Positions 1 to 64,000 of a stretch of 64,000 nucleotides of DNA are shown piece by piece. Within the stretch, counting starts at the first letter, position 1, and the number at the start of each line of letters is the position of its first letter. Origin of the DNA: Longimicrobium sp. (GTDB lineage: Bacteria > Gemmatimonadota > Gemmatimonadetes > Longimicrobiales > Longimicrobiaceae). The stretch is from assembly GCF_036399935.1 (NCBI RefSeq), contig NZ_DASWMD010000058.1:1-64000 (forward strand). Reading direction: 5' to 3'. The notes beneath the pieces were generated by a model. That model was given only the letters and a program-made list of their open reading frames with translations. It did not search any database and was not told the DNA's origin. Position numbers and translations under genes: made by a program.

Positions 1-449
1 CTTCCGTTCGGAATTTCACGTTCTTGTCCCGTGTTTTTTACTGTGGACGCGAAGGACGTGTTGCCCTCGACTGACACCACCACGGGGCGCTCGTTACAAA
101 AGCACTCCCAAGACCCAGGTTTTCAAAACATCGCGCGAGCCAATGGCCCGCTTCTCAATTCGCACCCGGCCAGTTTCACCCGGCCGCCGCGTTCAGTCCT
201 TCAATCTACCACCCTCGAACCTCTCGGTCAAGGGGTAGGCGGCGATGACTTTTCGTCTTTCGTCCGCCCGGATGTTCTTGCAACGCCTTGAATCTACTCG
301 ACTTCCGGCGCTTGGTCAAGGGAGATTTTTCCGAATTCCTTCCCCTCGGCCGACCCGACGCCGTTTCCGGCGACAGCCCTACAACATATCAGCCTCTCCA
401 ACCCCCGTCAACCCCGCTCCGAAGCCTTTCCGGCCGCTCGTGCTGACAG

Positions 450-1733
450 GTGGTTCCGAAGGGGGCGCCAAGTATAAACGGCCGTTCCCATCGAGTCAAC
501 CCCCTCGTTCGGCGGCTGTGCTGGACGGCGGCGGCGGGGGCGCGTACTGTCATCCGCGTGGACGGGCGGACAGCCGGGAGCATCCAGGCAACGGGGAGAA
601 TGACGGGAGACACGTATCCGGCGGCGCGCATCGTAGCCGGCGCGGTGGAGCAGTACTTCGCCCAGTGCCGGGCAGCGATGCCGGGATTCGCGGAGATTGC
701 GCCCGCGCCGGACCGGCAGACCATCGAGCAGATCGCCACGACCGGGTTCTGGGCCAGCCTGCGCCAGGAAGAAGGGCGCTCGCCCAAGATTTCGCTCGCG
801 TGGGTTCCCCCGGAGCAGGCGGGGCACCCGCTGCGGTTCGCGCGGCCGTTTCCGCTGGAGCCCGGCCTGCTGTCCAGGCTGGCGCCGGCGGTGGAGCGCC
901 CGGGCATTCACCTGGGTGTGTGGGAGCACGGCGGCGAGCTGTGCGTCTGGGGCACCACGCGGTCCATCCCCCCCGCCTGCTTCGTGCTGGAGGTGGTGCA
1001 GCCCGGGCTTCTCGTCATCAAGCGGCGCCGCGCCCGGGAAGATGGCAAGTTCGCCAACGTGGCCGTGCTGCACGGCGACCAGGTGAAGATGGTGGATGAG
1101 CGCGGGGGCGACCTGCCCGCGGGGATGCTCCACACGTCGCCGCTGCTGGCGTTCGCGTCCACGCGGTCGTGGACGGACTCGGTGAACGTGGTGGTGCAGC
1201 TGGCGCTCTCCATGCGCACGCACGGACACGGCGGGTCGCTGCTGATCGTGCCGCGAGATTCAGATGAGTGGCGCAGGTCCATCGTCCACCCGATCAACTA
1301 CCCGGCCGAGCCGGCGTTCACGGGGCTGTCGTCGCTGGCGGCGATGGAGCCGGACGAGGAGGACCGCGCGGAATGGATGGACGCGGTGCGCCGGGCGGTG
1401 GACCAGGTGGCCGGGCTTACCGCGGTGGACGGCGCCACCATCGTCGACGACCGCTACGAGCTGCTGGCGTTCGGTGCCAAGATCGCGCGGTCGCGGGGGA
1501 GCGCGCCCGTGGAGCGCGTGGTGGTGATGGAGCCGGTGGTGGGCGCGCGCCCGGCCGTGGTCGAGGTGTCGGAGCTGGGGGGAACGCGCCACCTGTCCGC
1601 GGCCCAGTTCGTCCGGGACCAGCCGGATGCCCTGGCCCTCGTGGCGTCGCAGGACGGCCGCTTCACGGTGTTCTACCGGCCGCCGGGGCAGGACACCGTC
1701 CACGCGCACCGGGTGGAGACCCTGCTTCTCTGA
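450..1733 (+). CDS. Hypothetical protein with DisA_N/DAC-like (DACNV-type) domain
   Basis: ORF is 427 aa with ordinary composition. It has a DGA-x-I motif (VDGATIVDD) and a GTRH motif like the diadenylate-cyclase RHR region. The start codon is uncertain. Confidence 0.4.
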   Translation: MVPKGAPSINGRSHRVNPLVRRLCWTAAAGARTVIRVDGRTAGSIQATGRMTGDTYPAARIVAGAVEQYFAQCRAAMPGFAEIAPAPDRQTIEQIATTGFWASLRQEEGRSPKISLAWVPPEQAGHPLRFARPFPLEPGLLSRLAPAVERPGIHLGVWEHGGELCVWGTTRSIPPACFVLEVVQPGLLVIKRRRAREDGKFANVAVLHGDQVKMVDERGGDLPAGMLHTSPLLAFASTRSWTDSVNVVVQLALSMRTHGHGGSLLIVPRDSDEWRRSIVHPINYPAEPAFTGLSSLAAMEPDEEDRAEWMDAVRRAVDQVAGLTAVDGATIVDDRYELLAFGAKIARSRGSAPVERVVVMEPVVGARPAVVEVSELGGTRHLSAAQFVRDQPDALALVASQDGRFTVFYRPPGQDTVHAHRVETLLL

Positions 1734-1745
1734 TTCCGGCAACGA

Positions 1746-1776
1746 AAGAGGGCCCGGGGATGATCCCTGGGCCCTC
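1746..1776. terminator. GC-rich hairpin between convergent genes (bidirectional terminator candidate)
   Basis: AGAGGGCCCGGGG-atgatc-CCCTGGGCCCTCT. It lies in the 60-bp gap between the 3' ends of the 450..1733 (+) and 1793..7183 (-) genes. Confidence 0.5.
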
Positions 1777-1792
1777 TCGAGTTCGTTCTGGG

Positions 1793-4700
1793 CTAGCTCT
1801 GCTTCTTTGGCAGCGGCCAGATCCGGAGCGGTTTTCCATCACCTACGATGGGCAGGTTCTGCAGCGCTTCCTCCATGCGCGACTCCTCGGCCGCCGTCGC
1901 GTCGCCCTGCTCACCCGCGGCCACGGGGACCGGCTCTGTGACAGCGGCCGGCTCGGCGGCGGGGACCGGGTCCTCGGCGGCGACGGTCGATGCCGCGGCG
2001 GCGACCGGCTGCACGACGGTGACCGGCTGCGCGCGGACGGCGGAGATCACCCGCAGCATGGCTTCGGCGGCCTGGCTCTGCTGCGCCTGGCCGACGCGGA
2101 TCACCTGCTGGCTGGCGTGGATCGCCTCGACCAGCGGCGCGATCGCGGCGCGGATCACGTCAGGGAGCTCGTCCGGCAGGCGGACCGGCTCCGGCGCGGG
2201 CGGCGGTTCCGCGGCGGGCGCCGGGGCTGACGCGGCTGCACCCAGCGCTTGCAATCCGCCCGCAATGTCGGCCAGCTGGGCGACCACGCGGCCGCCCACG
2301 TCGGCGTCGTCGCTTCCCATCGCCTTGTTGCGCAGGAAGTCGCGCTTGATCTGCTCCCAGCGCGCGGCTTCGTCCGGGGTGAGCACGCCGCGCAGCTCCT
2401 TGAGCTTCAGCAGGTTCTCTTCCGCACCCGTGGTGAGCAGCTGCGCCTCGCCCTGGTAGTGGTCGGAGATCAGCTGCTGCAGCTCGGCGTCGTTCATCAC
2501 CGGCGAAATCTTCTCCGCCAGCTTGTTCATGTTGCGGTAGCTGCCCTGCAGCTTGAACGCCGGCTCGGTGCGGTACCGGTCTGCCTGGGCGGCGCTGGCG
2601 ATGTACTGCTGGTTGACGCGGTACACCACGTCGCGCGCCTTCATGATGCGCTTGAGCGTTTCGACAATCTCGTTGATCTCCGCCGCGCCGTAGGCATGGC
2701 TGAGCCCGTTGGTGGAAACGTCGAGCCCCTTCGCGCGGTCGGCGAACAGGTACAGGTCCGCCATCTCGCGGGTGGCGAGCGGCGCCAGCACCGGGTTGGA
2801 GGTCAGCGAGTTCTCGATGTAGCTGAGCGTGAACGCGTCTTCCATCCCCCCGAGCACGTCGCCCAGGTTGTAGATGTCGGCGCGGTTGGCGAGCATGTCG
2901 GGGATCTTGAAGACTTCGCCCGACTCGGTGTACGGGTTGCCCGCCATCACCACGCAGAACTTCTTGCCGCGCAGGTCGTACGTCTTCGTCCCCCCCCGCC
3001 ACACGCCCTCGATGCGCCGCGTGCCGTCGCAGAGGGAGATGAACTTCTGCAGGAACTCGGGGTGCGTGTGCTGGATGTCGTCGACGTACAGCATCACGTT
3101 GTTCCCCATCTCCAGCGCCAGCCCCAGCTTTTCCAGCTCCTGCCGCGAGGTGGCGTCGGGCGCCTGCGCCGGGTCCAGCGAGCGCACCTCGTGGCCCAGC
3201 GCGGGGCCGTTCACCTTGACGAAGACCAGCCCCAGCCGGTGCGCCACGTACTCCATCAGCGTGGTCTTTCCGTACCCCGGGGGCGAGATCATCATCAGCA
3301 GGCCCATCAGGTCGCTGCGCTTGCCCTCACCCACCGTGCCGATCTGCTTGGCCAGGTTGTCGCCGATGATGGGCAGGTACGTGTCGTTGATGAGCTTGTT
3401 GCGCACGAACGACGTCAGCGGGCGTGCCCGCAGCTCGCCCAGGCGCAGCGCATCGCGCTCTCGCGTGGCGATCTCCTGGCGGATGGCCTGGTAGCGGCGG
3501 TAGCCCGGGAGAAAGCGGTCGCGATGGTCGCGCAGGCGGCCCAGGAACTCGTCAATCGCCAGCGTCAGCCGGCCCCCGTCGATGCGCGGATGCTCGCCCA
3601 GCAGCCCTTCGACCGTGGCCAGCGGCTGCGCGTGATTGGGCCGGCGCTGCAGCTGGTTGCGGGTAAGGATGAGCGCCGCCGCCTCCGGGACGTAGCGCGC
3701 GATCGGGGCGAGGGCGGCGTCGGTGCACAGCGCCTGCAGCCAGTGGATGACGTGCTCGTACCGAGCGGCCGGGCGGTCCTGCAGCTGCTCGAGCATCTGC
3801 CCGAAGGCCGTGCGGAGATCGGCTTCGCCCAGGCGCGACAGGAGCGCGTCCGTCAACTCGCGGGCGGGGAGCGAAAGGATCAGCCCCTCGTGCCCGCCGG
3901 CCAGCTCGTCGAACAGGTACGATGCGGAATCTGCGGCCACGGCGGCGCTGAACGGCAGGGCATTGGCCTCGGCGAAGGCGCGAAGGCGGTTCGCGATCTG
4001 GCCGCGGAGCGCGTCCGCGGCGGACCGGGTGCCGAACAGGCCCTGCATCGCCTTGGCGCTGGCGACGCCCGCCTTCCACTCCCGCGCATCCTCGTCTCCC
4101 TGCGCGGCCGCCCAGAAGAGCGCGGCGAGCGCGCGGGGCTCGGGGGCGTGCACCAGCTCGCCCGCGGCCTCCAGCTGGGCCAGGGCCGTGCGCAGGATCA
4201 GCGTGGCGTCGTGGTCGTGGATGCCGCGCTGGTAGCCGTCGCGGTAGCGTGGGGCGGCGAAATCGACCACCGTCTTGCCCAGCGCGTCGCCCTCCGCGGC
4301 GTGCTTGCGCAGCAGCTCCATCGAAAGCCCCTCCGCGCCGGCCTGGGCGGCGGCCAGCACCTCGCCGGCCAGGTACTCGCCGCGGTAGAGCGTGGGGGAT
4401 TCCGACTCCAGCGACACCTGCCAGTAGTCGCGGAGCGCCGCCAGCTCTTCGCTGTGGATGGGCTCCATGAAGTCGGTGCCCGTCAGGTGCACCGCCAGCT
4501 CGTCCCCACGCGGCAGGATGGTGAGATCCAGTGGCTGCGTGCTGACGCTGAAGCGGTGGCGGCCCAGCTTGATGACGTTGCCGCCGCCCTCGAACAGGTC
4601 GGTGCGGTCGCGCAGCGCGCGAACGGCGCCGTCGCGGGCGCTCTTGACGCGCGCCTCGACGTCGTCGGCCTTCACCGGGTCCTTCAGCGCGCGTAGCCGC

Positions 4701-7183
4701 TCGGCCAGCTCGCGCACCTTCAGGATCAGCGGGTCGCCCGCGAAGAAGGCGTTCAGCTCGTCGGGCGTGGCGAACTTCTCGGTGCGGCGACCCAGCCCCG
4801 CGACGATGCGGTTGGCCGCCTCGAGCACCGACTGCGCCTTGCGCTGGCGATCGTCCAGCAGCGCCTGGCGGTGCGCGTCGAAGGTCTCCAGCAGCTCCTC
4901 GCGCTTGGCCAGGATGTCGCCCAGGAACTGCTCGTGCTCGCCGAACTGGCTCTCGATCTCCTCCAGCTGCACCATCAGCCGCGAGAGCTGTTCGTCCGCC
5001 TTCTCGGGGTCCGTCGCCAGCCCCAGCGCGCTGGCCACGCTCTGTCCGAAGAGGGAGAACTGCGCGCCGAACTGGGCGACGGCCTCGGCCGAGCCCAGCG
5101 TCTTGCGGCGCTGGGCGGCGCGGGCGCGGGCCTGGTTGAGCCCCGCGTAGATGGTGGAGATGGCGTCGACCACCCGCGTGCGCTGCACGGCGTCGTCCAC
5201 CTTGAGCGTCGCCATCAGCTCCGACAGCATGTCGAGGTCGGCGGACATGCCTTCCAGCGCGGCCACCGCCTCGCCGATCCCCTTGGCCGTCTCGGCCTTC
5301 TGCGCATCGGCATCCAGCACCGCCAGGCGCTCGGAGAAGGGCGCCAGCGCCTTGTCGCCGGCCAGGAACTCGCCCGTGGCCGCGCCGACGCGCTCGTGCT
5401 GGGCCTGCAGCTCGGCGCCCATCGCATCGATGGCGGCCGTGTCGACGTAGCGCAGCTCGCGGATGGTGAGCAGGCGCCCGCGCTGGCGGGTGATCTCGTT
5501 CAGCGCGTCGACGAACTCCTGCACCTGCTTCCAGTCCTCCGGAACCAGCCGGGCGAGGAGGGCCGCGTGCTCGTCGCGCGCCTGCGCCATCGCCGCCTCG
5601 GACTGGCGGCGGATGCCCTCCACCTTTTCGAACTCGTCGAGCACCGACTCGCTGGTGGCGGCGATCTCGTGGAGCACGGCGCCCGCGCCCCGGCTGTCGG
5701 CGGCGTCCAGCCAGTGGTGCGCGTCGAACAGGCGGCGGGTGTTGCGGGTGAGCAGACGGTAGCGCTGCACCGACACTTCCGGGCTCTCGATCTCGCGCGC
5801 CAGCTCGAACAGGCTGGAGATGCCCCGCACCAGCTCGGCATTACCCAGGCGGCCCATGAAGGTGGCACCCGGGGGACGGGCGGCGGCGTGCTCGTCGGAG
5901 ACGAAGGGCGACTGCCAGATCTGCATGGGGTGCACGCGCGTGGGCTCTTCGCCCTCGGCGTGGAACAGCACCATGCGCCCGTCGCCCAGCACGGCATGGC
6001 CGTGGCCGAACAGCGGGTTCTGCAGCTTGCGCTGGATGAGGTTGTAGACGAAGAGCGCCGACTTGCCCGCCTCGTGCTCGTAGAAGACGTACATGACGTC
6101 TTCGCCGTTGGGCGAGCGGATGGCGCGCTGGAAGCGCATGCCGTCCATCCGCGCGTCGAACGCCTTGTGCTCGCCGTTCTGAAGGTAGTAGCCGCCCGGG
6201 AAGATGATCCCGTGGTCCTCGGGCAGCTGCACGCACGCCTGCACGATGGCGTCTACCCGGTCGATGCGCCCGCTGATGGTGTTGTAGACGAAGCCGCGCC
6301 ACGTGGTTTCGCGGTACGGCAGCACCTTCAGCAGCACCAGCGATCCCACGCGGGCGAAGTCGAAGGTGGCGTCGTCCAGCGACTGCGTCTTTTCATCCAC
6401 CAGCTCGCTGTGGATGCCCTGACCCGACTCGGTGTTGTTCTCGACCTTGATGGTCAGGTCGCCGCCCGTGGTTTCCACGAACAGCGTGTCGAGCACGTTC
6501 AGGTGGGGAAAGCGCCCGGTGACGGTGTGCTCGCGCCCCGCGCGCGTCCACTCGAAGTCGAACGGCGGCGGGAACGTGAGGTCGCGGTCGCCGCGGGCAT
6601 CCAGGTAGGTGACGTCGCCGCCGGGCGAGACGGCCCAGCGGAAGACGCGCACGTCGGTGCTGCGCTCGCCGATCTGGAACGCCGCCAGCAGCTTGCCGCC
6701 GGCCACGTCCAGCTGCAGCAGCCGCGCGTTCTTGTAGTAGGCGTACAGCTCGTCGAAGTCGCGGACGAAGGCCGGGTCGCCCAGGAAGCTGCCGGCCAGC
6801 GCCACGCCCTCCACGTCGAACCCGTCCGCGCCCTCCACCAGGCGGTAGAGGCCGAAGACGTCTTCCACGCGGGTGGTGGTCTTCAGCCCCAGGAAGACGT
6901 TGTAGCCGAACAGCAGCAGGCCGCCGACGGGAACGATGTCGCGGCCGATGCAGTTGTTTTCGGTGTGGATGCGAAGGCGTCCGATCACCTCCAGCCGGCT
7001 GTCGCCGAACTCGGCCAGCCGCTGCTCGTTGAGCGCGCCGGCGATGTCGCGCAGCCGGGTGCCCTGCTCGGTCAGCCGGCGGCGCAGCACCTCGTACGCG
7101 CCGCCCTCCGCGACCGCCTGGTCCACGGTGGTCTCGGCGGAGTCGGCGGCGGGCTCCCGCACGCCCGGGGACTGCTCGGACAT
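1793..7183 (-). CDS. Giant AAA+ ATPase-domain protein (1796 aa)
   Basis: Uninterrupted ORF with ATG start at 7183. Walker A is PPGYGKTT and Walker B-like is VMLYVDDIQ, placed about two-thirds of the way into the protein. Long coiled-coil/helical N-terminal region and Ala/Pro-rich C-terminal tail. Co-oriented downstream of the flotillin-NfeD pair. Confidence 0.7.
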   Translation of the reverse strand: MSEQSPGVREPAADSAETTVDQAVAEGGAYEVLRRRLTEQGTRLRDIAGALNEQRLAEFGDSRLEVIGRLRIHTENNCIGRDIVPVGGLLLFGYNVFLGLKTTTRVEDVFGLYRLVEGADGFDVEGVALAGSFLGDPAFVRDFDELYAYYKNARLLQLDVAGGKLLAAFQIGERSTDVRVFRWAVSPGGDVTYLDARGDRDLTFPPPFDFEWTRAGREHTVTGRFPHLNVLDTLFVETTGGDLTIKVENNTESGQGIHSELVDEKTQSLDDATFDFARVGSLVLLKVLPYRETTWRGFVYNTISGRIDRVDAIVQACVQLPEDHGIIFPGGYYLQNGEHKAFDARMDGMRFQRAIRSPNGEDVMYVFYEHEAGKSALFVYNLIQRKLQNPLFGHGHAVLGDGRMVLFHAEGEEPTRVHPMQIWQSPFVSDEHAAARPPGATFMGRLGNAELVRGISSLFELAREIESPEVSVQRYRLLTRNTRRLFDAHHWLDAADSRGAGAVLHEIAATSESVLDEFEKVEGIRRQSEAAMAQARDEHAALLARLVPEDWKQVQEFVDALNEITRQRGRLLTIRELRYVDTAAIDAMGAELQAQHERVGAATGEFLAGDKALAPFSERLAVLDADAQKAETAKGIGEAVAALEGMSADLDMLSELMATLKVDDAVQRTRVVDAISTIYAGLNQARARAAQRRKTLGSAEAVAQFGAQFSLFGQSVASALGLATDPEKADEQLSRLMVQLEEIESQFGEHEQFLGDILAKREELLETFDAHRQALLDDRQRKAQSVLEAANRIVAGLGRRTEKFATPDELNAFFAGDPLILKVRELAERLRALKDPVKADDVEARVKSARDGAVRALRDRTDLFEGGGNVIKLGRHRFSVSTQPLDLTILPRGDELAVHLTGTDFMEPIHSEELAALRDYWQVSLESESPTLYRGEYLAGEVLAAAQAGAEGLSMELLRKHAAEGDALGKTVVDFAAPRYRDGYQRGIHDHDATLILRTALAQLEAAGELVHAPEPRALAALFWAAAQGDEDAREWKAGVASAKAMQGLFGTRSAADALRGQIANRLRAFAEANALPFSAAVAADSASYLFDELAGGHEGLILSLPARELTDALLSRLGEADLRTAFGQMLEQLQDRPAARYEHVIHWLQALCTDAALAPIARYVPEAAALILTRNQLQRRPNHAQPLATVEGLLGEHPRIDGGRLTLAIDEFLGRLRDHRDRFLPGYRRYQAIRQEIATRERDALRLGELRARPLTSFVRNKLINDTYLPIIGDNLAKQIGTVGEGKRSDLMGLLMMISPPGYGKTTLMEYVAHRLGLVFVKVNGPALGHEVRSLDPAQAPDATSRQELEKLGLALEMGNNVMLYVDDIQHTHPEFLQKFISLCDGTRRIEGVWRGGTKTYDLRGKKFCVVMAGNPYTESGEVFKIPDMLANRADIYNLGDVLGGMEDAFTLSYIENSLTSNPVLAPLATREMADLYLFADRAKGLDVSTNGLSHAYGAAEINEIVETLKRIMKARDVVYRVNQQYIASAAQADRYRTEPAFKLQGSYRNMNKLAEKISPVMNDAELQQLISDHYQGEAQLLTTGAEENLLKLKELRGVLTPDEAARWEQIKRDFLRNKAMGSDDADVGGRVVAQLADIAGGLQALGAAASAPAPAAEPPPAPEPVRLPDELPDVIRAAIAPLVEAIHASQQVIRVGQAQQSQAAEAMLRVISAVRAQPVTVVQPVAAAASTVAAEDPVPAAEPAAVTEPVPVAAGEQGDATAAEESRMEEALQNLPIVGDGKPLRIWPLPKKQS

Positions 7184-7388
7184 CTGCGCTTACCTGGATG
7201 GCGACGTGGATACCCGGGGACCGATGCGTCCCCGGCACTTCCTGCTGAACAGCGGCCACACGGAAGCCTGGCGAGCGAGGAGGCGATTCGAGACCGGCCG
7301 TGCATGCCCCGGCTGCCCTCTCCCCCCGGCCCCCTCTCCCGCAAGCGGGAGAGGGGGAGAACTGCACCACGCTCGGTCGCGAGGCCTA

Positions 7389-9410
7389 TCAGCCTACGGG
7401 CTCGGCCTTGGGCGCCACCACCTGGTCGAACACCTCGGGGGTGATGGGCACGCTCAGCCGCTCGCGGGGCTCGGGGCGCGACACGCCCAGGAAGCGCTCC
7501 ATCAGGTCCTGCACGATGGGGCTCTTGCCCGCGAAGCCCTCGATGGACTTGCCCAGCGTCAGCGCCTTGGAGAGCGACTCGAACATGCCGCCGTCGCCGC
7601 CCACGAGGTCGATGTTGGCGTTGCGCAGCGCCGAGGCGATGACCTCCGCGTTCTCCTTGCTGACGTCCTTGCCCGCCGCGATGGCGGCCATGGCCTGGTC
7701 GAAGTGCGCTTCCAGCGTCATGCGGAACTCCTCGTGCGTGCGCGCACGGTCGCTCAGCCCGTCGATGGCCTCGAACTTCTTGGTCAGCCCCTCGGCTTCG
7801 GCGGTGAGCTTGCGGGCCGTGACCGTGGCCTCGGCCAGCCCCACCGACTCCACGGCGGACGCCCGGGCCTGCCCCAGCCGCGTCTCGCCGTCCGCCTCGG
7901 CGCCCATCCGCTCGCCCAGCACGCGCGCCTCGGCGGCGCCCTGCTTGTAGGACGCGTCGGCCTTGGCCTCCATCACCCGCGCCTCGGCGGAGCCCACCTT
8001 TTCGATCGCGGTCGCCTCGGCCTCGCGCACGGCGGCCTCGGCCAGGCCGGGGGCGGCCATCTCGACCTTGAGGGCCTCCGCCATCAGGCGCTTGGCGTCG
8101 GCGTCGCGCGACGCGGCGTCCAGCCGGGCCTGCGCCATGGTCGTCAGCTCCAGCGCGCGGTGGCGGGCGGCGGCCTCGGAGGCCTCGGCGTCCTTGACGG
8201 CGCGGACGGCGGCTTCCTGCGCGGCGGCCTCGGCGCCCAGCACGCGCGCCTGCTTGTCGCGCTCGGCCTCGGAAACCACGCGCACTTCCTTGATGCGCTC
8301 TTCCTCGACCGTCACCGTCTTGTCGATGGCGATGCGCTCGCGGGTGATGTTCGCGACGTCCTTCTTGCCCACCTCGACCACCTTGTCGCGCTCCACGCCC
8401 TGCAGCTGCACCTCGCGGTCGGTCGTCACCTCTTCCAGGGCGCGGGCCCGGGCCACGCGCTCCACCTCGATGGCGACGGCGCGCTGGCGGTTCTGCTCGG
8501 CGACTTCCACCTCGCGCTGCACGTTCTGCTCGCGGATGCGGATCTTTTCGTCGGACTCCAGCCGCGCCTGCTCGGCGATCAGGCGCTGTTCCTCGCGCAC
8601 GCGGGTGGTTTCGGCGGTCTCGCGCGCCTGGATCGTCTCGATCTCGCGCTTCTGGCGCGCCTCGGCCTCGGCCTGCTGGCGCTCCAGGGCCAGGGTGGCC
8701 TCGCGGGCCTCGACGTTCTTCTTGGTGATGGCGAGCTTTTCGTTCTGCTCCAGCTCGTTGGTCACCACGTTCTGCGTGGCGGTGCGCTCGGTGATCTTCC
8801 GGATGCCTTCGGCGTCCAGGATGTTGTTGTGGTCCAGCAGGTGCTTGGGCGTCTGCTCCAGGTAGTCGATGGCTACGTCCTCGAGCACGTAGCCGTTCAG
8901 GTCGTTGCCGATGACCTTGACGATGGCGTCGCGGAACTCCTGGCGCTTCTCGAACAGCTCGGTGAACTCGAACTTCTTGCCCACCGTCTTCAGCGCCTCG
9001 CTGAACTTGGCGTTGAACAGCTCGTCCACCGCCTCGCGGTCCGACGCGCGGCTGGCGCCGATGGCCTTGGCCACGCGCAGCACGTCGGCCTGCGTTTCGT
9101 TGACGCGCAGGTAGAAGGCGACGGTGATGTCGGCCCGCATGTTGTCCTTGCAGATCAGCCCTTCCTTGCCGCGCCGGTCCACCTGCAGGGTGATCAGGCT
9201 CACCCGCATCAGCTCGGCCTTGTACAGCACGGGAATGATCAGGCTGCCGGTGAAGCGCACCTTGGGCTGCGAGCTCATGTCGTTGATGATGAGCGCCGTT
9301 CCCTGTTCCACCTTCATGTAGAAGGCCTTGAACAGGGCGAAGGTGCCCAGCAGCATCAACAGCAGGATGCCGACGCCGAGGGCGAAGGGGAGAAGGAGGG
9401 ACGCGCTCAT
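7389..9410 (-). CDS. Flotillin / SPFH (band-7) family protein, YqiK-like
   Basis: N-terminal TM helix followed by an SPFH domain (GTALIINDMSSQPKVRF...), then a long Ala/Glu/Arg-rich coiled-coil typical of flotillins. ATG at 9410. Confidence 0.85.
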   Translation of the reverse strand: MSASLLLPFALGVGILLLMLLGTFALFKAFYMKVEQGTALIINDMSSQPKVRFTGSLIIPVLYKAELMRVSLITLQVDRRGKEGLICKDNMRADITVAFYLRVNETQADVLRVAKAIGASRASDREAVDELFNAKFSEALKTVGKKFEFTELFEKRQEFRDAIVKVIGNDLNGYVLEDVAIDYLEQTPKHLLDHNNILDAEGIRKITERTATQNVVTNELEQNEKLAITKKNVEAREATLALERQQAEAEARQKREIETIQARETAETTRVREEQRLIAEQARLESDEKIRIREQNVQREVEVAEQNRQRAVAIEVERVARARALEEVTTDREVQLQGVERDKVVEVGKKDVANITRERIAIDKTVTVEEERIKEVRVVSEAERDKQARVLGAEAAAQEAAVRAVKDAEASEAAARHRALELTTMAQARLDAASRDADAKRLMAEALKVEMAAPGLAEAAVREAEATAIEKVGSAEARVMEAKADASYKQGAAEARVLGERMGAEADGETRLGQARASAVESVGLAEATVTARKLTAEAEGLTKKFEAIDGLSDRARTHEEFRMTLEAHFDQAMAAIAAGKDVSKENAEVIASALRNANIDLVGGDGGMFESLSKALTLGKSIEGFAGKSPIVQDLMERFLGVSRPEPRERLSVPITPEVFDQVVAPKAEPVG

Positions 9411-9440
9411 CTGCTGGACCTTTCTGAAGGGTTGGATTGC

Positions 9441-10070
9441 TTACCGGCCAAGGAACTGCTGCTCCGATACCACGCGATAGGCGTTCTGCGACTCGATGTA
9501 CTCGATGAGCACGATGCGGTCGCCGCGCTGGAGCGGGTTGGGGCCGTCGTGGCGCACCTGCAGGATCAGCCCGGCGCCGCCGTCGTCCACCGACGCCTGC
9601 CCGTAGTCCGCGGACAGCGTGGGGGTGACGACCACCGCCGACGTCCCCACCAGCGAGCGTTCGACGGGGCGCATCTTCGCGAGCGCGCGGCGCACCGGGC
9701 GCAGCGCGAGGGAGGTCACGGCCACGGCGGGGACGAGCACGCCCACCATCGTGCCGATGCCGGCCAGCGTCCGCACGCCTTCCGGCAGGCCGCCCAGCAC
9801 CAGCAAGTGAACGAAGTACGCGCCCAGCCACGCGGTGAACACCAGCGTGGTGGCCACCACCGTGAAGGGCACGCCGCCCAGCCCCAGCTTCGAGAGCATC
9901 GCCGCCGCGGCGCCCGCGTCAGTCGCGTGTCCGTCGCCCACCAGCGCGTCGACGGAATCGCCGTCGGCCAGGCCGGTGACCGCGAGCACCCAGTACAGGG
10001 TGATGACGGCCAGCAGCATGCTGTAGACGATGGTGGGAAAGCCGAGGGCGGTCTGCAGGAACTCGTTCAC
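9441..10070 (-). CDS. NfeD-like (YqiJ-type) membrane protein, flotillin partner
   Basis: Multiple N-terminal TM helices and a C-terminal OB-like segment. Sits immediately upstream of flotillin, matching the yqiJ-yqiK arrangement. GTG start. Confidence 0.6.
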   Translation of the reverse strand: MNEFLQTALGFPTIVYSMLLAVITLYWVLAVTGLADGDSVDALVGDGHATDAGAAAAMLSKLGLGGVPFTVVATTLVFTAWLGAYFVHLLVLGGLPEGVRTLAGIGTMVGVLVPAVAVTSLALRPVRRALAKMRPVERSLVGTSAVVVTPTLSADYGQASVDDGGAGLILQVRHDGPNPLQRGDRIVLIEYIESQNAYRVVSEQQFLGR

Positions 10071-10418
10071 GGTGGTTGCGGTCCGCGTTCGTTCGGCGTT
10101 TGGCGAAGCCGCGTGGCGGCTTCCCCAAGTTCAACGGAGGAACGGGCTTCGGAGTTTCGAACGGGAGGGGCGGCCGCCCGGGAGGGCTGCAGATCGCCGC
10201 CGACGAGGCGGCGTGTCCGGCGACGGCACATCAGATGTTTGGAACCTAAACGTGCGGACCTGATTACGTCAACTCTCAGGCGGCGGGTTTCGGCGCCGGC
10301 GGCCGGGGTCGATGGCCCGAATTCCTTGCAGGAGACGGAGAGCATCGCCTACCTTCCGGCAGAAGCTCGCCCCGCCGCCGCACGCCAGCGCCCGTTCACC
10401 ATCAACCGCACCGCACGC

Positions 10419-10898
10419 ATGACTCGTTTCCGCTGGGCACTCGTCCTCGTCTTCGCCCTTGGTGCCGCGCCGCTCCACGCGCAGGATGCGGAAGAGGATG
10501 CGCCGGAACCGGCGCCACGCGGACGGACGGCGCAACTGGCCGCCCTCGGCCTTCGCTACGGGGCCCCGCTCGGCGCCTCCGCCTACACCGGTGTCATCAT
10601 CGCCCCGCGCGGCCCCGACTTCATCCAGGGGCCATCGATCATCGGCGAGGTGGGGCAGGATGGCATGCGGCTGTCCGTGGGCATGTCATCCGTAAGCCTC
10701 GGGGGGTCGTATCGTGCGCAGGCGAGCCTCATCCGCACGTGGGACCCTCACGCCGACATCGAGCCGGGCCAGACGTACCTCGGGCCGGAGGTCAGCGCGG
10801 GGCTGATCCTGGGAATCACCGTGGGCCACTACTGGCGGATCAGCGACGGCGGCGGGCCGGCACGGTTCTTCGCGATCGGCTCGTTCCTCGGAGTCTGA
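10419..10898 (+). CDS. Small secreted protein (signal peptide), unknown function
   Basis: The start is MTRFRWALVLVFALGAAPLHAQ. It is the only coding-like part of the spurious 1320-aa ORF 6936..10898. Confidence 0.4.
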   Translation: MTRFRWALVLVFALGAAPLHAQDAEEDAPEPAPRGRTAQLAALGLRYGAPLGASAYTGVIIAPRGPDFIQGPSIIGEVGQDGMRLSVGMSSVSLGGSYRAQASLIRTWDPHADIEPGQTYLGPEVSAGLILGITVGHYWRISDGGGPARFFAIGSFLGV

Positions 10899-10915
10899 CC
10901 CGCGGCTGCGATGGG

Positions 10916-11371
10916 TCATCCAGAGACCGAGCGCAATCCGTCATCCAGAGGCCCGGGCGCACTGAACTGGCCCGCAGCGCATACCATGCAGGGCCGTGGG
11001 ATCTTGCCGCGGGAGCGACTGTGCCCGGGCGCGGCAGCGACACGGAACCCTGGGCCTCGGTCCTGGTCCTCGCCTGGGGGTTCGGCCCAAGCCTCCCCGG
11101 GCGAATGAATTCGGAATTGTGTACTTGACGAAACCGGATATAGCCGGATCATCCGCCGCCCCGTCCACGGGGGCGGCTCCACACCCGACGAACGCACCGC
11201 GCGCCCGGCCCCGGAGCCTTTCAGGTACAGTGCGGCAAGCCGCATCCGGATACGCGGGTGCGGCATGGACCCGCGCAAGAAACTATGCAAGGTAGAGTGC
11301 TGCACCCCGGCCCGTTCAGCGACGGCGCGGATAGACTCAGCTTCGGCGCATTCCGCGAACCACTCCCGCAT
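10916..11371 (-). CDS. Small HTH-like protein, paralog of 35744..36112; C-terminus runs into the IS-end repeat
   Basis: SIRAVAERAGVQHSTLHSFLRGSMPHPRIRMRLAALYL aligns with SIRAVAQEIGVGHSTLYKFIGGSTPRARVRARLLAWYV. The ATG at 11371 is in frame. The 3' portion overlaps repeat 10996..11112, so the gene is probably truncated or altered. Confidence 0.4.
   Translation of the reverse strand: MREWFAECAEAESIRAVAERAGVQHSTLHSFLRGSMPHPRIRMRLAALYLKGSGAGRAVRSSGVEPPPWTGRRMIRLYPVSSSTQFRIHSPGEAWAEPPGEDQDRGPGFRVAAAPGHSRSRGKIPRPCMVCAAGQFSAPGPLDDGLRSVSG
10996..11112. repeat. Solo copy of a ~115-bp repeat identical to the 5' end region of the degraded IS1595-family element at 16046..16158
   Basis: Near-identical string cggcagcgacacggaaccctgggcctcggtcctggtcctcgcctggggg...gaattcg at both loci. 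No transposase is attached at this copy. Confidence 0.6.
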
Positions 11372-11412
11372 GTCCTCCACGCGGACGCCCTTCCACGCGT
11401 CCCGGTTTACGC

Positions 11413-11772
11413 TCACGGCGCCACCTCGCACCGCAGACCGGCCAACGCGGGCACCAGCACGTCCGCGAGCGCCTTCCTGACGCGCACCCGTTCCGCAAGC
11501 GGGAAGGTGTCGGCCAGCAGGTTCAAGGCTATGTCCACGGGTTCCATCTCTGGCGGCTCGCGTCCCTCCGCGTACCTGTGCCCCGCGTCCCACAGCGCCC
11601 CGCCCGGCTCCCCGCCACCCATGAACGCCGTCAAGTCGTCCACCGGCACGCCCAAGGTGCGCGCCAGCACAGGCGCGGGGACGGTCTGCAGTTCGGTGCG
11701 AAAGAGCGCACGCATCAGCGCGTACCCTATCGCATAGTCCATCGCGACAACCGCCTCTTTCGCGTTCATCAT
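11413..11772 (-). CDS. Hypothetical protein (119 aa)
   Basis: Ordinary amino-acid composition. Sits upstream of and co-oriented with the HTH-like gene. Confidence 0.35.
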   Translation of the reverse strand: MMNAKEAVVAMDYAIGYALMRALFRTELQTVPAPVLARTLGVPVDDLTAFMGGGEPGGALWDAGHRYAEGREPPEMEPVDIALNLLADTFPLAERVRVRKALADVLVPALAGLRCEVAP

Positions 11773-11886
11773 AGGCCGTGTTCCCCTTGCGGCGGGTGAG
11801 GTCTGGGCGTAGCCTGTCCAGTGTACCTCTAACCCATTCTCGCAATTCTCGCACCCGCTGGCGTGCGGGTGCGGGGCGGCGCTCGT

Positions 11887-12246
11887 ATGACGCCGCCTGA
11901 ACGCACTATGCCCGTCAACGCCATCCGCGACGCTGTGCGGCGGGCAGCGGCGGCTACGTCCGTGCGCTCAGTCGCGCGGGGCTCCGGCCTCAGTGACCAG
12001 GGGCTGAAATACTTCTTGGAAGGGGGCGAGCCGCGCGCGGGCACGCTTCGCAAGCTAACCGAGTGGTACGTGCGGGATGCGGCGAAGTTGGGCGAGTTGG
12101 ACGCGGAGACGGTGCAGGCGGCGCTATCCGTGCTGCTGGCCGACATGACCGAACCCCAGCTATCCGCAACCCGGCGTGCCGTGCTGGATGCGATCCGTGA
12201 GGGCTACAAGGCCATGGGGCGGGACGTGCCCGGCTGGCTCGGTTGA
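11887..12246 (+). CDS. Small HTH-like protein, second paralog of the same family
   Basis: SVRSVARGSGLSDQGLKYFLEGGEPRAGTLRKLTEWYV matches the family motif. Divergent from 11413..11772. The start could be 11863, 11887 or 11908. Confidence 0.5.
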   Translation: MTPPERTMPVNAIRDAVRRAAAATSVRSVARGSGLSDQGLKYFLEGGEPRAGTLRKLTEWYVRDAAKLGELDAETVQAALSVLLADMTEPQLSATRRAVLDAIREGYKAMGRDVPGWLG

Positions 12247-12494
12247 AACCTACGCGCGGCACCTGCGTATGGATGCGGGACGGAGGCACTTCCGCCGCCG
12301 CCAGGTGCACCCCATCAAGGAGGTGTGTGCTTGAAGCGTTTCTCATACTGACCGCCCGGACGGTTCATGGCTTGGACTCGAACCAATGGAACGGGGCGGT
12401 GCGGCGCGTGGGCAAACGATCCATACAACTAACGGTAAGCTGAGGTTGGGGATTCCTCCCAAAAGACTCCCCGCCGTCCAGAGCCCACGCAACA

Positions 12495-12532
12495 GAGCGG
12501 GCCGGGTCCACTAAGACCCGGCCCGCTCTCGT
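12495..12532 (+). terminator. Perfect 14-bp-stem hairpin followed by a T-rich tract
   Basis: GAGCGGGCCGGGTC-cactaa-GACCCGGCCCGCTC, followed by tcgtttgtgt. Confidence 0.5.
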
Positions 12533-12577
12533 TTGTGTCCCAGCAGTCTAGACGCACAAGTAAGCATCGGGAGGGGG

Positions 12578-12748
12578 CTACTTCCCCTTTGGGCTTCGCC
12601 GCTCGCGGATGCGGGGAGCGGGCAAGCCTTCCGGGGGCACGGGCGTAGGTACGAGCCGCCGGATCGCTTCCTCAAACGGTACGTCGATCTTCAGTACGTC
12701 CGGCGCGGCGCCTCGCGTCTTCGGGCTTGGTTCGGCTTTTTCTGCCAT
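12578..12748 (-). CDS. Small hypothetical protein (56 aa)
   Basis: MAEKAEPSPKTRGAAPDVLKIDVPFEEAIRRLVPTPVPPEGLPAPRIRERRSPKGK, with an ATG start. Lies in the low-GC islet. Weak evidence. Confidence 0.3.
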   Translation of the reverse strand: MAEKAEPSPKTRGAAPDVLKIDVPFEEAIRRLVPTPVPPEGLPAPRIRERRSPKGK

Positions 12749-13096
12749 GATGGCACACCTTCGCGGTGGGAGTCGGGCCTAACGATGTGCACTCGTGGCG
12801 ACAGAGTCAACAATTTTTGCGAAATCCCGGTCCTCATCCCAGGTGTCGAAGTGAGGAGAGTGTTCATAGCGTGTACTTTCAGCCGCGCCCAAAGTGCCAT
12901 ATATCACGTACTTACAACAAGTGCGCAGAGTAGCCGGAGAACACCCAAGTCAGCCACCGGAGAACCGAAGTCGGAAGTTTCATCGTCCGACCCGACAACC
13001 GGGTTGTGCGGCGGAGAGAGTGCGCTATCTTTGTAGGGTGCTGCATCCGGCTCGTGTCCGGCCGAAGACCCCCCACAAAGAGAGGACGGCCCCGCC

Positions 13097-13690
13097 GTGA
13101 CCGACTCCGATCTGCTCCGCAGGATGGAGGACGACCTTGAACGCGCACGCGTTCGCCTGGAAGCGGCACGGCGGGCGCTTGCTGAGGCGCAGCCCCAGGT
13201 GGACGAGTTGGAGATGTTGATCCGAGGCGTGCGGCGCTACGTCACACCCGATGCGCCGCCCCCCGCACCTGCGTCGGTCGCCCAACCGGAGCCCGAGCCA
13301 GCCGCAGAGCCGCAGGTCGAAAATGGGGCAGCGCGATGGGCGAAGGATACATCGATCCGTAGCGCCGCCATCCAGATTCTCGGCCGCACCCCCGACCGCG
13401 TGGTGTCGTCGGGTGACATCGCCGCGACACTGCTGAGTGAGGGCTATCCCTACACGGGTGACACCAGCGACCTAAAGAAGCGTCTCTCCAAACTGCGGGA
13501 AACCGTTTCCGCCGTGTTGAACCAGCACATCAAGGGCGGGCACAATCCGCCGTTGGCGAAGCCCGAGCCCGCGCGGTACGCGCTGCTGCAGACGGACGTG
13601 ATGGCTGAACAGGAAAATCTTTTGAACATGAACGACGAAACGGCCGAGGACCCGCGCGCCAACGCGGACTCGACCGTTTCGGAAAGCTAA
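13097..13690 (+). CDS. Hypothetical protein with N-terminal coiled-coil (197 aa)
   Basis: GTG start preceded by a purine-rich stretch. Ordinary composition. The C-terminal half is conserved-looking (SSGDIAATLLSEGYPYTGD). Confidence 0.5.
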   Translation: MTDSDLLRRMEDDLERARVRLEAARRALAEAQPQVDELEMLIRGVRRYVTPDAPPPAPASVAQPEPEPAAEPQVENGAARWAKDTSIRSAAIQILGRTPDRVVSSGDIAATLLSEGYPYTGDTSDLKKRLSKLRETVSAVLNQHIKGGHNPPLAKPEPARYALLQTDVMAEQENLLNMNDETAEDPRANADSTVSES

Positions 13691-13845
13691 AACCGGGGAA
13701 AACCAACTGGCGTCGGCCCTCCCGGTCTTGTGCCCAACACCGAAGGCGTGAGCACATAGGGACAGTAAGCACCCCTATGGTAACACCCTGAGGTTGCGGA
13801 ATCAAGTTTCGGCCGTGCGCCGCAACTCGCACCCTGAGGTGTATT

Positions 13846-14133
13846 GTGCCCATCCCGATCAAGCGGGCCAAGCCCGCGCTGTGCCGCTCCTGCGGCCATC
13901 CCCTCACCTTCCGCCCGTGGTTCCGGGACCGGAACGGTGTCATCCACTACGCCCGCACCTACGGCAAGCGCGTGTTTGTCTGGTGCGAGGTGTGCAGCCG
14001 TGGCGGGCCGTTCGGTGGCAAGCGGTCCACCGCGCCGCGTCGGCGCCCGCCTGCGGCTGGTGCTGGTGCCGCGGTGCGTAAGCCTCGCGTGAGTGCGTCG
14101 AAGCTCCGTGCCCGCCCCAAGCCGCGCACGTAA
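13846..14133 (+). CDS. Small zinc-ribbon-like protein (CxxC...CxxC)
   Basis: GTG start with a GAGGTG Shine-Dalgarno 7 nt upstream. Cysteines C13/C16 and C47/C50. Basic C-terminal tail. Confidence 0.45.
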   Translation: MPIPIKRAKPALCRSCGHPLTFRPWFRDRNGVIHYARTYGKRVFVWCEVCSRGGPFGGKRSTAPRRRPPAAGAGAAVRKPRVSASKLRARPKPRT

Positions 14134-14155
14134 ACCGACGGACGGCTGCTGGACA

Positions 14156-14186
14156 AGCGGGGCGACGTGAGTCGCCCCGCTTTTTG
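14156..14186 (+). terminator. Rho-independent terminator
   Basis: GCGGGGCGAC-gtga-GTCGCCCCGC followed by TTTTTG, 23 nt after the stop of 13846..14133. Confidence 0.65.
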
Positions 14187-14187
14187 C

Positions 14188-14217
14188 GGACCTATTTGCA
14201 ACGTGCAAATAGGTCCG
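14188..14217. repeat. Perfect 13-bp-arm palindrome
   Basis: GGACCTATTTGCA-acg-TGCAAATAGGTCC, immediately after the terminator. Confidence 0.5.
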
Positions 14218-14407
14218 ACCTGTTCGTCACTTCTAACACAACGGTTGCGGCGAAGGGCAGTCTCTGTTTAGATAATACGGGAAAGTAAAGAACGCGCGTG
14301 AGGTTGAATACAACTTGAAGTCTGGTGTATACAACTTAGGACTGCGCACCACTCTTGCGTACTCAGCGGTGGCGCGGCACATTATAGACCCCATCGGGGT
14401 AAGGTTG

Positions 14408-14445
14408 CGCCGACGGCGTACAATGATTGTACGCCGACGCAAGTT
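14408..14445. promoter_or_regulatory. Imperfect palindrome in an AT-rich region upstream of 14473 (operator candidate)
   Basis: CGGCGTACA-atgat-TGTACGCCG core with extended arms. Lies in the most AT-rich stretch of the window (14240-14470), which also has ATACAACTT direct repeats. Confidence 0.35.
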
Positions 14446-14472
14446 AGAGCCGAGAGACCGAGAGATAGAAAG

Positions 14473-14679
14473 ATGAGCACCAAAGAGCTTGAGATGGTGC
14501 CCGTTACCTCCGAAGAGGTCTCGCCGGAGGAGTATTTGCGGATCCATGAAAAGGATCGTGGGCTGATCCAATCGGTCGGAATTCGGGGGCCGTCGCTGGG
14601 GCGTCCGGGGTTCGGTCAGATTGTCGTTGAGTACAAAACGCCGATCTACCGATACCGGCTCGGGGGCAGACTCGGGTAA
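14473..14679 (+). CDS. Small hypothetical protein (68 aa)
   Basis: ATG preceded by agagatagaaag. Ordinary composition. Confidence 0.4.
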   Translation: MSTKELEMVPVTSEEVSPEEYLRIHEKDRGLIQSVGIRGPSLGRPGFGQIVVEYKTPIYRYRLGGRLG

Positions 14680-14686
14680 GTAAACG

Positions 14687-15145
14687 ATGGCTAGACCTAA
14701 GAACCTCCCCGCCCGCCCCAGCCCGCAGCCGAACCAAGACAACGACGCACTAACGCCGACGCAGCCGGTGCAGCTGTCGCCGGCGTTAGTGCAACAGCTG
14801 GTAGAGAACCAAGCGAAAGAACTCGCGATCCGAAGCGAGGAAATCGCACTCCGGGCTAAGGAAACCGACGCCGGACACCGCTTCGCAGAAAAGGCGTTAG
14901 ACGCTCAAGTTAAGGACCGCCACGAGATCCGCGAGGAGCAGAAGCGGGGGCGTCGTGACCGGCTGTACTTCTTGGGCTTCGCTGCTGCGGTGGTGATAAC
15001 GTTTCTCGTATACCTGCTGCACACGGGTAAGGACGCCTTCGCTCAAGAAGTCTTGAAGGCCCTGATCTTCCTTTTGAGTGGCGGGACGGGCGGCTATTTT
15101 GCCGGGAAGCACCAAGGCAGGAAGCAAGAGGCGGCAGGGGAGTAG
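14687..15145 (+). CDS. Hypothetical membrane-anchored protein (152 aa)
   Basis: Follows 14473..14679 with an 8-nt gap. Has one TM helix (FLGFAAAVVITFLVYLL). Confidence 0.45.
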   Translation: MARPKNLPARPSPQPNQDNDALTPTQPVQLSPALVQQLVENQAKELAIRSEEIALRAKETDAGHRFAEKALDAQVKDRHEIREEQKRGRRDRLYFLGFAAAVVITFLVYLLHTGKDAFAQEVLKALIFLLSGGTGGYFAGKHQGRKQEAAGE

Positions 15146-15218
15146 GGCCTGTACAAATTTATATCGCCGGGGCCGGGCCTTTGTAGAGGCCTGACCCCGG
15201 TTGCCGTTCTCCCCACGT

Positions 15219-16182
15219 TCAGACCATCCGGGGCACCACAGCCGCCTTGCGGGTGAGGCGCTTCCCCTCCATCCACCGGATCAATTCCGCCGTGCGCACG
15301 CCGTCCGTCATGTGCCGCTGGTTGTGCAGCCACTCCATGTGCGTGGCGTACCTGTGCAGGTGCGGGCGCGAGAGGCGGTGCCACACGCCGAAGATGCCGC
15401 GCTCGAATCGGGCAAAGAAGCTCTCCGCACGGTTGGTGGTCACTTCCCCACGCGCGAACTCCTTGGCGCTGTGGTTGACCGTCTCGTGCCCGCCGAAGGC
15501 GCGCGCCACCGCCTTGTACGCAATGTACTCGTTGTGCAGCGTGGCGTTACGGCACACCATCTCGCGGAGCGCGTCTTTTCAGGTTGGCGGCAGTCACGTC
15601 CGCGACAACCTGAGTGCGGGCGCGGCCAGTGCTGCGCTCCACCGCGACGAGAACGGGAACGTGGTGGTTACGGCTCCGGCCGCGCCGGGCGGGGAAGATC
15701 CTCACCACGGGCGATGATCGCCTCGCGGGCCTGCTTGCCCATCTTGCGCGGCTTGCCCCCGATGAAACTTTCGTCCACCTCCACAGTGCCGGAGAGCGGC
15801 TTGCCGCTGGTGTCCACCATGCCGGATACAGTGCATCATGAAGCGGGCCGTCTTGTAGCTCACCCCCGTCTGGCGCTCAATCAGCTTCGCCGCCACACCT
15901 TTCTTGTTGCTCGCGGCCTGCCACGTCACGAACGCCCACACGCGGAGCGGAATAGGGCTATCCTCCATAAATCGTGCCGGTCCGGACCGTGAACTGCTTC
16001 TTGCAGTCCCGGCACCGCCAGCGGAAGTTCTCCTGACGCTCGCCCGATCTTACCGCGGGAGCCACTTCGCCCGTGCGCGGCAGCGACACGGAACCCTGGG
16101 CCTCGGTCCTGGTCCTCGCCTGGGGGTCCGGCCCAAGCCTCTCCGGGGAATGAATTCGCTGCAATGACCACACGATGTCCAC
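15219..16182 (-). mobile_element. Degraded IS1595-family insertion sequence; the transposase is split into three frames (pseudogene)
   Basis: Three minus-strand ORF pieces. One is 15958..16182, an N-terminal zinc ribbon (RWRCRDCKKQFTVRTGTIYGG). One is 15702..15968 (GVSYKTARFMMHCIR). One is 15219..15560 (NRAESFFARFERGIFGVWHRLSRPHLHRY). This is the ISXO2-like/IS1595 transposase signature. Frameshifts separate the pieces. Confidence 0.7.
16046..16158. repeat. Second copy of the ~115-bp repeat (5' end region of the IS1595-family element)
   Basis: Matches 10996..11112. A shared GCAA(A)TCYGTCATCCAGAG motif lies near both loci, at 10940-10960 and 16290-16312. Confidence 0.6.
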
Positions 16183-16342
16183 CTTCGTGGACTCGCCTGC
16201 TGTCGTGTGGCTGCGATGATGGGGCGCACCCCGGCCTCTCGTCCCAGTCGAGTGCTGCTTTCTGGGTCGATCGCACCATGCTCAAGCCGAGTGCAAATCT
16301 GTCATCCAGAGCAACGGCCGAGGGTTGATCCGGGCCTTCGTG

Positions 16343-16372
16343 CGGGGGAGCAGGCCACGGGGCCTGCTCCCC
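16343..16372. terminator. Hairpin downstream of the metallo-beta-lactamase gene
   Basis: GGGGAGCAGGCC-acgg-GGCCTGCTCCCC. Confidence 0.4.
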
Positions 16373-16397
16373 GTCTTGCACGGTTCCCGGGCCGAGT

Positions 16398-17309
16398 TCA
16401 GCGCGATGTCCGCTCGGTTTGCAGCCGGCCCTGCAGCCGCTCGCGCCCCGCGGCCGCGTACCGCTTGCAGGCGTTCCGGTCCACCAGCGGCTGGCGTCCA
16501 TCGAGACGCTCGAACAGCGCGGAGCCGCTGGGATGCGGGGTGATGAGGATGTCGCACGAAAGCGCCTCCAGCGTGCGGAAGCCGCGCTCGAAGTCGGCCA
16601 CGGCGCCGGGATAGGCGGGGCTGTCCGTGAAGCGGAAGCCGTCCGCGGAGATCGGGGAATGGCTGTCGGCGTAGACCACGTCCACGCAGGCTGCGCCCTC
16701 GCACGACTTCCACGTCCACGTGGTGCCGCCCTGCGTGTGCCCTGGCGTCAGGTGCGCGGTAAGGGCGAGCGGCCCTACGCGGAGAGTTTCGCCATCCGCG
16801 AAGCGCCGTACGTTCCTCACGGGCGGAAAGTCCAGCAGCTCGCCGTGCTGGGGATCGCCCACCTCCGACGTGCCGTTTTCCAGGACGCCCGCGCTGGCGA
16901 CGCTCGCCGCCACCTGCGCACCCGACGCCGCCTGCAGCGCCGCCAGCCCGCCCGCGTGGTCGTAGTGCACGTGCGAGTTCAGGATGAGCCGCACGTCGCG
17001 AACGTCGAAGCCCAGCGCACGGATGTTGTCCAGGATCAGCGGCGCGGAGTTCGGGAGCGCCCCGTCGATGAGCACGTGGCCATCGGGTGAGGTCACCAGG
17101 ATGGCGGAGAGTCCGTTCGTGCCGACGTAGTAGGTGTTCCCGTGGATCTTCACCGGTGCGTGGGGCTCGTTCCACGCGGCGCAGGTGGGGCAGAGCGCCG
17201 CGGGATACGGTCGCGTGCGCGGATCACCGGCCTGCGCGCAGGCGCTGGTGCCGGAGAGCGCCAGGAGCGCCGCGCTCGCGGCGAGGGTGCGGACGGAGAC
17301 GGGTCTCAT
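16398..17309 (-). CDS. Subclass B3-like metallo-beta-lactamase fold hydrolase, secreted
   Basis: Signal peptide MRPVSVRTLAASAALLALSGTSACAQ. HVHYDHAGG (the HxHxDH motif). About 300 aa mature length. Confidence 0.8.
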   Translation of the reverse strand: MRPVSVRTLAASAALLALSGTSACAQAGDPRTRPYPAALCPTCAAWNEPHAPVKIHGNTYYVGTNGLSAILVTSPDGHVLIDGALPNSAPLILDNIRALGFDVRDVRLILNSHVHYDHAGGLAALQAASGAQVAASVASAGVLENGTSEVGDPQHGELLDFPPVRNVRRFADGETLRVGPLALTAHLTPGHTQGGTTWTWKSCEGAACVDVVYADSHSPISADGFRFTDSPAYPGAVADFERGFRTLEALSCDILITPHPSGSALFERLDGRQPLVDRNACKRYAAAGRERLQGRLQTERTSR

Positions 17310-17543
17310 GCTCGGGCCGTGACAGGAAGGTTCATCGAGTGCATCCGACCGGCCGGACGCACGTTGGATAATACTCTCGCGCGCGGCGAACGATTCGGCC
17401 AGTACGTCCGTCGCTGTAACTTTTCCCGGGCTCCCCCCGTACACCGAAACATGCTGGTGGACGGGGCGGCGCCGGGTGTTTAGTTTTGATCCCGTCCCAC
17501 CTCCCCTGACCACGCCCGCTCACACCTTTCCGCAGGAGCCCCG

Positions 17544-18110
17544 ATGCCGACCCTTACGCGTTCCTTCCGCCGCGTGTTTTCGCGCGTGCTGGCCGTCGCC
17601 GGCCTTTCGCTGGCCGCCGTGGCCGCCGACGTCTCGTCCGCCGCCGCGCAGTTCGAAAAGCTGTTCACCGAGGAAGTTTCCAACTACCGCCTGACGACGG
17701 CGGGGATGCAGAAGTTCGTCACGGCGACGCAGGCACTGCATGAGTTGGAGGATGAGGACCTCCAGATCGCCGAACGGTTCGAGAACCTGGACGAAGACGA
17801 CGTGGACCTCGATCAGATCGCCGCCGCCTTCGACAGCGAGCCGCGGGTGAAGAGCGCCATCAGCGGCGCCGGATTGACCAGCCGCGAGTACGTGACGTTC
17901 ATGTTCTCGATGATCCAGACGATGATCACGGCCGCGATGCTGGAGATGGGCGGCGAAAACGCGCTGGCGCAGATGGAGAACTCAGTGCTCAAGCAGAACG
18001 TCCAGTTCTACCGCGAGCACCAGGAGGAGTTCGAGGCCATGGGCGAGGCACTGGAAGAGATGGGCGAGGACGAGGGCGAAGAGAACGAAGAAGAGAACGA
18101 AGAAAGCTGA
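17544..18110 (+). CDS. Secreted hypothetical protein with acidic C-terminal tail
   Basis: Signal peptide. The C-terminus is EEMGEDEGEENEEENEES. Confidence 0.5.
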   Translation: MPTLTRSFRRVFSRVLAVAGLSLAAVAADVSSAAAQFEKLFTEEVSNYRLTTAGMQKFVTATQALHELEDEDLQIAERFENLDEDDVDLDQIAAAFDSEPRVKSAISGAGLTSREYVTFMFSMIQTMITAAMLEMGGENALAQMENSVLKQNVQFYREHQEEFEAMGEALEEMGEDEGEENEEENEES

Positions 18111-18146
18111 TCGCCTCCTCCGCGGGCAGCAAACGAGAGAGCGGCG

Positions 18147-18185
18147 GCGCGCCCAGGGCGTGCCGCCGCTTCTCTTCGGTGCCCG
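18147..18185 (+). terminator. Imperfect hairpin after 17544..18110
   Basis: AGAGCGGCGGC-gcgcccagggcgt-GCCGCCGCTTCT. Confidence 0.35.
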
Positions 18186-18386
18186 GATGCACCTGGAATC
18201 GCCGGACGACGCGCCGCGGACCCGCCGTCACCCTCCACGCGCTTCTCCCTTCCGCAGTGGCCTTCGTGCCCCCTGTGTGAGACCCCTCGTCAGCGTCGTA
18301 CGATGATTGCACAACGCCTCGCTCCCGCCGCCGGAACCACGGACGGAGGCGGCCCAGGTGCGTCCTATCGTACGAGGAGGAGCGGG

Positions 18387-19931
18387 ATGGAATCGACGGA
18401 ACAGTCGGTGTCGGTGTGGGAGGTCACGCGGGCGCAGCGCACGACCGCGCCCCTGCACGGCGACGCGGAAGCGGACGTGTGCGTGATCGGCGCGGGGATC
18501 GCGGGAATGACCACGGCCTACCTGCTGGCCAAGGCGGGGCGGCGGGTGATCGTGCTGGAGAAGGATGCCGTGGGCGCGGGCGAAACGGGGCAGACCACGG
18601 CCCACCTTTCCAGCGCCATGGACGACTACTTTCACGTGCTGGAAGGCGTGCACGGCGAGCAGGGCAGCCGCATCGCCTTCCAGAGCCACCAGGCCGCCAT
18701 CGAGCAGATCGGCGCCATCGTGGCCGCCGAGGGCATCGACTGCGACTACGAGCGCGTGGAAGGCTACTACTTCCTGGACCCCAGCAAGTCGGTGGACTTC
18801 TTCGAAAAGGAGCGCGACGCCGCCCGCCGCGCCGGCGCCGCGCCGGAGATCGTCGAGCGCATTCCCGGCGTGCCGTTCGACAGCGGCCCGGCGCTGAAAT
18901 TCCCCAACCTGGGCCAGTTCAACGCGCTGAAGTACCTGTCTGGCCTGGCCGACGCCACGGAGCGGCTGGGCGGGCGCATCCACACCGGCACCCACGTCAC
19001 CGGCGTGGAGGGCGGCGACCGCGTCACCGTGTCGGGCGCGGGGTTCAGCGTGACGGCGGGCGCGGCGGTGGTGTGCACCAACCCGCCGATCCACGACCGC
19101 TTTGCCCCGCACAGCAAGCAGGCGCCCTACCGCACCTACGTGGTGGCGGCCCGCGTGCCCGCCGGCTCCATCGCCCGCGGGCTGTACTGGGACACGCTGG
19201 AGGCCTACCACTACGTTCGCCTGGCACCGGCCGAGGGAGACCCGGCCCACGAGTGGCTGATCGTGGGCGGCGAAGACCACAAGCAGGCGCACGAGGACGA
19301 CACGCACGACGAGCACTGGGGCAACCTGGAGGCGTGGACGCGCGAGCGGTTCCCCATGGCGCAGTCGTTCGAGCTGCGGTGGAGCGGAATGGTGATGGAG
19401 CCGGCGGACTACATGGGCTTCATCGGGCGAGACCCGGGCGGGCGCCAGAACGTGTACATCACCACCGGCGACTCCGGCCAGGGGATGACGCACGGCACCG
19501 TGGGCGGAATGCTGAACGCCGATCTTGTCCTGGGCCGGCCCAACGCGTGGGAAACGCTGTACGATCCCAAGCGCAAGACGATCTCGAAGGACTCCGTGAT
19601 GGAGTTCGTGCACGAGAACGTGGACGTGGCGCTGCAGATGACCCGCCATGCCCCCGTCGGCGGCGACGCGAAGTCCGAGGCGGAGATCGCGCCCGGGCAG
19701 GGCGCCGTCATCCAGCGCGGGCTGCACAAGGTGGCGTGCTACCGCGATGAGCAGGGCGGTGTGCACGAGATGTCGGCCGTGTGCACGCACCTGGGCTGCA
19801 TCGTCCGCTGGAACGGCGCGGAAAGCAGCTGGGACTGTCCCTGCCATGGCTCGCGCTTCGCACCGCTGGGCGAGGTGCTGACGGGACCTGCCATCGGCCC
19901 GCTGAAAAAATTGGACGGAGACAAGGAATGA
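18387..19931 (+). CDS. FAD-dependent oxidoreductase with C-terminal Rieske [2Fe-2S] domain
   Basis: GAGGAGG Shine-Dalgarno. VCVIGAGIAGMTTAY dinucleotide fold. C-terminal CTHLGC...CPCHGS Rieske motif. Confidence 0.8.
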   Translation: MESTEQSVSVWEVTRAQRTTAPLHGDAEADVCVIGAGIAGMTTAYLLAKAGRRVIVLEKDAVGAGETGQTTAHLSSAMDDYFHVLEGVHGEQGSRIAFQSHQAAIEQIGAIVAAEGIDCDYERVEGYYFLDPSKSVDFFEKERDAARRAGAAPEIVERIPGVPFDSGPALKFPNLGQFNALKYLSGLADATERLGGRIHTGTHVTGVEGGDRVTVSGAGFSVTAGAAVVCTNPPIHDRFAPHSKQAPYRTYVVAARVPAGSIARGLYWDTLEAYHYVRLAPAEGDPAHEWLIVGGEDHKQAHEDDTHDEHWGNLEAWTRERFPMAQSFELRWSGMVMEPADYMGFIGRDPGGRQNVYITTGDSGQGMTHGTVGGMLNADLVLGRPNAWETLYDPKRKTISKDSVMEFVHENVDVALQMTRHAPVGGDAKSEAEIAPGQGAVIQRGLHKVACYRDEQGGVHEMSAVCTHLGCIVRWNGAESSWDCPCHGSRFAPLGEVLTGPAIGPLKKLDGDKE

Positions 19932-20590
19932 AGCCTCGCGCGGCCCTGCTGGACGTGGACGGCACCCTGATCGACAGCAACGACGCACACGCGCAGGCGT
20001 GGGTGGACGTCTGCGCCGAGTTCGGCTACGAGGTGGAGTTCGGCCGCGTGCGCCGAATGATCGGCATGGGGGGCGACAAGGTGCTGCCGGAGCTCACCGG
20101 GCTTTCGGACGAGGAGGGGACGGGGGCGGAGATCAAGGAGCGGCGCGGCGAGCTCTTCCGCGAGCGCTTTCTCCCCACGCTCAAGCCGTTTCCGCAGGCC
20201 AGGGAGCTGATCCAGCGGATGCGCGACGCGGGGCTGACCATCGTCGTGGCCACCTCGGCCAGCAAGAAGGACATGGGCGGGCTGCTGAAGCAGGCGGGGA
20301 TTGCGGACCTGATCGAGGAAAAGACCTCGTCCAGCGACGCGGAGCACTCTAAGCCCGATCCCGACATCATCGAGGCGGCCGTGGAAGCCGCCGGGTGCCC
20401 GCCCGGCGAAGCGGTGATGCTGGGCGACACGCCGTACGACGTGACCGCGGCCAAGCGGGCCGGCGTGCGCTGCGTGGCGCTTACCTGCGGCGGATGGAGC
20501 GCCGAAGAGCTGCACGAGGCGGTCGCCGTCTACGCCGACCCGGCCGACCTCCTGGCCCGCTTCGACGAGTCGCCGTTCGCCCGCGGCTGA
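19928..20590 (+). CDS. HAD-superfamily hydrolase (phosphatase-like)
   Basis: LLDVDGTLIDS (the DxDGT motif). ATGA start/stop overlap with the upstream gene. Confidence 0.8.
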   Translation: MKPRAALLDVDGTLIDSNDAHAQAWVDVCAEFGYEVEFGRVRRMIGMGGDKVLPELTGLSDEEGTGAEIKERRGELFRERFLPTLKPFPQARELIQRMRDAGLTIVVATSASKKDMGGLLKQAGIADLIEEKTSSSDAEHSKPDPDIIEAAVEAAGCPPGEAVMLGDTPYDVTAAKRAGVRCVALTCGGWSAEELHEAVAVYADPADLLARFDESPFARG

Positions 20591-20610
20591 CGCGAACCGT
20601 CGATCGACGA

Positions 20611-20642
20611 CGAACGGCCCCGGTGCAAGCCGGGGCCGTTCA
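20611..20642. terminator. Bidirectional terminator hairpin between convergent genes
   Basis: GAACGGCCCCGG-tgcaa-CCGGGGCCGTTC. Confidence 0.6.
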
Positions 20643-20659
20643 TCGTTCCCTCCCCTGAC

Positions 20660-21439
20660 TCAGCCTCGGCTGATCGACCCGCGCAGCCACTCCTCCCAGG
20701 TCACCGTCCCCCGCTCGCCATCCACCAGCGTTCCCTTCCCCGCCCGGATGGACGCGGCCAGGGCGCCTGGGAGCGGCAGGTGAACGGTGGGCTTGCTGAC
20801 CCCGCGCGCCGCCTTCCACGCTGGCGCCATCTCGCCGAACGTCTGCACGCGCGGCCCGCCGAAGTCCGGCAGCCGCCCGCGGGGCCCATCCCGCAACGCG
20901 CGCACGAGCCGGTCCGCCGTCTCGCCCGTATCCACGCTCTGCACGTGGAACGTCGTGGGCACGGGCATCACCAGCGGCACGCGCGCCATGCCGGCCAGCA
21001 TGCCGTCGATCAGCGAGTGGAACTGCGTGGCGCGGAGGATGGAGTACGGCACGCCACCATCAACGACCATCCGCTCCGCCTGCAGCTTGGAGCGATAGTA
21101 GGCGAACGGCATCTGGTCGATGCCCACGATGGACACGTAGACGAAGTGGCCGGTCCCCGCCTCGCGCGCGGCCTCGACCAGCCGGCGGGTGCCCTCCACG
21201 TCCACCGCCACGTGGCGCTTGGGATCGCTCGCGGCGTGGATGACGACGTTTGCCGCGACCAGCGCCTCCCGCAGGCCTTCGCCCGACTCCATGTCCATGC
21301 GCGCCCACTCGCGCCCGGCGGGCAGGTCCGCGGGACGCGCGCCGCGGCTGCCGACGCGCACCGTGTGCCCGGCCGCCTCCGCCGCGCGCACGACCTCGCG
21401 CCCCAGCCCGCCCGTGCCGCCGGTCAGCAGGATCTTCAT
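20660..21439 (-). CDS. NAD(P)H-binding NmrA-like / atypical SDR protein
   Basis: MKILLTGGTGGLGREVV Rossmann motif. 259 aa. Confidence 0.8.
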   Translation of the reverse strand: MKILLTGGTGGLGREVVRAAEAAGHTVRVGSRGARPADLPAGREWARMDMESGEGLREALVAANVVIHAASDPKRHVAVDVEGTRRLVEAAREAGTGHFVYVSIVGIDQMPFAYYRSKLQAERMVVDGGVPYSILRATQFHSLIDGMLAGMARVPLVMPVPTTFHVQSVDTGETADRLVRALRDGPRGRLPDFGGPRVQTFGEMAPAWKAARGVSKPTVHLPLPGALAASIRAGKGTLVDGERGTVTWEEWLRGSISRG

Positions 21440-21454
21440 CCGCGGCTCCTCATC

Positions 21455-21721
21455 TCAGACCTCGACCGGCACGCGGTCGACGAAGCACCACGACCAGTCC
21501 TCGCCCGGCTCGGCGGAGGTGACGATGGGGTGCTGCGTTTCGTGGAAGTGCCTGGTGGCGTGGCGGTTGGGCGACGAGTCGCAGCAGCCCACGTGTCCGC
21601 AGGTGCGGCACAGGCGCAGGTGAACCCATCCCGAGCCGGACTGCAGGCACTCCTCGCAGCCGCCCGGCGTCCGCGGCTTTACGTCCTGCACGGCGTTCAG
21701 GTGCGTGCACGTATCCTCCAT
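21455..21721 (-). CDS. UBP-type zinc-finger domain protein
   Basis: CEECLQSGSGWVHLRLCRTCGHVGCCDSS...H..H, the ZnF-UBP pattern. Confidence 0.75.
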   Translation of the reverse strand: MEDTCTHLNAVQDVKPRTPGGCEECLQSGSGWVHLRLCRTCGHVGCCDSSPNRHATRHFHETQHPIVTSAEPGEDWSWCFVDRVPVEV

Positions 21722-21751
21722 CAGGGTCTCCCTCGCTGAATGTCGGTTTCG

Positions 21752-23407
21752 TCAGACGGCCGCGCCGATGTGGGCGTGCACGAAGCTGATGGCCATGGAG
21801 CCCTCGCCCACGGCCGAGGCCACGCGCTTGACCGATCCGGCGCGGACGTCGCCCGCGGCGAACACGCCGGGCAGGCTGGTTTCCAGGAAGTACGGGGCGC
21901 GCGCGGCCTCCTTCCAAGCATCCGCGGACAGGCCGTCGCGCTTCGTCTCTTCGCCGGTGAGCACGAAGCCGTTGCGGTCCAGCTCCACGCACCCGCTCAG
22001 CCACGCCGTGCGCGGCTGCGCGCCGATGAACAGGAACAGGGCGCGGGTGGGGATCACCTTTTCCTCATCCACCCCGGCGTAGCGAAGGCGAACCTCTCGC
22101 AGCGCGCCGTCGCCGTCCACGGCGGAAACCTGGCAGGCCTGGTGGACGGTGATGTTGGGCGTGCGCTCCACCCGGTCTACCAGGTAGCGCGACATGCCCT
22201 TGCCCAGGTCGTCGCCCCGGATGACCACGTTCACCCGGGCGGCGTGCCGCGACAGGTACATGGCCGCCTGCCCCGCGGAGTTGCCGCCCCCCACGATGAC
22301 CACTTCTTCGCCCCCGCACAGCCGCGCCTCCATCTCCGTGGCCGCGTAGTACACGCCCGCGCCCTCCAGCTGGCGCAGGTTGGGGATGCCCAGCGTGCGG
22401 TACTCGGCGCCGCTGGCCACCAGCACGCAGCGGGTGACCAGCCGCGAGCCGTCGTCCAGCGTCACCAGGCGCAGGCCGCCCTGCCTGCCCAGCCGCACGG
22501 CCGATTGGGGGACGGAAATGCGGGCGCCGAACTTCTGCGCCTGCAGCAGCGCATTGCGGGCCAGCTCGGGGCCGGAGATGCCCGCGGGAAAGCCCAGGTA
22601 GTTCTCGATGCGCGAACTGGTGCCGGCCTGCCCGCCCACCCCCTCGCCCTCCACCGTCAGCACGCGCAGCCCCTCGGAGGCGGCGTACACGGCGGCCGCC
22701 AGCCCGGCGGGCCCGGCGCCGACCACGAGCAGGTCGAACACCTCGCCCTCGGCCACGTGCGCCTCGAGCCCCATGTAGTGCGCCAGCTCCGGGATGCTGG
22801 GGTTGGCCAGCAGCTCGCCGCCCCGCCCCACCACGATGGGCGTCTGCTCCGGCAGCACGTGAAAGCGGCAGAGCAGCTCCTCGGCGAGCGGGTCCTGCTC
22901 CACGTCTACCCAGGTGAACGGGATGTTGTTGCGGCTGCAGAACTCGCGGATGGCGTGCGCCTGGGGGGAGAAGCGCGAGCCGATGATCTGCATCCCCCGG
23001 TAGCCGTCGCTCAGCAGCAGCTGCCGGCGCATGAGGAAGGCGCGAAGCAGCACCTCGCTGATTTCGGGGATCTCGCGGATCACCCGGCGCAGCCCGTCGG
23101 AATCGAGCTCCAGCACCTGGCCCGGCCCCAGCATCTGCGCGCGCACCAGGCTGCTGCGGCCGGAAAGCATGTCGACGTCGCCGCTGAACTCGCCGGGGCG
23201 GTGCACGGTGATGCGGCGCACCTCGTCGCCCGAGGGGTCCACGATCTCCATCTCGCCCTCGAGCACCACGAAGAACGCCATCCCGCGCGCACCCTCTTCC
23301 CACAGCGTTTCTCCGGCGCTGACGTACCGCAGCGTTCCGCGGGGCCGCAGCGCATCGATCTGCGCCGCGGTGAGCGTGGGAAAGGCGATGTCGTGATCGG
23401 TGATCAT
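21752..23407 (-). CDS. cNMP-binding domain fused to a thioredoxin-reductase-like FAD/NAD(P) oxidoreductase
   Basis: N-terminal cyclic-nucleotide-binding-like domain. Two GxGxxG/A motifs (LLVVGAGPAGLAAAVYA and VVIVGGGNSAGQAAMYLS). Real ATG at 23407. Confidence 0.8.
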   Translation of the reverse strand: MITDHDIAFPTLTAAQIDALRPRGTLRYVSAGETLWEEGARGMAFFVVLEGEMEIVDPSGDEVRRITVHRPGEFSGDVDMLSGRSSLVRAQMLGPGQVLELDSDGLRRVIREIPEISEVLLRAFLMRRQLLLSDGYRGMQIIGSRFSPQAHAIREFCSRNNIPFTWVDVEQDPLAEELLCRFHVLPEQTPIVVGRGGELLANPSIPELAHYMGLEAHVAEGEVFDLLVVGAGPAGLAAAVYAASEGLRVLTVEGEGVGGQAGTSSRIENYLGFPAGISGPELARNALLQAQKFGARISVPQSAVRLGRQGGLRLVTLDDGSRLVTRCVLVASGAEYRTLGIPNLRQLEGAGVYYAATEMEARLCGGEEVVIVGGGNSAGQAAMYLSRHAARVNVVIRGDDLGKGMSRYLVDRVERTPNITVHQACQVSAVDGDGALREVRLRYAGVDEEKVIPTRALFLFIGAQPRTAWLSGCVELDRNGFVLTGEETKRDGLSADAWKEAARAPYFLETSLPGVFAAGDVRAGSVKRVASAVGEGSMAISFVHAHIGAAV

Positions 23408-23577
23408 GGCGGTGCCGAACGGGATGGGACGCAAGGCTGACGCGATGAGAATACATCGTGCGGAGGGCGCTGTACAACGGGGCTGGCGCCGCGGGCACCG
23501 GGAGCGCAACCTTTCCGCCGGCGCCGGAGTCAGTGATAGGAACTCCAGGCCCACGTCCACCCGCACCCCGCTAGCCC

Positions 23578-24108
23578 ATGCGACCGATCCGCCTGCTGCT
23601 GCCCCTGCTGCTCGTCCTCGCCGCGACGGAGGTCCGCGCGCAGGCGGCGCCGCCGAACTTTCGCGACGAGTTCCTTCGCCAGTTCAACAACTCGATGATC
23701 AAGTTCATCGAGCTGGCCGAGGCCATGCCGGAGGACCGCTACGCGTGGAGCCCGGCGGAGGGTGTGATGCCGGTGGCCCGCGTGTACGCGCACGTGGGCC
23801 ACTACAACTACTACTATCCCGCGTCGTCGATGGGCGTGGCCGCGCCGCGCGGGCTGGACGCCGACAGCGTGGAGAACCGCGCGCGCAAGGCCGAGGTGCT
23901 GGACCTGCTGCGCGGCTCGCACGAACACGTGCGGCAGGTGGTGCGCGGGATCAGCGACGAGCAGCTGGCGGCGACTACAAAGCTGTACGGCCGCGACGTG
24001 CCGCAGTGGTCGGTGCTGCTGCAGCTGCTGGCGCACATGAACGAGCACCTGGGCCAGTCCATCGCCTACGCGCGGATGAACGGCGTGGTGCCGCCCTGGT
24101 CGCAGTAA
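23578..24108 (+). CDS. DinB/YfiT-like (DinB_2) family protein, secreted
   Basis: Signal peptide. His-rich motifs YAHVGHY and HMNEHLGQ. Confidence 0.65.
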   Translation: MRPIRLLLPLLLVLAATEVRAQAAPPNFRDEFLRQFNNSMIKFIELAEAMPEDRYAWSPAEGVMPVARVYAHVGHYNYYYPASSMGVAAPRGLDADSVENRARKAEVLDLLRGSHEHVRQVVRGISDEQLAATTKLYGRDVPQWSVLLQLLAHMNEHLGQSIAYARMNGVVPPWSQ

Positions 24109-24192
24109 CGGCGTATCGAGCGGAACCGTCGATCTCGCGGGGGGCGACCGACACTCTGTCCACGTTCCATCGTCCGTCGCTACATTGGGCGG

Positions 24193-25269
24193 ATGAAACT
24201 GAACGAGCTGAGCCTTGCCGTCGAGCCCCCCGCCCCCGTGCTCCAGCTGCGGGACGCGTGCGGCGCCGAGTGGCCGAACATCACGGCTTCACGCGAGCGC
24301 TCGGCGGCCAAGCTCAAGGCCTTGAGGGTCCACCTCACCGCGACCGTCCCCCACGATACGACGCTGGTCGTGTTCGGCTCGCTCGCGCGCAACGAGTTCA
24401 CAGCGGAAAGCGACGTCGACTGGACCCTCCTGGTGGACGGCGCCGCCAATCCGGAGCACTGGGACACCACGCAGCGAATCCGGGCAAAGCTCGGTTCGCT
24501 CGGCATCAATCCTCCGACGGCCGGCGGCGCGTTCGGAAGCCTTACCTTCAGCCACGACCTGATTCACAAGATCGGGGGTGACGACGACACGAACCAGAAC
24601 ACCACGCAGCGCCTGCTCCTTCTGCTGGAGTCGGCGTGCATCGGGCCCGGCCGGGCGTACGAGCACGTGGTGGAGAGCATCCTCACGCGGTACATCGAAG
24701 AAGATCTGCTGAGCCCCAACGACACCCCGTTCCGCGTTCCGCGATTCCTTCTGAACGACTTCGCGCGGTACTGGTGGACCATGGCCGTGGACTTCGCCCA
24801 CAAGCGCCGCGTGCGCCAGGCCGACAAGTGGGCGCTCCGCACGACGAAGCTGCGCCTGTCGCGAAAGCTGCTGTACAGCGCCGGGCTGCTGAGCTGCTAT
24901 TTATGTGGTGAACACTTCCGCGGCGCTCGCCGCAGCAACCCGTATCACGACGCGCGGCAGGTGACGCAGTTTCTCGCGCACCTCGTGAGAACGACGCCGC
25001 TGGACATCGTGGCGCGCGTCGTGCTAGATTCCTTCGGGGAAAGTTCGGTTGCGGGGCGGGCCATCTTCGACACGTACGACGAGTTCCTAGGCGTGATGAA
25101 CGATTCGGGAAAGCGCGAAACGCTGGAGCGGCTGCGGCCAGAGGAGGCAGCGTCCAACGCGGTGTACCAGGAGGCACGCCAGTTGGGAACCAAGTTCCAC
25201 GGTGCGGTGACGCGGCTGCTCTTTCAGGAGCCGCTGCGGGAGTTCACCATCCACTACGGGGTATTCTGA
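24193..25269 (+). CDS. Pol-beta-type nucleotidyltransferase domain protein (358 aa)
   Basis: VVFGSLARNEF...ESDVDWTLLVDG (GS-x9-13-DxD). Helical C-terminal domain of unknown function. Confidence 0.6.
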   Translation: MKLNELSLAVEPPAPVLQLRDACGAEWPNITASRERSAAKLKALRVHLTATVPHDTTLVVFGSLARNEFTAESDVDWTLLVDGAANPEHWDTTQRIRAKLGSLGINPPTAGGAFGSLTFSHDLIHKIGGDDDTNQNTTQRLLLLLESACIGPGRAYEHVVESILTRYIEEDLLSPNDTPFRVPRFLLNDFARYWWTMAVDFAHKRRVRQADKWALRTTKLRLSRKLLYSAGLLSCYLCGEHFRGARRSNPYHDARQVTQFLAHLVRTTPLDIVARVVLDSFGESSVAGRAIFDTYDEFLGVMNDSGKRETLERLRPEEAASNAVYQEARQLGTKFHGAVTRLLFQEPLREFTIHYGVF

Positions 25270-25973
25270 TGGAGTGCATCGGCTTCTCTACCGGATCCAT
25301 CGCGTGGTCGGATGCCCGTGCGGCGCTTGCCCTGCTGTTTGTTCATCAGACGGACGCCATCGAGCTCTCGGCGTTGCGCATCCATGAACTCGGTCCCCTG
25401 GTCGCCGACCTCCCCACGCTGCCGCTCGGCGGATACCACTACATATCCGTTCATGCCCCCAGCGCCTTTCCGCGTGCTCAGGAACGCGTCGTCGCACGGG
25501 CGCTCCGCCCTGTCGCCGAGCGCGGCTGGCAGGTGGTGGTTCACCCCGACACGCTGCACGACGCCGGGGTGTGGGCGGAGTTCGGAAGTACGCTTTGCGT
25601 GGAGAACATGGACCGCCGGAAGCCCATCGGACGGACGGCGGCGGAGATGCGCGCCGTGTTCGACCGGCTCCCCGAGGCGTCGTTCTGCCTGGACCTGGCC
25701 CACGCGCGCCAGTGCGACCCGTCCATGGGCGAGGCCGTTCGAATGGTGCGCGAGTTCGGCGAGCGGATCACGCAGGTTCACCTGAGCGAGCTGAACGAGC
25801 ATAGCCGGCACGTGCGCCTGAGCGAGGCGGCAGCCGACGACTTCGAGCGCGTTGCGCCGCTCATCCCGCCCCACGTGCCCGTCATCATCGAATCGCCCGT
25901 ACAGTCGTTCGAGATCAGCGCGGAACTCGAGATTTGCCTCCGCGCGATGGGGCGCTTGCCCGCGTACGCGTAA
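25269..25973 (+). CDS. Sugar-phosphate isomerase/epimerase-like (xylose isomerase-like TIM barrel) protein
   Basis: TGATG overlap with the NTase gene. TIM-barrel-like pattern with conserved His/Glu/Asp positions. This is a weak call. Confidence 0.5.
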   Translation: MECIGFSTGSIAWSDARAALALLFVHQTDAIELSALRIHELGPLVADLPTLPLGGYHYISVHAPSAFPRAQERVVARALRPVAERGWQVVVHPDTLHDAGVWAEFGSTLCVENMDRRKPIGRTAAEMRAVFDRLPEASFCLDLAHARQCDPSMGEAVRMVREFGERITQVHLSELNEHSRHVRLSEAAADDFERVAPLIPPHVPVIIESPVQSFEISAELEICLRAMGRLPAYA

Positions 25974-26018
25974 CCGCCGGCGACGGGCCGCTTCTCGCGG
26001 CGCATTCCACACGCGACA

Positions 26019-26051
26019 CGGGCGCGGAGACCAGCCGGTCTCCGCGCCCGT
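26019..26051 (+). terminator. Hairpin after the TIM-barrel gene; one of two near-identical copies (REP-like)
   Basis: GGGCGCGGAGACC-agcc-GGTCTCCGCGCCC. A near-identical hairpin is at 29568..29600. Confidence 0.5.
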
Positions 26052-26197
26052 TCGCAGTTCCGTACCGCCAAAAGTTTCCGCTGATGAGCAGAACGGCTCA
26101 TGATCGGCCATCGCGGCGCCGCTAGCTTCCCCGCACACCGAACATCTCCGGATGCGCGCCGTGGCGGCTGCCGGAAACGCGTCCGAATTGCGGCATC

Positions 26198-26617
26198 ATG
26201 CAGCCCCTTTCCGTGTCCCCCGTCCGCGGCGAAGCGCTTCGCCCCGCCGCGATGGTGCTGGTGGTGGACGACAACGCCGCCGACCGCGATCTGCACTGCC
26301 TGGTGCTGCGCGCGATGGGGCTGAACGCCGTCGCGGCGGGGAGCGGGTGGGAGGGGCTGGTGTGCGCGCGCACCCTGCTTCCCGCCCTGGTGCTCACCGA
26401 CATTCGCATGCCGGGGCTGGACGGCTGGGGGCTGGTGGAGCGGCTGCGCGCCGACCCGCGCACGGCGGCCATCCCCGTAGTGGTGGTGACCGGCGATACG
26501 GGCGAGACGCCACGCGCGCGGCTGGCGCTGGTCGCAGCGCTGCTGCAAAAGCCGCTGGATCGGGCGAGGTTCTGCGCCGCGGTGGATGCGGCGCTGCCCC
26601 CCCTGCCCGAGGGGTGA
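26198..26617 (+). CDS. Single-domain response regulator (CheY-like receiver)
   Basis: VLVVDDN, LTDIRMPGLDG, VVVTGD and the KP motif. Confidence 0.75.
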   Translation: MQPLSVSPVRGEALRPAAMVLVVDDNAADRDLHCLVLRAMGLNAVAAGSGWEGLVCARTLLPALVLTDIRMPGLDGWGLVERLRADPRTAAIPVVVVTGDTGETPRARLALVAALLQKPLDRARFCAAVDAALPPLPEG

Positions 26618-26826
26618 TCCTCCCGGCGGGATCGCGAAGGATGCGGACCAGATCGTCCGCCGGGCGAAGCGAGGGCGGAGGCGCGGAGATCCTTTCTCCA
26701 CGCCCCCACCCTTTCTTCGTGCCGCGGTTCCACCGATCGCCTGTTCCCTATGCGTACTCTCTGTTCTCGCTGCGCCCTCTGCGTGAAATGCAGTTCTGGT
26801 TACTCGGCGGATGCGCGGGCTCTTGC

Positions 26827-28023
26827 TCAGTTCGCGGTCGTCGCCTGCACGGCGGGGTCGATGACCGCCTGGTTTCGCGTGTACCAGGCGACGTTCGCAC
26901 GGCGGCGGTCGCCAGCGGCGTTCGATCCCGCGGCGGCATCCAACGCCGCCGGGTTCGCGGCGAACATGTCGTCCGTGGCGGCCTCCCAGATCATCGTGAC
27001 CACCTGGTTCCACTCCTCCGCCGTCAGCCCCGCCTGGCGCAGCGCGGAGGGAAGGCGCTCCGTGGTGGACTGCACGGCCGCGGCGCCGGCTTGGTTCACC
27101 CGCACCCCCAGCTCGCCACCCTCGCGCTGCGCCTCCACCTGCATGATCATCACGGCGCCGTCCAGGTCCGCGCAGGGGATGTAGGCATCGTACCCGGGCC
27201 TGCGGCCCTCGCGGGCGTCCCTGCCGATCTTGACCACCGCCGCGGGCCCGAAGCCGCGCGGATCGTTCATCATGATCAGCAGGCGGCCGTCGGGCGAGCG
27301 GACCTGGTATCCCAGGTCCCACTGCCCCGTCCAGCTCCAGCCCCGGCCGACGTAGAACGCGCGCGCCTCCTCCACCGACGTGCCCGTGAACACCGCGCTC
27401 ACCATCAACCCGCCCATCGCCTCGGTCAGCCCCGCGCTGCACCCGGCCTGGTAGCGGGCGGACGCGGGCACCGCCGCCTGGGCCGAGAACGCGCGCACCT
27501 CGTCCATCGCGTGCACCTGGCCGGAGCGGATGCGCGCCACCCGCGCCTCCCCCGCTTCCGGCGAGGCGACGCTCCGAATGACGTCGATCTCCGCGCCCAG
27601 TTGACTAGTGCCGCGGCGCATGTCGGCCGCCTGCGCGCTGAGCAGGGGAAGGATCCACGCGAGGTCGGCGTCCACGAACGGCGTGGTGAGCGCCGCGCGG
27701 CGAGCCGGGCGAACGGGCAGGCTATCGGCTGCCGCCGCGTGCGATGCGGATTGCGATGCGCGGGCCGGCGCCCCCGGAGCTGGCGATGGCGCAGTGGCGG
27801 GCACGGGCTGCGCGGGATCGGCGGCAGCTGGGGACGAGCCCGGCCCGCGGATGCGACTCTCCACCGCGTTCGCGGCCTGGTCGACCACGCGGTCGGCCGC
27901 GTGCTCTACCTGCTGGCGGACGCGGGCACGGACGTGGGCCAGCAGCTGGGCCCGGGCAGGGGCCGCGTCGGCCCCGAGCGCGGCGGCGGCCGCCGCACCG
28001 ATGAGAATATGCCTGATGTGCAT
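26827..28023 (-). CDS. Secreted hypothetical protein
   Basis: ATG at 28023, signal peptide, Ala-rich N-terminal region, globular C-terminal domain. Confidence 0.5.
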   Translation of the reverse strand: MHIRHILIGAAAAAALGADAAPARAQLLAHVRARVRQQVEHAADRVVDQAANAVESRIRGPGSSPAAADPAQPVPATAPSPAPGAPARASQSASHAAAADSLPVRPARRAALTTPFVDADLAWILPLLSAQAADMRRGTSQLGAEIDVIRSVASPEAGEARVARIRSGQVHAMDEVRAFSAQAAVPASARYQAGCSAGLTEAMGGLMVSAVFTGTSVEEARAFYVGRGWSWTGQWDLGYQVRSPDGRLLIMMNDPRGFGPAAVVKIGRDAREGRRPGYDAYIPCADLDGAVMIMQVEAQREGGELGVRVNQAGAAAVQSTTERLPSALRQAGLTAEEWNQVVTMIWEAATDDMFAANPAALDAAAGSNAAGDRRRANVAWYTRNQAVIDPAVQATTAN

Positions 28024-28124
28024 GGGAATCTCGCCTCAATGGATGGCAGTCCGCCCCGGGAGCGGGGCGGACGGCGGGGATCGGTGGAGTGGCGCGGGCG
28101 ACGGTCGCGCGCGCGTGGACTCGT

Positions 28125-29315
28125 CTACAGCCGCACCAGCTCCACGCGGCGGTTCTGCTGGCGCCCCTCGGGGGTGGTGTTGGGCACGGCCGGCTTCGTC
28201 TCGCCCAGGCCCTGGCTTTCCAGGCGCGCCGCGTCGATGCCGAAGCGTTCCACCAGGTACTGCCGCACCGCGGCGGCGCGGCGGGTGGAAAGCGACAGGT
28301 TCGCATCGTCGGCGCCCACGTCGTCGGTGTGCCCCTCCACCTTCAGGCGCAGATCGGCGTGGCCGCGCAGCATGTCGCCGATGCGCTGCAGCACGGGTGC
28401 GCTCTCGGGGCGGATGCGGTCGCTGCCCGTGTCGAACAGGATTCCCTGCACCGCCACGCGCCCATCCGCCGACAGCGCGTCGTACAGGTCGCGCCCGCCG
28501 GCCGCCACGCGGATGCTGGCGATGTACGCGCCCTCGTTGCCCGCCACCCCGCTGCCGGGGATGTTCACCACGATCTGCCGGCCGCGTCCCACGTCGAAGT
28601 TGGGTGCGTTGGCCACGCGCGTGCCCAGCACGTACATCTTGGTGTAGCGCCCGTCGCCCATCAGCCGCACGAAGAAGGGCACGTTGGGCTGGTAGCCCTG
28701 GAACCCGCCCTGAGTGGAGCGGCTGTCCTGCGTGTTCAGCCCCGCCACCGTGCGGAAGTTGGTGCCCACGTGAAAGGTGGCGCGCGCCTTTCCGTCGCGG
28801 TCGTAGCCGTGCTCGCCTTCGGCCAGGTAGATCTCGGCCAGGCTGGCTTCGGCGGCCATGTACTCGATCTCCAGCGTGAACCGCTCGGGGAGCGCCTCGC
28901 TGAGCGGGATGGCGAACTTCAGGTCTTCGGCGGCGCGCAGGTAGCGGCGCCCGCCCACCTCGGCCACTTCGCCGTTGCCTTCCAGCAGCTCCAGCCGGCG
29001 GGGAAAGTCGCCCACGTTGTCGCGGGTGAAGTCTTCGGCGAAGAGCACCCGCTCGCCCGGCACGAAGTCGAAGTTCACGAACGCCACGGGCGCACCCTGC
29101 GCGGCCGGTGCATCCGCCTGGTCGGCGCCGGCTTCCTGGCCTTGGGCCTGCGCGGGCGCGGCCTGCCCGCCTCCGCCAACCGCCCCGCGCACCTGGTCTG
29201 CGCCCTGCCGCACGCGGTCGCGAAGGCGTCCGAGCTGCGCGTGGGCCTGGTCTACGGGGAGCACGGCCCCGAGCGCTGCGAGGGCGAAGATGGCCGCCCG
29301 AAACCGATGGTTCAT
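28125..29315 (-). CDS. OmpA-family protein (OmpA/MotB C-terminal peptidoglycan-binding domain)
   Basis: Signal peptide MNHRFRAAIFALAALGAVLP. C-terminal GHTDDVGADDANLSLSTRRAAAVRQYL...NRRVEL. Confidence 0.8.
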   Translation of the reverse strand: MNHRFRAAIFALAALGAVLPVDQAHAQLGRLRDRVRQGADQVRGAVGGGGQAAPAQAQGQEAGADQADAPAAQGAPVAFVNFDFVPGERVLFAEDFTRDNVGDFPRRLELLEGNGEVAEVGGRRYLRAAEDLKFAIPLSEALPERFTLEIEYMAAEASLAEIYLAEGEHGYDRDGKARATFHVGTNFRTVAGLNTQDSRSTQGGFQGYQPNVPFFVRLMGDGRYTKMYVLGTRVANAPNFDVGRGRQIVVNIPGSGVAGNEGAYIASIRVAAGGRDLYDALSADGRVAVQGILFDTGSDRIRPESAPVLQRIGDMLRGHADLRLKVEGHTDDVGADDANLSLSTRRAAAVRQYLVERFGIDAARLESQGLGETKPAVPNTTPEGRQQNRRVELVRL

Positions 29316-29567
29316 GGGTTCTCCTGGATGGATGTCGTTCCGGTCCTGTGAGCTTGCGGCGCGCGGAAATCCGTCCGCGCCGGGCTGCCACAATGCTACC
29401 GGATGCCAGGCGTACCAGCGTGAGCAGTTCTGCTCATCTTCACGGCCGCGCGGAACGAGCAGCCGACCCTCGCGGCCCTCGCGCACGTGGTTTACGCCTG
29501 CGCAGGTGGACGGCGTGCCGGTGAGCGTGCGGGTGGATGTGACGAGGGCCGGGGTGCGTGGATGAGA

Positions 29568-29600
29568 CGAGGGCGCGGAGATCAGCCGATCTCCGCGCCC
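29568..29600. repeat. Second copy of the GGGCGCGGAGAYCAGCCGRTCTCCGCGCCC palindromic element
   Basis: Two substitutions relative to the 26019 copy. Intergenic. Confidence 0.5.
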
Positions 29601-29871
29601 TCCGTTTGATGACAGGCCCCGTCGCTGCTCCGGCACTGGATGCGCCGCGCCCAATCCTGGTGTGTACCCCCTCTCCCACGCTGGTTGTGGGAGAGGGTCG
29701 CACGCGTGTCAGCGCGGCGGGGTGAGGGCCCCACGGCAGCCCAGGCCCCGGCTACGGTGAACGCTGCCGCGCCCTGAGTTGTACGCGGCCGCGGCTAGAT
29801 CCTTCGGCCCGCGCAGGGTGTGCTGCGGGCGGATGCGGTGCGCCTGGGCCTCTCAGGATGACAGGCTGGCG

Positions 29872-30435
29872 CTACTCGGTCGGCTCCGGCGCGCGGTCCG
29901 GGGCCTCGCCGCCCAGCGCGCGGACGATCTCGTCCAGCTCCGGGTTGCCGTCGATGACGAACACCACGCCCGGCGTGTCGATCACGTCCGGCAGCGGCGT
30001 GCCGGGCACGGGCTCGCCCTGCAGCGTCATCAGCCCGGCGTGGTCGGTGCCCAGCTCCAGCTCGTCGGCAGAGCCCAGCATTCCCTCCGAAACCTCGCCG
30101 CGCAGCTTGCCGCGCGTGATCTTGGTGCCGTTGGGCAGCCGTACGCCGCTGCGGATGACGGGGTAGTACGCGCCCGCCGCCACGTTGTCGGCGCCGGTGA
30201 CGATCTGCAGCCTCTGCTCGGTACCGTCGTTCACCACGCACACCTTCAGCCGGTCGGCGCTGGAGTGCTGGGTGACGGACTCCACGTGCGCCACTACCAC
30301 GGGGCGCAGCAGCTCCGCCAGCGGCACCACGCGCTGCACCTCGTAGCCGGCGCCGCGAAGCAGCGCGGCGACCTCCTCCGGGTCGGCGGGCAGGTTGGGG
30401 ATGCGGGAGTTCAACAAGGTCTGGCTGACGTTCAC
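29872..30435 (-). CDS. tRNA-binding (Myf/CsaA/YtpR-like) domain protein
   Basis: ADRLKVCVVNDGTEQRLQIVTGADNVAAG...LRGEVSEGMLGSADELELG resembles the PheT N-terminal/CsaA tRNA-binding domain. GTG start at 30435 is likely; the upstream part of the ORF looks spurious. Confidence 0.55.
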   Translation of the reverse strand: MNVSQTLLNSRIPNLPADPEEVAALLRGAGYEVQRVVPLAELLRPVVVAHVESVTQHSSADRLKVCVVNDGTEQRLQIVTGADNVAAGAYYPVIRSGVRLPNGTKITRGKLRGEVSEGMLGSADELELGTDHAGLMTLQGEPVPGTPLPDVIDTPGVVFVIDGNPELDEIVRALGGEAPDRAPEPTE

Positions 30436-30600
30436 GCGCGCGCTCCATCCATCGTTGGCGATTCGACCGGGAGCCCCAAACGTACCGCCTCGCGGGCCGT
30501 CGCGGGAGCCCACGCGGCAAGCTCCATCGGCCATCCCTGCGCCACATGCTCCCGCCGACGATCCGGCCGGGAGCAATGTAAACACAGGGTCCGTTGGGTC

Positions 30601-31059
30601 CTACTGTGCCTTGCGCCGGATCTCGACCAACCGGTGAACGGCGACCGGGTAGTCGATGTAGCGGTCTCCCGGCCAGTTCGGCACTACCCCGGTCGCCGCG
30701 CCACCGAGGTAGAGGCCCTGGTAATCCGTCGAAACGACGAGGGTGTCGCCGACCGCAAGGTTCAGTGACTCGATGGAGGCAGTCAAATCACCGGTTTCTC
30801 CCAGAATAATCCGGTTCACATCATGAAAGGCGCCCGCGTCCAGGTAGCGAACGCGATCCAGGTAAATCCGCCGCAGCCGTCCCGCTTCCTCGGTGCCAGC
30901 CGGGTCACGCTGAAAGGACCGGATGATCACGGCTTCACTAACGACGTTTTCTTTCGCGGGCCTCTTCCCGTCGTACTCGCCGGCCAACCGGTCGATCAAC
31001 TCGCACGCGGCCAGGGCAGGGATCGCCAGGAAGAGTGCAAACATGCGTAGTCGTTTCAC
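30601..31059 (-). CDS. Lipoprotein, unknown function
   Basis: MKRLRMFALFLAIPALAAC lipobox. Confidence 0.6.
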   Translation of the reverse strand: MKRLRMFALFLAIPALAACELIDRLAGEYDGKRPAKENVVSEAVIIRSFQRDPAGTEEAGRLRRIYLDRVRYLDAGAFHDVNRIILGETGDLTASIESLNLAVGDTLVVSTDYQGLYLGGAATGVVPNWPGDRYIDYPVAVHRLVEIRRKAQ

Positions 31060-31068
31060 GATACTCTC

Positions 31069-32295
31069 CTACTGATCGGGTACGATGAAGATGTATTTGG
31101 CCGAGGGCACCGGATCCGCAATCGCACGTGCCTGCGTTTCGGTGAGGGTTGTCGATTGAAGTGCCGAGAGGAACGTGCCGTTCTGCGGGTCGTCTATGTA
31201 GCAGCGAACCTTATGGCCCCACACGCCCCAGCTCCAGCGATCCCACAGCCAGTGTCCCCGAAAATGCTTGTACTTGACCTCACGACCGAGATCATTGTTG
31301 TGGTAGTCCATCACCCGCGCACCCCACACCCCGTTCCCCCATTCATTGGCATTCATGATCGCCTGGGCAACGGGACCGGAGCAGTACCTCCGCAGCATCA
31401 CGTTGACATACACGTGACGGAACGCGTCCCGGCGGGTATCGCCCGGGATCAGGTTCGGGTAGTAGCTTTGCGACGCGCTCTCGGCACGCAGCTTGGAGAA
31501 CAGGACCCGGGGGCCCAAGAACGCCGCCACGCCCAGCGGGATCGTGATCACCGGGCCCCAGACTTGGGCGGTTACCTCGCCGGGCCGTGAACCGGCCGCG
31601 GCCATGCGAATCAGCTCGTCCCGAGAATACTTTCCGCTGGTAGCGGCGATCTGGTACCCGCTTTCACCACGTGCAAGATCCTCGTAGTAGTACAGGAGAT
31701 CGTTCTCGGCAGAGGTAGCCTGGAGGCTGTCCGCCTCCTCCTGGACCGTCGGGATGTACGTCTCATCCACGACGAACTCCTGCTGGGCGGTCCAACTCTG
31801 GTCGTCGTCGTAAACCACCGGTGTGCCGCCCCCGCCAGTACCACATTCGGGATCTTCGATGACCTGATACTCTTGCCCGGAGCACGGTTCCGTGCTCATC
31901 ACACCCACGCCAGACTCGATCTCGTATTCACGCCAAGCACGGCGATACTGCTCCATCTCTACCACGGCCTCGCGCATCATGCCCGCGTATCCTCGCTGGG
32001 GATACAGTTCCCGCAGGCGCTTTTCCATGTACCGCTGGTACTTGGGGTTGTCGTCGTCGAGGCGGCGGATTCCGGCGTTCTGGTTCACGTACTCACGGAA
32101 GACGATGTACACCGCGATCGCCGGGTACGTAGGCGTCTTCATCACCAGACGGGGCGTCTGGACCGCTTCGTCGCGCGCGAGCGAGACGGTGCCCCTGCCG
32201 CTTGCCGTAGGCGCATCGGAGCACGCGCCAACGGCGAGCGGAACGAGCAGAGCCGCGGTCTTGCACAGGTCAACCCAGCAAGCCTTTGAATGCAT
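31069..32295 (-). CDS. Lipoprotein, unknown function (408 aa, Trp-rich C-terminus)
   Basis: MHSKACWVDLCKTAALLVPLAVGAC. Forms an operon with 30601..31059. Confidence 0.6.
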   Translation of the reverse strand: MHSKACWVDLCKTAALLVPLAVGACSDAPTASGRGTVSLARDEAVQTPRLVMKTPTYPAIAVYIVFREYVNQNAGIRRLDDDNPKYQRYMEKRLRELYPQRGYAGMMREAVVEMEQYRRAWREYEIESGVGVMSTEPCSGQEYQVIEDPECGTGGGGTPVVYDDDQSWTAQQEFVVDETYIPTVQEEADSLQATSAENDLLYYYEDLARGESGYQIAATSGKYSRDELIRMAAAGSRPGEVTAQVWGPVITIPLGVAAFLGPRVLFSKLRAESASQSYYPNLIPGDTRRDAFRHVYVNVMLRRYCSGPVAQAIMNANEWGNGVWGARVMDYHNNDLGREVKYKHFRGHWLWDRWSWGVWGHKVRCYIDDPQNGTFLSALQSTTLTETQARAIADPVPSAKYIFIVPDQ

Positions 32296-32553
32296 TGTTC
32301 GATCGGATAAAGGAAAAACCACGTAACGTACCGTCCCGAAAGTAGCGCTTGGTTTACTTTACGTCAATATGCATGCGGAACGATTCCCGAACGCACCCGG
32401 GTGGAAAAGGATTTCGGGGCATGGGGACCGGCGCCAAAGTTGCTCCTGCCACGGAGCTTACGCCGCAACGGGAATCCGCTCCCCCGTATCTCGTCGTACG
32501 GATGGGTGGGGCGCCGCGCGGCGGTCCTTTCGCGCGCACGAACGCCGGCCGAC

Positions 32554-33786
32554 ATGAGCACTACCGTAGTCGATATCATCCAGAACCCGGAGCGGCTTGC
32601 GCGCCTGCGGGCCACCGGGCTGCTGGACGCACCCACCGACGCGGCGTTCGACCGGCTGACGCGCCTGGCCAGCCGGCTGCTGAATGCGCCGCTGGCCACG
32701 GTGACGCTGGTGGACAGCGACCGGCAGTTCTACATGAGCTGCGCAGGCATGCCGGAACCCCTCGCCACCGAACGCGCCACGCCGCTGGAGTTCTCGTTCT
32801 GCAAGCACACCGTCGTGCTCGGAAAGCCGCTGATCGTTCCCGACACGCGAGAGCACCCCATCGTGGGCCAGAACCCCGCCATCGCGCAGTTCGGGGTCGC
32901 CGCGTACGCCGGCATCCCGCTGCTCACGGCCGACGGGCACGCCATCGGAACGCTGTGCGTGATGGACTACGTGGTGCGGCACTGGACGGAGGACGACGTG
33001 CTGAACCTTACCGACCTGGCGGCGTCGGTGAGCACGGAGATCGAGCTGCGGATGGACCTGGCCGAGCGGGCCCGGGTGGAGGTGGAGCTGCAGCACACCG
33101 TGGGGATGCGCGACGAGGTGCTGGCCATCGTGTCGCACGACCTTCGCAACCCGGTGCACACCATTCAGCTCAGCGCGCAGTTCCTGCTGGACGAGCTTCC
33201 CGCGGACGACGGCCCCGTGCCGGTGCGCCGGCAGCTGGCCATCGTGCGGCGCGCCGCCCAGCAGATGGACCGCATGATCGGCGACCTGCTGGACGCGGCG
33301 AGCATCGCGGCCGGGCACCTGTCGATGGAGCCGCGCGCCGTCCAGGCCTCCGACATCCTGCGCGGCGCCTGCGAGGTGCTGCGGCCCATCGTGGAGGAAA
33401 AGGGGATCCGCTTTGCCTTCAGCGATGCGGGCGAGGGCGCCGTGCTGCGCGCCGACCCCGACCGGGTGCTGCAGGTGCTGGGGAACCTGGCGGGCAACGC
33501 GGTGAAGTTCACCGCCGCGGACGGCTGCATCACCCTGGGGCTCCGGGTAGAGGAGGGGAGCGCGGTGTTTTCCGTCGGCGACACGGGCCAGGGCATTTCA
33601 CCCGAGCAGCTTCCGCACGTGTTCGAGCAGTTCTGGCAGGCGCGCCGGGCGGGGCGCCAGGGCACCGGGCTGGGGCTGACCATCGCGCACGGCATCGTGG
33701 CCGCGCACGGCGGTGGGATCGCCGTGGAAAGCACGCCGGGCGAGGGCAGCATCTTCTGGTTCACCCTGCCGCTCGCGGCGGCGTAG
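32554..33786 (+). CDS. GAF-domain sensor histidine kinase
   Basis: GAF-like N-terminal domain. H-box IVSHDLRNPVHTI. HATPase_c GNAVKFT...GLGLTIAHGIV. Confidence 0.8.
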   Translation: MSTTVVDIIQNPERLARLRATGLLDAPTDAAFDRLTRLASRLLNAPLATVTLVDSDRQFYMSCAGMPEPLATERATPLEFSFCKHTVVLGKPLIVPDTREHPIVGQNPAIAQFGVAAYAGIPLLTADGHAIGTLCVMDYVVRHWTEDDVLNLTDLAASVSTEIELRMDLAERARVEVELQHTVGMRDEVLAIVSHDLRNPVHTIQLSAQFLLDELPADDGPVPVRRQLAIVRRAAQQMDRMIGDLLDAASIAAGHLSMEPRAVQASDILRGACEVLRPIVEEKGIRFAFSDAGEGAVLRADPDRVLQVLGNLAGNAVKFTAADGCITLGLRVEEGSAVFSVGDTGQGISPEQLPHVFEQFWQARRAGRQGTGLGLTIAHGIVAAHGGGIAVESTPGEGSIFWFTLPLAAA

Positions 33787-33942
33787 TCCGGCGTGTGTCC
33801 CTGGGGGTCAGTCGATCCCGTGAATCCTGTTCGCCCACCCCGCGCGCCTCGGGAGAAGCGTGGCCCGGACACCGGCTGGCCGGCTACCTGAGGCACCTGT
33901 CCCGCCATCAATGGCCCAGGCCCGTGCGGCACCCCGTCCCTT

Positions 33943-35304
33943 TTGTCTGGTTACGTGCTAGCCGGGCCGACAGCGTGCGCGTATGCTGTCCGGAATGGGT
34001 GGACGACAGGGGACACGCAAGGGCCATTCATGGGCGAGCGGCACGCAATTCCGCAGCATCCCGGCTGGCGCCGCGCCGAGGCGCAGATCTTCGACGAGGT
34101 GCCCGAGGCGCTGGCGCTGGTGCTGTGGCAGGGACTTCGGCACCTGCGGGCATGGCTGCAGACGCCCGCGCCGCGTCGGGCGGATCTGTTTCACCCGTTC
34201 CCCCGGCTTGCGGCCGAATCGCGGCTGCGGGATGCGCGCGCGGCGGCGCCGGAGCTACGCGCGGCGCTCGACGGGCTGCTGGCCATCACGCGCTCGCCCC
34301 TCACGGCCGCCGAGCGCGACGTGGCGGCGGCGTGCGCTCAGATCGCGCGCTGGGCCGAGCGGAACGGGCATGCGCAGACGGCCATCCTGTTCGCCGAGGC
34401 CGCCGCGGTGCTCGACGGCTCCGACCCTGCGTTCGCCAACCACGCCGGGCGCCTGACGCGCAACGCCGGCGAGTTCGCGCGCGCCGACCTCTGGTTCCAG
34501 CGCGCCATCGGGCTGGCGCGGGGCGCGGACGCCAGCGTGGAGTACACGCGGGCGCAGTTGGGCTACGGCAGGTTGTGGCACACGCTTGGGGACGTGGAGC
34601 GTGCCCGCAAGCACTACAACCGCGGCTCGGTCGCGGCCATGCGCCAGGGCCTGGAATGGCTCGCCGCCGAGGCGCAGCACGATCTGATGGCGTTCTTGAC
34701 AGAGTACGGGTTGTTCGAAGCGGCGGAGCTTCACGCGCGTCGAGCTCTGGCTTGGTATCCGAAACGGCATCACCGATTCCCGCTGTTCGTAGCGGACCTC
34801 GTGTACCTTTTCCTTCGTGAATCGCACTATGAAGCCGCCTCGCGGCTCGCCCGCGCCGCATTCCGGACGGCCCGGCACCCGGGACAGCGGCTTGTGATCG
34901 CAGCGCAATACCTACGCGCCAAAGTGGGCTCGGGTGACGCTCAGTCCCTCAACACGTCTCGCAGGCGAATCCTACGAATACTCGAGGAACATCCGGAGTA
35001 CGAAATCGTCGTCCGCATCCATTTAGCCGAGGCCAATTCCCACGCCAGATTGTGGGACGCAGCGGAAGATGATGCCCGCATAGCACTGGACCGAGCCATA
35101 CGCGACGATGATGACCTACCCGCTTCGCTAGCTCGCGAACTATTGCAGAGAATCGCCGGCCGCATCCCGCCACCCGGCAACCAAGCTCGAACTGACCACG
35201 CGTTCGCGATGTTCGTCGACGCAGTCAGCGAGCGCATTGGGAATTGGCGGCCCGCCCCAACAATCGAGTCGCGATCTTCCGTCCGGAGAGGCTGGGTCGC
35301 GTAG
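33943..35304 (+). CDS. Hypothetical helical (TPR-like?) protein
   Basis: Long ORF with an Ala/Arg-rich helical pattern. Start is uncertain; MGERHAIP at about 34030 is a candidate. Confidence 0.35.
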   Translation: MSGYVLAGPTACAYAVRNGWTTGDTQGPFMGERHAIPQHPGWRRAEAQIFDEVPEALALVLWQGLRHLRAWLQTPAPRRADLFHPFPRLAAESRLRDARAAAPELRAALDGLLAITRSPLTAAERDVAAACAQIARWAERNGHAQTAILFAEAAAVLDGSDPAFANHAGRLTRNAGEFARADLWFQRAIGLARGADASVEYTRAQLGYGRLWHTLGDVERARKHYNRGSVAAMRQGLEWLAAEAQHDLMAFLTEYGLFEAAELHARRALAWYPKRHHRFPLFVADLVYLFLRESHYEAASRLARAAFRTARHPGQRLVIAAQYLRAKVGSGDAQSLNTSRRRILRILEEHPEYEIVVRIHLAEANSHARLWDAAEDDARIALDRAIRDDDDLPASLARELLQRIAGRIPPPGNQARTDHAFAMFVDAVSERIGNWRPAPTIESRSSVRRGWVA

Positions 35305-35306
35305 GA

Positions 35307-35534
35307 TCAGTTCCCCGACCCGAATGTCATCCCGCCTGATGCCTCGCTGCTGGCGGTCCCAGATTCGGTGGTTGAAGTCGTGTCCTGCCCAGCGTCGCGG
35401 TTTCCCGATCCAAAGAGGAACCCGGTGTTTTCACTCGCCTGACCGGGTTCGATCCCGGCGGGTGAATCGGAGGTGCAGGCGGCCAGGGCGGCGCAGAGCA
35501 GCGCCGCCGGGATGAGCGCGCGAGTGATCTTCAT
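35307..35534 (-). CDS. Small lipoprotein (75 aa), Ser/Thr/Gly-rich
   Basis: MKITRALIPAALLCAALAAC lipobox. Confidence 0.45.
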   Translation of the reverse strand: MKITRALIPAALLCAALAACTSDSPAGIEPGQASENTGFLFGSGNRDAGQDTTSTTESGTASSEASGGMTFGSGN

Positions 35535-35743
35535 GAGAACTCCGTTCGCGTGGGGACGACGCCAGGAGGGCGCGCGCGAACGATAACCGGACCATACTTG
35601 AGCCGCCAGCATCGACGGGGAACGCCGCCATCCCGCCGTCACCCCGGCGCTGATGGCGGACCGCGAGTTCTCCGTATCCGCCAGAACGCGATACACTCGT
35701 AGCCAGGTTCGACGATCCGCACGTCCCCGGCAGACGAGAGCAC

Positions 35744-36112
35744 ATGAGCGAGGGCCCCGAAGAGATCTCCGTGGATGCGCTGCGCGCCTACGTGCGCGAG
35801 CGGTCGGCCAGCACGTCCATCCGCGCGGTCGCCCAGGAGATTGGGGTAGGGCACAGCACCCTGTACAAATTCATCGGAGGAAGCACGCCGCGGGCTCGCG
35901 TGCGTGCGCGGCTGCTTGCGTGGTACGTGCGCGAGCGTCGCGGGCGGGAGCCGTCGCAGGTGGCCGCGGCCCGCGAGCTGTTGTCGGACCTTCCCCGCCT
36001 GGAGAAGACGCGGGCCGTCGCCGTGCTGGCCGACTCGCTGGAGTACATCTACGCCACCGCGCGCCAGCCCGCGCCCTGCTGGCTGGCGCTGGTGCGCAAG
36101 CACCCGTGGTGA
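35744..36112 (+). CDS. Small HTH-like protein (122 aa), reference member of a 4-copy family in this window
   Basis: SIRAVAQEIGVGHSTLYKFIGG...LLAWYVRERRG. A 3' fragment is duplicated at 53277..53468. Confidence 0.55.
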   Translation: MSEGPEEISVDALRAYVRERSASTSIRAVAQEIGVGHSTLYKFIGGSTPRARVRARLLAWYVRERRGREPSQVAAARELLSDLPRLEKTRAVAVLADSLEYIYATARQPAPCWLALVRKHPW

Positions 36113-36255
36113 GCCGAGCCGAGCGCGCAGCGCTGTACAAGGCTCACCAACTACCCACCCGCTCCACCCGCGTCGGCGTGAAGTCTCGGACCACGTAGCC
36201 GCGCCCTTCGGTGCCATCCCCAAAGTACCGCAGGAGTCCCGAGGTTCGCGCTCCC

Positions 36256-38964
36256 TCACCTTCCGATCCAGTAGCTGGCTTTCACCTGGAAGACGTTCAC
36301 CGGCCGGTCGCGGAAGAGCGCGGAGCGCTCGCGGCTGAAATCGAAGTCGCCGAATGGGTCCGAGCCGGAGCGCTGCTGCGTCCACACGAAGAAGAGCGTC
36401 GAGCCCGGACGATACTCCCACCGCACCACCGCCGTTCCGCGCAACGAGCGGACGTTGAAGTTGGGGTTGGCGACCTCGAACCCCGCCGCGGGGCCGGTGC
36501 CGTCGGGGTCCACGAGGTACCGCGTGACCCGGCCCGTGGTGTCGCGGACCTCGCTCATCGTTCCCACGTCCCTCCCGTAGACCAGCGCGTCGGTGGTGCG
36601 CGGTGCCCGGTACTCGTTCAGGTCGCTGTAGCTGCCGCTCGCGAGGAGCGGCTGGGCGAACAGCTCGAGCGTCAGGTTGGGGGTGAAGGTCGCGTTGATG
36701 CGCGCGTTCATCGACAGGTTGTGCTGTTCGAGCCGCCCGAACACGCTCCGCACCCCGCCGAACTGCTTCGCCGTGGAATCCGCGATGTTGGTGACGAACG
36801 CCCGCGGGTCCACGTCCCACAGATACGACGGGCCCAGGCTGATGCGGATGTTCTCGGCCGGCTTGAGCACCAGGCTGGCGTTCCCCGTGACGAACCCGCC
36901 GTCGTCGGAGATGTTGGGGCCACCCTGCCCGCCCACCGTCCAGCTCACCCGCTTGCGGGTGTCGCCGCTCACCGTCGTCGAGAAGAGGTGGTACCCGGCG
37001 CTGCGGACGATCACCCCGCCACGGGTGCGGTACGGGTCGTACGTCGGCGGGTGGGTGATCACCAGGCCTCGTGCCTGGACGTAGTTGCGGAAGGTGATCT
37101 CCCCCGCGATCCCCCCCTGCAGGTCGGTGCGGTCGCCGTCGTAGTTGAGCTGCTGCTGCGCGGAGACGGTCAACGCCGCCCCGCGGTACCAGCGGGTGGG
37201 GTTCGTCCAGCTCCGCAGGACGCTGGCCTGCATCCACCGGAAGTCGGTGCGGGTGAGCGCGGCCAGGTCGTTCACCTCGAAGCCCGGGCTCCGCCAGTTC
37301 TGCGCGGTCTCCCACCGCCAGTTCCCGCTCTCCTTGGCGATCCGGGCGTACACCCCGTAGCCGCGCAGCGAGGTGCGGGCAGGATCGTAGCGGATGTCGA
37401 AGAGCCCGTCGCTGGTGGCCTTGCGGTCCGGGCGCTGAAAGTAGTGGGCGCTGGTGCGCTGGGTGCGCCGGAGCGCGCCGCTGTCTCCGGCCACGTTCGA
37501 GAACGCCACCTGTCCCGTGAACGAGTAGCCGCGCCCGCCCCAGTAGTGCTGGATGTCGGCGCCGGCGGCCTCGGCCCGGTGATGAAGCCGGCTGGTCAGC
37601 GCCGGGTCGCTCATGAACCGGCGGGTCATCGTGGTGATGAAGCCGATCCGCGTGTCGCCGTTCCGCAGGTCCTGCCGCACCCGGCCCACCAGGTAGTTGG
37701 TCATGGGCTCGATCTCGCGGCTGGCCGGTTCGTCCGTCGGCGTGGCCTGGGGAACGTAGCGCGCCGTGACCCCGTCCGTGAGCGCCTCGAGCACGGCGAC
37801 GGAGAGCCCGCCCCTGGTGCGGCCCGTGATCTTTGCGGCCCCCAGGATGGTCGCCGCGTCCGCGAAGTCGGCGTAGTTCCCCGGCTGCACCAGACCGGCG
37901 AGCTGCGGCGCCCGTCCGATCCGGCGCGTGTAGAACAGGTTGAGGCCCGACGCGTTGCTGCAGAGGTAGCAGCTCACCCCTCCGAACGAGAATCCCCCGG
38001 CGTTGGCCACGAAGAAGGGCCGCTTCTCCTGGAAGGTCGTCTCGAAGGCCGACAGGTTCACCACGGCCGGGTCCACCTCCACCTGCCCGAAGTCGGGATT
38101 CACCGTGGCATCCAGCGTAAAGCTGGAGCTCAGGCTGTAGCTGAGGTCGCCGCCGGCGCGCGTGCCCAGCTCCCGCCGGCTGCGGAACGGATTGCCGGCG
38201 GGCGGCTCCGCAAAGGTGCCCTTCTGCACCAGGTACGGCAGCAGCTCCAGGCGCCGCGGCTGCGCCGCCAGGGCCAGGCCGGTCACCGTGCCGAAGTATC
38301 CGGGTCCCCCCGGCTCGTTCCTCCGCCAGAACGCCCACATGCTCGACTCGTTGCGCCGCGCCAGCGTCCGCCACACCTGCAATCCCCAGCTCTGCAGCGA
38401 ATCGCGGGGAAAGCGGAGCTGGGAGAGGGGAATCTTGAACTCGGCGGTCCACCCCAGGGAATCGACGCGCGACGCACCCTCCCATACGGGATCGTAGGAG
38501 GCATCCGAGTTCAGCCGGTCGCCCTTTACGCCCAGCGGGTTCAGCTCGAACCAGACGCTCGTCTGGCGGTCGCGGTAGGGATCGAGCACCACCGCGATCT
38601 TGTCGGAGGCGTTGTCGTTGAGCAGCTGGTCGCGCCGCACCAGCAGCTTGCGCACCCCCGAGGGCCCCGCGGAGTCGAACATCCGGGCGCCGACGTACAC
38701 CGCGCTCGCGTCGTACAGCAGGCGGATCTCCGTGCGCTCGGTGGGCGCCGCTCCTTCGTCCGGCTGCTGCTGGCGGAAGTCGCCGGCCACCTCCGCCGCC
38801 ATCCACGCGGCATCGTCGAGCCGCCCGTCGATGACGATCGCGGAACTCCGGGCAACGGCGCGGACGGCGGGCCGGGGGTCGTTCTGCGACCCGGGCACCG
38901 GGGCCTGTGACACGAGCGGGGCGGAGACGAGGAGCGCGACGGCCGCGAGGGTTCCAGCATGCAT
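36256..38964 (-). CDS. Secreted carbohydrate-binding family 9 (CBM9)/DUF5916-family protein (about 900 aa)
   Basis: Signal peptide MHAGTLAAVALLVSAPLVSQA. N-terminal IVIDGRLDDAAW...TEIRLLYDASAVYVGARMFD (CBM9/DOMON-like). Long beta-rich body. Confidence 0.7.
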   Translation of the reverse strand: MHAGTLAAVALLVSAPLVSQAPVPGSQNDPRPAVRAVARSSAIVIDGRLDDAAWMAAEVAGDFRQQQPDEGAAPTERTEIRLLYDASAVYVGARMFDSAGPSGVRKLLVRRDQLLNDNASDKIAVVLDPYRDRQTSVWFELNPLGVKGDRLNSDASYDPVWEGASRVDSLGWTAEFKIPLSQLRFPRDSLQSWGLQVWRTLARRNESSMWAFWRRNEPGGPGYFGTVTGLALAAQPRRLELLPYLVQKGTFAEPPAGNPFRSRRELGTRAGGDLSYSLSSSFTLDATVNPDFGQVEVDPAVVNLSAFETTFQEKRPFFVANAGGFSFGGVSCYLCSNASGLNLFYTRRIGRAPQLAGLVQPGNYADFADAATILGAAKITGRTRGGLSVAVLEALTDGVTARYVPQATPTDEPASREIEPMTNYLVGRVRQDLRNGDTRIGFITTMTRRFMSDPALTSRLHHRAEAAGADIQHYWGGRGYSFTGQVAFSNVAGDSGALRRTQRTSAHYFQRPDRKATSDGLFDIRYDPARTSLRGYGVYARIAKESGNWRWETAQNWRSPGFEVNDLAALTRTDFRWMQASVLRSWTNPTRWYRGAALTVSAQQQLNYDGDRTDLQGGIAGEITFRNYVQARGLVITHPPTYDPYRTRGGVIVRSAGYHLFSTTVSGDTRKRVSWTVGGQGGPNISDDGGFVTGNASLVLKPAENIRISLGPSYLWDVDPRAFVTNIADSTAKQFGGVRSVFGRLEQHNLSMNARINATFTPNLTLELFAQPLLASGSYSDLNEYRAPRTTDALVYGRDVGTMSEVRDTTGRVTRYLVDPDGTGPAAGFEVANPNFNVRSLRGTAVVRWEYRPGSTLFFVWTQQRSGSDPFGDFDFSRERSALFRDRPVNVFQVKASYWIGR

Positions 38965-39140
38965 GGCAGCGGGGGATTCGGGACGTCCAGGCGGGCGAAG
39001 GAAGGGCCGCGGGTTCGGCCGCGCCGGGAGTATGGGTCCGGCCCGAATCCATCGCAACCGAGCCACGGCGGCGGGGGGGTGTCGGCGGCGTGGGGGAGGC
39101 GTATTGTTAGCCATCCTTTTCCCCGCCGCCCCGAGCGCCG

Positions 39141-40376
39141 ATGAAAACCTTCGCTCCCGTCCTCCTGCTCCTCGCCGCCTGCCAGGCTCCGGCTCCTGCT
39201 CCGGCCGCCGCCACCTCCCCCGCCGCGGCGACGGGGGTGCGCCCCGGCATCGAGACCTTCCTGGCGAACCTGCCGGCGGCGGTGCGGGGGAAGCGCGTGG
39301 GTCTCATCACCAACCACACCGGGATCGACCGGGCGCGGACGCCTGACATCGACCTGATCGCCCAGCACCCCGATCTGAACCTGGTGGCGCTCCTGGCTCC
39401 CGAGCACGGCATCCGGGGGAACGTGATGGACGGGGAGCACATCCAGGACGAGGTCGATGCGAAGACGGGGGTGCCGGTCTACTCCCTGTACCTGTCCGAG
39501 GACCGTGCCCCCACGCCGGCGATGCTCCAGGAGGTGGACGTGCTGGTGTACGACCTCCAGGAAGTCGGCGGGCGCACCTGGACGTACGTCTCCACCATGG
39601 CGCTCGCCATGCAGGCCGCCAAGGCAAAGGGGATCCCGTTCGTGGTGCTCGACCGGCCCAATCCCATCGGGGGCGAGATCGTGGAAGGCGCCCTTCTCGA
39701 TCCCCGGTTCGCGTCGTTCGTGGGGATGTACCCGATCCCGGCGCGCCACGGGATGACGGTGGGCGAGCTCGCCACCCTCTTCAACCAGAAGCACGGAATC
39801 GGCGCGAACCTCATCGTGGCGCGGGTGGCGGGCTGGCGGCGCTCGCAATGGCAGGACGAGACCGGGCTCCCCTGGGTGAACCCGTCTCCCAACCTGCGCT
39901 CCCTCGCGGCGCTGACGAGCTACCCCGGAACGGTGTACTTCGAGGGCACCACCGTCGCCGAGGGCCGGGGCACGGACCGCCCGTTCGAGCAGGTGGGGGC
40001 CTCGTGGCTCGACGCCCCGAGGGTCGCGGCCATCATGAACGCCAAGCAGCTCCCGGGGATCCGCTTCGAGGCGGTCACCCTGCCGATGGAGCCCACGGCG
40101 CGGAAGTTCCCGGGCCAGGCCATCCCCGGAATCCGCTTCGTCGTCACCGACCGGCAGGCGTACCGACCCGTGCGCACGGCGCTCCTGCTCATCGACGAGA
40201 TCCGCCGGCAGCACCCCGCCGACTTCGCGTGGACGCGGACCATCGACCGCCTCACCGGCTCCGACAGGGTGAGGCTCGCCATCGAAGGAGGCCGGCTCCT
40301 CCCCCTCCTGGACGAGTGGGACCGCGAGGCCGAGGAGTTCCGCGAGGCCCGCAAGCCCTACCTGCTCTACCCGTAG
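39141..40376 (+). CDS. namZ: DUF1343 / exo-beta-N-acetylmuramidase NamZ-like lipoprotein
   Basis: Lipobox LLLLAAC. GLITNHTGIDRARTP...PEHGIRG pattern of DUF1343 (GH171). Confidence 0.75.
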   Translation: MKTFAPVLLLLAACQAPAPAPAAATSPAAATGVRPGIETFLANLPAAVRGKRVGLITNHTGIDRARTPDIDLIAQHPDLNLVALLAPEHGIRGNVMDGEHIQDEVDAKTGVPVYSLYLSEDRAPTPAMLQEVDVLVYDLQEVGGRTWTYVSTMALAMQAAKAKGIPFVVLDRPNPIGGEIVEGALLDPRFASFVGMYPIPARHGMTVGELATLFNQKHGIGANLIVARVAGWRRSQWQDETGLPWVNPSPNLRSLAALTSYPGTVYFEGTTVAEGRGTDRPFEQVGASWLDAPRVAAIMNAKQLPGIRFEAVTLPMEPTARKFPGQAIPGIRFVVTDRQAYRPVRTALLLIDEIRRQHPADFAWTRTIDRLTGSDRVRLAIEGGRLLPLLDEWDREAEEFREARKPYLLYP

Positions 40377-40586
40377 CCTCGCCGGGGCTCACAGCCAGTT
40401 CCTGATCGTCGGCTGGCTCACTTCGGCAGGAACTCCGACCGGTGATGCAGTGGCTCGTGGTGCATCATTGGGGTTGCCATCTCAACAACGAAGGTCTCTG
40501 TCCCCGGAAGGTGGCATCCATCAGCTCCGCGCGTGATCGTACCGCGTGCCGACCTGATCGATGCCACCGAGCGAGAAAGGGCCCAG

Positions 40587-41933
40587 ATGACCGCCATCCT
40601 CCAGCGATTCACGCACGTCCGCCGGGACGAGGTCGGGCCGGTGCTCGCATCGGCGCTCTCCTTCTTCTTCATCCTCACCGCGCTGATGGTGCTGCGGCCC
40701 GCCCGGGAGGCGCTGGGGATGCAGCGGGGGATCGAGGCCATCCGCTGGCTCTTCGTGGGGACGGCGGTGGTCACCCTCGCGGTGAACCCGGTGTTCGGGC
40801 TACTGGTGAGCCGCACCCGCCGCCTCGTCTTCATCAGCGCCACCTACCTGTTCTTCGCCGCCAGCCTGCTGGTCTTCTACGCCCTGCTGGTGATGGCGCC
40901 GGCGGCCGTCGGCGAGACCAGCGGAATGGTCTTCTTCGTCTGGTTCAGCGTCTTCAACCTGTTCGCCACCATGGTGTTCTGGGGCCTGATGGCCGACCGC
41001 TTCTCGCTGGAGCAGGGCAAGCGGCTCTTCGGGGTGATCGCGGTGGGAGGCACGCTGGGCGCCATCGCCGGCCCCTGGCTGGCGTCGCGGCTGGCGGAGC
41101 CGCTGGGGACCGCCGGGCTCCTGCTGGTGGCGGCGGGTTCGCTGGGGCTGGCGGTGCTCTCGGTGCGGGCGGTGGCGCACCTGCAGCCGGAGCGTGCCCG
41201 CCCCGCGGCCCTGGACGACGCCGGGGCGCCCCCCGCGGTGGAGGAGCGCGCGGTGATCGGCGGGAGCGCGTGGGACGGGCTGCGGGCGGTGTTCCGCTCC
41301 CCGTACCTGCTCGGCATTGCGGCGTTCGTGCTGATCATGGCGGTGATCGCCACCTTCCTCTACTTCACCCGCCTGCAGATGGTGGCCGCGCTGGGCGAGG
41401 GCCTGGACATGCGCACCACGGTCTTCGCGCGGATGGACCTCTACGTGCAGCTCACCACCCTGGTGCTGCAGGCGCTGGTGGCGGGGAAGCTGATGAAGCA
41501 TCTCGGCGTCCCGGTGACGCTGGCGCTGCTGCCGATCACCGCGGCGCTGGGCTTCCTGGGGCTGGTGCTGGTGGCCTCGCTGGCGACGCTGGTGGTCTTC
41601 CAGGCGGCGTTCAACGCGGTGGACCGCGCCCTCATGCGCCCCGCGCGCGAAACGCTCTTCACCGTGGTGAGCCGCGCCGACAAGTACAAGTCCAAGGCCT
41701 TCATCGACACCTTCGTCTACCGCGGCGGCGACGTGGTGGGCGCGCAGGTGGAGGGGGTGCTGGGGCGCCTGGGGACGGGGCTCGCGGCGCTGGTCTCGGT
41801 CTCGGTGCCGCTTGCCGTCGCCTGGGCCGCCCTCGGCATCTGGCTCGGCCGGCGGCAGGAGCGGCAGGCGGAGCACCGCCCCGCGGCGGCCCCGGTGGAG
41901 ACCCCCGCGCACGCCGGGGCGGTCGCGCTCTAG
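40587..41933 (+). CDS. TLC/NTT-like MFS transporter (Npt1/Npt2-type)
   Basis: Pattern FFFILTALMVLRPAREALG and VFWGLMADRFSLEQGKRLFGVIAVGGTLGAIAGPWL, characteristic of ATP:ADP antiporter-like MFS proteins. Start is 40533 (GTG) or 40587 (ATG). Confidence 0.65.
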   Translation: MTAILQRFTHVRRDEVGPVLASALSFFFILTALMVLRPAREALGMQRGIEAIRWLFVGTAVVTLAVNPVFGLLVSRTRRLVFISATYLFFAASLLVFYALLVMAPAAVGETSGMVFFVWFSVFNLFATMVFWGLMADRFSLEQGKRLFGVIAVGGTLGAIAGPWLASRLAEPLGTAGLLLVAAGSLGLAVLSVRAVAHLQPERARPAALDDAGAPPAVEERAVIGGSAWDGLRAVFRSPYLLGIAAFVLIMAVIATFLYFTRLQMVAALGEGLDMRTTVFARMDLYVQLTTLVLQALVAGKLMKHLGVPVTLALLPITAALGFLGLVLVASLATLVVFQAAFNAVDRALMRPARETLFTVVSRADKYKSKAFIDTFVYRGGDVVGAQVEGVLGRLGTGLAALVSVSVPLAVAWAALGIWLGRRQERQAEHRPAAAPVETPAHAGAVAL

Positions 41934-42053
41934 CCCGTTCGATCCCCATCCCTCACTCCCTGCGCGCTCCCATTGACTCGGTCCGAAGGAGGGTCGCAGG
42001 ATGTCAGCTATCCTTTTCGCCCAACGTTGGGCACGCCAGCACCACGGGACCGA

Positions 42054-42851
42054 ATGGAGATCCGGGTTCTGATCGTCGATGACGAGGCCCTCGCACGCGA
42101 GCGAATCCGCTCGCTGCTGGATCCGGAGACGGGCTTCCGTGTCGTGGGAGAGGCGGAGAACGGCTCCGCGGCGGCGGCCGCGGTCCGGGAGCTGTCGCCC
42201 GACCTCGTCTTCCTCGACATCCAGATGCCTGGCCTGGACGGCTTCGGGGTCGTAGAGGAGGTCGGCGTGAGGAACATGCCGCTGACCGTGTTCGTGACCG
42301 CCTTCGATCAGCATGCCCTACGAGCCTTCGACGTCCACGCGCTGGACTATCTCCTGAAGCCGTTCGACCGCGAACGCTTCCTCGAAACCCTGGGCCGCGT
42401 TCGCGATCAGCTTTCCCAACGCAACCAGGCGCTGATCACCGACAGGCTCGAGCAGGTCCTGCAGACGCTGAACCGGGGTTCCTCGTTCGTGGACCAGTTC
42501 ACGATCCGGACCGGAGTGCGGCACACGATCGTACACGTGGAGGACGTCAACCTCATCACGTCCGAGGGGAACTACCTGCGGCTCCACACCGCCGGGAAGT
42601 CGTACCTGCTTCGCGAGCAGATGGGCCGCATCGAGGAGCAGCTCGATCCGGGCGAGTTCGTGCGGATCCACCGCTCGACGATCGTACGCACCTCCCTGAT
42701 CACCGAAGTCGAATCCGTCTTCCAGGGGGAGTACGTCGTGATCTTGCGGGACGGAACGAGGTTGGGTTCCAGCCGGGGCTGCCGGGAGAAGCTCGAGAGA
42801 GCCGTGCGCATCGTCCCCGGCCGGGACGTGCCGTCCACCCCCTCCCCGTGA
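42054..42851 (+). CDS. LytTR-family response regulator
   Basis: Receiver domain (VLIVDDE, FLDIQMPGLDG) plus a C-terminal LytTR DNA-binding domain (IRTGVRHTIVHVEDVNLITSEGNYLRLHT). Confidence 0.85.
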   Translation: MEIRVLIVDDEALARERIRSLLDPETGFRVVGEAENGSAAAAAVRELSPDLVFLDIQMPGLDGFGVVEEVGVRNMPLTVFVTAFDQHALRAFDVHALDYLLKPFDRERFLETLGRVRDQLSQRNQALITDRLEQVLQTLNRGSSFVDQFTIRTGVRHTIVHVEDVNLITSEGNYLRLHTAGKSYLLREQMGRIEEQLDPGEFVRIHRSTIVRTSLITEVESVFQGEYVVILRDGTRLGSSRGCREKLERAVRIVPGRDVPSTPSP

Positions 42852-43939
42852 TGATGAAGCGGCCCGCGGACGAGCACCGCACCGTGCGATCGTCCCTGTA
42901 TTGGCCCGCGGCGGCCTTTGCGGGATGGTCGCTTCTCGGGCTCATCACGAGCCTGATGACGCTGATCAGTTTCCGGATTACCGGTGAGCCCCGATCTGCC
43001 GCGGATGCCTTCGCGATGGGGATGACCGACATGTACATGTGGGGCCTGCTCGGCGCGGCGGCCCTTTTCCTGTCCCGCGGGATCAGCTTCGAGAGGTTCG
43101 GCTGGACGTCCGTGGTCCTGTTGAACCTGGCTGCCGGGATCACTCTCCTGCTGGCCCGCTATCCCGTCGAGCGCCAGATCCTGGGCTGGGCGGGGATTCG
43201 GAGCGGACCACTCGTCCAGGCCGTTACCCGTAGCTTCCCCCCCAGGCTGCTGACCTATCTGGGCCTGCTCCTGGCAAGCTACGGGTGGGTCTACATCATC
43301 AAGCACCGCGAGCGCGAGGTGCGGGAGGTCCAGCTGCGCGAGGAGCTGGTCCGGGCACAGCTCGGCAGGCTCAAGGCGCAGCTGGAGCCACACTTCCTCT
43401 TCAACGCGCTGCATTCCATATCGACGCTGCTGCACCGCGACCCCGAGGCTGCCGACCGGATGCTCAGCCGGCTCGCGGAGCACCTGCGGACATCGATACG
43501 AGGCACCGACACCCACCTCGTCGAGCTCGAGCAGGAGGTTGCGGAGCTGCAGCCCTATCTCGAAATCGAAGCGATCCGGTTCGGCCAGCGGCTGAGGCTC
43601 ACGATCGAGGTCAGGTGCTCGAGCCGTCTTCTCGTTCCGCACATGACCCTGCAGCCCCTGGTGGAGAACGCGATCCGGCACGGCATCGCCCCATCCGTGC
43701 AGGGCGGGCACGTGCAGATCCGGGCGGAGCAGCTCGATGATCGCGTGGTGATCACCGTCGAGGATGATGGTGTGGGGATCGCGGCGAAGCGCGGTACCTC
43801 CGGGCACGGGGTCGGGTTGGCGAACCTGCGGGCCCGGCTCCAGCACCTCTACGGGCCGGATCAGAGTCTCGACGTGTCGCCGCGCGTCGGCGCAGGCACG
43901 GCGGTACGCGTGACGCTCCCGGCCCGGACGGCCGAGTGA
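42848..43939 (+). CDS. LytS/YehU-type sensor histidine kinase
   Basis: ATGA overlap with the regulator. N-terminal TM helices. His_kinase motif LEPHFLFNALHSISTLL. HATPase_c NAIRHGI...DDGVGI. Confidence 0.8.
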   Translation: MMMKRPADEHRTVRSSLYWPAAAFAGWSLLGLITSLMTLISFRITGEPRSAADAFAMGMTDMYMWGLLGAAALFLSRGISFERFGWTSVVLLNLAAGITLLLARYPVERQILGWAGIRSGPLVQAVTRSFPPRLLTYLGLLLASYGWVYIIKHREREVREVQLREELVRAQLGRLKAQLEPHFLFNALHSISTLLHRDPEAADRMLSRLAEHLRTSIRGTDTHLVELEQEVAELQPYLEIEAIRFGQRLRLTIEVRCSSRLLVPHMTLQPLVENAIRHGIAPSVQGGHVQIRAEQLDDRVVITVEDDGVGIAAKRGTSGHGVGLANLRARLQHLYGPDQSLDVSPRVGAGTAVRVTLPARTAE

Positions 43940-43994
43940 TCCCCGGCCCGGCTGGTGTCCCTCCCGGAGCCGCCGCACGCCGCTCGGGGTTCGA

Positions 43995-44654
43995 TCAGCG
44001 CTGCGGCCGGAGACGGGCCAGCAGCTGCTGGAAGCCGGAGCCCATCACCTGCGTCACCCCCGCCTCATCGACCACGAACTCCGTCACCAGCGATGTGTTG
44101 CCCACGCGGAACCGGGTCTCCGAGAGGGGCGTGAGGACGGCTTCCTGCCCCATCCTCCGGATCAGTGTGTCTCCCTCGAGGCGGACCTCGACGGTGAGAT
44201 CGTTTCGGCCCATCTGCCCCGGGATGAATTCGTAGGTGCCCACGTAGCGCTCGAGCACCGGCCTGGGAACACGCACCGTGGCGGCCGGCGGCGGCGGCGG
44301 CGCCGCGGGAGAGCCCTTGCGGGGGAGCCGAAACTCCATGTCCACGCCGTCGCTGACGACCTGCGTCATCCCGCCCGCCTGGTCGGCTACGAACTCCGCC
44401 GTGAACACGGCGCCGATCCTGAACAGGGTCTCGGAGATCGGCACGAAGGCAAACCACTGTCCCTGTGCCTCCCGGACGAGGGTGTCTCCCTGGAGGAGGA
44501 CCTTGATGGTGTTCCCGTTCTGATCGTACTCGCCCACGTACCGCTCGAGCACCGCCCTGGGAACGCGCACGGGTGCCTGCGCCTGCATGGGCCCGGGCGC
44601 GATCGCGAGCGCGAGCACACCTGCCGCGATCGCGGCGTATCGACGGTTGATCAT
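43995..44654 (-). CDS. Secreted protein with two tandem DUF3471-like repeats
   Basis: Signal peptide MINRRYAAIAAGVLALAIAPGPMQAQA. Two VLERYVG(E/T)Y... modules. The long N-terminal extension of the ORF is spurious. Confidence 0.55.
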   Translation of the reverse strand: MINRRYAAIAAGVLALAIAPGPMQAQAPVRVPRAVLERYVGEYDQNGNTIKVLLQGDTLVREAQGQWFAFVPISETLFRIGAVFTAEFVADQAGGMTQVVSDGVDMEFRLPRKGSPAAPPPPPAATVRVPRPVLERYVGTYEFIPGQMGRNDLTVEVRLEGDTLIRRMGQEAVLTPLSETRFRVGNTSLVTEFVVDEAGVTQVMGSGFQQLLARLRPQR

Positions 44655-44671
44655 TTCGATCCTTCCTCTTC

Positions 44672-45946
44672 TCAGCGGATGCGTGATGCCTGGGCCTTCT
44701 GGCTGCCCTGCTCGTAGATGAGACCGGTGGCCCTTCCGGTGCTGTCGAGCTGGAACTCGACGAAATTGGGGCCCAGCTGGAAGCGGGTTTCCGAGCGCCC
44801 GTAGACGACGGTGTCCGGATTGGAACCCACCTTCGCCACCAGCATCGTCCCGTAGCGGCGGAAGTTCAGGATGACGCCGCCCGAGGTCCTGTACTCGCCC
44901 ACGTAGCGGTCGAGGACGGCCGCCGGCAGCACGAGCGAACCCGGGGGACCGTGGCCCGCCTGCGGCGGAGCCGCGAGCGTAGCCGGCGGAAACGAGTCGA
45001 TCAGCTCCGCCATGCGCCGGCGCGTCGCCTCGTCGGGCAGGCGCCCGATGCCGCCGCCGATGTTGTCGAGCATGTGCGTGGCCTTGGTCGTTCCCACACG
45101 GGCCACGGTGACGGCCGGGTGGCTGATCACGTACTTGATGAAGAACTGCGCCCAGGTCCGGGCGTCGAACTCGGCGGCCCACTCCGGAAGGGGGCGGTTG
45201 GCGACGCGCGTAAAGAGGCTGGTGCCGCTGGGGGTGCAGCTGACTCCCCCCGCGTTGCCGAAGGGGAAGAACGCCATCACGCCGATCTTCCGCTCCAGGG
45301 CGAGCGGCAGGATGGTGTCCTCGACGCGCGCGCGATTGCCCACGTCGTAGTCGACGCCGATGAAGTCGATCGGCTCGCTGCGCATGACCGACTCGAGCTG
45401 GGGATACACGGGGTCGCCGATCACCTGCACGCCGATGTACCGGACGCGCCCGGCCGCCTTCTCCGCCTTCAGGGCGGCGAGGTGCATCGGGTCGCCCTGG
45501 GGGGGCAGCATGACCAGGTCCAGCCTGGGCACCTTGAGCCGCGCCAGCAGCGTCTCGACGTGGGTCTTCACGGAGTCGGGGCCGAGCTGCGCCGGGCCGG
45601 GGGGCGTACCGCGCGTGGACCAGAAGAGCCTGTTCCGGATCCCGAGCTCGTTCGCAAACGCGGCGTGCAGCTGCTCCGCGGCCGCGTTGCCATGCTGCGC
45701 GTCGTAGACGGTGCCGCCGTTGTCGGCAAACGTCTTGAGGACCTCCTTGAGCGCGGCGGGATCCGCGCACCCCGCGTGGTTCGAGAACGAGAGTCCAACG
45801 ACCGGCAGCATCTCGCCGGAGGACGGAATGGCGCGCTGGAGGAGCGTTCCGCCCGCCTGCCGGACCGCGCGGAGCAGCTCCGGCGTGAGCGACAGCGTAG
45901 CGCCGGCGCCGAGGGCGATTCCGAAAAACTCGCGACGGTTGACCAT
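44672..45946 (-). CDS. Tat-secreted aldo/keto reductase with C-terminal DUF3471-like domain
   Basis: Twin-arginine-like N-terminus MVNRREFFGIALGAGA. AKR core. C-terminal VLDRYVGEY module. Confidence 0.7.
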   Translation of the reverse strand: MVNRREFFGIALGAGATLSLTPELLRAVRQAGGTLLQRAIPSSGEMLPVVGLSFSNHAGCADPAALKEVLKTFADNGGTVYDAQHGNAAAEQLHAAFANELGIRNRLFWSTRGTPPGPAQLGPDSVKTHVETLLARLKVPRLDLVMLPPQGDPMHLAALKAEKAAGRVRYIGVQVIGDPVYPQLESVMRSEPIDFIGVDYDVGNRARVEDTILPLALERKIGVMAFFPFGNAGGVSCTPSGTSLFTRVANRPLPEWAAEFDARTWAQFFIKYVISHPAVTVARVGTTKATHMLDNIGGGIGRLPDEATRRRMAELIDSFPPATLAAPPQAGHGPPGSLVLPAAVLDRYVGEYRTSGGVILNFRRYGTMLVAKVGSNPDTVVYGRSETRFQLGPNFVEFQLDSTGRATGLIYEQGSQKAQASRIR

Positions 45947-46292
45947 GGGGGCCTCAGGTTGGGGTTCTCGGGACTGCGCATGGGCCGCGGCGGCCGGTGA
46001 GCCTCCCCGGGTGCCGCGCATCCGTGCTTGCCTCGGGCCGACGCGCGACGCGGGAATACGCCCGGCGGCATGGAACAGGGATAGCTGCACCGGGCGTCCA
46101 CGCCAACCCCGCGGGGATGGACCTCCTTGTTTTCGGGATCGATCTCCTCCATCCGCACGCTTCTTCACATCCACCGGCATCGGCCCGGCCACGATGCCCC
46201 GTCTCGCCTCGCGTGCGCGGCGCCTGCGCGCCGAGCCGGGCCGGCGCCGGATCCGGCGCATCGGCAGCCTACCCGGTCCGAAGAGCAGAGGG

Positions 46293-46375
46293 TCCCCGGC
46301 ACGCCGGAGACCCTCCTCATCCACATCCCCCCTCGCGCCCGCCGGGCCCTGGCCGACCTCGCCAGCCCGGGCCCG
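46293..46375. repeat. About 80-bp intergenic repeat, copy 1
   Basis: ccggcacgccggagaccctcc...gacctcgccagcccg is shared with 49577..49660. Confidence 0.55.
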
Positions 46376-46378
46376 CCG

Positions 46379-46480
46379 CTATCCCACCCTCGGGCCGCAC
46401 TCGCAGTAGCCGCAGGCCTGGCACTTCTTGCAGCCTCCGGCGAACTCCAGTTGGCGGCTCCAGCCGGGGCAGGAGAGCAT
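46379..46480 (-). CDS. Cys-rich mini-ORF (33 aa), candidate small peptide
   Basis: MLSCPGWSRQLEFAGGCKKCQACGYCECGPRVG has six Cys. 30 of 33 codons end in G or C, consistent with coding in this genome. No clear Shine-Dalgarno. Lies between the AKR and M1 peptidase genes. Confidence 0.3.
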   Translation of the reverse strand: MLSCPGWSRQLEFAGGCKKCQACGYCECGPRVG

Positions 46481-46497
46481 GAAGGGGCCGCGCAGCT

Positions 46498-48534
46498 TCA
46501 CGGCACGCCAGCTGGCCGGAATGCCGGGAAGGTGCGGCCGATGTACGACGCCACTCCCGTCGTGCGTTCGGCCGCAGCATCCGCGCTCAGCGCAGCGGCG
46601 AGCGCGCGGCGCATCCCGGGCTCATCCCCTTCGCCTTGCGCGATGTGCGCAAGCCGCACGTACAGCCAGGGGAGCGAATCGTCGCTCCGCGTGGGACTTG
46701 CCAGCGCCTGCGCGAACTGCTGCCTCGCCGTGGCCGCGTCCTGACCGAAAAACGCGAGCGTGCCAAGCAGGTAATGCGCTCCGAAACGGGTGGCGTACAG
46801 GTCCGGCTCTGGAACGTCGTGGAGCATTCGCTCGAGTTCCGCCTTCGCGGATGCCACGTCCTGGCGGAACATCGCAAAAACGTAGGCCCGCATGCCGCCG
46901 GCATTCGCGCGTGCCTCGCCCAGCAGCGCCGGGTCCCAGCGCGGAACCAGGCTTTCGGGATCCAACTCCACGGACAGCACCGGCGCCGGCACCCTGATGC
47001 GGAAGGGCGTCGACTCTCCTCGAATGCGGATGTTTCGTGTGACCGCTCCACCCTCGAACGTCACCTGGACAGGAAGCTCCAGGTCGTACGCCGGGCCCTC
47101 CTGACGTATCGTGCCCTGCACCGACCGGCCCGCTCGCCTCCATTCCAGCGTCGGCTGCGGAAGCCCGGAGCGCTCGTACCACTGTGTCCAGAAGGTGCCC
47201 AGATCCCGTCCCGCGCCACGTTCCACCGCAGCCTTCCACTGCGGCCAGGTGACCTGCTCACCCGCGTGATCGCGGACGAACCGCTGGAGCACCGCGCGAA
47301 ACCTCTCCCGCCCGACCGCGCGCGCCAGCACCTCGTGGGCGAGAAAGCCCTTTCCATCGGCTATATCGTGCGAAACGTGGGCAAGGAACCCGGTGTCCGG
47401 CAACGCGTCGAGGGGAAAGTCGAACCCGGATTGGGCCAGGTAGGCGTAGCCGCGCAGCCCATGCGTGAACGACATCCCCGGGTAGCCCAGCCTCCGGAAC
47501 GACCGGGCGGCCGCGGGGCCCTCCATCACCTCCACGACGCGCAGAGCGCCGTACTGGGCCATGGCCTCGTCCAGAAGATAGCTGCCGCGCTCGCCGCGGT
47601 GCCGCACGGCAATCCCCCACCACTGGTGCCCCACTTCGTGCGCAAAGAAGCCCATGTTGAACGGCTCTTCCAGGTAGGTCTCGGTGGAGAGGATGAATCC
47701 GTCCAGGCTCGCGCCGTCGAATCCGGCGGCCCCCGCCTGTGCGGCCGGCGCCTCCGCGAGCGAAAACGCACCCCCCGGCAACGGGCCGAACTCCTCCACC
47801 AGCGCGTCGACCACCTCGCCCAGCCGCTGGGCGAGCGCGTTCACGTTGGTCCGCCGCTTCAGCGAGTATACCGTGATCGGCCGCGCACCGCCTGCGTGAT
47901 CGACGTAGTACCGCGCCGCCGCGAAGGCGAACTCGGCGGGGCGGTCCACCACGAACGAAAAGACCCCTGCTCGGCCCTCGTCCGCTCCGCCGGCCCTGCG
48001 GCCAGTGGACACGACCGTGACGCCCCCGGGCACCTGGAAGCGCAGGGTGCCGGTGCCGGTTCCATCACCCCACTTCGGATACCACGTGGCGCCGGCGAAC
48101 GAGCCCTCTTCACCCAGATACAGCAGGAACCCGGGCGTTTCGCCCCCCGCGTACGAAAACCGCAGCCGCACCGGCTCGTCGGGCGGAAACGGCGCCCGCG
48201 GCGCGACGATCCACGTCGGGGGCTTTCCATCGGCCACCCGGCGCGTCAGCGTGGCCGGGCCCGCGCTCCGGTCGGGGGAGAGCACCTCCACCTGCAGGCT
48301 GTCGAACTCCGCCCGCAGGCGAAGCTCGACGGTGTCGCGGGATGCCGCTGCCGCGGGGAGGCGAAGGATCCCCCGGGCCTGAAGCCGGTGCGCGGCCGGA
48401 TCCAGTGCCACCTCCAATTCGTAATGGGGAGACGCCGCCGGGGCGCCGGCCGCCTCCTGCGCATGGCCGCCACCCGCAAGAACCCCGGATAGCAGCGTGG
48501 CTGCGAGGTAGGCGGCTGGTCGCGGGTCGTACAT
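46498..48534 (-). CDS. M1-family zinc metallopeptidase (aminopeptidase N-like), secreted
   Basis: Signal peptide MYDPRPAAYLAATLLSGVLAGG. HEVGHQWWG zinc motif plus the downstream LLDEAMAQYG Glu. Helical/TPR-like C-terminus. Confidence 0.85.
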   Translation of the reverse strand: MYDPRPAAYLAATLLSGVLAGGGHAQEAAGAPAASPHYELEVALDPAAHRLQARGILRLPAAAASRDTVELRLRAEFDSLQVEVLSPDRSAGPATLTRRVADGKPPTWIVAPRAPFPPDEPVRLRFSYAGGETPGFLLYLGEEGSFAGATWYPKWGDGTGTGTLRFQVPGGVTVVSTGRRAGGADEGRAGVFSFVVDRPAEFAFAAARYYVDHAGGARPITVYSLKRRTNVNALAQRLGEVVDALVEEFGPLPGGAFSLAEAPAAQAGAAGFDGASLDGFILSTETYLEEPFNMGFFAHEVGHQWWGIAVRHRGERGSYLLDEAMAQYGALRVVEVMEGPAAARSFRRLGYPGMSFTHGLRGYAYLAQSGFDFPLDALPDTGFLAHVSHDIADGKGFLAHEVLARAVGRERFRAVLQRFVRDHAGEQVTWPQWKAAVERGAGRDLGTFWTQWYERSGLPQPTLEWRRAGRSVQGTIRQEGPAYDLELPVQVTFEGGAVTRNIRIRGESTPFRIRVPAPVLSVELDPESLVPRWDPALLGEARANAGGMRAYVFAMFRQDVASAKAELERMLHDVPEPDLYATRFGAHYLLGTLAFFGQDAATARQQFAQALASPTRSDDSLPWLYVRLAHIAQGEGDEPGMRRALAAALSADAAAERTTGVASYIGRTFPAFRPAGVP

Positions 48535-48666
48535 TCGTGAGCCTGGGTGCGGGAGGGTAGAGGCCGAAGGTCGCGGAATCATACGCAGCCGAACGGCCTC
48601 GTGTATTGAACGGATCTGCGTTACGTTGAACGATCCGCAGGTTCTCGCTCCCTCGTAGCGTTTCTC

Positions 48667-49473
48667 ATGAGCATCTGCCTCGAGCCCGGGCGCTTCTACG
48701 GCAGCAGCGCCGCCTCCAACAGCCCCGCGGGCCTGATCCTGACGGAGACGGCGTACGCCGGGGGGGCGGCGATTCCGCGGCATTCGCACGCGGCACCTTA
48801 TCTTTGCCTGGTGGTTAGCGGGTTCTACGAGGAGAGCTGCGGAACGCGCACTGAGTCGTGCTCCCCTGGCGCGCTGATCTTCCATCCCTCGGATTCGGCA
48901 CACTCCGATCGGTTCCACGGCTCGGGCGGAATCTGCTTCAACATCCAGTTCGGCCCGGACTGGACCGACCGGCTCAAAGATTCGGGGTTGCGCGCGATGT
49001 CGTGGGGACCGGTGCCCGGCGCGGCCGCCTCGCTCGCCGGGAGGGTGCGGCGCGAAGCCTGGAATTCGGATGCGCTTTCCGGGATCGCGATTGAGAGTCT
49101 GGTGCTCTCCATCCTGGTGGATGTCGGGCGGCGAAGAGAGCCCCCGCGTCCCTCCCTGCAGCCGGTGTGGATCCGGCGGGCACGGGAACGCCTCACGGAC
49201 GAGTTCCGCGCCCCACCGTCGGTGTCGGCTCTCGCCGAGGAGGCGGGCGTGCATCCGGGGCACTTCACGCGTGCGTTTCGCGCCCACACGGGACTCACCC
49301 CCGGCGAGTACGCCCGCGCCATACGGGTAGACCGCGCGAAGCTGCTGCTGGCGGGCGATCAATCGCTCTGCGCGATCGCCCTGGAGCTGGGGTACGCGGA
49401 CCAGGCCCACTTCACGCGTCAGTTCCGCTCCGTGGTCGGCACCCCGCCCGGCGCGTACCGCCGTTCGCTTTGA
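48667..49473 (+). CDS. AraC-family transcriptional regulator (cupin + HTH_18)
   Basis: C-terminal LAEEAGVHPGHFTRAFRAHTGLTPGEYAR...AIALELGYADQAHFTRQFRSVVGTPP. Confidence 0.8.
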   Translation: MSICLEPGRFYGSSAASNSPAGLILTETAYAGGAAIPRHSHAAPYLCLVVSGFYEESCGTRTESCSPGALIFHPSDSAHSDRFHGSGGICFNIQFGPDWTDRLKDSGLRAMSWGPVPGAAASLAGRVRREAWNSDALSGIAIESLVLSILVDVGRRREPPRPSLQPVWIRRARERLTDEFRAPPSVSALAEEAGVHPGHFTRAFRAHTGLTPGEYARAIRVDRAKLLLAGDQSLCAIALELGYADQAHFTRQFRSVVGTPPGAYRRSL

Positions 49474-49576
49474 CCGCGGGAGAGGCGGGTAAGCAGCGCG
49501 GTGCCGGGCTCTCATCGACCCCCGTACGCCACGCCAGCATCGATACGACGTTGAGATGCGACAACGAAAAGAGAGC

Positions 49577-49660
49577 CCCCGGCACGCCGGAGACCCTCCC
49601 TGTCCATCCGTCACCCCGCCCGCAGCCCGCCCGGGCTGACCTCGCCAGCCCGCACCCGGC
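49577..49660. repeat. About 80-bp intergenic repeat, copy 2
   Basis: See 46293..46375. Confidence 0.55.
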
Positions 49661-49676
49661 GCAGCTCGCCCCTGAG

Positions 49677-49982
49677 GTGAGAGAGCAGCTGGCGCGGCAA
49701 TTCGACGTCGATGCGCTGGAGGAACTCCTCGGCACCATGCCGGTGGAGGAGCGAACCCGGGTACTTGAATCGTTCGGAGTGGTTCCCGACGCCGGTCCGC
49801 ACATTGAGACGAAACAGGTCTCGATCATGGTGGGGTCGTCGGACCCGGCCCGGCAGGCGCTGCTCGACCGTATTTGGGCGCCGTTCTGGGACACGCTGCC
49901 GCCCGAGTCCCTGGACAGTGCCGACCTTCCCTACCCCGGGCGAGAGCTGGCCCGGCTCTGGCGCTCGAGACAATCGCCCTGA
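49677..49982 (+). CDS. Hypothetical small protein (about 100 aa)
   Basis: About 80% G/C at codon third positions in this frame. GTG start overlapping a GAGG. Follows repeat copy 2. Weak evidence. Confidence 0.3.
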   Translation: MREQLARQFDVDALEELLGTMPVEERTRVLESFGVVPDAGPHIETKQVSIMVGSSDPARQALLDRIWAPFWDTLPPESLDSADLPYPGRELARLWRSRQSP

Positions 49983-50017
49983 GCCGGCCGAATGGCGGAT
50001 CTTGGATGCGGCATGGG

Positions 50018-51202
50018 TCAACGGCTGCACTCGACGGCGTAGACGGCTTTGTAGCCCACGAAGTACACCCGCGCGCCATGTGAGAGCAGCCGCGAAACGA
50101 CGAATGCATCCGGCTGAACATAGCCCCACTCGTCAAGGAACAGGGCCGCCTCCTGCTTGCCGCTCGACCGGTTGAACATGTGCAGCGAGCCCGCCGCCGC
50201 GAACATGTAGTTGCCGCACACCGCCGAAGAATTGGCGCTGGCCCGCATGTCGTGCTTCCAGTGGATTTGCCCGGTTTCGGGATCGAAGGCGTACGCGTAC
50301 GTGTCGTTGGATGCCAGGTACGCAATCCCGTCCACCACCTTGAACACGTCCCACGCCCCCAGGCGGTTCGCCGGCCCGACCCGACGCCACACCTCCTTGG
50401 CGGTGAACCGGTCCAATCCAAAGAAGGCGCCCCCGTTGAGATCGTTCACCAGGAGCATGCGGCCGGCGACGGCGTGCCGGCCTGCATCGTGAGGCTCGCC
50501 GCTCCGCTCGTTCACGTAGCGCCACAGGACCGTGCCGTCATTGCGGTCCACCGCGACGATCCACCCGCGCTTCAGATGACCCGTAGGAGACGTCTCCTCC
50601 ACGAGCGAGACATACAGCGAATCGCCATGAGCGACGATGCCGGTAACGACGGTGCGGTACGGCCCGCCGGGCAGCACCTCCACCGACCACCGCGGCTGCC
50701 CCGTGGCAACATCGAGGGCGTATACCCGTCGAGAATCGGTGCCGATGTAAAAAGCCCGCTCATCGACCGCGCTTACCGCCGTTGCCGAGGTGTCGGGGGT
50801 GAATGTCCACAGTTCGGCACCCGTAGCCGCGTTCAATGCGCGTGCGACGTGCGAGGATGTGAAAACCCGCCCGTCCCGGGCGACCACGTTGAACGGCGCG
50901 AGACCCAGCCCGGGCGGAGCCGCAGCTCCAGGCGTGTGCCAGATCTTCGCGCCGGTGCCAAGATGGAAGGCCGCGACTCCCTTCGATACCACGTACAAGC
51001 GCTCCCCGTCGGCGGCAATCCCGTGCAGTGCGGGGGTTCCGCCGCTCTCCGTGTCCAGCGGGGTGCGCCACGCCACGGGAATGCTGTCGCTGACAACGGG
51101 ACGAGCGGGGTCGGCGACGCAGCCAGGTCCCACGAACAGAGCCGCAACCAGCAGGCTGCACGGTGCGAGTAGCTTGATGTTCATCGAGGCCTTCACGTTC
51201 AT
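50018..51202 (-). CDS. PQQ-like beta-propeller repeat lipoprotein (BamB-like fold)
   Basis: Signal peptide MNIKLLAPCSLLVAALFVGPGC. Repeated TG(A/Q)xxW motifs (TGAELWTF, TGQPRWSV, DGTVLWRY, TGQIHWKH). Confidence 0.75.
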   Translation of the reverse strand: MNVKASMNIKLLAPCSLLVAALFVGPGCVADPARPVVSDSIPVAWRTPLDTESGGTPALHGIAADGERLYVVSKGVAAFHLGTGAKIWHTPGAAAPPGLGLAPFNVVARDGRVFTSSHVARALNAATGAELWTFTPDTSATAVSAVDERAFYIGTDSRRVYALDVATGQPRWSVEVLPGGPYRTVVTGIVAHGDSLYVSLVEETSPTGHLKRGWIVAVDRNDGTVLWRYVNERSGEPHDAGRHAVAGRMLLVNDLNGGAFFGLDRFTAKEVWRRVGPANRLGAWDVFKVVDGIAYLASNDTYAYAFDPETGQIHWKHDMRASANSSAVCGNYMFAAAGSLHMFNRSSGKQEAALFLDEWGYVQPDAFVVSRLLSHGARVYFVGYKAVYAVECSR

Positions 51203-53100
51203 TGGCGGATCGGAACAGCGAAGAGGTCGGAAGCGCCGAGCGCAGCTTCCAATTCCCTCCAGACGAAATCGCTGCGGGTGGTGCCAACGTGGGAATCGCC
51301 ATTCTGGATCAGCCGGTTGCGCATGGCGCGGGGATACACCTGCCCCGAGCCGTGGATGAACCCGTCGCTGGGGATGCGGCCCGGCGCCGTGAACGCGTGC
51401 CACGTGGCGTCGGCGCCGTTCATCGCCAGAATCGCCGCGAGGGCGGGTACCAACTGCCATGGCCGGTACCAGAACTGCGCATAATGCCGGTGGCGATCGT
51501 ACGCCTCCTGGATCCGGCGCGCTACGGCCCGCTCGCCACACGACGATTCCGGTGGGCAGTCGCTTGGGGTCCAGAAGATCCGCCACGCGACCCAGCGCTT
51601 GGGCGTATGCGTCTGAATACCCACGCGCGTGAAGCTCTCGTTGAAGCCGTTCGTGCGATTGAGAAACGGGCTGTACGGCACGTCGTCCTCGTAGAACGGA
51701 TGCCACAAGAGCAGGTCGGGGACCATCCCGATGTTGAAAAGGGCAACTTCCAGCACCTGGACGTTGATGGCCACGATCGCACCCTGGTTGGGGCTGTCCA
51801 GCGTCACCACGCCCCGGACACTCCCCGGCCGGTTCACCTCCGCCCACTGGGCGAGCGAGCGCAAGACCAGACCGCCGTTGCTGTGCCCGATGAGGATCGT
51901 CTGATTGCCCGTGGTGGGCAGGTAGGGCAGGACTTCCTCCCGCTGCGACGGGATCGAAGGGCGCCAATTGATGCTAGGCCGAATGTGCGCGTTCGTCTGG
52001 AACCCGCAGCGGACCCACCCATCCATTCTCAACCACGCATCGCCACTACTCCGGATTCCGTGCTGAAAGAGCACGTTCACCCCGGAAGCCGCCGGCGGGC
52101 AGGGATCCGCGGGGGGCGCTGGCGGCGGCTCCTCCTCCGGCCCGCAGGGCGAGCCGTCATCCGGGCAGATTTCGAACGACAGCGGCGTAATGGTATTGCG
52201 CGCGGGCCGCGAGCCGCGCTTCTCCCGCCGTTCACGATCCTTTTGCGGGTTCTCGTGAAAGCGCAGCATGCGAAGCCGGTTCACCTGCCGCTGCCGCACC
52301 CGGCCGGCAGGCGAGTTGTGGCTGGTGGTGACCTCTACCTGCTCGAGGACGTACCTGGGCCCACGCCGGCGAAACGTGCGCACCACTTCCCCGTGCTGCT
52401 GCACCTGCTCGGCATTTTTGGCCGGGCGGCCCAGCCCGATCTCCTCTGGAGCAAGTCCGTTGGTGATCTGGATCTCGTCGGGCCGGGGCCGCTTGATCAC
52501 GGCTCGTGGGCCCGCCGCGGCGGCAAGCGGCTCCGCGGCCGGAGAGAGCGCGTCCAGCGTGTCGATGGCGGCCGCCTCCAGCACCAATCCGTCCGTGATC
52601 TGCTCGTGCGACGGGCCCGCGCCCACCGCCTGCATCGCCTGCAGTTCGTTCGACACCGGCTGGCGGTACGCGTCGTACCGCGTGAGGTAATCCCCTACGC
52701 TTCGCGTGCGTCGCGTCAGGTTCACCGGGGTGGTGAGCGGATCCTCCAGCGGATCCGTCTGGTCCAGCACCTGGATGATCCTTCCATAGGCGTCGTAGCC
52801 ACCCTCGATGCGCTGCGTTTCCGGGACGTGATACGCCACGAGCTGGTTGGATACCGCACCGGTGACCGGGTCGGTGATGGGCCGCTCCGAATCGATGGTG
52901 GTGCTGCCCTCCTGGTACAGTTCGGCCAGGTAGTACGTGTCGGCCTGGTCGATGTCGGGGTCGGGCTGAATCGTCGCCGATGGACGGGTGTTCTCCGGCC
53001 CGATCAGGGCACCATCGCCGGGGCCGTCGTTGCATGCGGCGGCGAGGATGCCTGCGAGCGCGAGCAGCCGGGCTGCGCGCCTCCGATGAAGACTTCGCAT
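51199..53100 (-). CDS. Lipoprotein with C-terminal alpha/beta-hydrolase (lipase/esterase-like) domain
   Basis: Lipobox LLALAGILAAAC. ILIGHSNGGLVLRSL (GHSxG nucleophile elbow). ATGA overlap with the downstream propeller gene. Confidence 0.7.
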   Translation of the reverse strand: MRSLHRRRAARLLALAGILAAACNDGPGDGALIGPENTRPSATIQPDPDIDQADTYYLAELYQEGSTTIDSERPITDPVTGAVSNQLVAYHVPETQRIEGGYDAYGRIIQVLDQTDPLEDPLTTPVNLTRRTRSVGDYLTRYDAYRQPVSNELQAMQAVGAGPSHEQITDGLVLEAAAIDTLDALSPAAEPLAAAAGPRAVIKRPRPDEIQITNGLAPEEIGLGRPAKNAEQVQQHGEVVRTFRRRGPRYVLEQVEVTTSHNSPAGRVRQRQVNRLRMLRFHENPQKDRERREKRGSRPARNTITPLSFEICPDDGSPCGPEEEPPPAPPADPCPPAASGVNVLFQHGIRSSGDAWLRMDGWVRCGFQTNAHIRPSINWRPSIPSQREEVLPYLPTTGNQTILIGHSNGGLVLRSLAQWAEVNRPGSVRGVVTLDSPNQGAIVAINVQVLEVALFNIGMVPDLLLWHPFYEDDVPYSPFLNRTNGFNESFTRVGIQTHTPKRWVAWRIFWTPSDCPPESSCGERAVARRIQEAYDRHRHYAQFWYRPWQLVPALAAILAMNGADATWHAFTAPGRIPSDGFIHGSGQVYPRAMRNRLIQNGDSHVGTTRSDFVWRELEAALGASDLFAVPIRQ

Positions 53101-53276
53101 TGTGGGGTGCTCCGGGCCAAAGCGAGGGAGAGATAAAAGCGGAAGGCGGGCGTATGTTTCGCGCCGGAAACAAGAGTAGCACCCTTTGCCCGGACCAACA
53201 AGAACTTCGAAGGACGCTCGGTACGGCGTTCCTCGTGGACCGTCTCAGCCCGGTATCCGTCGCACCTGTGCCTTAG

Positions 53277-53468
53277 CTACGTGCGCGAGCGTCGCGGGTG
53301 GGAGCCGGCGCAGGTGGCCGCGGCCCGCGCCCTGCTGTCCGACCTTCCCCGATCGAAGAAGACGCGGGCCTCGCCGTGCGGGCCGACTCGCTGGAATTTA
53401 TCTACCCCACTGCGCGCCAGCCCCCGCCCGGCCGGCTGGCGCTGGTCCCCAGGCACCCGTGGCAAGCC
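53277..53468 (+). pseudogene. Frameshifted 3' fragment of the small HTH-family gene (copy of 35923..36112)
   Basis: About 85% nucleotide identity to the 3' half of 35744..36112. The reading frame is broken after ...KTRA. There is no 5' half. Confidence 0.6.
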
Positions 53469-53594
53469 GGCCCAGGCCTGTAGCCTCGCCCCTTTTCACG
53501 AGAAGCTTGCAACACGATGGTAGCAGCTTTATCATGCGGATGCGGCACCCACAAACCGCCGCAAAATGTACACACTTCTACTGCGAGGTGAACA

Positions 53595-53765
53595 ATGGAG
53601 TGCCTGAACTTCCTGCAGGGGCCGCTGGCCAGCCAACACCTGGAAGGCACGCGCGGCGCCGTCGCCCACCTGGGGTTCGTGGCCCAGGCGATGGCCACGC
53701 AGTCCAAGTGCCCCAACTGCTGCGTCTCGAACTCGGGGGGATGCACCGCCCCGTGTGGCGAGTAG
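53595..53765 (+). CDS. Candidate lanthipeptide precursor (56 aa)
   Basis: GAGGTG Shine-Dalgarno 6 nt upstream of the ATG. Sequence MECLNFLQGPLASQHLEGTRGAVAHLGFVAQAMA-TQSKCPNCCVSNSGGCTAPCGE. The C-terminal 22 residues hold 5 Cys and 5 Ser/Thr. A modification kinase and a LanC-like gene follow directly. Confidence 0.6.
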   Translation: MECLNFLQGPLASQHLEGTRGAVAHLGFVAQAMATQSKCPNCCVSNSGGCTAPCGE

Positions 53766-53774
53766 CAGTCCCGG

Positions 53775-53804
53775 CGAGCGGCCCGGCATCCGCCGGGCCG
53801 CTCG
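53775..53804 (+). terminator. Perfect 13-bp-stem hairpin between precursor and kinase genes (attenuator candidate)
   Basis: CGAGCGGCCCGGC-atcc-GCCGGGCCGCTCG, 10 nt after the precursor stop. No U-tract follows. Confidence 0.5.
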
Positions 53805-53877
53805 TGATCCCATGCCCCCTCGGCGCCCCCCTGCCCAACGCCGTCTCAGGACGCGAAGTCCATACGAGGTCCCGCGC

Positions 53878-54969
53878 ATGCTGCTGTCCAGCTCGCAGGT
53901 GGTTACCTACCTCCTGGAACACCGCTTTCTTTCCCCCGCGCAGGTGGTGGAGGGCGGGGTGCTCGTGGAGGACGTCTCGCGCCGCAACCGCAACTTCCGC
54001 GTGGTACCCGCCGAAGGGACGGCCTTTCTCGTGAAGCAGGCGGCGTACGCCGAAACCGCGGGCTCGGTGGCGCGCGAGGCGCAGGTCTACCGCATGCTGG
54101 CCGGGCTTCCACGCGGCCGCACGCTGGGTCGCAGCCTTCCCCGCTGCTTCGGGTACGACGACGGCGCCGGAGTGCTGGTGCTGGAACTCCTTCCCGGAGT
54201 GCAGGACCTGCGGCAGTACCACGTGCTCCGCCGCCACTTCCCCGTACGCGTAGCGCGGGCCGTGGGAAAGGCCCTGGGAACCCTGCACCGCACCACCCGC
54301 GGGCTCGCCGGGCCGGCGGAGGACAGCCGCCCCGGCTGGGCGCTCTCGCTGCACCTTCCCGGTCCACGCTTCCTGCAGACCGCCAGCGCCGCCAACGCGC
54401 AGCTGGTGCGGATCATCCAGCAGTACGGCGAGTTCACCGCGCTCCTGGACGAGGCGCGCGCCGGGTGGCGGCCCGAGGCGCTGATCCACCACGACATCAA
54501 GTGGGACAACCTGCTGGTGCGTGCCCCGGGCGGCGGCGCGCTCAAGATGATCGACTGGGAGCTGGCCCGGTACGGAGACCCCTGCTGGGACGTGGGATCG
54601 GCGTTCAACGACTACCTGACGTTCTGGCTGCACTCGGTACCCATCACCGGCGAAATTCCGCCCGAGCGCTTTCTGGAGCTCACCTGGTGCCCGCTGGAGC
54701 GCATGCACCCCGCGTTGCGCGCCCTGTGGGATGCCTACCTGCGCGAGACCGGCGCCGACGCGGCACAGGCGGCCGAGTGGCTTCCGCGCGCGGTGCGCTA
54801 CACCGGGGTGCGCCTGGTGCAGACCGCCTACGAGCAGATGCAGTCGTCGCTGGCGCTCACCGGCAACGTGGTGTGCATGCTCCAGCTGGCATGGAACCTC
54901 CTCCGCCGCCCGGCCGAGGCGGCCGGGACCCTCCTGGGGCTGGGCCTCCGCGAAAGGCTGGCCGCATGA
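53878..54969 (+). CDS. Stand-alone APH/protein-kinase-fold kinase (lanthipeptide LanK-like)
   Basis: GAGG Shine-Dalgarno. Catalytic loop IHHDIKWDNLLV (HxDxxxxN). IDWELARYGDPCWDVGS (the APH-family DFG-equivalent). 363 aa. ATGA-coupled to the next gene. Confidence 0.75.
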   Translation: MLLSSSQVVTYLLEHRFLSPAQVVEGGVLVEDVSRRNRNFRVVPAEGTAFLVKQAAYAETAGSVAREAQVYRMLAGLPRGRTLGRSLPRCFGYDDGAGVLVLELLPGVQDLRQYHVLRRHFPVRVARAVGKALGTLHRTTRGLAGPAEDSRPGWALSLHLPGPRFLQTASAANAQLVRIIQQYGEFTALLDEARAGWRPEALIHHDIKWDNLLVRAPGGGALKMIDWELARYGDPCWDVGSAFNDYLTFWLHSVPITGEIPPERFLELTWCPLERMHPALRALWDAYLRETGADAAQAAEWLPRAVRYTGVRLVQTAYEQMQSSLALTGNVVCMLQLAWNLLRRPAEAAGTLLGLGLRERLAA

Positions 54970-57272
54970 CCCCCTACCTGCACCAGGTGGACGCCGCCGT
55001 GCGGCACGGGGCGATCCTTTCGCCCACCCGCTTCGCCTGGCTCGGCCGCCCCTCCCCGCCCCTTCCGCGCGCCACGCTGCGTGCCCTGACCCCCGCCACG
55101 GCGCGTGCGTACCTTCGCCACCGCATCCAGCAGGCGTTGTACACCGGCCTCTACACCCGCGGCGATGCCATGGCGCCTCCCTCGGAGCCCGGTCAGGCCG
55201 ACGTGGGCACCACCTCCTTCATCGCCGCGCTCTCGGCCGCCAACACGGGAAAGGGGGCGCTTCAGGACGGATGGGTGGTGGAGGCGGTGGATGGGAGCGC
55301 CGTGCAGGTGCGGCGGGGCGGCCTGGCGCTGCGGGTGCCGCGCCGGATGCTGCCCCGAGGCCGGACGCCCGCGCCCGGCACGACCGTGCGGATGCGGGGC
55401 GAACGGCAGCTGCTGAGCTACTCGCCAGGGTACTACGTGGCCATGGGCGACGTGGGATTGGGCGCCGCGGGCGAGCCCCTGGTGCGCGTCTACTGGCACC
55501 TGGAGCCGGCCGGTGCCGCGCCGGTGATGCATGCGCTCACGGGTGCGCTCAACCGCGCGCGGCTCCCCTTTCACTTCAAGGTCCTCAACGCGCCGGAGCG
55601 CTTCGACCGCTGCGACGCGGGGGTGCTCTACTTTCCGCAGGCGCGAGGGCGCGAGGTGCTGGCGCGGGTGGCGCGGGTCCATCCACGGGCGGCGGCGCAC
55701 CTGCGGCCCCGCGTGCCGGCGTTCACGCTGGAACTTGCGCCCGGGCTGGGGCTGGCGGAGGACCCCAGGGCGGGCGAGAGCTTTGGCCTGCACCGGTGCG
55801 GGCTCCTTGCCGACGCCCTCATCGAGGCGCACGAGGCGGGAGTCCGCGGGCAGGCGGAGCGGCGCGCGCGGTGCGTAGCGCACTTTCGCGCCCACGGAGT
55901 CGATCCCGATGCGCCGTACCTGAACCCCGGGAGCAGCAACGACTATCGGTTGCCGCCGCGCGCCGCGCGCCCGGCTGGCCGTCCAGTCCGCACGCCCGCC
56001 CCGGGCGTACCCGCGGAGGCGCAGTCCGCGGCGCCGCCGCGCGAGGTTTCGCTGCGGATCGCGACGGAGCTTGGGGCACGGCTGGCCGAGGCCGCGGTGT
56101 GGCACGGCGATCGGTGCAACTGGGTGGGCATGATCCCCGACGGGAGCAGCCGGTCGTACTCGTCGCTGGAGCCGGACGTGTACGCGGGGACGGCCGGGGT
56201 GGGCCTGTTCGCGGCGGAGCTGGCGCGGGCCACCGGCGACGGCGGGCTGCACCGGCTGGCGATCGGAGCGGTGCGCCAGTCGCTGCACCGGGTGGAGACG
56301 CACTTTCCCCCCTACCCGTGGGGCCTGTACGCCGGCGTGGCGGGCATCGCCTTCGCGGCGGCGCGCGTGGGCGTCCTGCTCGGCGAGGCAGAGCTGGCGG
56401 AGCGCGCGCGGGCCCTGGTGGACCGGGCGCGGGTGGAGAGCGATCCCGGCGAATTCGACCTGATGTTCGGCCTCGCGGGCGGCGTGCTCGCGCTGCTGGC
56501 GATGGAGCAGACGCTGGGCGACCCCTCGCTGCGGCCGCAAGCGGCGCGGCTGGGCGAGGAGCTCCTGGCGCTGGGCATGCCGATGCACGGGGGAACCGCG
56601 TGGCGCTCGATGCAGGCCACGGGCGAGCGGCCGCTCACCGGGCTTTCGCACGGCGCGGCGGGCGCGGGCCTCGCCTTTCTGGAACTGTTCCGTGCCACCG
56701 GCGACGCACGCTTCCGGGACGGGGCGGAGGGCGCGTTCGCCTTCGAACGACACTGGTTCGACGCCCGGCAGGGCAACTGGGCCGACCTGCGCAAGGAGCG
56801 GGCGCGCGGCCGGGGCCCGGTGCCGGTCGATACGCAGTGGTGCCACGGCTCGGCGGGGATCGCGCTCTCGCGGCTGCGCGCCTGCGAGCTGCTGAAGGAC
56901 GAGGTGTACCGCCGCGAGGCCCGGGCCGCCCTGGAAGCCACCCGCAGGGCCGCCGCCGATGAGCTGGCGGGCACCGGCAACTTCTCCTTTTGCCACGGGC
57001 TTGCGGGGGCGGCGGAAGTCATCCGCGAGGGTGTCGCCTGCTTTGGCGGGGACGTGGATCCCGAGGGAGTGGCGGCCCGCATCGCCGCGGAGGGGGCCGC
57101 CAGCCACGCCCGCGGCATCCCGTGGCGGTGCGGAGTTTCCAGCAGCGACTCGCCCTCGCTCCTGCTCGGCCTGGCGGGGATCGGGCGTTTCTACCTGCGG
57201 CTGTTCGATCCCTCGCTTCCCTCCCTCCTGCTGGTGACCCCCGGGGCGTTCGCCCCCTCGCCAGCCGCCTGA
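54966..57272 (+). CDS. Fusion protein: about 380-aa N-terminal domain of unknown type (putative phospho-Ser/Thr lyase, HopA1-like?) plus C-terminal LanC-like cyclase
   Basis: C-terminal half has LanC motifs GLSHGAAG (SHG), WCHGSAG (WCxG) and FCHGLAG (CHG), so the Zn ligands are intact. The N-terminal half has no motif I can assign. 768 aa. Confidence 0.75.
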   Translation: MTPYLHQVDAAVRHGAILSPTRFAWLGRPSPPLPRATLRALTPATARAYLRHRIQQALYTGLYTRGDAMAPPSEPGQADVGTTSFIAALSAANTGKGALQDGWVVEAVDGSAVQVRRGGLALRVPRRMLPRGRTPAPGTTVRMRGERQLLSYSPGYYVAMGDVGLGAAGEPLVRVYWHLEPAGAAPVMHALTGALNRARLPFHFKVLNAPERFDRCDAGVLYFPQARGREVLARVARVHPRAAAHLRPRVPAFTLELAPGLGLAEDPRAGESFGLHRCGLLADALIEAHEAGVRGQAERRARCVAHFRAHGVDPDAPYLNPGSSNDYRLPPRAARPAGRPVRTPAPGVPAEAQSAAPPREVSLRIATELGARLAEAAVWHGDRCNWVGMIPDGSSRSYSSLEPDVYAGTAGVGLFAAELARATGDGGLHRLAIGAVRQSLHRVETHFPPYPWGLYAGVAGIAFAAARVGVLLGEAELAERARALVDRARVESDPGEFDLMFGLAGGVLALLAMEQTLGDPSLRPQAARLGEELLALGMPMHGGTAWRSMQATGERPLTGLSHGAAGAGLAFLELFRATGDARFRDGAEGAFAFERHWFDARQGNWADLRKERARGRGPVPVDTQWCHGSAGIALSRLRACELLKDEVYRREARAALEATRRAAADELAGTGNFSFCHGLAGAAEVIREGVACFGGDVDPEGVAARIAAEGAASHARGIPWRCGVSSSDSPSLLLGLAGIGRFYLRLFDPSLPSLLLVTPGAFAPSPAA

Positions 57273-60013
57273 GGCACGCCTCCGGATCGGCGCGGGGGAC
57301 GTGGGTCGGCTGGTGCCGCCGAAAGCCGCGGCCCCGGCGAATCCCCATCGGCAGGCACATCCGGCTGGGCCGCCGCTCCCGGATCGGGGGTGACATCGAT
57401 GATCAACGTGTCGGCGCGGCCACCGAACGACGCGACGAGGGTGTGCCGCCCCGGCGATTCGAACGCAACGTGCCGCAGGGCGGACGCCGGCACGATGCGT
57501 ACGTACGGACCCCCGGTGATCTCTACGCGGATCGGCGCTCCGGCGATCACACGCCCGCGTGCATCGTACGCCTGTGCGCGGAGTTCCAGCGGCTGGCCCA
57601 CCTGCGCGCGGGCCGTGCGCGGCGAAAGGCGCACCCGCGCGACCGGCGCCGTCACCACGACCTGCACCTGGACCTCACGGGCAACCGGCTCCCCGCTGGG
57701 CAGGGTATCTCCCGAGCCGCTGAGCCCATGCACCCGCACCGTCGTCCGTCCGATGCGACGCGCAACGACCCAGACGGCGGGCTCCCCGCGGAGGTGGGGG
57801 CTCGGGCGCGCGAAGGGGCGCAGGCGTACGACGGAGCTGTCGCCCACCGCCCAGCCGGATGCGCTGAGCGTCGCGTACCCGCCGCTGCACACGTCGGAAT
57901 GGCAGCGCTGTTCCTCGACGGAGAACGGGACGGAGTCGCCGACCGCCATCCAGACCTCGTCGCCCGTGCTCCCGGGCGCACTGACGAACCTGCTGATCGA
58001 GTTGACGGAGGCCTCGTAGCGCCGGCGCGCCGCCGCGGCTTCCAGGCGCAGGGCGGAATCGGGCTCGGGCACCTGCGGATCTACGTACTCGATCCGCACA
58101 CTGTCGCGCCGGTAGACCACGGGAACCTCCGGCCGCATCTGCCAGACCGAGGCCCACGCCGGCCGCAGCCCCACCAGCCTCGCGATCGTTGCGCTGTCGC
58201 GCAGCGTCAGCACCACGGCCCCGTTCTCCACGAGAGCCCCGGCATCGGCGGGGGGGCAGCTCGCGATCATCCCGGGCAGGCAGTACCGCGCATCCGCGGC
58301 GGCAACCAGCTCGGAGAGCGTGGCGAAGCGGCGGGCGCCCTCCCCGTGTCCGCGGCTGATCGAAAGTGAAAGCGAGCGCGGGCCATCGATGCCGTCGATG
58401 CCGATGCTCCATTGGTACGCCGGCTGGTATTGCGGGTCCTGGAGTTCCGACCAGCCCCAGCCGGCCGCCGTGTCTCGCGGAAAGATCACCCGTATCTCGC
58501 GCCGGCTCGCCAGCACCCGCGTGGTCCGGGTGCCAAGCGAGTCCTGGCCAGGATCCTGGGCCGGCCGCGCGTAAGGAGGTGCGGGCAGTGCGAAACGGGG
58601 GAGCCCCGCAACGGGGATGGGGGCGGGCTGGCATGGCTCGTCCTTCCACTGGGCGCTGCGGTTCTCGCAGGGTACGACCTTCGGATTGCGGCCCAGCGCA
58701 GGGCCTGCCTTCCCCCAGCAATGAACCCTGCCGTAGTCTGCCAGCGCACAGGCGTGCTCCGTGCCGACGGCCAGCGCGTACCACCTGCGCCCGGGAGCGA
58801 CCTCCACCGCGGCGGGCGAGCACCGGCCGCCGAGAAAGCAGAGGTCATCGTAGGCGGCTCCCGCGTCGGCGGCGCCTCGGTAATCCGGCGGGCCGCCGTC
58901 CGGTCCCGCGTTGGCGGTGGTGAGCGACCCCAGCTGGCCGTTCCTGTTTTCTCCCCAGCAGAAGACCCTCGCGTCCGCCGTCCGCGCGCACGCGAACTGG
59001 GAGCCCGCATGCACCTCGACCGCACGGCCCGGGAGCGGAACGTACTGCGCGCGGGGGGAGTTGGGCATGCGGCACCTCCCCAGCACGCACCGGTAGTTGT
59101 CACCCCAGCAGAACACCCGGCCGTCGGCGGCGACGGCGCAGGCCAGCACGTCGCCCGCGCCGACCTGGAGGAATTCTACACGGGAGGGATCGTCGTGGGA
59201 GCCGGGAACGCTGTCCGGCAGGATTCGCCGCGGGGTGGCGGTGCTGCACGGCCGGCTGGAGTACGGGAGCGGCTCGCTCGCGCAGCGGATCGCGGCGGAG
59301 TCGCCGGTCTGGCCACTCTGCCCGTACCCCCAGCAGTACACGCCGCGGTTGTGGGATGCCACGCCGCAGGTGAGCCGCCCCCGTGCGCTCAACTGGGAGA
59401 ACCGCAGGCCGCCCGTAACGGCGCCAGGCGCCCGGCTGAACGGCCCGCCGTCGCCCACCGAGTCGGGCGCCCAGGTGCCGTTGCCGAGCTCGCCCATCTC
59501 GTTCTTGCCCCAGCAGAAGGCCGCGCCATCGTGCGCCAGCGCACATGCGTGGGACCAGCCTGCCGCCACCGCTCGCACGTACCGCGGCGGCAGCTCCCCC
59601 TCCAACGGCAGCGGAAACACGCACGCCCCGTATCCGCACTCCCCGGGGACCGCCATCCTGGTTCCCGCCGAGTCGGTCCACCCGCCCGTCGCGCGAGGAT
59701 TGCACCACGCCTCCCAGGCGATCGTCACTGCGCAGACACCCGACTGCGACGGCGCGATGGATCGTACCCGCGCAGCCTGCCCATCCGCCGAGAGGACGCG
59801 GACAGGCGCCCCCTCTCGCTCGCCGATCCCACCCCAGCAGTACGCCGCCGCCGAAGTCGTCGTGATGCAGGTGACATCATCCGCGGCTGTCAGCGCGGCG
59901 AGCGTGTCGACGCCCACTGCCTGGACCCTGTCCGGCGACGGCGCGGGCCGGGGTGCGGCGCATCCGGCCAACGACACCGCGGCAAGAAGGAGTACGTTGG
60001 CGGTCCGGGGCAT
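57191..60013 (-). CDS. RCC1-repeat lipoprotein with C-terminal Big_2 (bacterial Ig-like) domain
   Basis: Lipobox LLLAAVSLAGC. Repeated CWGxNxxGQLG motifs. C-terminal Ig-like module. The 3' end overlaps the LanC-like gene convergently by about 80 bp. Confidence 0.7.
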   Translation of the reverse strand: MPRTANVLLLAAVSLAGCAAPRPAPSPDRVQAVGVDTLAALTAADDVTCITTTSAAAYCWGGIGEREGAPVRVLSADGQAARVRSIAPSQSGVCAVTIAWEAWCNPRATGGWTDSAGTRMAVPGECGYGACVFPLPLEGELPPRYVRAVAAGWSHACALAHDGAAFCWGKNEMGELGNGTWAPDSVGDGGPFSRAPGAVTGGLRFSQLSARGRLTCGVASHNRGVYCWGYGQSGQTGDSAAIRCASEPLPYSSRPCSTATPRRILPDSVPGSHDDPSRVEFLQVGAGDVLACAVAADGRVFCWGDNYRCVLGRCRMPNSPRAQYVPLPGRAVEVHAGSQFACARTADARVFCWGENRNGQLGSLTTANAGPDGGPPDYRGAADAGAAYDDLCFLGGRCSPAAVEVAPGRRWYALAVGTEHACALADYGRVHCWGKAGPALGRNPKVVPCENRSAQWKDEPCQPAPIPVAGLPRFALPAPPYARPAQDPGQDSLGTRTTRVLASRREIRVIFPRDTAAGWGWSELQDPQYQPAYQWSIGIDGIDGPRSLSLSISRGHGEGARRFATLSELVAAADARYCLPGMIASCPPADAGALVENGAVVLTLRDSATIARLVGLRPAWASVWQMRPEVPVVYRRDSVRIEYVDPQVPEPDSALRLEAAAARRRYEASVNSISRFVSAPGSTGDEVWMAVGDSVPFSVEEQRCHSDVCSGGYATLSASGWAVGDSSVVRLRPFARPSPHLRGEPAVWVVARRIGRTTVRVHGLSGSGDTLPSGEPVAREVQVQVVVTAPVARVRLSPRTARAQVGQPLELRAQAYDARGRVIAGAPIRVEITGGPYVRIVPASALRHVAFESPGRHTLVASFGGRADTLIIDVTPDPGAAAQPDVPADGDSPGPRLSAAPADPRPPRRSGGVPQAAGEGANAPGVTSRREGSEGSNSRR

Positions 60014-60279
60014 TGGGGGGAGCGGTCCGTGTGAAGGCGGTGGGAGTGGCGGCCGATCCATCAAGGCACCGCTACGACGCCAACGAGCCTGATCGAGTCA
60101 ATCCTACCCCGGCAGCAACGTGCGCGCGATGTCACGCCGAAGCGCCACCCGCGCCTCCAGCTCGTCCGCGTGCTTCTCCGCCAAGTCCGCCACCACGGAC
60201 TCGCACCCCTTCGGCGCCGAGCGCGCGTTGCGCCCGCTCATCCGCGCGCGGCGAATTGCGTGAAGCCCGTGGCGGTGAG

Positions 60280-60651
60280 TCATGCCCGCGCGAGGAGCTG
60301 GTCGCGCCACCTCCACTGCAGCCCCGCCAACCCGCCGACGAAAATCGCCTCGCCAACCAGGTGCCCGATGCCGAACACGGTCGCCGACGCCGCGAAGACC
60401 GCAACCAGGCACAGGCACACGACCGCCCAGGAGAGATTGGCGAATACCAGCACCTCGATCAACGGCCGCGGCCGTCTGGCCCGCACGGCGAGGCTAAAGG
60501 AGAACGATGCGTAGAGCAGGTTCACCGCGCCGTTCAGCAGCAGGAGCTCTCGGGGCAGCGCGTGAAGACCGCTGAGCCACTTGCTGAACATCAGCACCAG
60601 CACTCCCGCGAGCGCGCCGGCAACGCAGTCCACCCAGAGCAGATTCCTCAT
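60280..60651 (-). CDS. Small membrane protein (123 aa, 4 TM helices)
   Basis: MRNLLWVDCVAGALAGVLVLMF..., hydrophobic throughout. ATG at 60651. Confidence 0.5.
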   Translation of the reverse strand: MRNLLWVDCVAGALAGVLVLMFSKWLSGLHALPRELLLLNGAVNLLYASFSFSLAVRARRPRPLIEVLVFANLSWAVVCLCLVAVFAASATVFGIGHLVGEAIFVGGLAGLQWRWRDQLLARA

Positions 60652-60716
60652 CACGTGCCTTGAGCCCACCACGGCGGTGGAAGCGAGCTCCGGGACCGCG
60701 CCACGCCTGCCGGATG

Positions 60717-62096
60717 TCACTGGATGTTCAGCGCGCTCATCGGCACGACGTAGAAGTCGCTCGCACGCAACGTGGGGGAGAAGATGGTGCGCGCGAAGTA
60801 CAGGTGCCGCCCGTCCCGTGAGATGGTGGGGTGAAACTCGTCGTCGGCGGTGTTCACCGGCGGGCCCAGGTTGCGCGCCGGGGTCCAATCCCCGCCGCGA
60901 AGGTGGCTGATGTACAGATCACCGTACCCGTGGCCGCCGGGACGAAGGGAGGTGAAGATGAGGGTGCGCCCGTCCGCGGAGATCTCCGGGTTGAACTCCC
61001 AGTCGGCCGTAGGATTGGCGGGGTCGTACGCCGCGTCCGTGTTGATGGCGCCGCTCAGCATCTCCCGCGGGGAAAACCCCTCACCCCTGCGCTCGGCGCG
61101 AAAGATGTTCCAGTCGGCGGTGGGCGCAGGCCCGGCCGGCCCACTGGCGAAATAGAGGGTTCCGTCCGCCGCAGCCGAGGCGTAGAGCTCGTCCGCAGGC
61201 GAATTGACCTCCGCGCCCAGGTGCACCGGTTCGCTCCACCCGGTGCGCGTGCGCTCCATCATCCAGATGTCCAGGTCGGTGCGTGGTGCCCCTCTGACCG
61301 GGCGGATCGAGGCGAAGTAGAGCCGCCGTCCATCCGGGGTGATGAACGGATCGATGTCCGTGTACGTTCCCGAGAAGGGCGCCGTCTGGGGCGAGCTCCA
61401 AACGCCGCCTCGAAGGTGCGAAACCAGGATGGTGGAGCGGCGGATCCGGGGAAAGAAGCTGTCCGCGGCGGTGTAGTAGGCGGTTCTCCCGTCGGGCGTA
61501 AAGGTGATTCGATACTGCCAGCGGGCGTCGGAGATCACGCCCGGCGAAAAGATCTGCACTCGCGTTGCCGACGGCGCCGCAGCTTCGGGCGACCCGCTCC
61601 CTGCCGCCCCGCCTGGGCACGCAACGCGGGCCATCGGGAATTCGATCGCCTGTGGGTGCCCCGCATCGAAGCCTTCGACCCGCGCGACGAGCGAGTCCGA
61701 TCCGGCACGCCGATACCGGATCGTCTGCGGGAAATCGTGCTCCGGGTTGGTGAATACCACTTCCGTGGCCGAGATGGCGGCACTGCTGAACGCCGCGGCG
61801 GGCTGGCCCGATGGGTGCGCCGTAAACACCAGGCGCTCGCCCCGTTCGGAAATCCGCATCAGCTCGTAACTCACCGTCGAGTCGCCACGCGTCGTTCGGC
61901 TCATGCCGAGCATGGTTCCGCCGCGGGGCTCCATCCAGTGTTCCTCGGTCCACGCTCGCTCGGACCCGCCCTCCCAACACCCCGCCAGCCAGCGGACTTC
62001 CTCGATCGGCGAAAGGTCCATGTACGCCGACGCTCCCGGCGGAACGGCGACGAGCGATGCGATCAGCAGTCGGCGAGTGAGCCGGTGAGCATTCAT
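60717..62096 (-). CDS. Secreted protein: N-terminal domain of unknown function plus TolB-like WD40-type beta-propeller
   Basis: Signal peptide. Repeated DG(R)xLYFAS modules (DGRTAYYTA, DGRRLYFASIR, DGTLYFASG, DGRTLIFTS, DGRHLYFAR). Confidence 0.7.
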   Translation of the reverse strand: MNAHRLTRRLLIASLVAVPPGASAYMDLSPIEEVRWLAGCWEGGSERAWTEEHWMEPRGGTMLGMSRTTRGDSTVSYELMRISERGERLVFTAHPSGQPAAAFSSAAISATEVVFTNPEHDFPQTIRYRRAGSDSLVARVEGFDAGHPQAIEFPMARVACPGGAAGSGSPEAAAPSATRVQIFSPGVISDARWQYRITFTPDGRTAYYTAADSFFPRIRRSTILVSHLRGGVWSSPQTAPFSGTYTDIDPFITPDGRRLYFASIRPVRGAPRTDLDIWMMERTRTGWSEPVHLGAEVNSPADELYASAAADGTLYFASGPAGPAPTADWNIFRAERRGEGFSPREMLSGAINTDAAYDPANPTADWEFNPEISADGRTLIFTSLRPGGHGYGDLYISHLRGGDWTPARNLGPPVNTADDEFHPTISRDGRHLYFARTIFSPTLRASDFYVVPMSALNIQ

Positions 62097-62280
62097 GCAA
62101 CGGTTCTCTGTGCGGGTGGGATCGTGCTCGGAGCCATCAGATCGGACGTGCGGCTGATTCGCTCAATTCCGCAGGATGTGCACGAGCTGCTGAAGGGCCT
62201 TGTCGCGCCGCTCCAACTCGTCCGCGTGCTTCTCGGCCAGGTCCGCCACCACCGCCTCCACCCCTTCGGCGCCGAGAGAA

Positions 62281-62529
62281 TCAGCGCTCTGCAAGCTCCC
62301 ATGGAAGCGTTCGGCTTTCATCCACGGGCTTGAGGAGGCCACGGTTCCGCAGCTTCTGAGCGGCCCAGCGAATATCATACTGCCACGTATAGAAGAGATC
62401 ACCACGCTGCCGAAGGTCGGCTTCGTGGTGATCCCAGATGTATTTGGCAACACCAAGCACGTTGCTCGCACCACCGCGAGCGCGAAGTGCTTCCAGGACC
62501 CAATCGACGAGAATATCGCGTGAAGCCAT
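62281..62529 (-). CDS. Hypothetical protein (82 aa), co-operonic with the HTH gene
   Basis: ATG at 62529, 6 nt after the HTH gene stop. Ordinary, Trp/Tyr-containing composition. Confidence 0.4.
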   Translation of the reverse strand: MASRDILVDWVLEALRARGGASNVLGVAKYIWDHHEADLRQRGDLFYTWQYDIRWAAQKLRNRGLLKPVDESRTLPWELAER

Positions 62530-62535
62530 GATCGA

Positions 62536-62808
62536 TCATGCCTTGTGGGAAGTGGAGCCTGAAGAGCGATCGCGCAAGGTGGAAGCAAGTCGACGAAGCT
62601 CGTCGGCATGTTCCTCGAGTCGATCGGCTTGGCGGTTAGCCAATTCGGCGATAACTCGCGGCCAATCAGGCGGCGGGGAACGCCGATTTTCAGTATCAAT
62701 GCGCGCCCGTGCGATCGTGGCCAATTGGACGCCAAACCGCTCCGCTATCCTTGCCAGCGTGACGGTTGGTGAGTTGGTGAGAATGTCGGTCGCTGTCTTG
62801 AAATCCAC
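62536..62808 (-). CDS. Small HTH DNA-binding protein (90 aa)
   Basis: TVTLARIAERFGVQLATIARA helix-turn-helix. GTG start. A palindrome lies immediately upstream. The region is lower in GC. Confidence 0.45.
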   Translation of the reverse strand: MDFKTATDILTNSPTVTLARIAERFGVQLATIARARIDTENRRSPPPDWPRVIAELANRQADRLEEHADELRRLASTLRDRSSGSTSHKA

Positions 62809-62813
62809 TTGGT

Positions 62814-62858
62814 AGTCTGGTAGTTACCTATTGACTACTCCGCAGCCGGTAACTAGAT
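62814..62858. promoter_or_regulatory. Inverted repeat upstream of the HTH gene (operator candidate)
   Basis: TAGTTACC-tattgactactccgcagcc-GGTAACTA, with an extra GTTACC half-site downstream. Confidence 0.35.
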
Positions 62859-62999
62859 TGTTACCAACGCAGGGCAAAAGCAAGGCTGGCCGCTCTCCCG
62901 CCAAGAAGAATCGACCAGCCTCACGAGAACGACCCGAAGGCCGCCCGCCGACAACGGTAGCCCTGCCGGGCGGCACGGGTCAAGAGGATTGGAGCCACC

Positions 63000-63179
63000 A
63001 TGGTTGTGGAGCACACGGTCCCGCGGAGGTCCACGCTGGAGCAGCAGGCCGGCTACTCGATCCAGAAGCAGGACAAGAGCCGCTTCTGGGAGGTGCGAGA
63101 TGCGGCCGGCGAACTCGTTTGCCTGACGGTGTACAGGCGCGGTGCACGGGAGGTGGTGCGGAGGTTGGTACGCAGTTGA
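63000..63179 (+). CDS. Small hypothetical protein (59 aa), divergent from the HTH gene
   Basis: MVVEHTVPRRSTLEQQAGYSIQKQDKSRFWEVRDAAGELVCLTVYRRGAREVVRRLVRS. A GGAG lies 8 nt upstream. Confidence 0.3.
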   Translation: MVVEHTVPRRSTLEQQAGYSIQKQDKSRFWEVRDAAGELVCLTVYRRGAREVVRRLVRS

Positions 63180-63260
63180 TCTTCCATCTGAACGTGAGAG
63201 TAAGAGGGCGGCCGATGCTGATTCGGCCGCCCCTCGTCGTACCAGCAGACGCGCTGAAAA

Positions 63261-64000
63261 TTATATGGTGAGTATCCGTCCGCGCGCGTCCACATGCCCT
63301 GCCGCCGTGAGGGCGTCGTTCAGGCTATCCCGGTACACAGAGAACGGAGATGAGTTTGATCGTCGGTCCCATGTAAACCCGAACACCCACGTGACCATCG
63401 AAGCAAAGCCACTATGGCCCCCATAACGGAGATTGTACGGCGTTCTAAGACGCCAGCCTTCTGCATGCACAAGCTGAGTGATCTTCTTAGGAACAAATAC
63501 CATGAGTAACTTTTGCTTCTCGTCAGCTGAAAGTCCAGATAAATCGTCCGCCCCGCACGCCAGAATAGCCGCGTATAGTGACCCACCAAGCACCTGCTGT
63601 GCTGCTAGGCCAAACCGGGGTTCACGGTTGAAGTTCTCAGCCAGAAATTCTTGCATTGGCTTCCAAACCTCCGGCGGCCAATTAAGGTCCCCATTCAATG
63701 TCAGGCAGAGGCACCAATCCAGCCGAGGTGATTCACTATGGATCTCGCAAAGCTTCCGGATCCACGTTAAAACCGGGAAGGATATCCGCCCATCTGACGA
63801 GAGGTCCGCATCAAGTGGTGTAGTCAAATCCAGGTTGATGATGGACGCGCGGAGCATTGCGCGGAGTTTTTTCTCCGGAAAGCTCATCATACCTGTACCA
63901 CGGATCAGGCTATGGAATGACTCACCATACGTGCGTAAACCAGGGAATTTCCGGCGAAGAGCCAACTCAGCACCAGGACTACTCTCAACAGCAACCACGA
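63261..64000 (-). CDS. Hypothetical protein, 5' end probably beyond the window
   Basis: Ordinary composition in lower-GC DNA. The ORF reaches the window edge. Confidence 0.45.
   Translation of the reverse strand, partial: VVAVESSPGAELALRRKFPGLRTYGESFHSLIRGTGMMSFPEKKLRAMLRASIINLDLTTPLDADLSSDGRISFPVLTWIRKLCEIHSESPRLDWCLCLTLNGDLNWPPEVWKPMQEFLAENFNREPRFGLAAQQVLGGSLYAAILACGADDLSGLSADEKQKLLMVFVPKKITQLVHAEGWRLRTPYNLRYGGHSGFASMVTWVFGFTWDRRSNSSPFSVYRDSLNDALTAAGHVDARGRILTI

Follow-up and report, generated by a model that had tools for sequence, protein, structure and literature searches.

A candidate lanthipeptide precursor with a minimal leader beside a kinase and a fused lyase-cyclase in Longimicrobium

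Does a 56-residue open reading frame (ORF) immediately upstream of a kinase gene and a LanC-like gene in Longimicrobium sp. encode the substrate of these two enzymes and, if so, what kind of peptide would they make of it? The question arises in a 64,000-nucleotide stretch of DNA (hereafter the window, positions 1 to 64,000 of contig NZ_DASWMD010000058.1), where a first-pass annotation had read the ORF as a candidate lanthipeptide precursor. The analysis presented here indicates that this ORF is very probably a genuine substrate precursor of the adjacent enzymes LanK and LanYC, and that the three genes probably form a lanthipeptide operon, lanA-lanK-lanYC. The features on which the argument draws are as follows.

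53507..53535, + strand: candidate sigma-70-like promoter, TTGCAA-17 nt-TATCAT, by consensus match
53585..53590, + strand: GAGGTG ribosome-binding site, 4 nt upstream of the ATG, read from the sequence
53595..53765, + strand: lanA-type candidate precursor gene, ATG to TAG, 56 aa plus stop, from translation, GC3, gene calls and a leave-one-out motif profile
53610..53648, + strand: leader motif F6-G18, FLQGPLASQHLEG, putative enzyme-recognition element, from the family consensus and the leave-one-out profile
53697..53762, + strand: Cys/Ser/Thr-rich C-terminal segment T35-E56 (TQSKCPNCCVSNSGGCTAPCGE), minimal core, start of the core within residues 19-35, 5 Cys and 5 Ser/Thr
53774..53805, + strand: perfect 14-bp G+C-rich stem-loop, 9 nt after the lanA stop, no U-tract
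53878..54969, + strand: lanK, APH-family Ser/Thr kinase, 363 aa, Pfam PF01636 (6e-21)
54966..57272, + strand: lanYC, HopA1-type phospho-Ser/Thr lyase plus LanC cyclase, 768 aa, PF17914 (5.6e-38) and PF05147 (2.2e-48)

The two enzyme genes had been described as a kinase/cyclase pair. Kinase and LanC-like genes are indeed present, but the second gene encodes a HopA1-type lyase fused to LanC. The product of lanK is a stand-alone APH-family kinase related to LxmK and CaoK: its best NCBIfam model is LxmK (NF038156; 104.6 bits, 5e-30, below the equivalog cut-off of 315), its sole PDB sequence match is the lexapeptide dehydratase LxmK (9dk1_A, 1.3e-9), and it has both HHDIKWDN as catalytic loop and an IDWE motif. 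The ATG of lanYC overlaps the stop codon of lanK (ATGA), and the two adjacent genes are translationally coupled. In LanYC the lyase occupies approximately residues 1-330 and the LanC domain approximately residues 355-768, with a disordered linker at 333-353, and an AlphaFold2 model (pLDDT 87) likewise has two domains and a disordered linker. The top Foldseek match of this model is LxmY (9dk3_B, E = 1e-14, TM 0.74; 27% identity over the aligned LxmY columns), its C-terminal half matches the folds of LicM2, LanCL1, NisC and MadC, and phmmer returned LxmY (2.6e-17) and LicM2 (8e-14). The HopA1-type lyase keeps its catalytic Arg/Lys/Arg/Tyr set, since R174, K205, R215 and Y222 align with the corresponding R/K/R/Y of LxmY and have the spacing of R187, K219, R229 and Y236 in CaoY, where phosphate elimination was almost lost on mutation of R187 and dehydration became inefficient with R229Q (PMC9486802). 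The LanC fold is confirmed, and the zinc ligands and catalytic His of this domain (H562, C626, C676 and H677) vary little or not at all across 35 homologues. The NCBIfam model closest to the LanC domain is that of the LanM C-terminal domain (226 bits), with LanL second; the scores for all three of the LxmK, LanM and LanL models lie below the family cut-offs.

To which class of lanthipeptide synthetase does this enzyme pair belong? In class V, Ser/Thr phosphorylation and the subsequent phosphate elimination are carried out by a heterodimer of an APH-type LanK with a HopA1-type LanY, and the leaders of lexapeptide and cacaoidin are predicted to bind LanK by hydrophobic contacts (PMC9486802, PMC12141560). 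The class Va enzymes LxmK and LxmY of the lexapeptide system (PDB 9DK1-3) are the best solved relatives of both window enzymes in sequence and in fold, and together with CaoK and CaoY of the cacaoidin system they share the lyase R/K/R/Y and the adjacency of kinase and lyase genes. Identity is low, however, as the 27% to LxmY and the kinase score of 104.6 bits against a cut-off of 315 indicate; class Va clusters are without LanC and carry LanD/LanX for AviMeCys, and their type A leaders, in which Tyr-17 and an Ala-Pro pair at -3/-2 are conserved (PMC9486802), differ from the FLxGxI motif described below. A closer parallel in gene content is class Vb, for which the comparison draws on gene content and on descriptions in citing papers. 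According to these papers, only one class Vb system has been characterised, that of SmoA (Pei et al. 2022); it has a dedicated LanC that directs overlapping rings, and they describe SmoC as a dedicated cyclase that may be omitted from co-expression (PMC11186320, PMC12291118, PMC12328550). Going by these descriptions, SmoA/SmoK/SmoY/SmoC and the window system have in common dehydration by an APH-type kinase and a HopA1-type lyase, ring formation by a LanC-type cyclase, a precursor with a Cys/Ser/Thr-rich C-terminus, and neither LanD/LanX nor AviCys; they differ in that lyase and cyclase are one polypeptide in the window, and in the host, which is a member of the Gemmatimonadota here and Streptomyces for Smo. 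In the window, the called genes up to 10 kb on either side gave no flavoprotein match and no second APH match; with neither LanD (HFCD flavoprotein) nor LanX, no AviCys would be expected. Class IV (LanL) and class II (LanM) enzymes follow the same kinase/lyase/zinc-LanC logic, and LicM2 is the best solved relative of the cyclase, but the window lyase is of the HopA1 rather than the OspF type, and its APH-type kinase is a separate protein rather than a central Ser/Thr-kinase domain. We therefore regard the system, whose gene content is class Vb-like but whose cyclase shares one ORF with the lyase rather than standing alone, as a variant that would work like class Vb and not as a plain member of it; its predicted product would be a class V, LanC-dependent ("Vb"-like) lanthipeptide made by a fused lyase-cyclase.

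This fused layout is not peculiar to the window. Approximately 40 full-length relatives of LanYC in the protein database (36-47% identity) all carry both domains, and a scan of one genome per species yielded 446 relatives confirmed by tblastn, a figure that is an upper bound for the fusion because one search pattern falls within the LanC domain. The best 80 of these 446 loci were analysed, and they span Chloroflexota, Acidobacteriota, Actinomycetota, Pseudomonadota, Bacteroidota, Planctomycetota, Verrucomicrobiota, Gemmatimonadota, Cyanobacteria and Myxococcota. One of the 80 loci comes from a metagenome-assembled genome (MAG) labelled Nitrososphaeraceae. Lyase-cyclase fusion is the rule in the retrieved family, and at 72 of the 80 loci the HopA1-LanC gene is immediately preceded by a homologue of lanK. 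Genome mining had led to the proposal that HopA1-LanC fusions are a new, uncharacterised synthetase (Eyles et al. 2021; PMC8153245), and the clusters of Families 11, 20 and 22 in that study have the same fused enzyme with a partner phosphotransferase. The Family 11 peptides listed in its supplementary table carry GF[LI]KG[DE][IL], a motif of the FLxGxI type, and have Cys/Ser/Thr-rich C-termini; in contrast to the window peptide, which is much shorter and unrelated in core sequence, the peptides of these families are actinobacterial, approximately 100 aa long and were described by genome mining only. Our literature search for an experimental study of a HopA1-LanC fusion found none, although its coverage was incomplete and this is absence of evidence only. 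Within the lanA-lanK-lanYC operon there is no protease, transporter or immunity gene, and the genes that flank it lie on the opposite strand. Candidates for further cluster members, namely an M1-like peptidase, an AraC regulator, a PQQ propeller, an alpha/beta hydrolase, an RCC1 protein and a DUF6265 protein, were rejected as they are not conserved beside the synthetase in the 80 loci. Two weak AraC-type matches were seen, at loci L026 and L005.

The link between the small ORF and these enzymes comes from comparison of the loci. Weak tblastn matches of the window peptide fell on small ORFs just 5' of the kinase in several of them, and a subsequent pattern search exposed a motif that is common to the small ORFs at related loci. 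Its alignment over 48 precursors gives the consensus QEVQA-S-FLQGPIASQYLAG. The window motif, FLQGPLASQHLEG, is identical to FLQGPIASQYLAG at 10 of 13 positions, and the locus L072 from the same genus has DFFTGPVMQQHLGAARG where its window counterpart is NFLQGPLASQHLEGTRG. Expressed as a pattern, [FY][FL]xGx[ILV]xxxx[L] precedes the core in the window peptide as it does in the family. The motif profile matched 15 of the 21,010 open segments of the loci, and all 15 matches lie on the synthetase strand and adjoin the synthetase genes. As a guard against circularity, a leave-one-out profile was built from 42 motifs with that of the window excluded, and was run against the window in all six frames (64 kb, 1104 open segments); the lanA ORF ranked first at 15.7 bits (E = 6e-4), followed by a runner-up at E = 1.3. 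The demonstrable homology of the window peptide to the family is confined to approximately 14 residues, and the leave-one-out score is modest. We take the shared leader motif to be the decisive evidence, comparative in kind, for the proposed precursor identity. The first-pass annotation had suggested looking for the peptide beside LanC-like genes in related genomes: its leader motif does recur there, whereas the whole peptide matches only itself. Indeed, a whole-peptide homology search of 5.8 billion proteins with E up to 10 returned only the identical sequence, and neither the peptide nor any of four long precursors matched a family in Pfam or NCBIfam. Outside the leader motif the peptide is thus, as far as such searches reach, a singleton. 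The general attributes of a LanA are nonetheless all found together in it, namely a small ORF beside a synthetase, an N-terminal leader conserved in the family and a core with Cys and Ser/Thr.

The ORF also has the signals of a coding gene. Retranslation of 53595-53765 (+) gives MECLNFLQGPLASQHLEGTRGAVAHLGFVAQAMATQSKCPNCCVSNSGGCTAPCGE, identical to the translation noted earlier, and the GAGGTG ribosome-binding site named in that annotation is present. The GC-biased third codon positions that had been remarked upon were likewise borne out, with GC at codon positions 1/2/3 of 0.63/0.55/0.93, matching the coding pattern of this 69% GC genome. Gene callers predicted the ORF independently in three assemblies, and an identical protein is recorded from a Longimicrobium sp. 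MAG under the annotation 'hypothetical protein'. The candidate promoter is the sole such site in 53100-54000 (shuffles contained a mean of 0.0 sites) and sits in a locally AT-richer stretch (GC 0.48-0.54) 5' of the ORF. The claim that this is the only small ORF directly 5' of the enzyme genes does not hold to the letter. Mechanical ORFs also occur at 53281-53523 and 53298-53483, but both are without coding GC3, motif and Cys-rich tail, and the GC signature of coding DNA is absent from every other mechanical ORF located between the kinase gene and the divergently oriented gene upstream. A Cys at leader position 3, to which attention had been drawn, is present and shows no conservation in the family.

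Most known leaders of the family are far longer than that of the window peptide. Among the best 80 related loci, on which both the leader profile and the precursor counts are based, a whole-leader profile matched 47 ORFs at 43 of the loci (E between 1e-11 and 1e-36), on the same strand as the kinase and fusion genes and adjoining them. In these 43 loci the leader is approximately 100 aa long, carries the motif at its end and includes a beta-barrel domain of approximately 85 residues (...LVPDP...G[FY]xG...RLYL...ILH...W[VI]...). An AlphaFold2 model of one long-leader precursor, P0052, has a small beta-barrel at approximately residues 30-100 (pLDDT 86-97), followed by the motif as a helix-prone segment and then by a disordered core. 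The long-leader loci include L084, which has the closest synthetase relative (47% identity), and L032 and L072, the two full-length Longimicrobium loci. More broadly, the closest synthetases in the database (P0003, P0004 and P0012) are 45-47% identical to LanYC, and the DNA of L084 and L085 shows long-leader precursors. In contrast, the window peptide begins four residues before the motif, with an in-frame stop two codons before its ATG, and the full-leader profile has no match in the window.

Could the ORF be something other than a working precursor gene? Spurious ORFs abound in high-GC genomes and the window contains 406 mechanical ORFs of 30-150 aa, of which 5 have at least five Cys in the last 22 residues and 3 have the relaxed motif [FY][FL]xGx[LIVMF]; only the lanA ORF, however, unites the Cys-rich tail with the motif. 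Given also its coding GC3, its fitting position and strand, and a leave-one-out match that is significant where that of the next segment is not, we consider it extremely improbable that the ORF arose by chance in high-GC intergenic DNA and serves no biological function. A little less far-fetched, but still improbable, is that the gene is the decayed remnant of a long-leader precursor, an incompetent substrate from which the N-terminal domain has been deleted, with the enzymes now idle or serving a substrate elsewhere in the genome. Such decay would fit the occurrence of the long leader in 43 of the 80 loci, including those nearest to the window by synthetase or by genus, as well as the abrupt start of the peptide and the stop that closes the frame directly upstream, and the missing beta-barrel domain might impair recognition. 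It fits poorly with a gene that has its own ribosome-binding site, ATG and promoter-like site and a GC3 of 0.93, and with two intact enzyme genes that retain their catalytic residues. Furthermore, no remnant of the leader domain lies 5' of the lanA ORF in any frame, there is no second motif- or leader-bearing ORF elsewhere in the 64-kb window, and short-leader precursors are also found at five loci from different phyla (L002, L009, L041, L048 and L070), the synthetases of which are no closer to that of the window than the rest. On account of these last three observations, we take the gene in the window for a natural variant with a minimal leader and not for a wreck.

If the peptide is a precursor, which rings would it carry? 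Its final 22 residues hold the 5 Cys and 5 Ser/Thr that had been counted in them, equal numbers that had been taken as what a polycyclic (methyl)lanthionine peptide needs. Five rings do not simply follow from them, since C39, C42 and C43 come after only two Ser/Thr (35 and 37). With C43 left without an upstream partner, a fifth ring would require the reverse direction (to S47), or C43 would stay free. Nor did the proposed cleavage between AQAMA and the following Thr survive comparison with the family, which has no conserved site there (L008 has a loosely similar LMAQSIGC, most relatives do not); the leader/core boundary can therefore be placed only between residues 19 and 34. T35-E56 has a predicted monoisotopic mass of 2144.81 Da, which five dehydrations would lower to 2054.75 Da. 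More informative is the spacing of residues. The cores that follow the motif are diverse in sequence and rich in Cys and Ser/Thr, several of them consisting of repeats such as GSLGRAC, GSWARDC or SLFxxC, and Ser/Thr stands at -5 of Cys in 339 cases against 110 in shuffles (43 cores, 711 Cys; the z-score of approximately 25 is inflated by the core repeats). This offset is above expectation in 36 of the 43 loci and is the top offset in 18. The window core contains two such Sx4C units, S37..C42 and S45..C50, in addition to T35..C39 and T51..C54, and the core of L070, a Gemmatimonadaceae locus, ends in CKVSNGCPR, which recalls CCVSNSGGC in the window. These two units, together with the family leader motif and the catalytic residues kept in both enzymes, uphold the original reading of the ORF as a probable lanthipeptide precursor. 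The peptide might still be genuinely modified and yet not be a five-ring product, with partial dehydration, with some Cys free, in a disulfide or binding metal, and with a mature start that may lie much earlier, for example at T19 right after the motif. The retention of every zinc and acid-base residue in the LanC domain and the presence of the family-favoured Sx4C spacing twice in the core make this rather unlikely in our view, even though no conserved site fixes the boundary, the three Cys at 39, 42 and 43 outnumber the Ser/Thr before them, and class V peptides that have no cyclase can form other ring patterns by spontaneous cyclisation (PMC11186320, PMC12328550).

Between the candidate precursor gene and the kinase gene lies the G+C-rich stem-loop, whose minimum free energy of -39.8 kcal/mol (z = -4.6) was not reached by any of 200 shuffles. 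As it has no U-tract, a scan for intrinsic terminators was negative, and an Rfam scan of 52900-54100 with E up to 1 gave no match. At 26 related loci precursor and kinase genes are 25-400 nt apart, and at 14 of these, including L072, a strong hairpin lies in the gap (z below -2 relative to mononucleotide shuffles). Lanthipeptide operons commonly have a stem-loop between lanA and the genes for the modification enzymes. The hairpin of the window would probably raise the ratio of precursor to enzyme transcript, through partial termination or stabilisation of the 3' end.

Taken together, the genes suggest the following route to the product. The amphipathic N-terminal motif FLQGPLASQHLEG would dock the peptide onto the kinase/lyase complex, and LanK would use ATP to phosphorylate Ser/Thr of the C-terminal segment. 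The HopA1-type domain of LanYC is predicted to remove the phosphate to leave dehydroalanine or dehydrobutyrine, to which the zinc-dependent LanC domain of the same protein would direct the addition of Cys, giving (methyl)lanthionine rings. The likely rings are S37-C42 and S45-C50, both of the Sx4C type, together with T35-C39 and T51-C54. Removal of the leader and export would presumably depend on genes outside the operon.

To conclude, we describe a probable three-gene lanthipeptide operon whose precursor has an unusually short leader. That a precursor should lie beside such a cluster will not surprise a specialist. The fused lyase-cyclase layout was flagged as uncharacterised by genome mining in 2021, and in the present analysis extends over at least ten phyla. 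Should the peptide be processed in the proposed way, the window would offer a compact system of three genes and approximately 3.7 kb for characterising class V synthesis by a fused lyase-cyclase. To our knowledge, the Gemmatimonadota have almost no characterised natural products. Since the window leader is so short, the recognition element would be narrowed to approximately 13 residues, which would be useful for studies of mechanism as well as for the engineering of leader-tagged substrates. As a tentative but serious possibility, LanK and the fused LanY-LanC may represent a distinct, widespread and experimentally untouched type of synthetase that addresses all of its substrates via the short, helix-prone FLxGxIxxxxL, in which case the 56-aa peptide would be a natural minimal substrate and the beta-barrel leader dispensable, and relatives of the system, including those in other Longimicrobium, might install tens of thioether rings in giant Cys/Thr/Pro-rich 'lanthiproteins' of 350-930 aa. 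The window system thereby connects to the unexplained giant Cys-rich precursors of related loci, which would be worth a study of their own.

We counted the spacing of Ser/Thr around Cys in 43 family cores from the best 80 related loci (L001-L080). Ser/Thr lay exactly five residues N-terminal of Cys 339 times against 110 expected, and exceeded expectation at this position in 36 of the 43 loci, with lesser excesses at -3, -4, +2 and +3. The strong over-representation at -5 suggests Sx4C as the preferred ring size in the family, and the same spacing occurs in two stretches of lanA, the candidate precursor gene of the window:

53703-53720, -5 Ser/Thr-Cys spacing
53727-53744, -5 Ser/Thr-Cys spacing

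M1-type peptidases remove class III lanthipeptide leaders, and an M1-like gene lies 5 kb upstream in the window; it is not conserved beside the synthetase in the 80 related loci. At the other side, the predicted 3' ends of lanYC, the HopA1-LanC fusion gene, and of a convergent gene overlap by about 80 bases, which is unusual for convergent genes:

46498-48534, (-) strand, secreted-looking protein of 678 aa that contains HEVGHQWWG and matches Peptidase_M1 weakly
57191-57272, overlap of the two 3' ends
57191-59917 or longer, (-) strand, RCC1-repeat gene

The contig of locus L002, labelled as a Nitrososphaeraceae archaeon MAG, has the kinase and HopA1-LanC pair; either the pair does occur in an archaeon, or the contig was misbinned. 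At L085, which encodes the second-closest relative of the synthetase, an N-terminal region of about 570 aa with an HExxH motif (SHEVGHAIWD) is followed by the leader domain, a motif of the FLAG type and a short core rich in Cys. A metalloprotease fused to a precursor is one possible reading of this ORF, a merger of two genes another.

L002:4698-4868, precursor with a short leader, MNGLKSSVENPSAFLKGEIVSRYLPG...STGACPTVWC, located 3' of the fusion gene
L085:1638-3800, called as a single protein of 720 aa

Directly 3' of the HopA1-LanC gene, the two metagenomic relatives that are closest encode a HisKA_3 histidine kinase together with a GerE-type response regulator (L085:7511-10248; contig of P0012), which hints at regulated or self-sensing production. 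The window has no such pair immediately after lanYC.

Many related loci have, as the gene upstream of the kinase/HopA1-LanC pair, a giant ORF resembling a precursor, in which the conserved leader domain and FLxGxI motif precede 190-774 residues of repetitive Cys/Thr/Pro-rich sequence:

L031:1852-4656, with a 774-aa tail containing 82 Cys
L042:2092-4485
L040:1657-3921
L032:2159-4480, with repeat units such as STAATxCTQIGC and GCPSTSTCPP
L072:3107-4771
Further loci with such an ORF: L061, L027, L049, L052, L062, L074, L034, L038, L050 and L060

The five giant ORFs measured (L032, L034, L038, L050 and L072) look truly coding, since their GC3 is 0.85-0.93. If the giant ORFs are substrates, they would yield proteins with tens of thioether rings each.

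Follow-up and report, generated by a model that had tools for sequence, protein, structure and literature searches.

A probable class V-type lanthipeptide locus in Longimicrobium with predicted lyase and cyclase domains in one protein

The subgroup Vb lanthipeptide system SmoK/SmoY/SmoC was reportedly described by Pei et al. in JACS in 2022. LanK and LanY together form the class V dehydratase (PMC9486802; PMC12141560), and subgroup Vb is defined by the combination of LanK, LanY, and LanC (PMC11186320; PMC12291118). As portrayed in papers that cite it (PMC11186320, PMC12291118, PMC12328550), the Vb system shares with the locus described here an APH-fold kinase, a HopA1-type lyase, a canonical LanC, and a Cys/Ser/Thr-rich precursor; in the same accounts the characterized cyclase is a dedicated, separate LanC, whereas here lyase and cyclase form a single 768-aa polypeptide. 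The Vb host is Streptomyces, and the host here is Longimicrobium (Gemmatimonadota). The APH-fold kinase gene lies next to the HopA1-type lyase, and a precursor with Ser/Thr and Cys is present in the operon; in place of three separate polypeptides, lyase and cyclase occupy one open reading frame (ORF), making the locus an architectural variant of subgroup Vb. We assign the LanY-LanC protein, LanK, and the 56-aa peptide to a class V-type, subgroup Vb-like lanthipeptide system with a probability of about 0.85.

Other described systems resemble the locus in part. The pairs LxmK-LxmY (PDB 9DK1-9DK3) and CaoK-CaoY of cacaoidin (subgroup Va) have lyase residues that are conserved here too, and LxmK-LxmY supplies the best sequence and fold relatives of the N-terminal domain as well as the best PDB relative of the kinase. 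Subgroup Va pathways are unlike the system here in that they lack LanC, use LanD and LanX, and make AviMeCys; we found no LanX (a second APH homolog) anywhere in the window, the whole 64-kb stretch of DNA that was analyzed, and no flavoprotein that could be a LanD decarboxylase among the called genes within ~10 kb. Class IV LanL (CuvL, PDB 8CAV) and class III LanKC enzymes follow the same chemistry, from kinase to phospho-lyase to LanC-fold cyclase (zinc-dependent in LanL), and they also carry lyase and cyclase in one chain. They differ in having a lyase-kinase-cyclase order within a single protein, a Pkinase-type kinase, and an OspF-type lyase, whereas here the APH-fold kinase is separate, the lyase is HopA1-type, and the activities are spread over more than one polypeptide. 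In the thioamitide proteins TvaC/TvaD (ThoC/ThoD), an APH kinase and a HopA1-like lyase dehydrate Ser/Thr in a ribosomal peptide (PMC9486802, PMC8153245), but without LanC, and with a different product class and different tailoring enzymes.

Gene layout and boundaries

The 768-aa ORF at 54966..57272 (plus strand), singled out in the initial annotation, is a real gene: an identical gene is called in three independent assemblies (JGI, ENA, Logan), and its N terminus, MTPYLHQVDAAVRHGAILSP, agrees from residue 1 with the N-terminal consensus of 43 full-length homologs. A mechanical ORF extends back to a GTG at 54465; we rejected this longer form on its low GC3 (0.49 over 54465-54965 in the frame of the gene, vs 0.90 from 54966 on) and on the homolog N termini. 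The ATG at 54966 overlaps the stop codon of the upstream APH-type kinase gene as ATGA, which indicates translational coupling of the two genes. NCBI names the 768-aa protein only 'LanC family protein', and the lyase half is missing from the annotation. The features of the locus are as follows.

53507..53535, plus strand: candidate sigma-70-like promoter, TTGCAA-17-TATCAT, ~60 nt before the start of the precursor gene, identified by consensus alone
53595..53765, plus strand: candidate precursor gene lanA, 56 aa, MECLNFLQGPLASQHLEGTRGAVAHLGFVAQAMATQSKCPNCCVSNSGGCTAPCGE; called by gene finders in three assemblies, with a GAGGTG ribosome-binding site upstream
53774..53805, plus strand: perfect 14-bp G+C-rich stem-loop directly 3' of the precursor stop codon
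53878..54969, plus strand: lanK, APH-fold Ser/Thr kinase, 363 aa, with an HHDIKWDN catalytic loop, an IDWE motif, a start codon, and a ribosome-binding site
54966..55964, plus strand: LanY-type (HopA1 family) phospho-Ser/Thr lyase domain, residues 1 to ~333, from profile, PDB sequence, AlphaFold2 fold, and conservation
55965..56039, plus strand: Pro/Ala/Arg-rich interdomain linker, residues ~334-358; model pLDDT below 50 over 334-349
56040..57272, plus strand: LanC-type zinc cyclase domain, residues ~359-768, from profile, motifs, and fold
57191..57272, both strands: 82-nt convergent overlap; the plus strand encodes FYLRLFDPSLPSLLLVTPGAFAPSPAA and a stop, and the minus strand the last 27 codons of the RCC1-like ORF
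57191..60013, minus strand: convergent neighbor, RCC1-repeat lipoprotein with signal MPRTANVLLLAAVSLAGC and no evident pathway role

The sigma-70-like match is the only one in 53000-60500 (shuffled sequences predict 0.2), and may be the operon promoter. The arms of the stem-loop (53775-53787 and 53792-53804) are 100% complementary, with a minimum free energy of -43.8 kcal/mol (z = -5.15; none of 200 shuffles was equally stable), and no T-tract accompanies it; lying between lanA and lanK, it may act as an attenuator or an mRNA stabilizer.

At the other end, the initial annotation had reported that the last 82 nt of the gene overlap the convergent RCC1-like gene, and we find the same overlap and gene ends in all three assemblies. 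It had also suggested that one of the two C termini is shorter than its ORF; taken literally this fails, because the stop codons fix both C termini, but functionally it holds for the RCC1-like protein, whose conserved part ends ~70 residues before the stop. The LanC C terminus is conserved into the overlap, with the family consensus ...GLAGIGxFYLRLxxPxxPSxL reaching its first ~15 codons, and all that the RCC1-like ORF has there is a tail without conservation. A long tail is present on the closest RCC1-like homolog (P0238) too, though it is unrelated to this one, and more distant homologs stop 10-20 residues past the last conserved block; such a pattern is better explained by a run-on tail that drifted than by selection. 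Both convergent genes have their third codon positions in register, so that stop codons stay rare on the antisense strand.

We consider it unlikely that the overlap is either an assembly or frameshift artifact or a selected antisense regulatory device. No intrinsic terminator was found between the convergent genes, and GC3 in the RCC1-like ORF falls to 0.66 in 57273-57500 (the last ~230 nt before the overlap), which is atypical of coding sequence here; both observations would fit such an origin, but the three assemblies agree in sequence as well as in gene ends, and the tail pattern and codon register described above argue against it. We read the overlap as a side effect of the antisense frame having few stops in DNA of ~75% G+C, not as a regulatory device.

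Precursor, kinase, and cyclase domain

The lanA peptide has five Cys and five Ser/Thr within its last 22 residues, and its leader bears the family motif [FY]LQG[GPAS][ILM]; an in-frame TGA at 53589-53591 excludes a longer leader. The same motif stands directly before the Cys-rich cores of lanK-adjacent precursors at seven other loci (L006, L013, L014, L016, L025, L027, and L043). Precursor searches by crude Cys count were noisy, and motif and homology searches worked better. Most precursors of the relatives carry a leader domain of ~110 aa that has no Pfam or NCBIfam match; a homology search did not find it in the precursor or elsewhere in the window (best E 0.19), which may reflect a different mode of substrate recognition or a degenerate copy of the cluster.

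LanK matches Pfam APH (PF01636; E 1.2e-20) and not Pkinase, and its best NCBIfam model is LxmK (NF038156) at 104 bits, short of the equivalog cutoff of 315. Its best PDB relative is also LxmK (9dk1_A; E 1.3e-9). We class LanK as an APH kinase that resembles LxmK without being an LxmK equivalog. We discarded GTG 53755 as the kinase start: a gene beginning there would run across the precursor and the stem-loop, and gene callers place the start at 53878.

The C-terminal domain matches Pfam LANC_like (PF05147) from residue 400 with an E value of 1.4e-48 (165.7 bits vs a cutoff of 23.2), and the best-scoring cyclase model is the cyclase part of the NCBIfam LanM model (residues 355-749, 226 bits). 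Its SHG, WCHG, and CHG motifs align with those of LicM2, LanCL1, and GCR2, and H562 (SHG), C626 (WCHG), and C676-H677 (CHG) are invariant in 44 sequences. C626, C676, and H677 we take to be the Cys-Cys-His zinc ligands, from what is established for the WCHG/CHG motifs in NisC and LanCL1. The α/α-barrel cyclase fold matches LanCL1, NisC, MadC, and LicM2 with target-normalized TM scores of 0.64-0.74, including 0.73 to LanCL1, 0.66 to NisC, and 0.64 to MadC. Residues ~359-768 are a LanC cyclase domain with Cys-Cys-His zinc ligands, and presumably an active one.

The three proteins could instead act on cellular proteins or small thiols, with the small ORF being coincidental, although we regard this as very improbable. 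Addition of glutathione to dehydroamino acids is a known reaction of eukaryotic LanCL proteins; by sequence and by fold, the C-terminal domain has LanCL1, LanCL2, and GCR2 among its best relatives; and no transporter, exporter, or dedicated leader peptidase or protease was recognized among the called genes adjoining the operon. The cyclase domain nevertheless scores best with the LanM model, and the 56-aa ORF is hard to dismiss, having a ribosome-binding site, a promoter-like site, a stem-loop past its stop, a core dense in Cys and Ser/Thr, and a leader motif that recurs in precursors of homologous loci from other phyla.

The N-terminal lyase domain and the predicted pathway

The N-terminal half of the protein had been proposed as the candidate elimination domain, either HopA1-like as in class V or OspF-like as in classes III and IV, with profile and structure searches suggested as a check. 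Pfam HopA1 (PF17914) matches residues 153-319 with an E value of 4e-38 (131.4 bits vs a cutoff of 22.7), spanning profile positions 7-170 of 170, and a phmmer search of PDB sequences places the lexapeptide lyase LxmY first (E 2.6e-17, ~27% identity over the N-terminal domain), with R174, K205, R215, D217, and Y222 aligned to identical LxmY residues. An AlphaFold2 model of the domain (pLDDT 90.1, pTM 0.84) likewise has LxmY as its top Foldseek match (9dk1-3_B; E 2e-21, ~340 aligned columns, target-normalized TM 0.76-0.78), and the match takes in the N-terminal helices and the β-sheet subdomain and so the whole-domain class V lyase fold. HopA1 comes next, followed by the lyase domains of CuvL, ThurKC, and SalKC, and then by SpvC and OspF. 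Residues 1 to ~333 are thus a LanY/HopA1-type phospho-Ser/Thr lyase domain, with presumed lyase activity; the elimination-domain proposal and its class V option are borne out, and the estimated length of ~380 aa proves slightly generous, the folded part ending at ~333 and the LanC-type part beginning at ~359.

Four of these residues, R174, K205, R215, and Y222, are invariant in 44 fused homologs of 32-46% identity and nearly invariant across 56 LanY-type proteins. In CaoY, phosphate elimination is lost or almost lost with R187A and K219A and is impaired with R229Q, and Y236 is conserved and corresponds to SpvC Tyr158 (PMC9486802); three of the four CaoY residues are thus known from mutagenesis and the fourth from structural comparison. 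R174, K205, R215, and Y222 are their equivalents (spacing 31/10/7 here vs 32/10/7 in CaoY), as mapped by motif spacing and via LxmY instead of direct alignment, and we propose them as the catalytic residues of the lyase domain.

There is little to recommend the OspF/SpvC-type option, under which the protein would be a split LanL/LanKC-like enzyme. HopA1 and OspF are regarded as remotely related (PMC9486802; bioRxiv 10.1101/2024.08.21.608992), so that OspF, SpvC, and class III/IV lyase domains do turn up as fold matches, and both domains of the full-length model can be aligned to CuvL. These lyase matches are distant, however (E 8e-4 to 1e-1 over ~130-240 columns, vs ~340 for LxmY), the Pfam match is to HopA1 and not to the OspF family, the kinase has an APH and not a Pkinase fold, and the NCBIfam LanL and LanKC models cover the cyclase part alone, at 104 and 73 bits vs cutoffs of 650 and 575. 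An OspF-type assignment of the domain was accordingly rejected. Nor do we give credence to a catalytically dead HopA1-like scaffold (for kinase or leader docking, for example) with elimination elsewhere or nowhere: a large part of LxmY is kinase interface in LxmKY (PMC12141560), so the fold is structural as well as catalytic, but the four residues are too well conserved for this and the window holds no other lyase candidate.

With a HopA1/LanY-type lyase domain in place, the kinase-initiated pathway has its lyase, and the cluster is therefore biochemically complete for dehydration and ring closure. We infer the enzyme activities, substrate, and ring pattern as follows. The two-domain LanY-LanC enzyme and the separate LanK would mature the 56-aa peptide, beginning with phosphorylation of Ser/Thr in the peptide core by LanK with ATP. 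The HopA1/LanY domain would then β-eliminate the phosphate to give dehydroalanine or dehydrobutyrine, the α-proton being abstracted by K205 with Y222 while R174 and R215 stabilize the enolate and the leaving group. Lastly, zinc on C626, C676, and H677 in the LanC domain would activate core Cys thiols for Michael addition, forming as many as five (methyl)lanthionine rings. LanK and LanYC would be expected to associate in a complex, much as LxmK-LxmY and CaoK-CaoY do in their heterodimers. This is a fairly ordinary class V-type pathway, whose sole unusual feature is the presence of lyase and cyclase in one protein.

Fused and split homologs

The kinase-lyase-cyclase order recurs at ~70 of the 80 genome loci, which span many phyla, and the class V-type lanK-lanY-lanC module is present in at least ten phyla among the loci collected; one review places class V lanthipeptides so far only in actinobacteria (PMC12328550). 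Lyase and cyclase are encoded in one ORF at 21 of 76 genome loci and are split at the other 55, some of which, in draft metagenome-assembled genomes, could be frameshift errors. Among the best 150 protein clusters listed, lyase and cyclase form a single ORF. A word-indexed search with the N-terminal domain alone gave a majority of stand-alone LanY proteins and made the fused family look smaller than it is, which an exhaustive search corrected. The literature searched, which did not extend to the clusters of Pei et al. 2022, contains no description of a fused LanY-LanC.

Tentatively, and with somewhat less than even confidence, we suggest that LanK plus a fused LanY-LanC is a widespread two-protein synthetase architecture, experimentally uncharacterized, with its own unannotated precursor family bearing the conserved ~110-aa leader domain ending in [FY]LQG, of which the mini-leader precursor in the window keeps the motif only. 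If so, [FY]LQG would be the minimal recognition element. The fusion itself is Rosetta-stone evidence for LanY and LanC acting as one unit, and fused enzymes could be handier for making lanthipeptides in heterologous hosts.

The phyla named for LanK with a fused LanY-LanC include Gemmatimonadota, Chloroflexota, Acidobacteriota, Actinomycetota, Planctomycetota, Verrucomicrobiota, and Proteobacteria, among others. Fused and split forms are interspersed on the tree, and lyase and cyclase appear to have fused or separated on repeated occasions; most likely, the fusion just tethers two enzymes that cooperate in the split relatives.

The lyase and cyclase halves of LanYC

The lanYC gene (54966..57272, +) codes for a 768-aa protein, which NCBI assigns to a Longimicrobium sp. 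MAG and names only as 'lanthionine synthetase LanC family protein' (WP_331074314.1 / HEY0024789.1). The window sequence, from a metagenomic contig, is identical to JGI 3300034142 Ga0334959_000003, G+C content around the gene is ~72-76%, and gene finders predict the same product in three independent assemblies (JGI, ENA, and Logan). The mechanical ORF spans 54465..57272, and this longer form is ruled out by GC3 in the lanYC frame, which is 0.49 upstream of the ATG at 54966 and 0.90 downstream; the shift places the start of coding at 54966. This ATG shares the sequence ATGA with the stop codon of the upstream kinase gene, and the LanYC N-terminus aligns with 43 full-length homologues from residue 1.

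The initial annotation proposed an N-terminal domain of about 380 aa. Such a domain is present, but its boundary lies earlier, as follows:

LanYC residues 1 to ~333 (+): folded N-domain, predicted LanY-type lyase (AlphaFold2 model, alignment)
LanYC residues 334 to ~358 (+): Pro/Ala/Arg-rich linker, low model confidence
LanYC from residue ~359 (+): predicted LanC cyclase domain

The AlphaFold2 model of residues 1-380, built from an alignment of 56 homologues, is confident (pLDDT 90.1, pTM 0.84), as is that of full-length LanYC (pLDDT 89.9, pTM 0.82), in which pLDDT falls below 50 at residues 334-349 only; this pTM, reached by a chain of two domains, gives only a hint that the lyase and cyclase domains pack together.

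The N-terminal half had been put forward as a candidate phospho-Ser/Thr elimination domain, either HopA1-like as in class V or OspF-like as in class III/IV, and standard profile-HMM and Foldseek searches settle the question in favor of the first of these options. Pfam HopA1 matches residues 153-319 (E 4e-38, 131 bits vs a cutoff of 22.7), and the top match to the N-domain among all PDB sequences is chain B of 9DK1-9DK3 (E 2.6e-17, residues 37-305), labeled 'Lyase' in the PDB, which a review identifies as the LxmY part of LxmKY, the lexapeptide dehydratase (PMC12141560). LxmY also ranks first in a Foldseek search of the PDB with the N-domain model (E 2e-21, ~340 columns aligned, target-normalised TM 0.76-0.78), followed by HopA1 of Pseudomonas syringae (4RSX, 4RSW). 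Below these come lyase domains from CuvL (class IV) and from ThurKC, SalKC, and PneKC (class III), with SpvC and OspF last. Because LxmY leads this ranking over ~340 columns, the similarity extends beyond the HopA1 core, and the N-domain is predicted to be a LanY-type lyase along its full length; the OspF group is a distant fold relative only.

In published mutagenesis of CaoY, phosphate elimination is lost in K219A, almost lost in R187A, and impaired in R229Q, and Y236 is the counterpart of the conserved SpvC Tyr158 (PMC9486802). LanYC R174, K205, R215, and Y222 are spaced 31/10/7 vs 32/10/7 in CaoY, with CaoY mapped through this spacing and LxmY rather than by direct alignment. LxmY has identical residues at all four aligned positions, and the four do not vary among 44 fused homologues (32-46% identity) and are invariant or >90% conserved in 56 LanY-type proteins.

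The C-domain matches LANC_like (E 1.4e-48), and among NCBIfam models its top match is to LanM, whose cyclase part covers residues 355-749. H562 (SHG), C626 (WCHG), and C676-H677 (CHG) are invariant across the family and line up with the corresponding motifs in LicM2, LanCL1, LanCL2, and GCR2, and in a fold search the C-half of the full-length model matches LicM2, LanCL1, GCR2, MadC, and NisC. We predict that it is a zinc-type LanC cyclase.

The lan operon and its candidate precursor

Upstream of lanYC lie the following features:

53507-53535 (+): promoter-like site upstream of lanA
53595..53765 (+): lanA, candidate precursor of 56 aa (ribosome-binding site, Cys/Ser/Thr-rich end, leader motif)
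53878..54969 (+): lanK, kinase

LanK is an APH-fold kinase (Pfam E 1.2e-20) for which LxmK is both the best PDB relative and the best NCBIfam model, the latter scoring well under its equivalog cutoff. The lanA gene has the ribosome-binding site GAGGTG, and a stop codon in frame, three codons ahead of the gene, makes a longer leader impossible. Directly after the stop codon of lanA comes a perfect 14-bp G+C stem-loop (z = -5.15). The LanA C-terminus, ATQSKCPNCCVSNSGGCTAPCGE, contains five Cys and five Ser/Thr, and the N-terminus contains NFLQGPLAS; the motif [FY]LQG[GPAS][ILM] directly precedes the Cys-rich cores of lanK-adjacent precursors at seven related loci in other phyla.

Across many phyla, most lanK-lanY-lanC loci of both the fused and the split form code for one or two much longer precursors (165-200 aa), located at:

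L014:6270-6785, L006:6257-6823, L025:2312-2776, L027:6384-6851, and ~50 other related loci: long-leader precursors

These share a conserved N-terminal leader domain of ~110 aa (...VPDPxxxPDxxxLxGFLGxS...RLYL...GGTxVWV...), with [FY]LQG at its end and a Cys-rich core after it. Neither Pfam nor NCBIfam has a model that matches this domain, and its database members are all named 'hypothetical protein'. LanA of the window does not have this domain, beginning four residues ahead of FLQG, and no remnant of it was found anywhere in the 64-kb window. The precursors at loci L013 and L043 also look short, and that of Undibacterium nitidum (L074:5921-6199) contains the core PATQKTCTQTCGC twice, resembling the window core ATQSKCPNCC.

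Class V is defined by a stand-alone LanK (PF01636) and LanY (PF17914), with subgroup Va using LanD and LanX without LanC; in Vb, ring closure is the task of 'a dedicated LanC cyclase', and mSmoA is the only characterised Vb product (PMC11186320, PMC12291118, PMC12328550). The Va hallmarks LanX and LanD are absent here, since there is no second APH homologue in the window and no flavoprotein among the called genes near the operon. Judged by its genes, the system would work like Vb and has Vb features, but its lyase and cyclase are fused. The genes lanA-lanK-lanYC make up a complete minimal class V (Vb-like) operon in a Longimicrobium genome, with all enzymatic steps predicted from sequence and models. 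Pei et al. 2022 reportedly found >240 class V clusters with a LanC, some of which may be fused. Our literature search found no published description of a fused LanY-LanC, which is possibly already in the supplement of that study. The fused architecture and its spread across phyla are modestly new, as are the unannotated long-leader precursor family among relatives and the naturally short leader in the window.

A secreted 678-aa protein (46498-48534, -) encoded ~5 kb from the operon has a weak Peptidase_M1 match just below the cutoff (E 1.6e-5). M1-family peptidases trim the leaders of some class III lanthipeptides, and we speculate that this protein is a leader-peptidase candidate.

Distribution of fused and split relatives

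When 1.84 billion protein cluster representatives were searched exhaustively with LanYC, the best 150 matches listed were mostly ~750-800 aa long, nearly all aligned along most of LanYC, and all had E <1e-124. A survey that took a single genome for each GTDB species found the module in Chloroflexota, Acidobacteriota, Gemmatimonadota, Planctomycetota, Verrucomicrobiota, Cyanobacteria, Myxococcota, Actinomycetota (Catellatospora, Micromonospora, Nonomuraea, Plantactinospora), Bacteroidota (Kordia, Hymenobacter, Spirosoma, Flavobacterium), and Proteobacteria (Undibacterium, Pseudomonas). The kinase gene is directly upstream of lyase and cyclase in ~70 of 80 loci. Of 76 loci, 21 have lyase and cyclase in a single ORF, and 55 have them in neighboring ORFs that usually overlap; some of these splits, where the genome is a draft MAG, may be frameshifts. 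A rough neighbor-joining tree of the cyclase domain shows fused forms interspersed with split ones, and in it the nearest neighbors of the window cyclase are split forms from Solirubrobacterales; the simplest reading of this rough tree, with some splits perhaps being frameshifts, is repeated fusion or fission within one family.

Several relatives depart from this layout. At L004:6588-9686 (also L005), the related fused protein P0029 has only 561 aa, with a faint and truncated LanC part. Its gene comes after one for a 70-aa peptide whose leader is of the double-glycine type (ELEGVSGG) and whose core lacks cysteine; transporter genes, HlyD-like and C39-peptidase ABC, are next, and the products may be dehydrated, non-cyclised peptides. 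Three fused homologues (P0120, P0175, P0232; 1115-1196 aa) have ~350-430 additional C-terminal residues without a Pfam match, which could be an additional domain or a run-on ORF. A fused lanK-lanYC also lies on CAYTQD010000085.1, a 5-kb contig that binning assigned to the MAG of an archaeon of the Nitrososphaeraceae; either the module occurs, rarely, in archaea or the contig was misbinned.

The convergent overlap and flanking DNA

ORF calls and all three assemblies confirm the lanYC ORF and the 82-nt overlap (57191..57272) of its end with the 3′ end of the convergent RCC1-like lipoprotein ORF (57191..60013, -), as initially annotated. On the + strand the overlap encodes FYLRLFDPSLPSLLLVTPGAFAPSPAA, of which the first ~15 residues are part of a conserved LanC C-terminal block (GLAGIGxFYLRLxxPxxPSxL) that aligns with the LicM2 C-terminus. 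The - strand of the overlap encodes the final part of a low-complexity tail, ~70 residues long, after the last conserved RCC1-like block (...GGRADTLIIDV); more distant homologues end 10-20 residues past this block, and the tail of the closest, P0238 (74% identity, from a Gemmatimonadetes MAG), is long as well but unrelated. GC3 drops to 0.66 in the tail region 57273-57500 from 0.85 over the gene as a whole. Third codon positions of the two genes coincide, a phasing that in DNA so rich in G+C leaves few antisense stop codons. The overlap is best explained as a run-on tail of the RCC1-like ORF, and homologue comparison and codon-position G+C gave no evidence that it has a function.

Three small ORFs (60104-60241, 62163-62321, and 62536-62808, all -) have a common motif, VVADLAEKHADELE / IAELANRQADRLEEHADE, which also ends the run-on tail of P0238. 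A copy of the motif element appears to occupy, in the P0238 genome, the place of the lan operon here, which hints at gain or loss of the operon at this position. Between 62000 and 64000, G+C falls from ~0.70 to 0.56-0.61 across a stretch of small ORFs, adjoined just past the window end by an N6/N4 DNA methyltransferase and HATPase gene; this may be a mobile or foreign segment.
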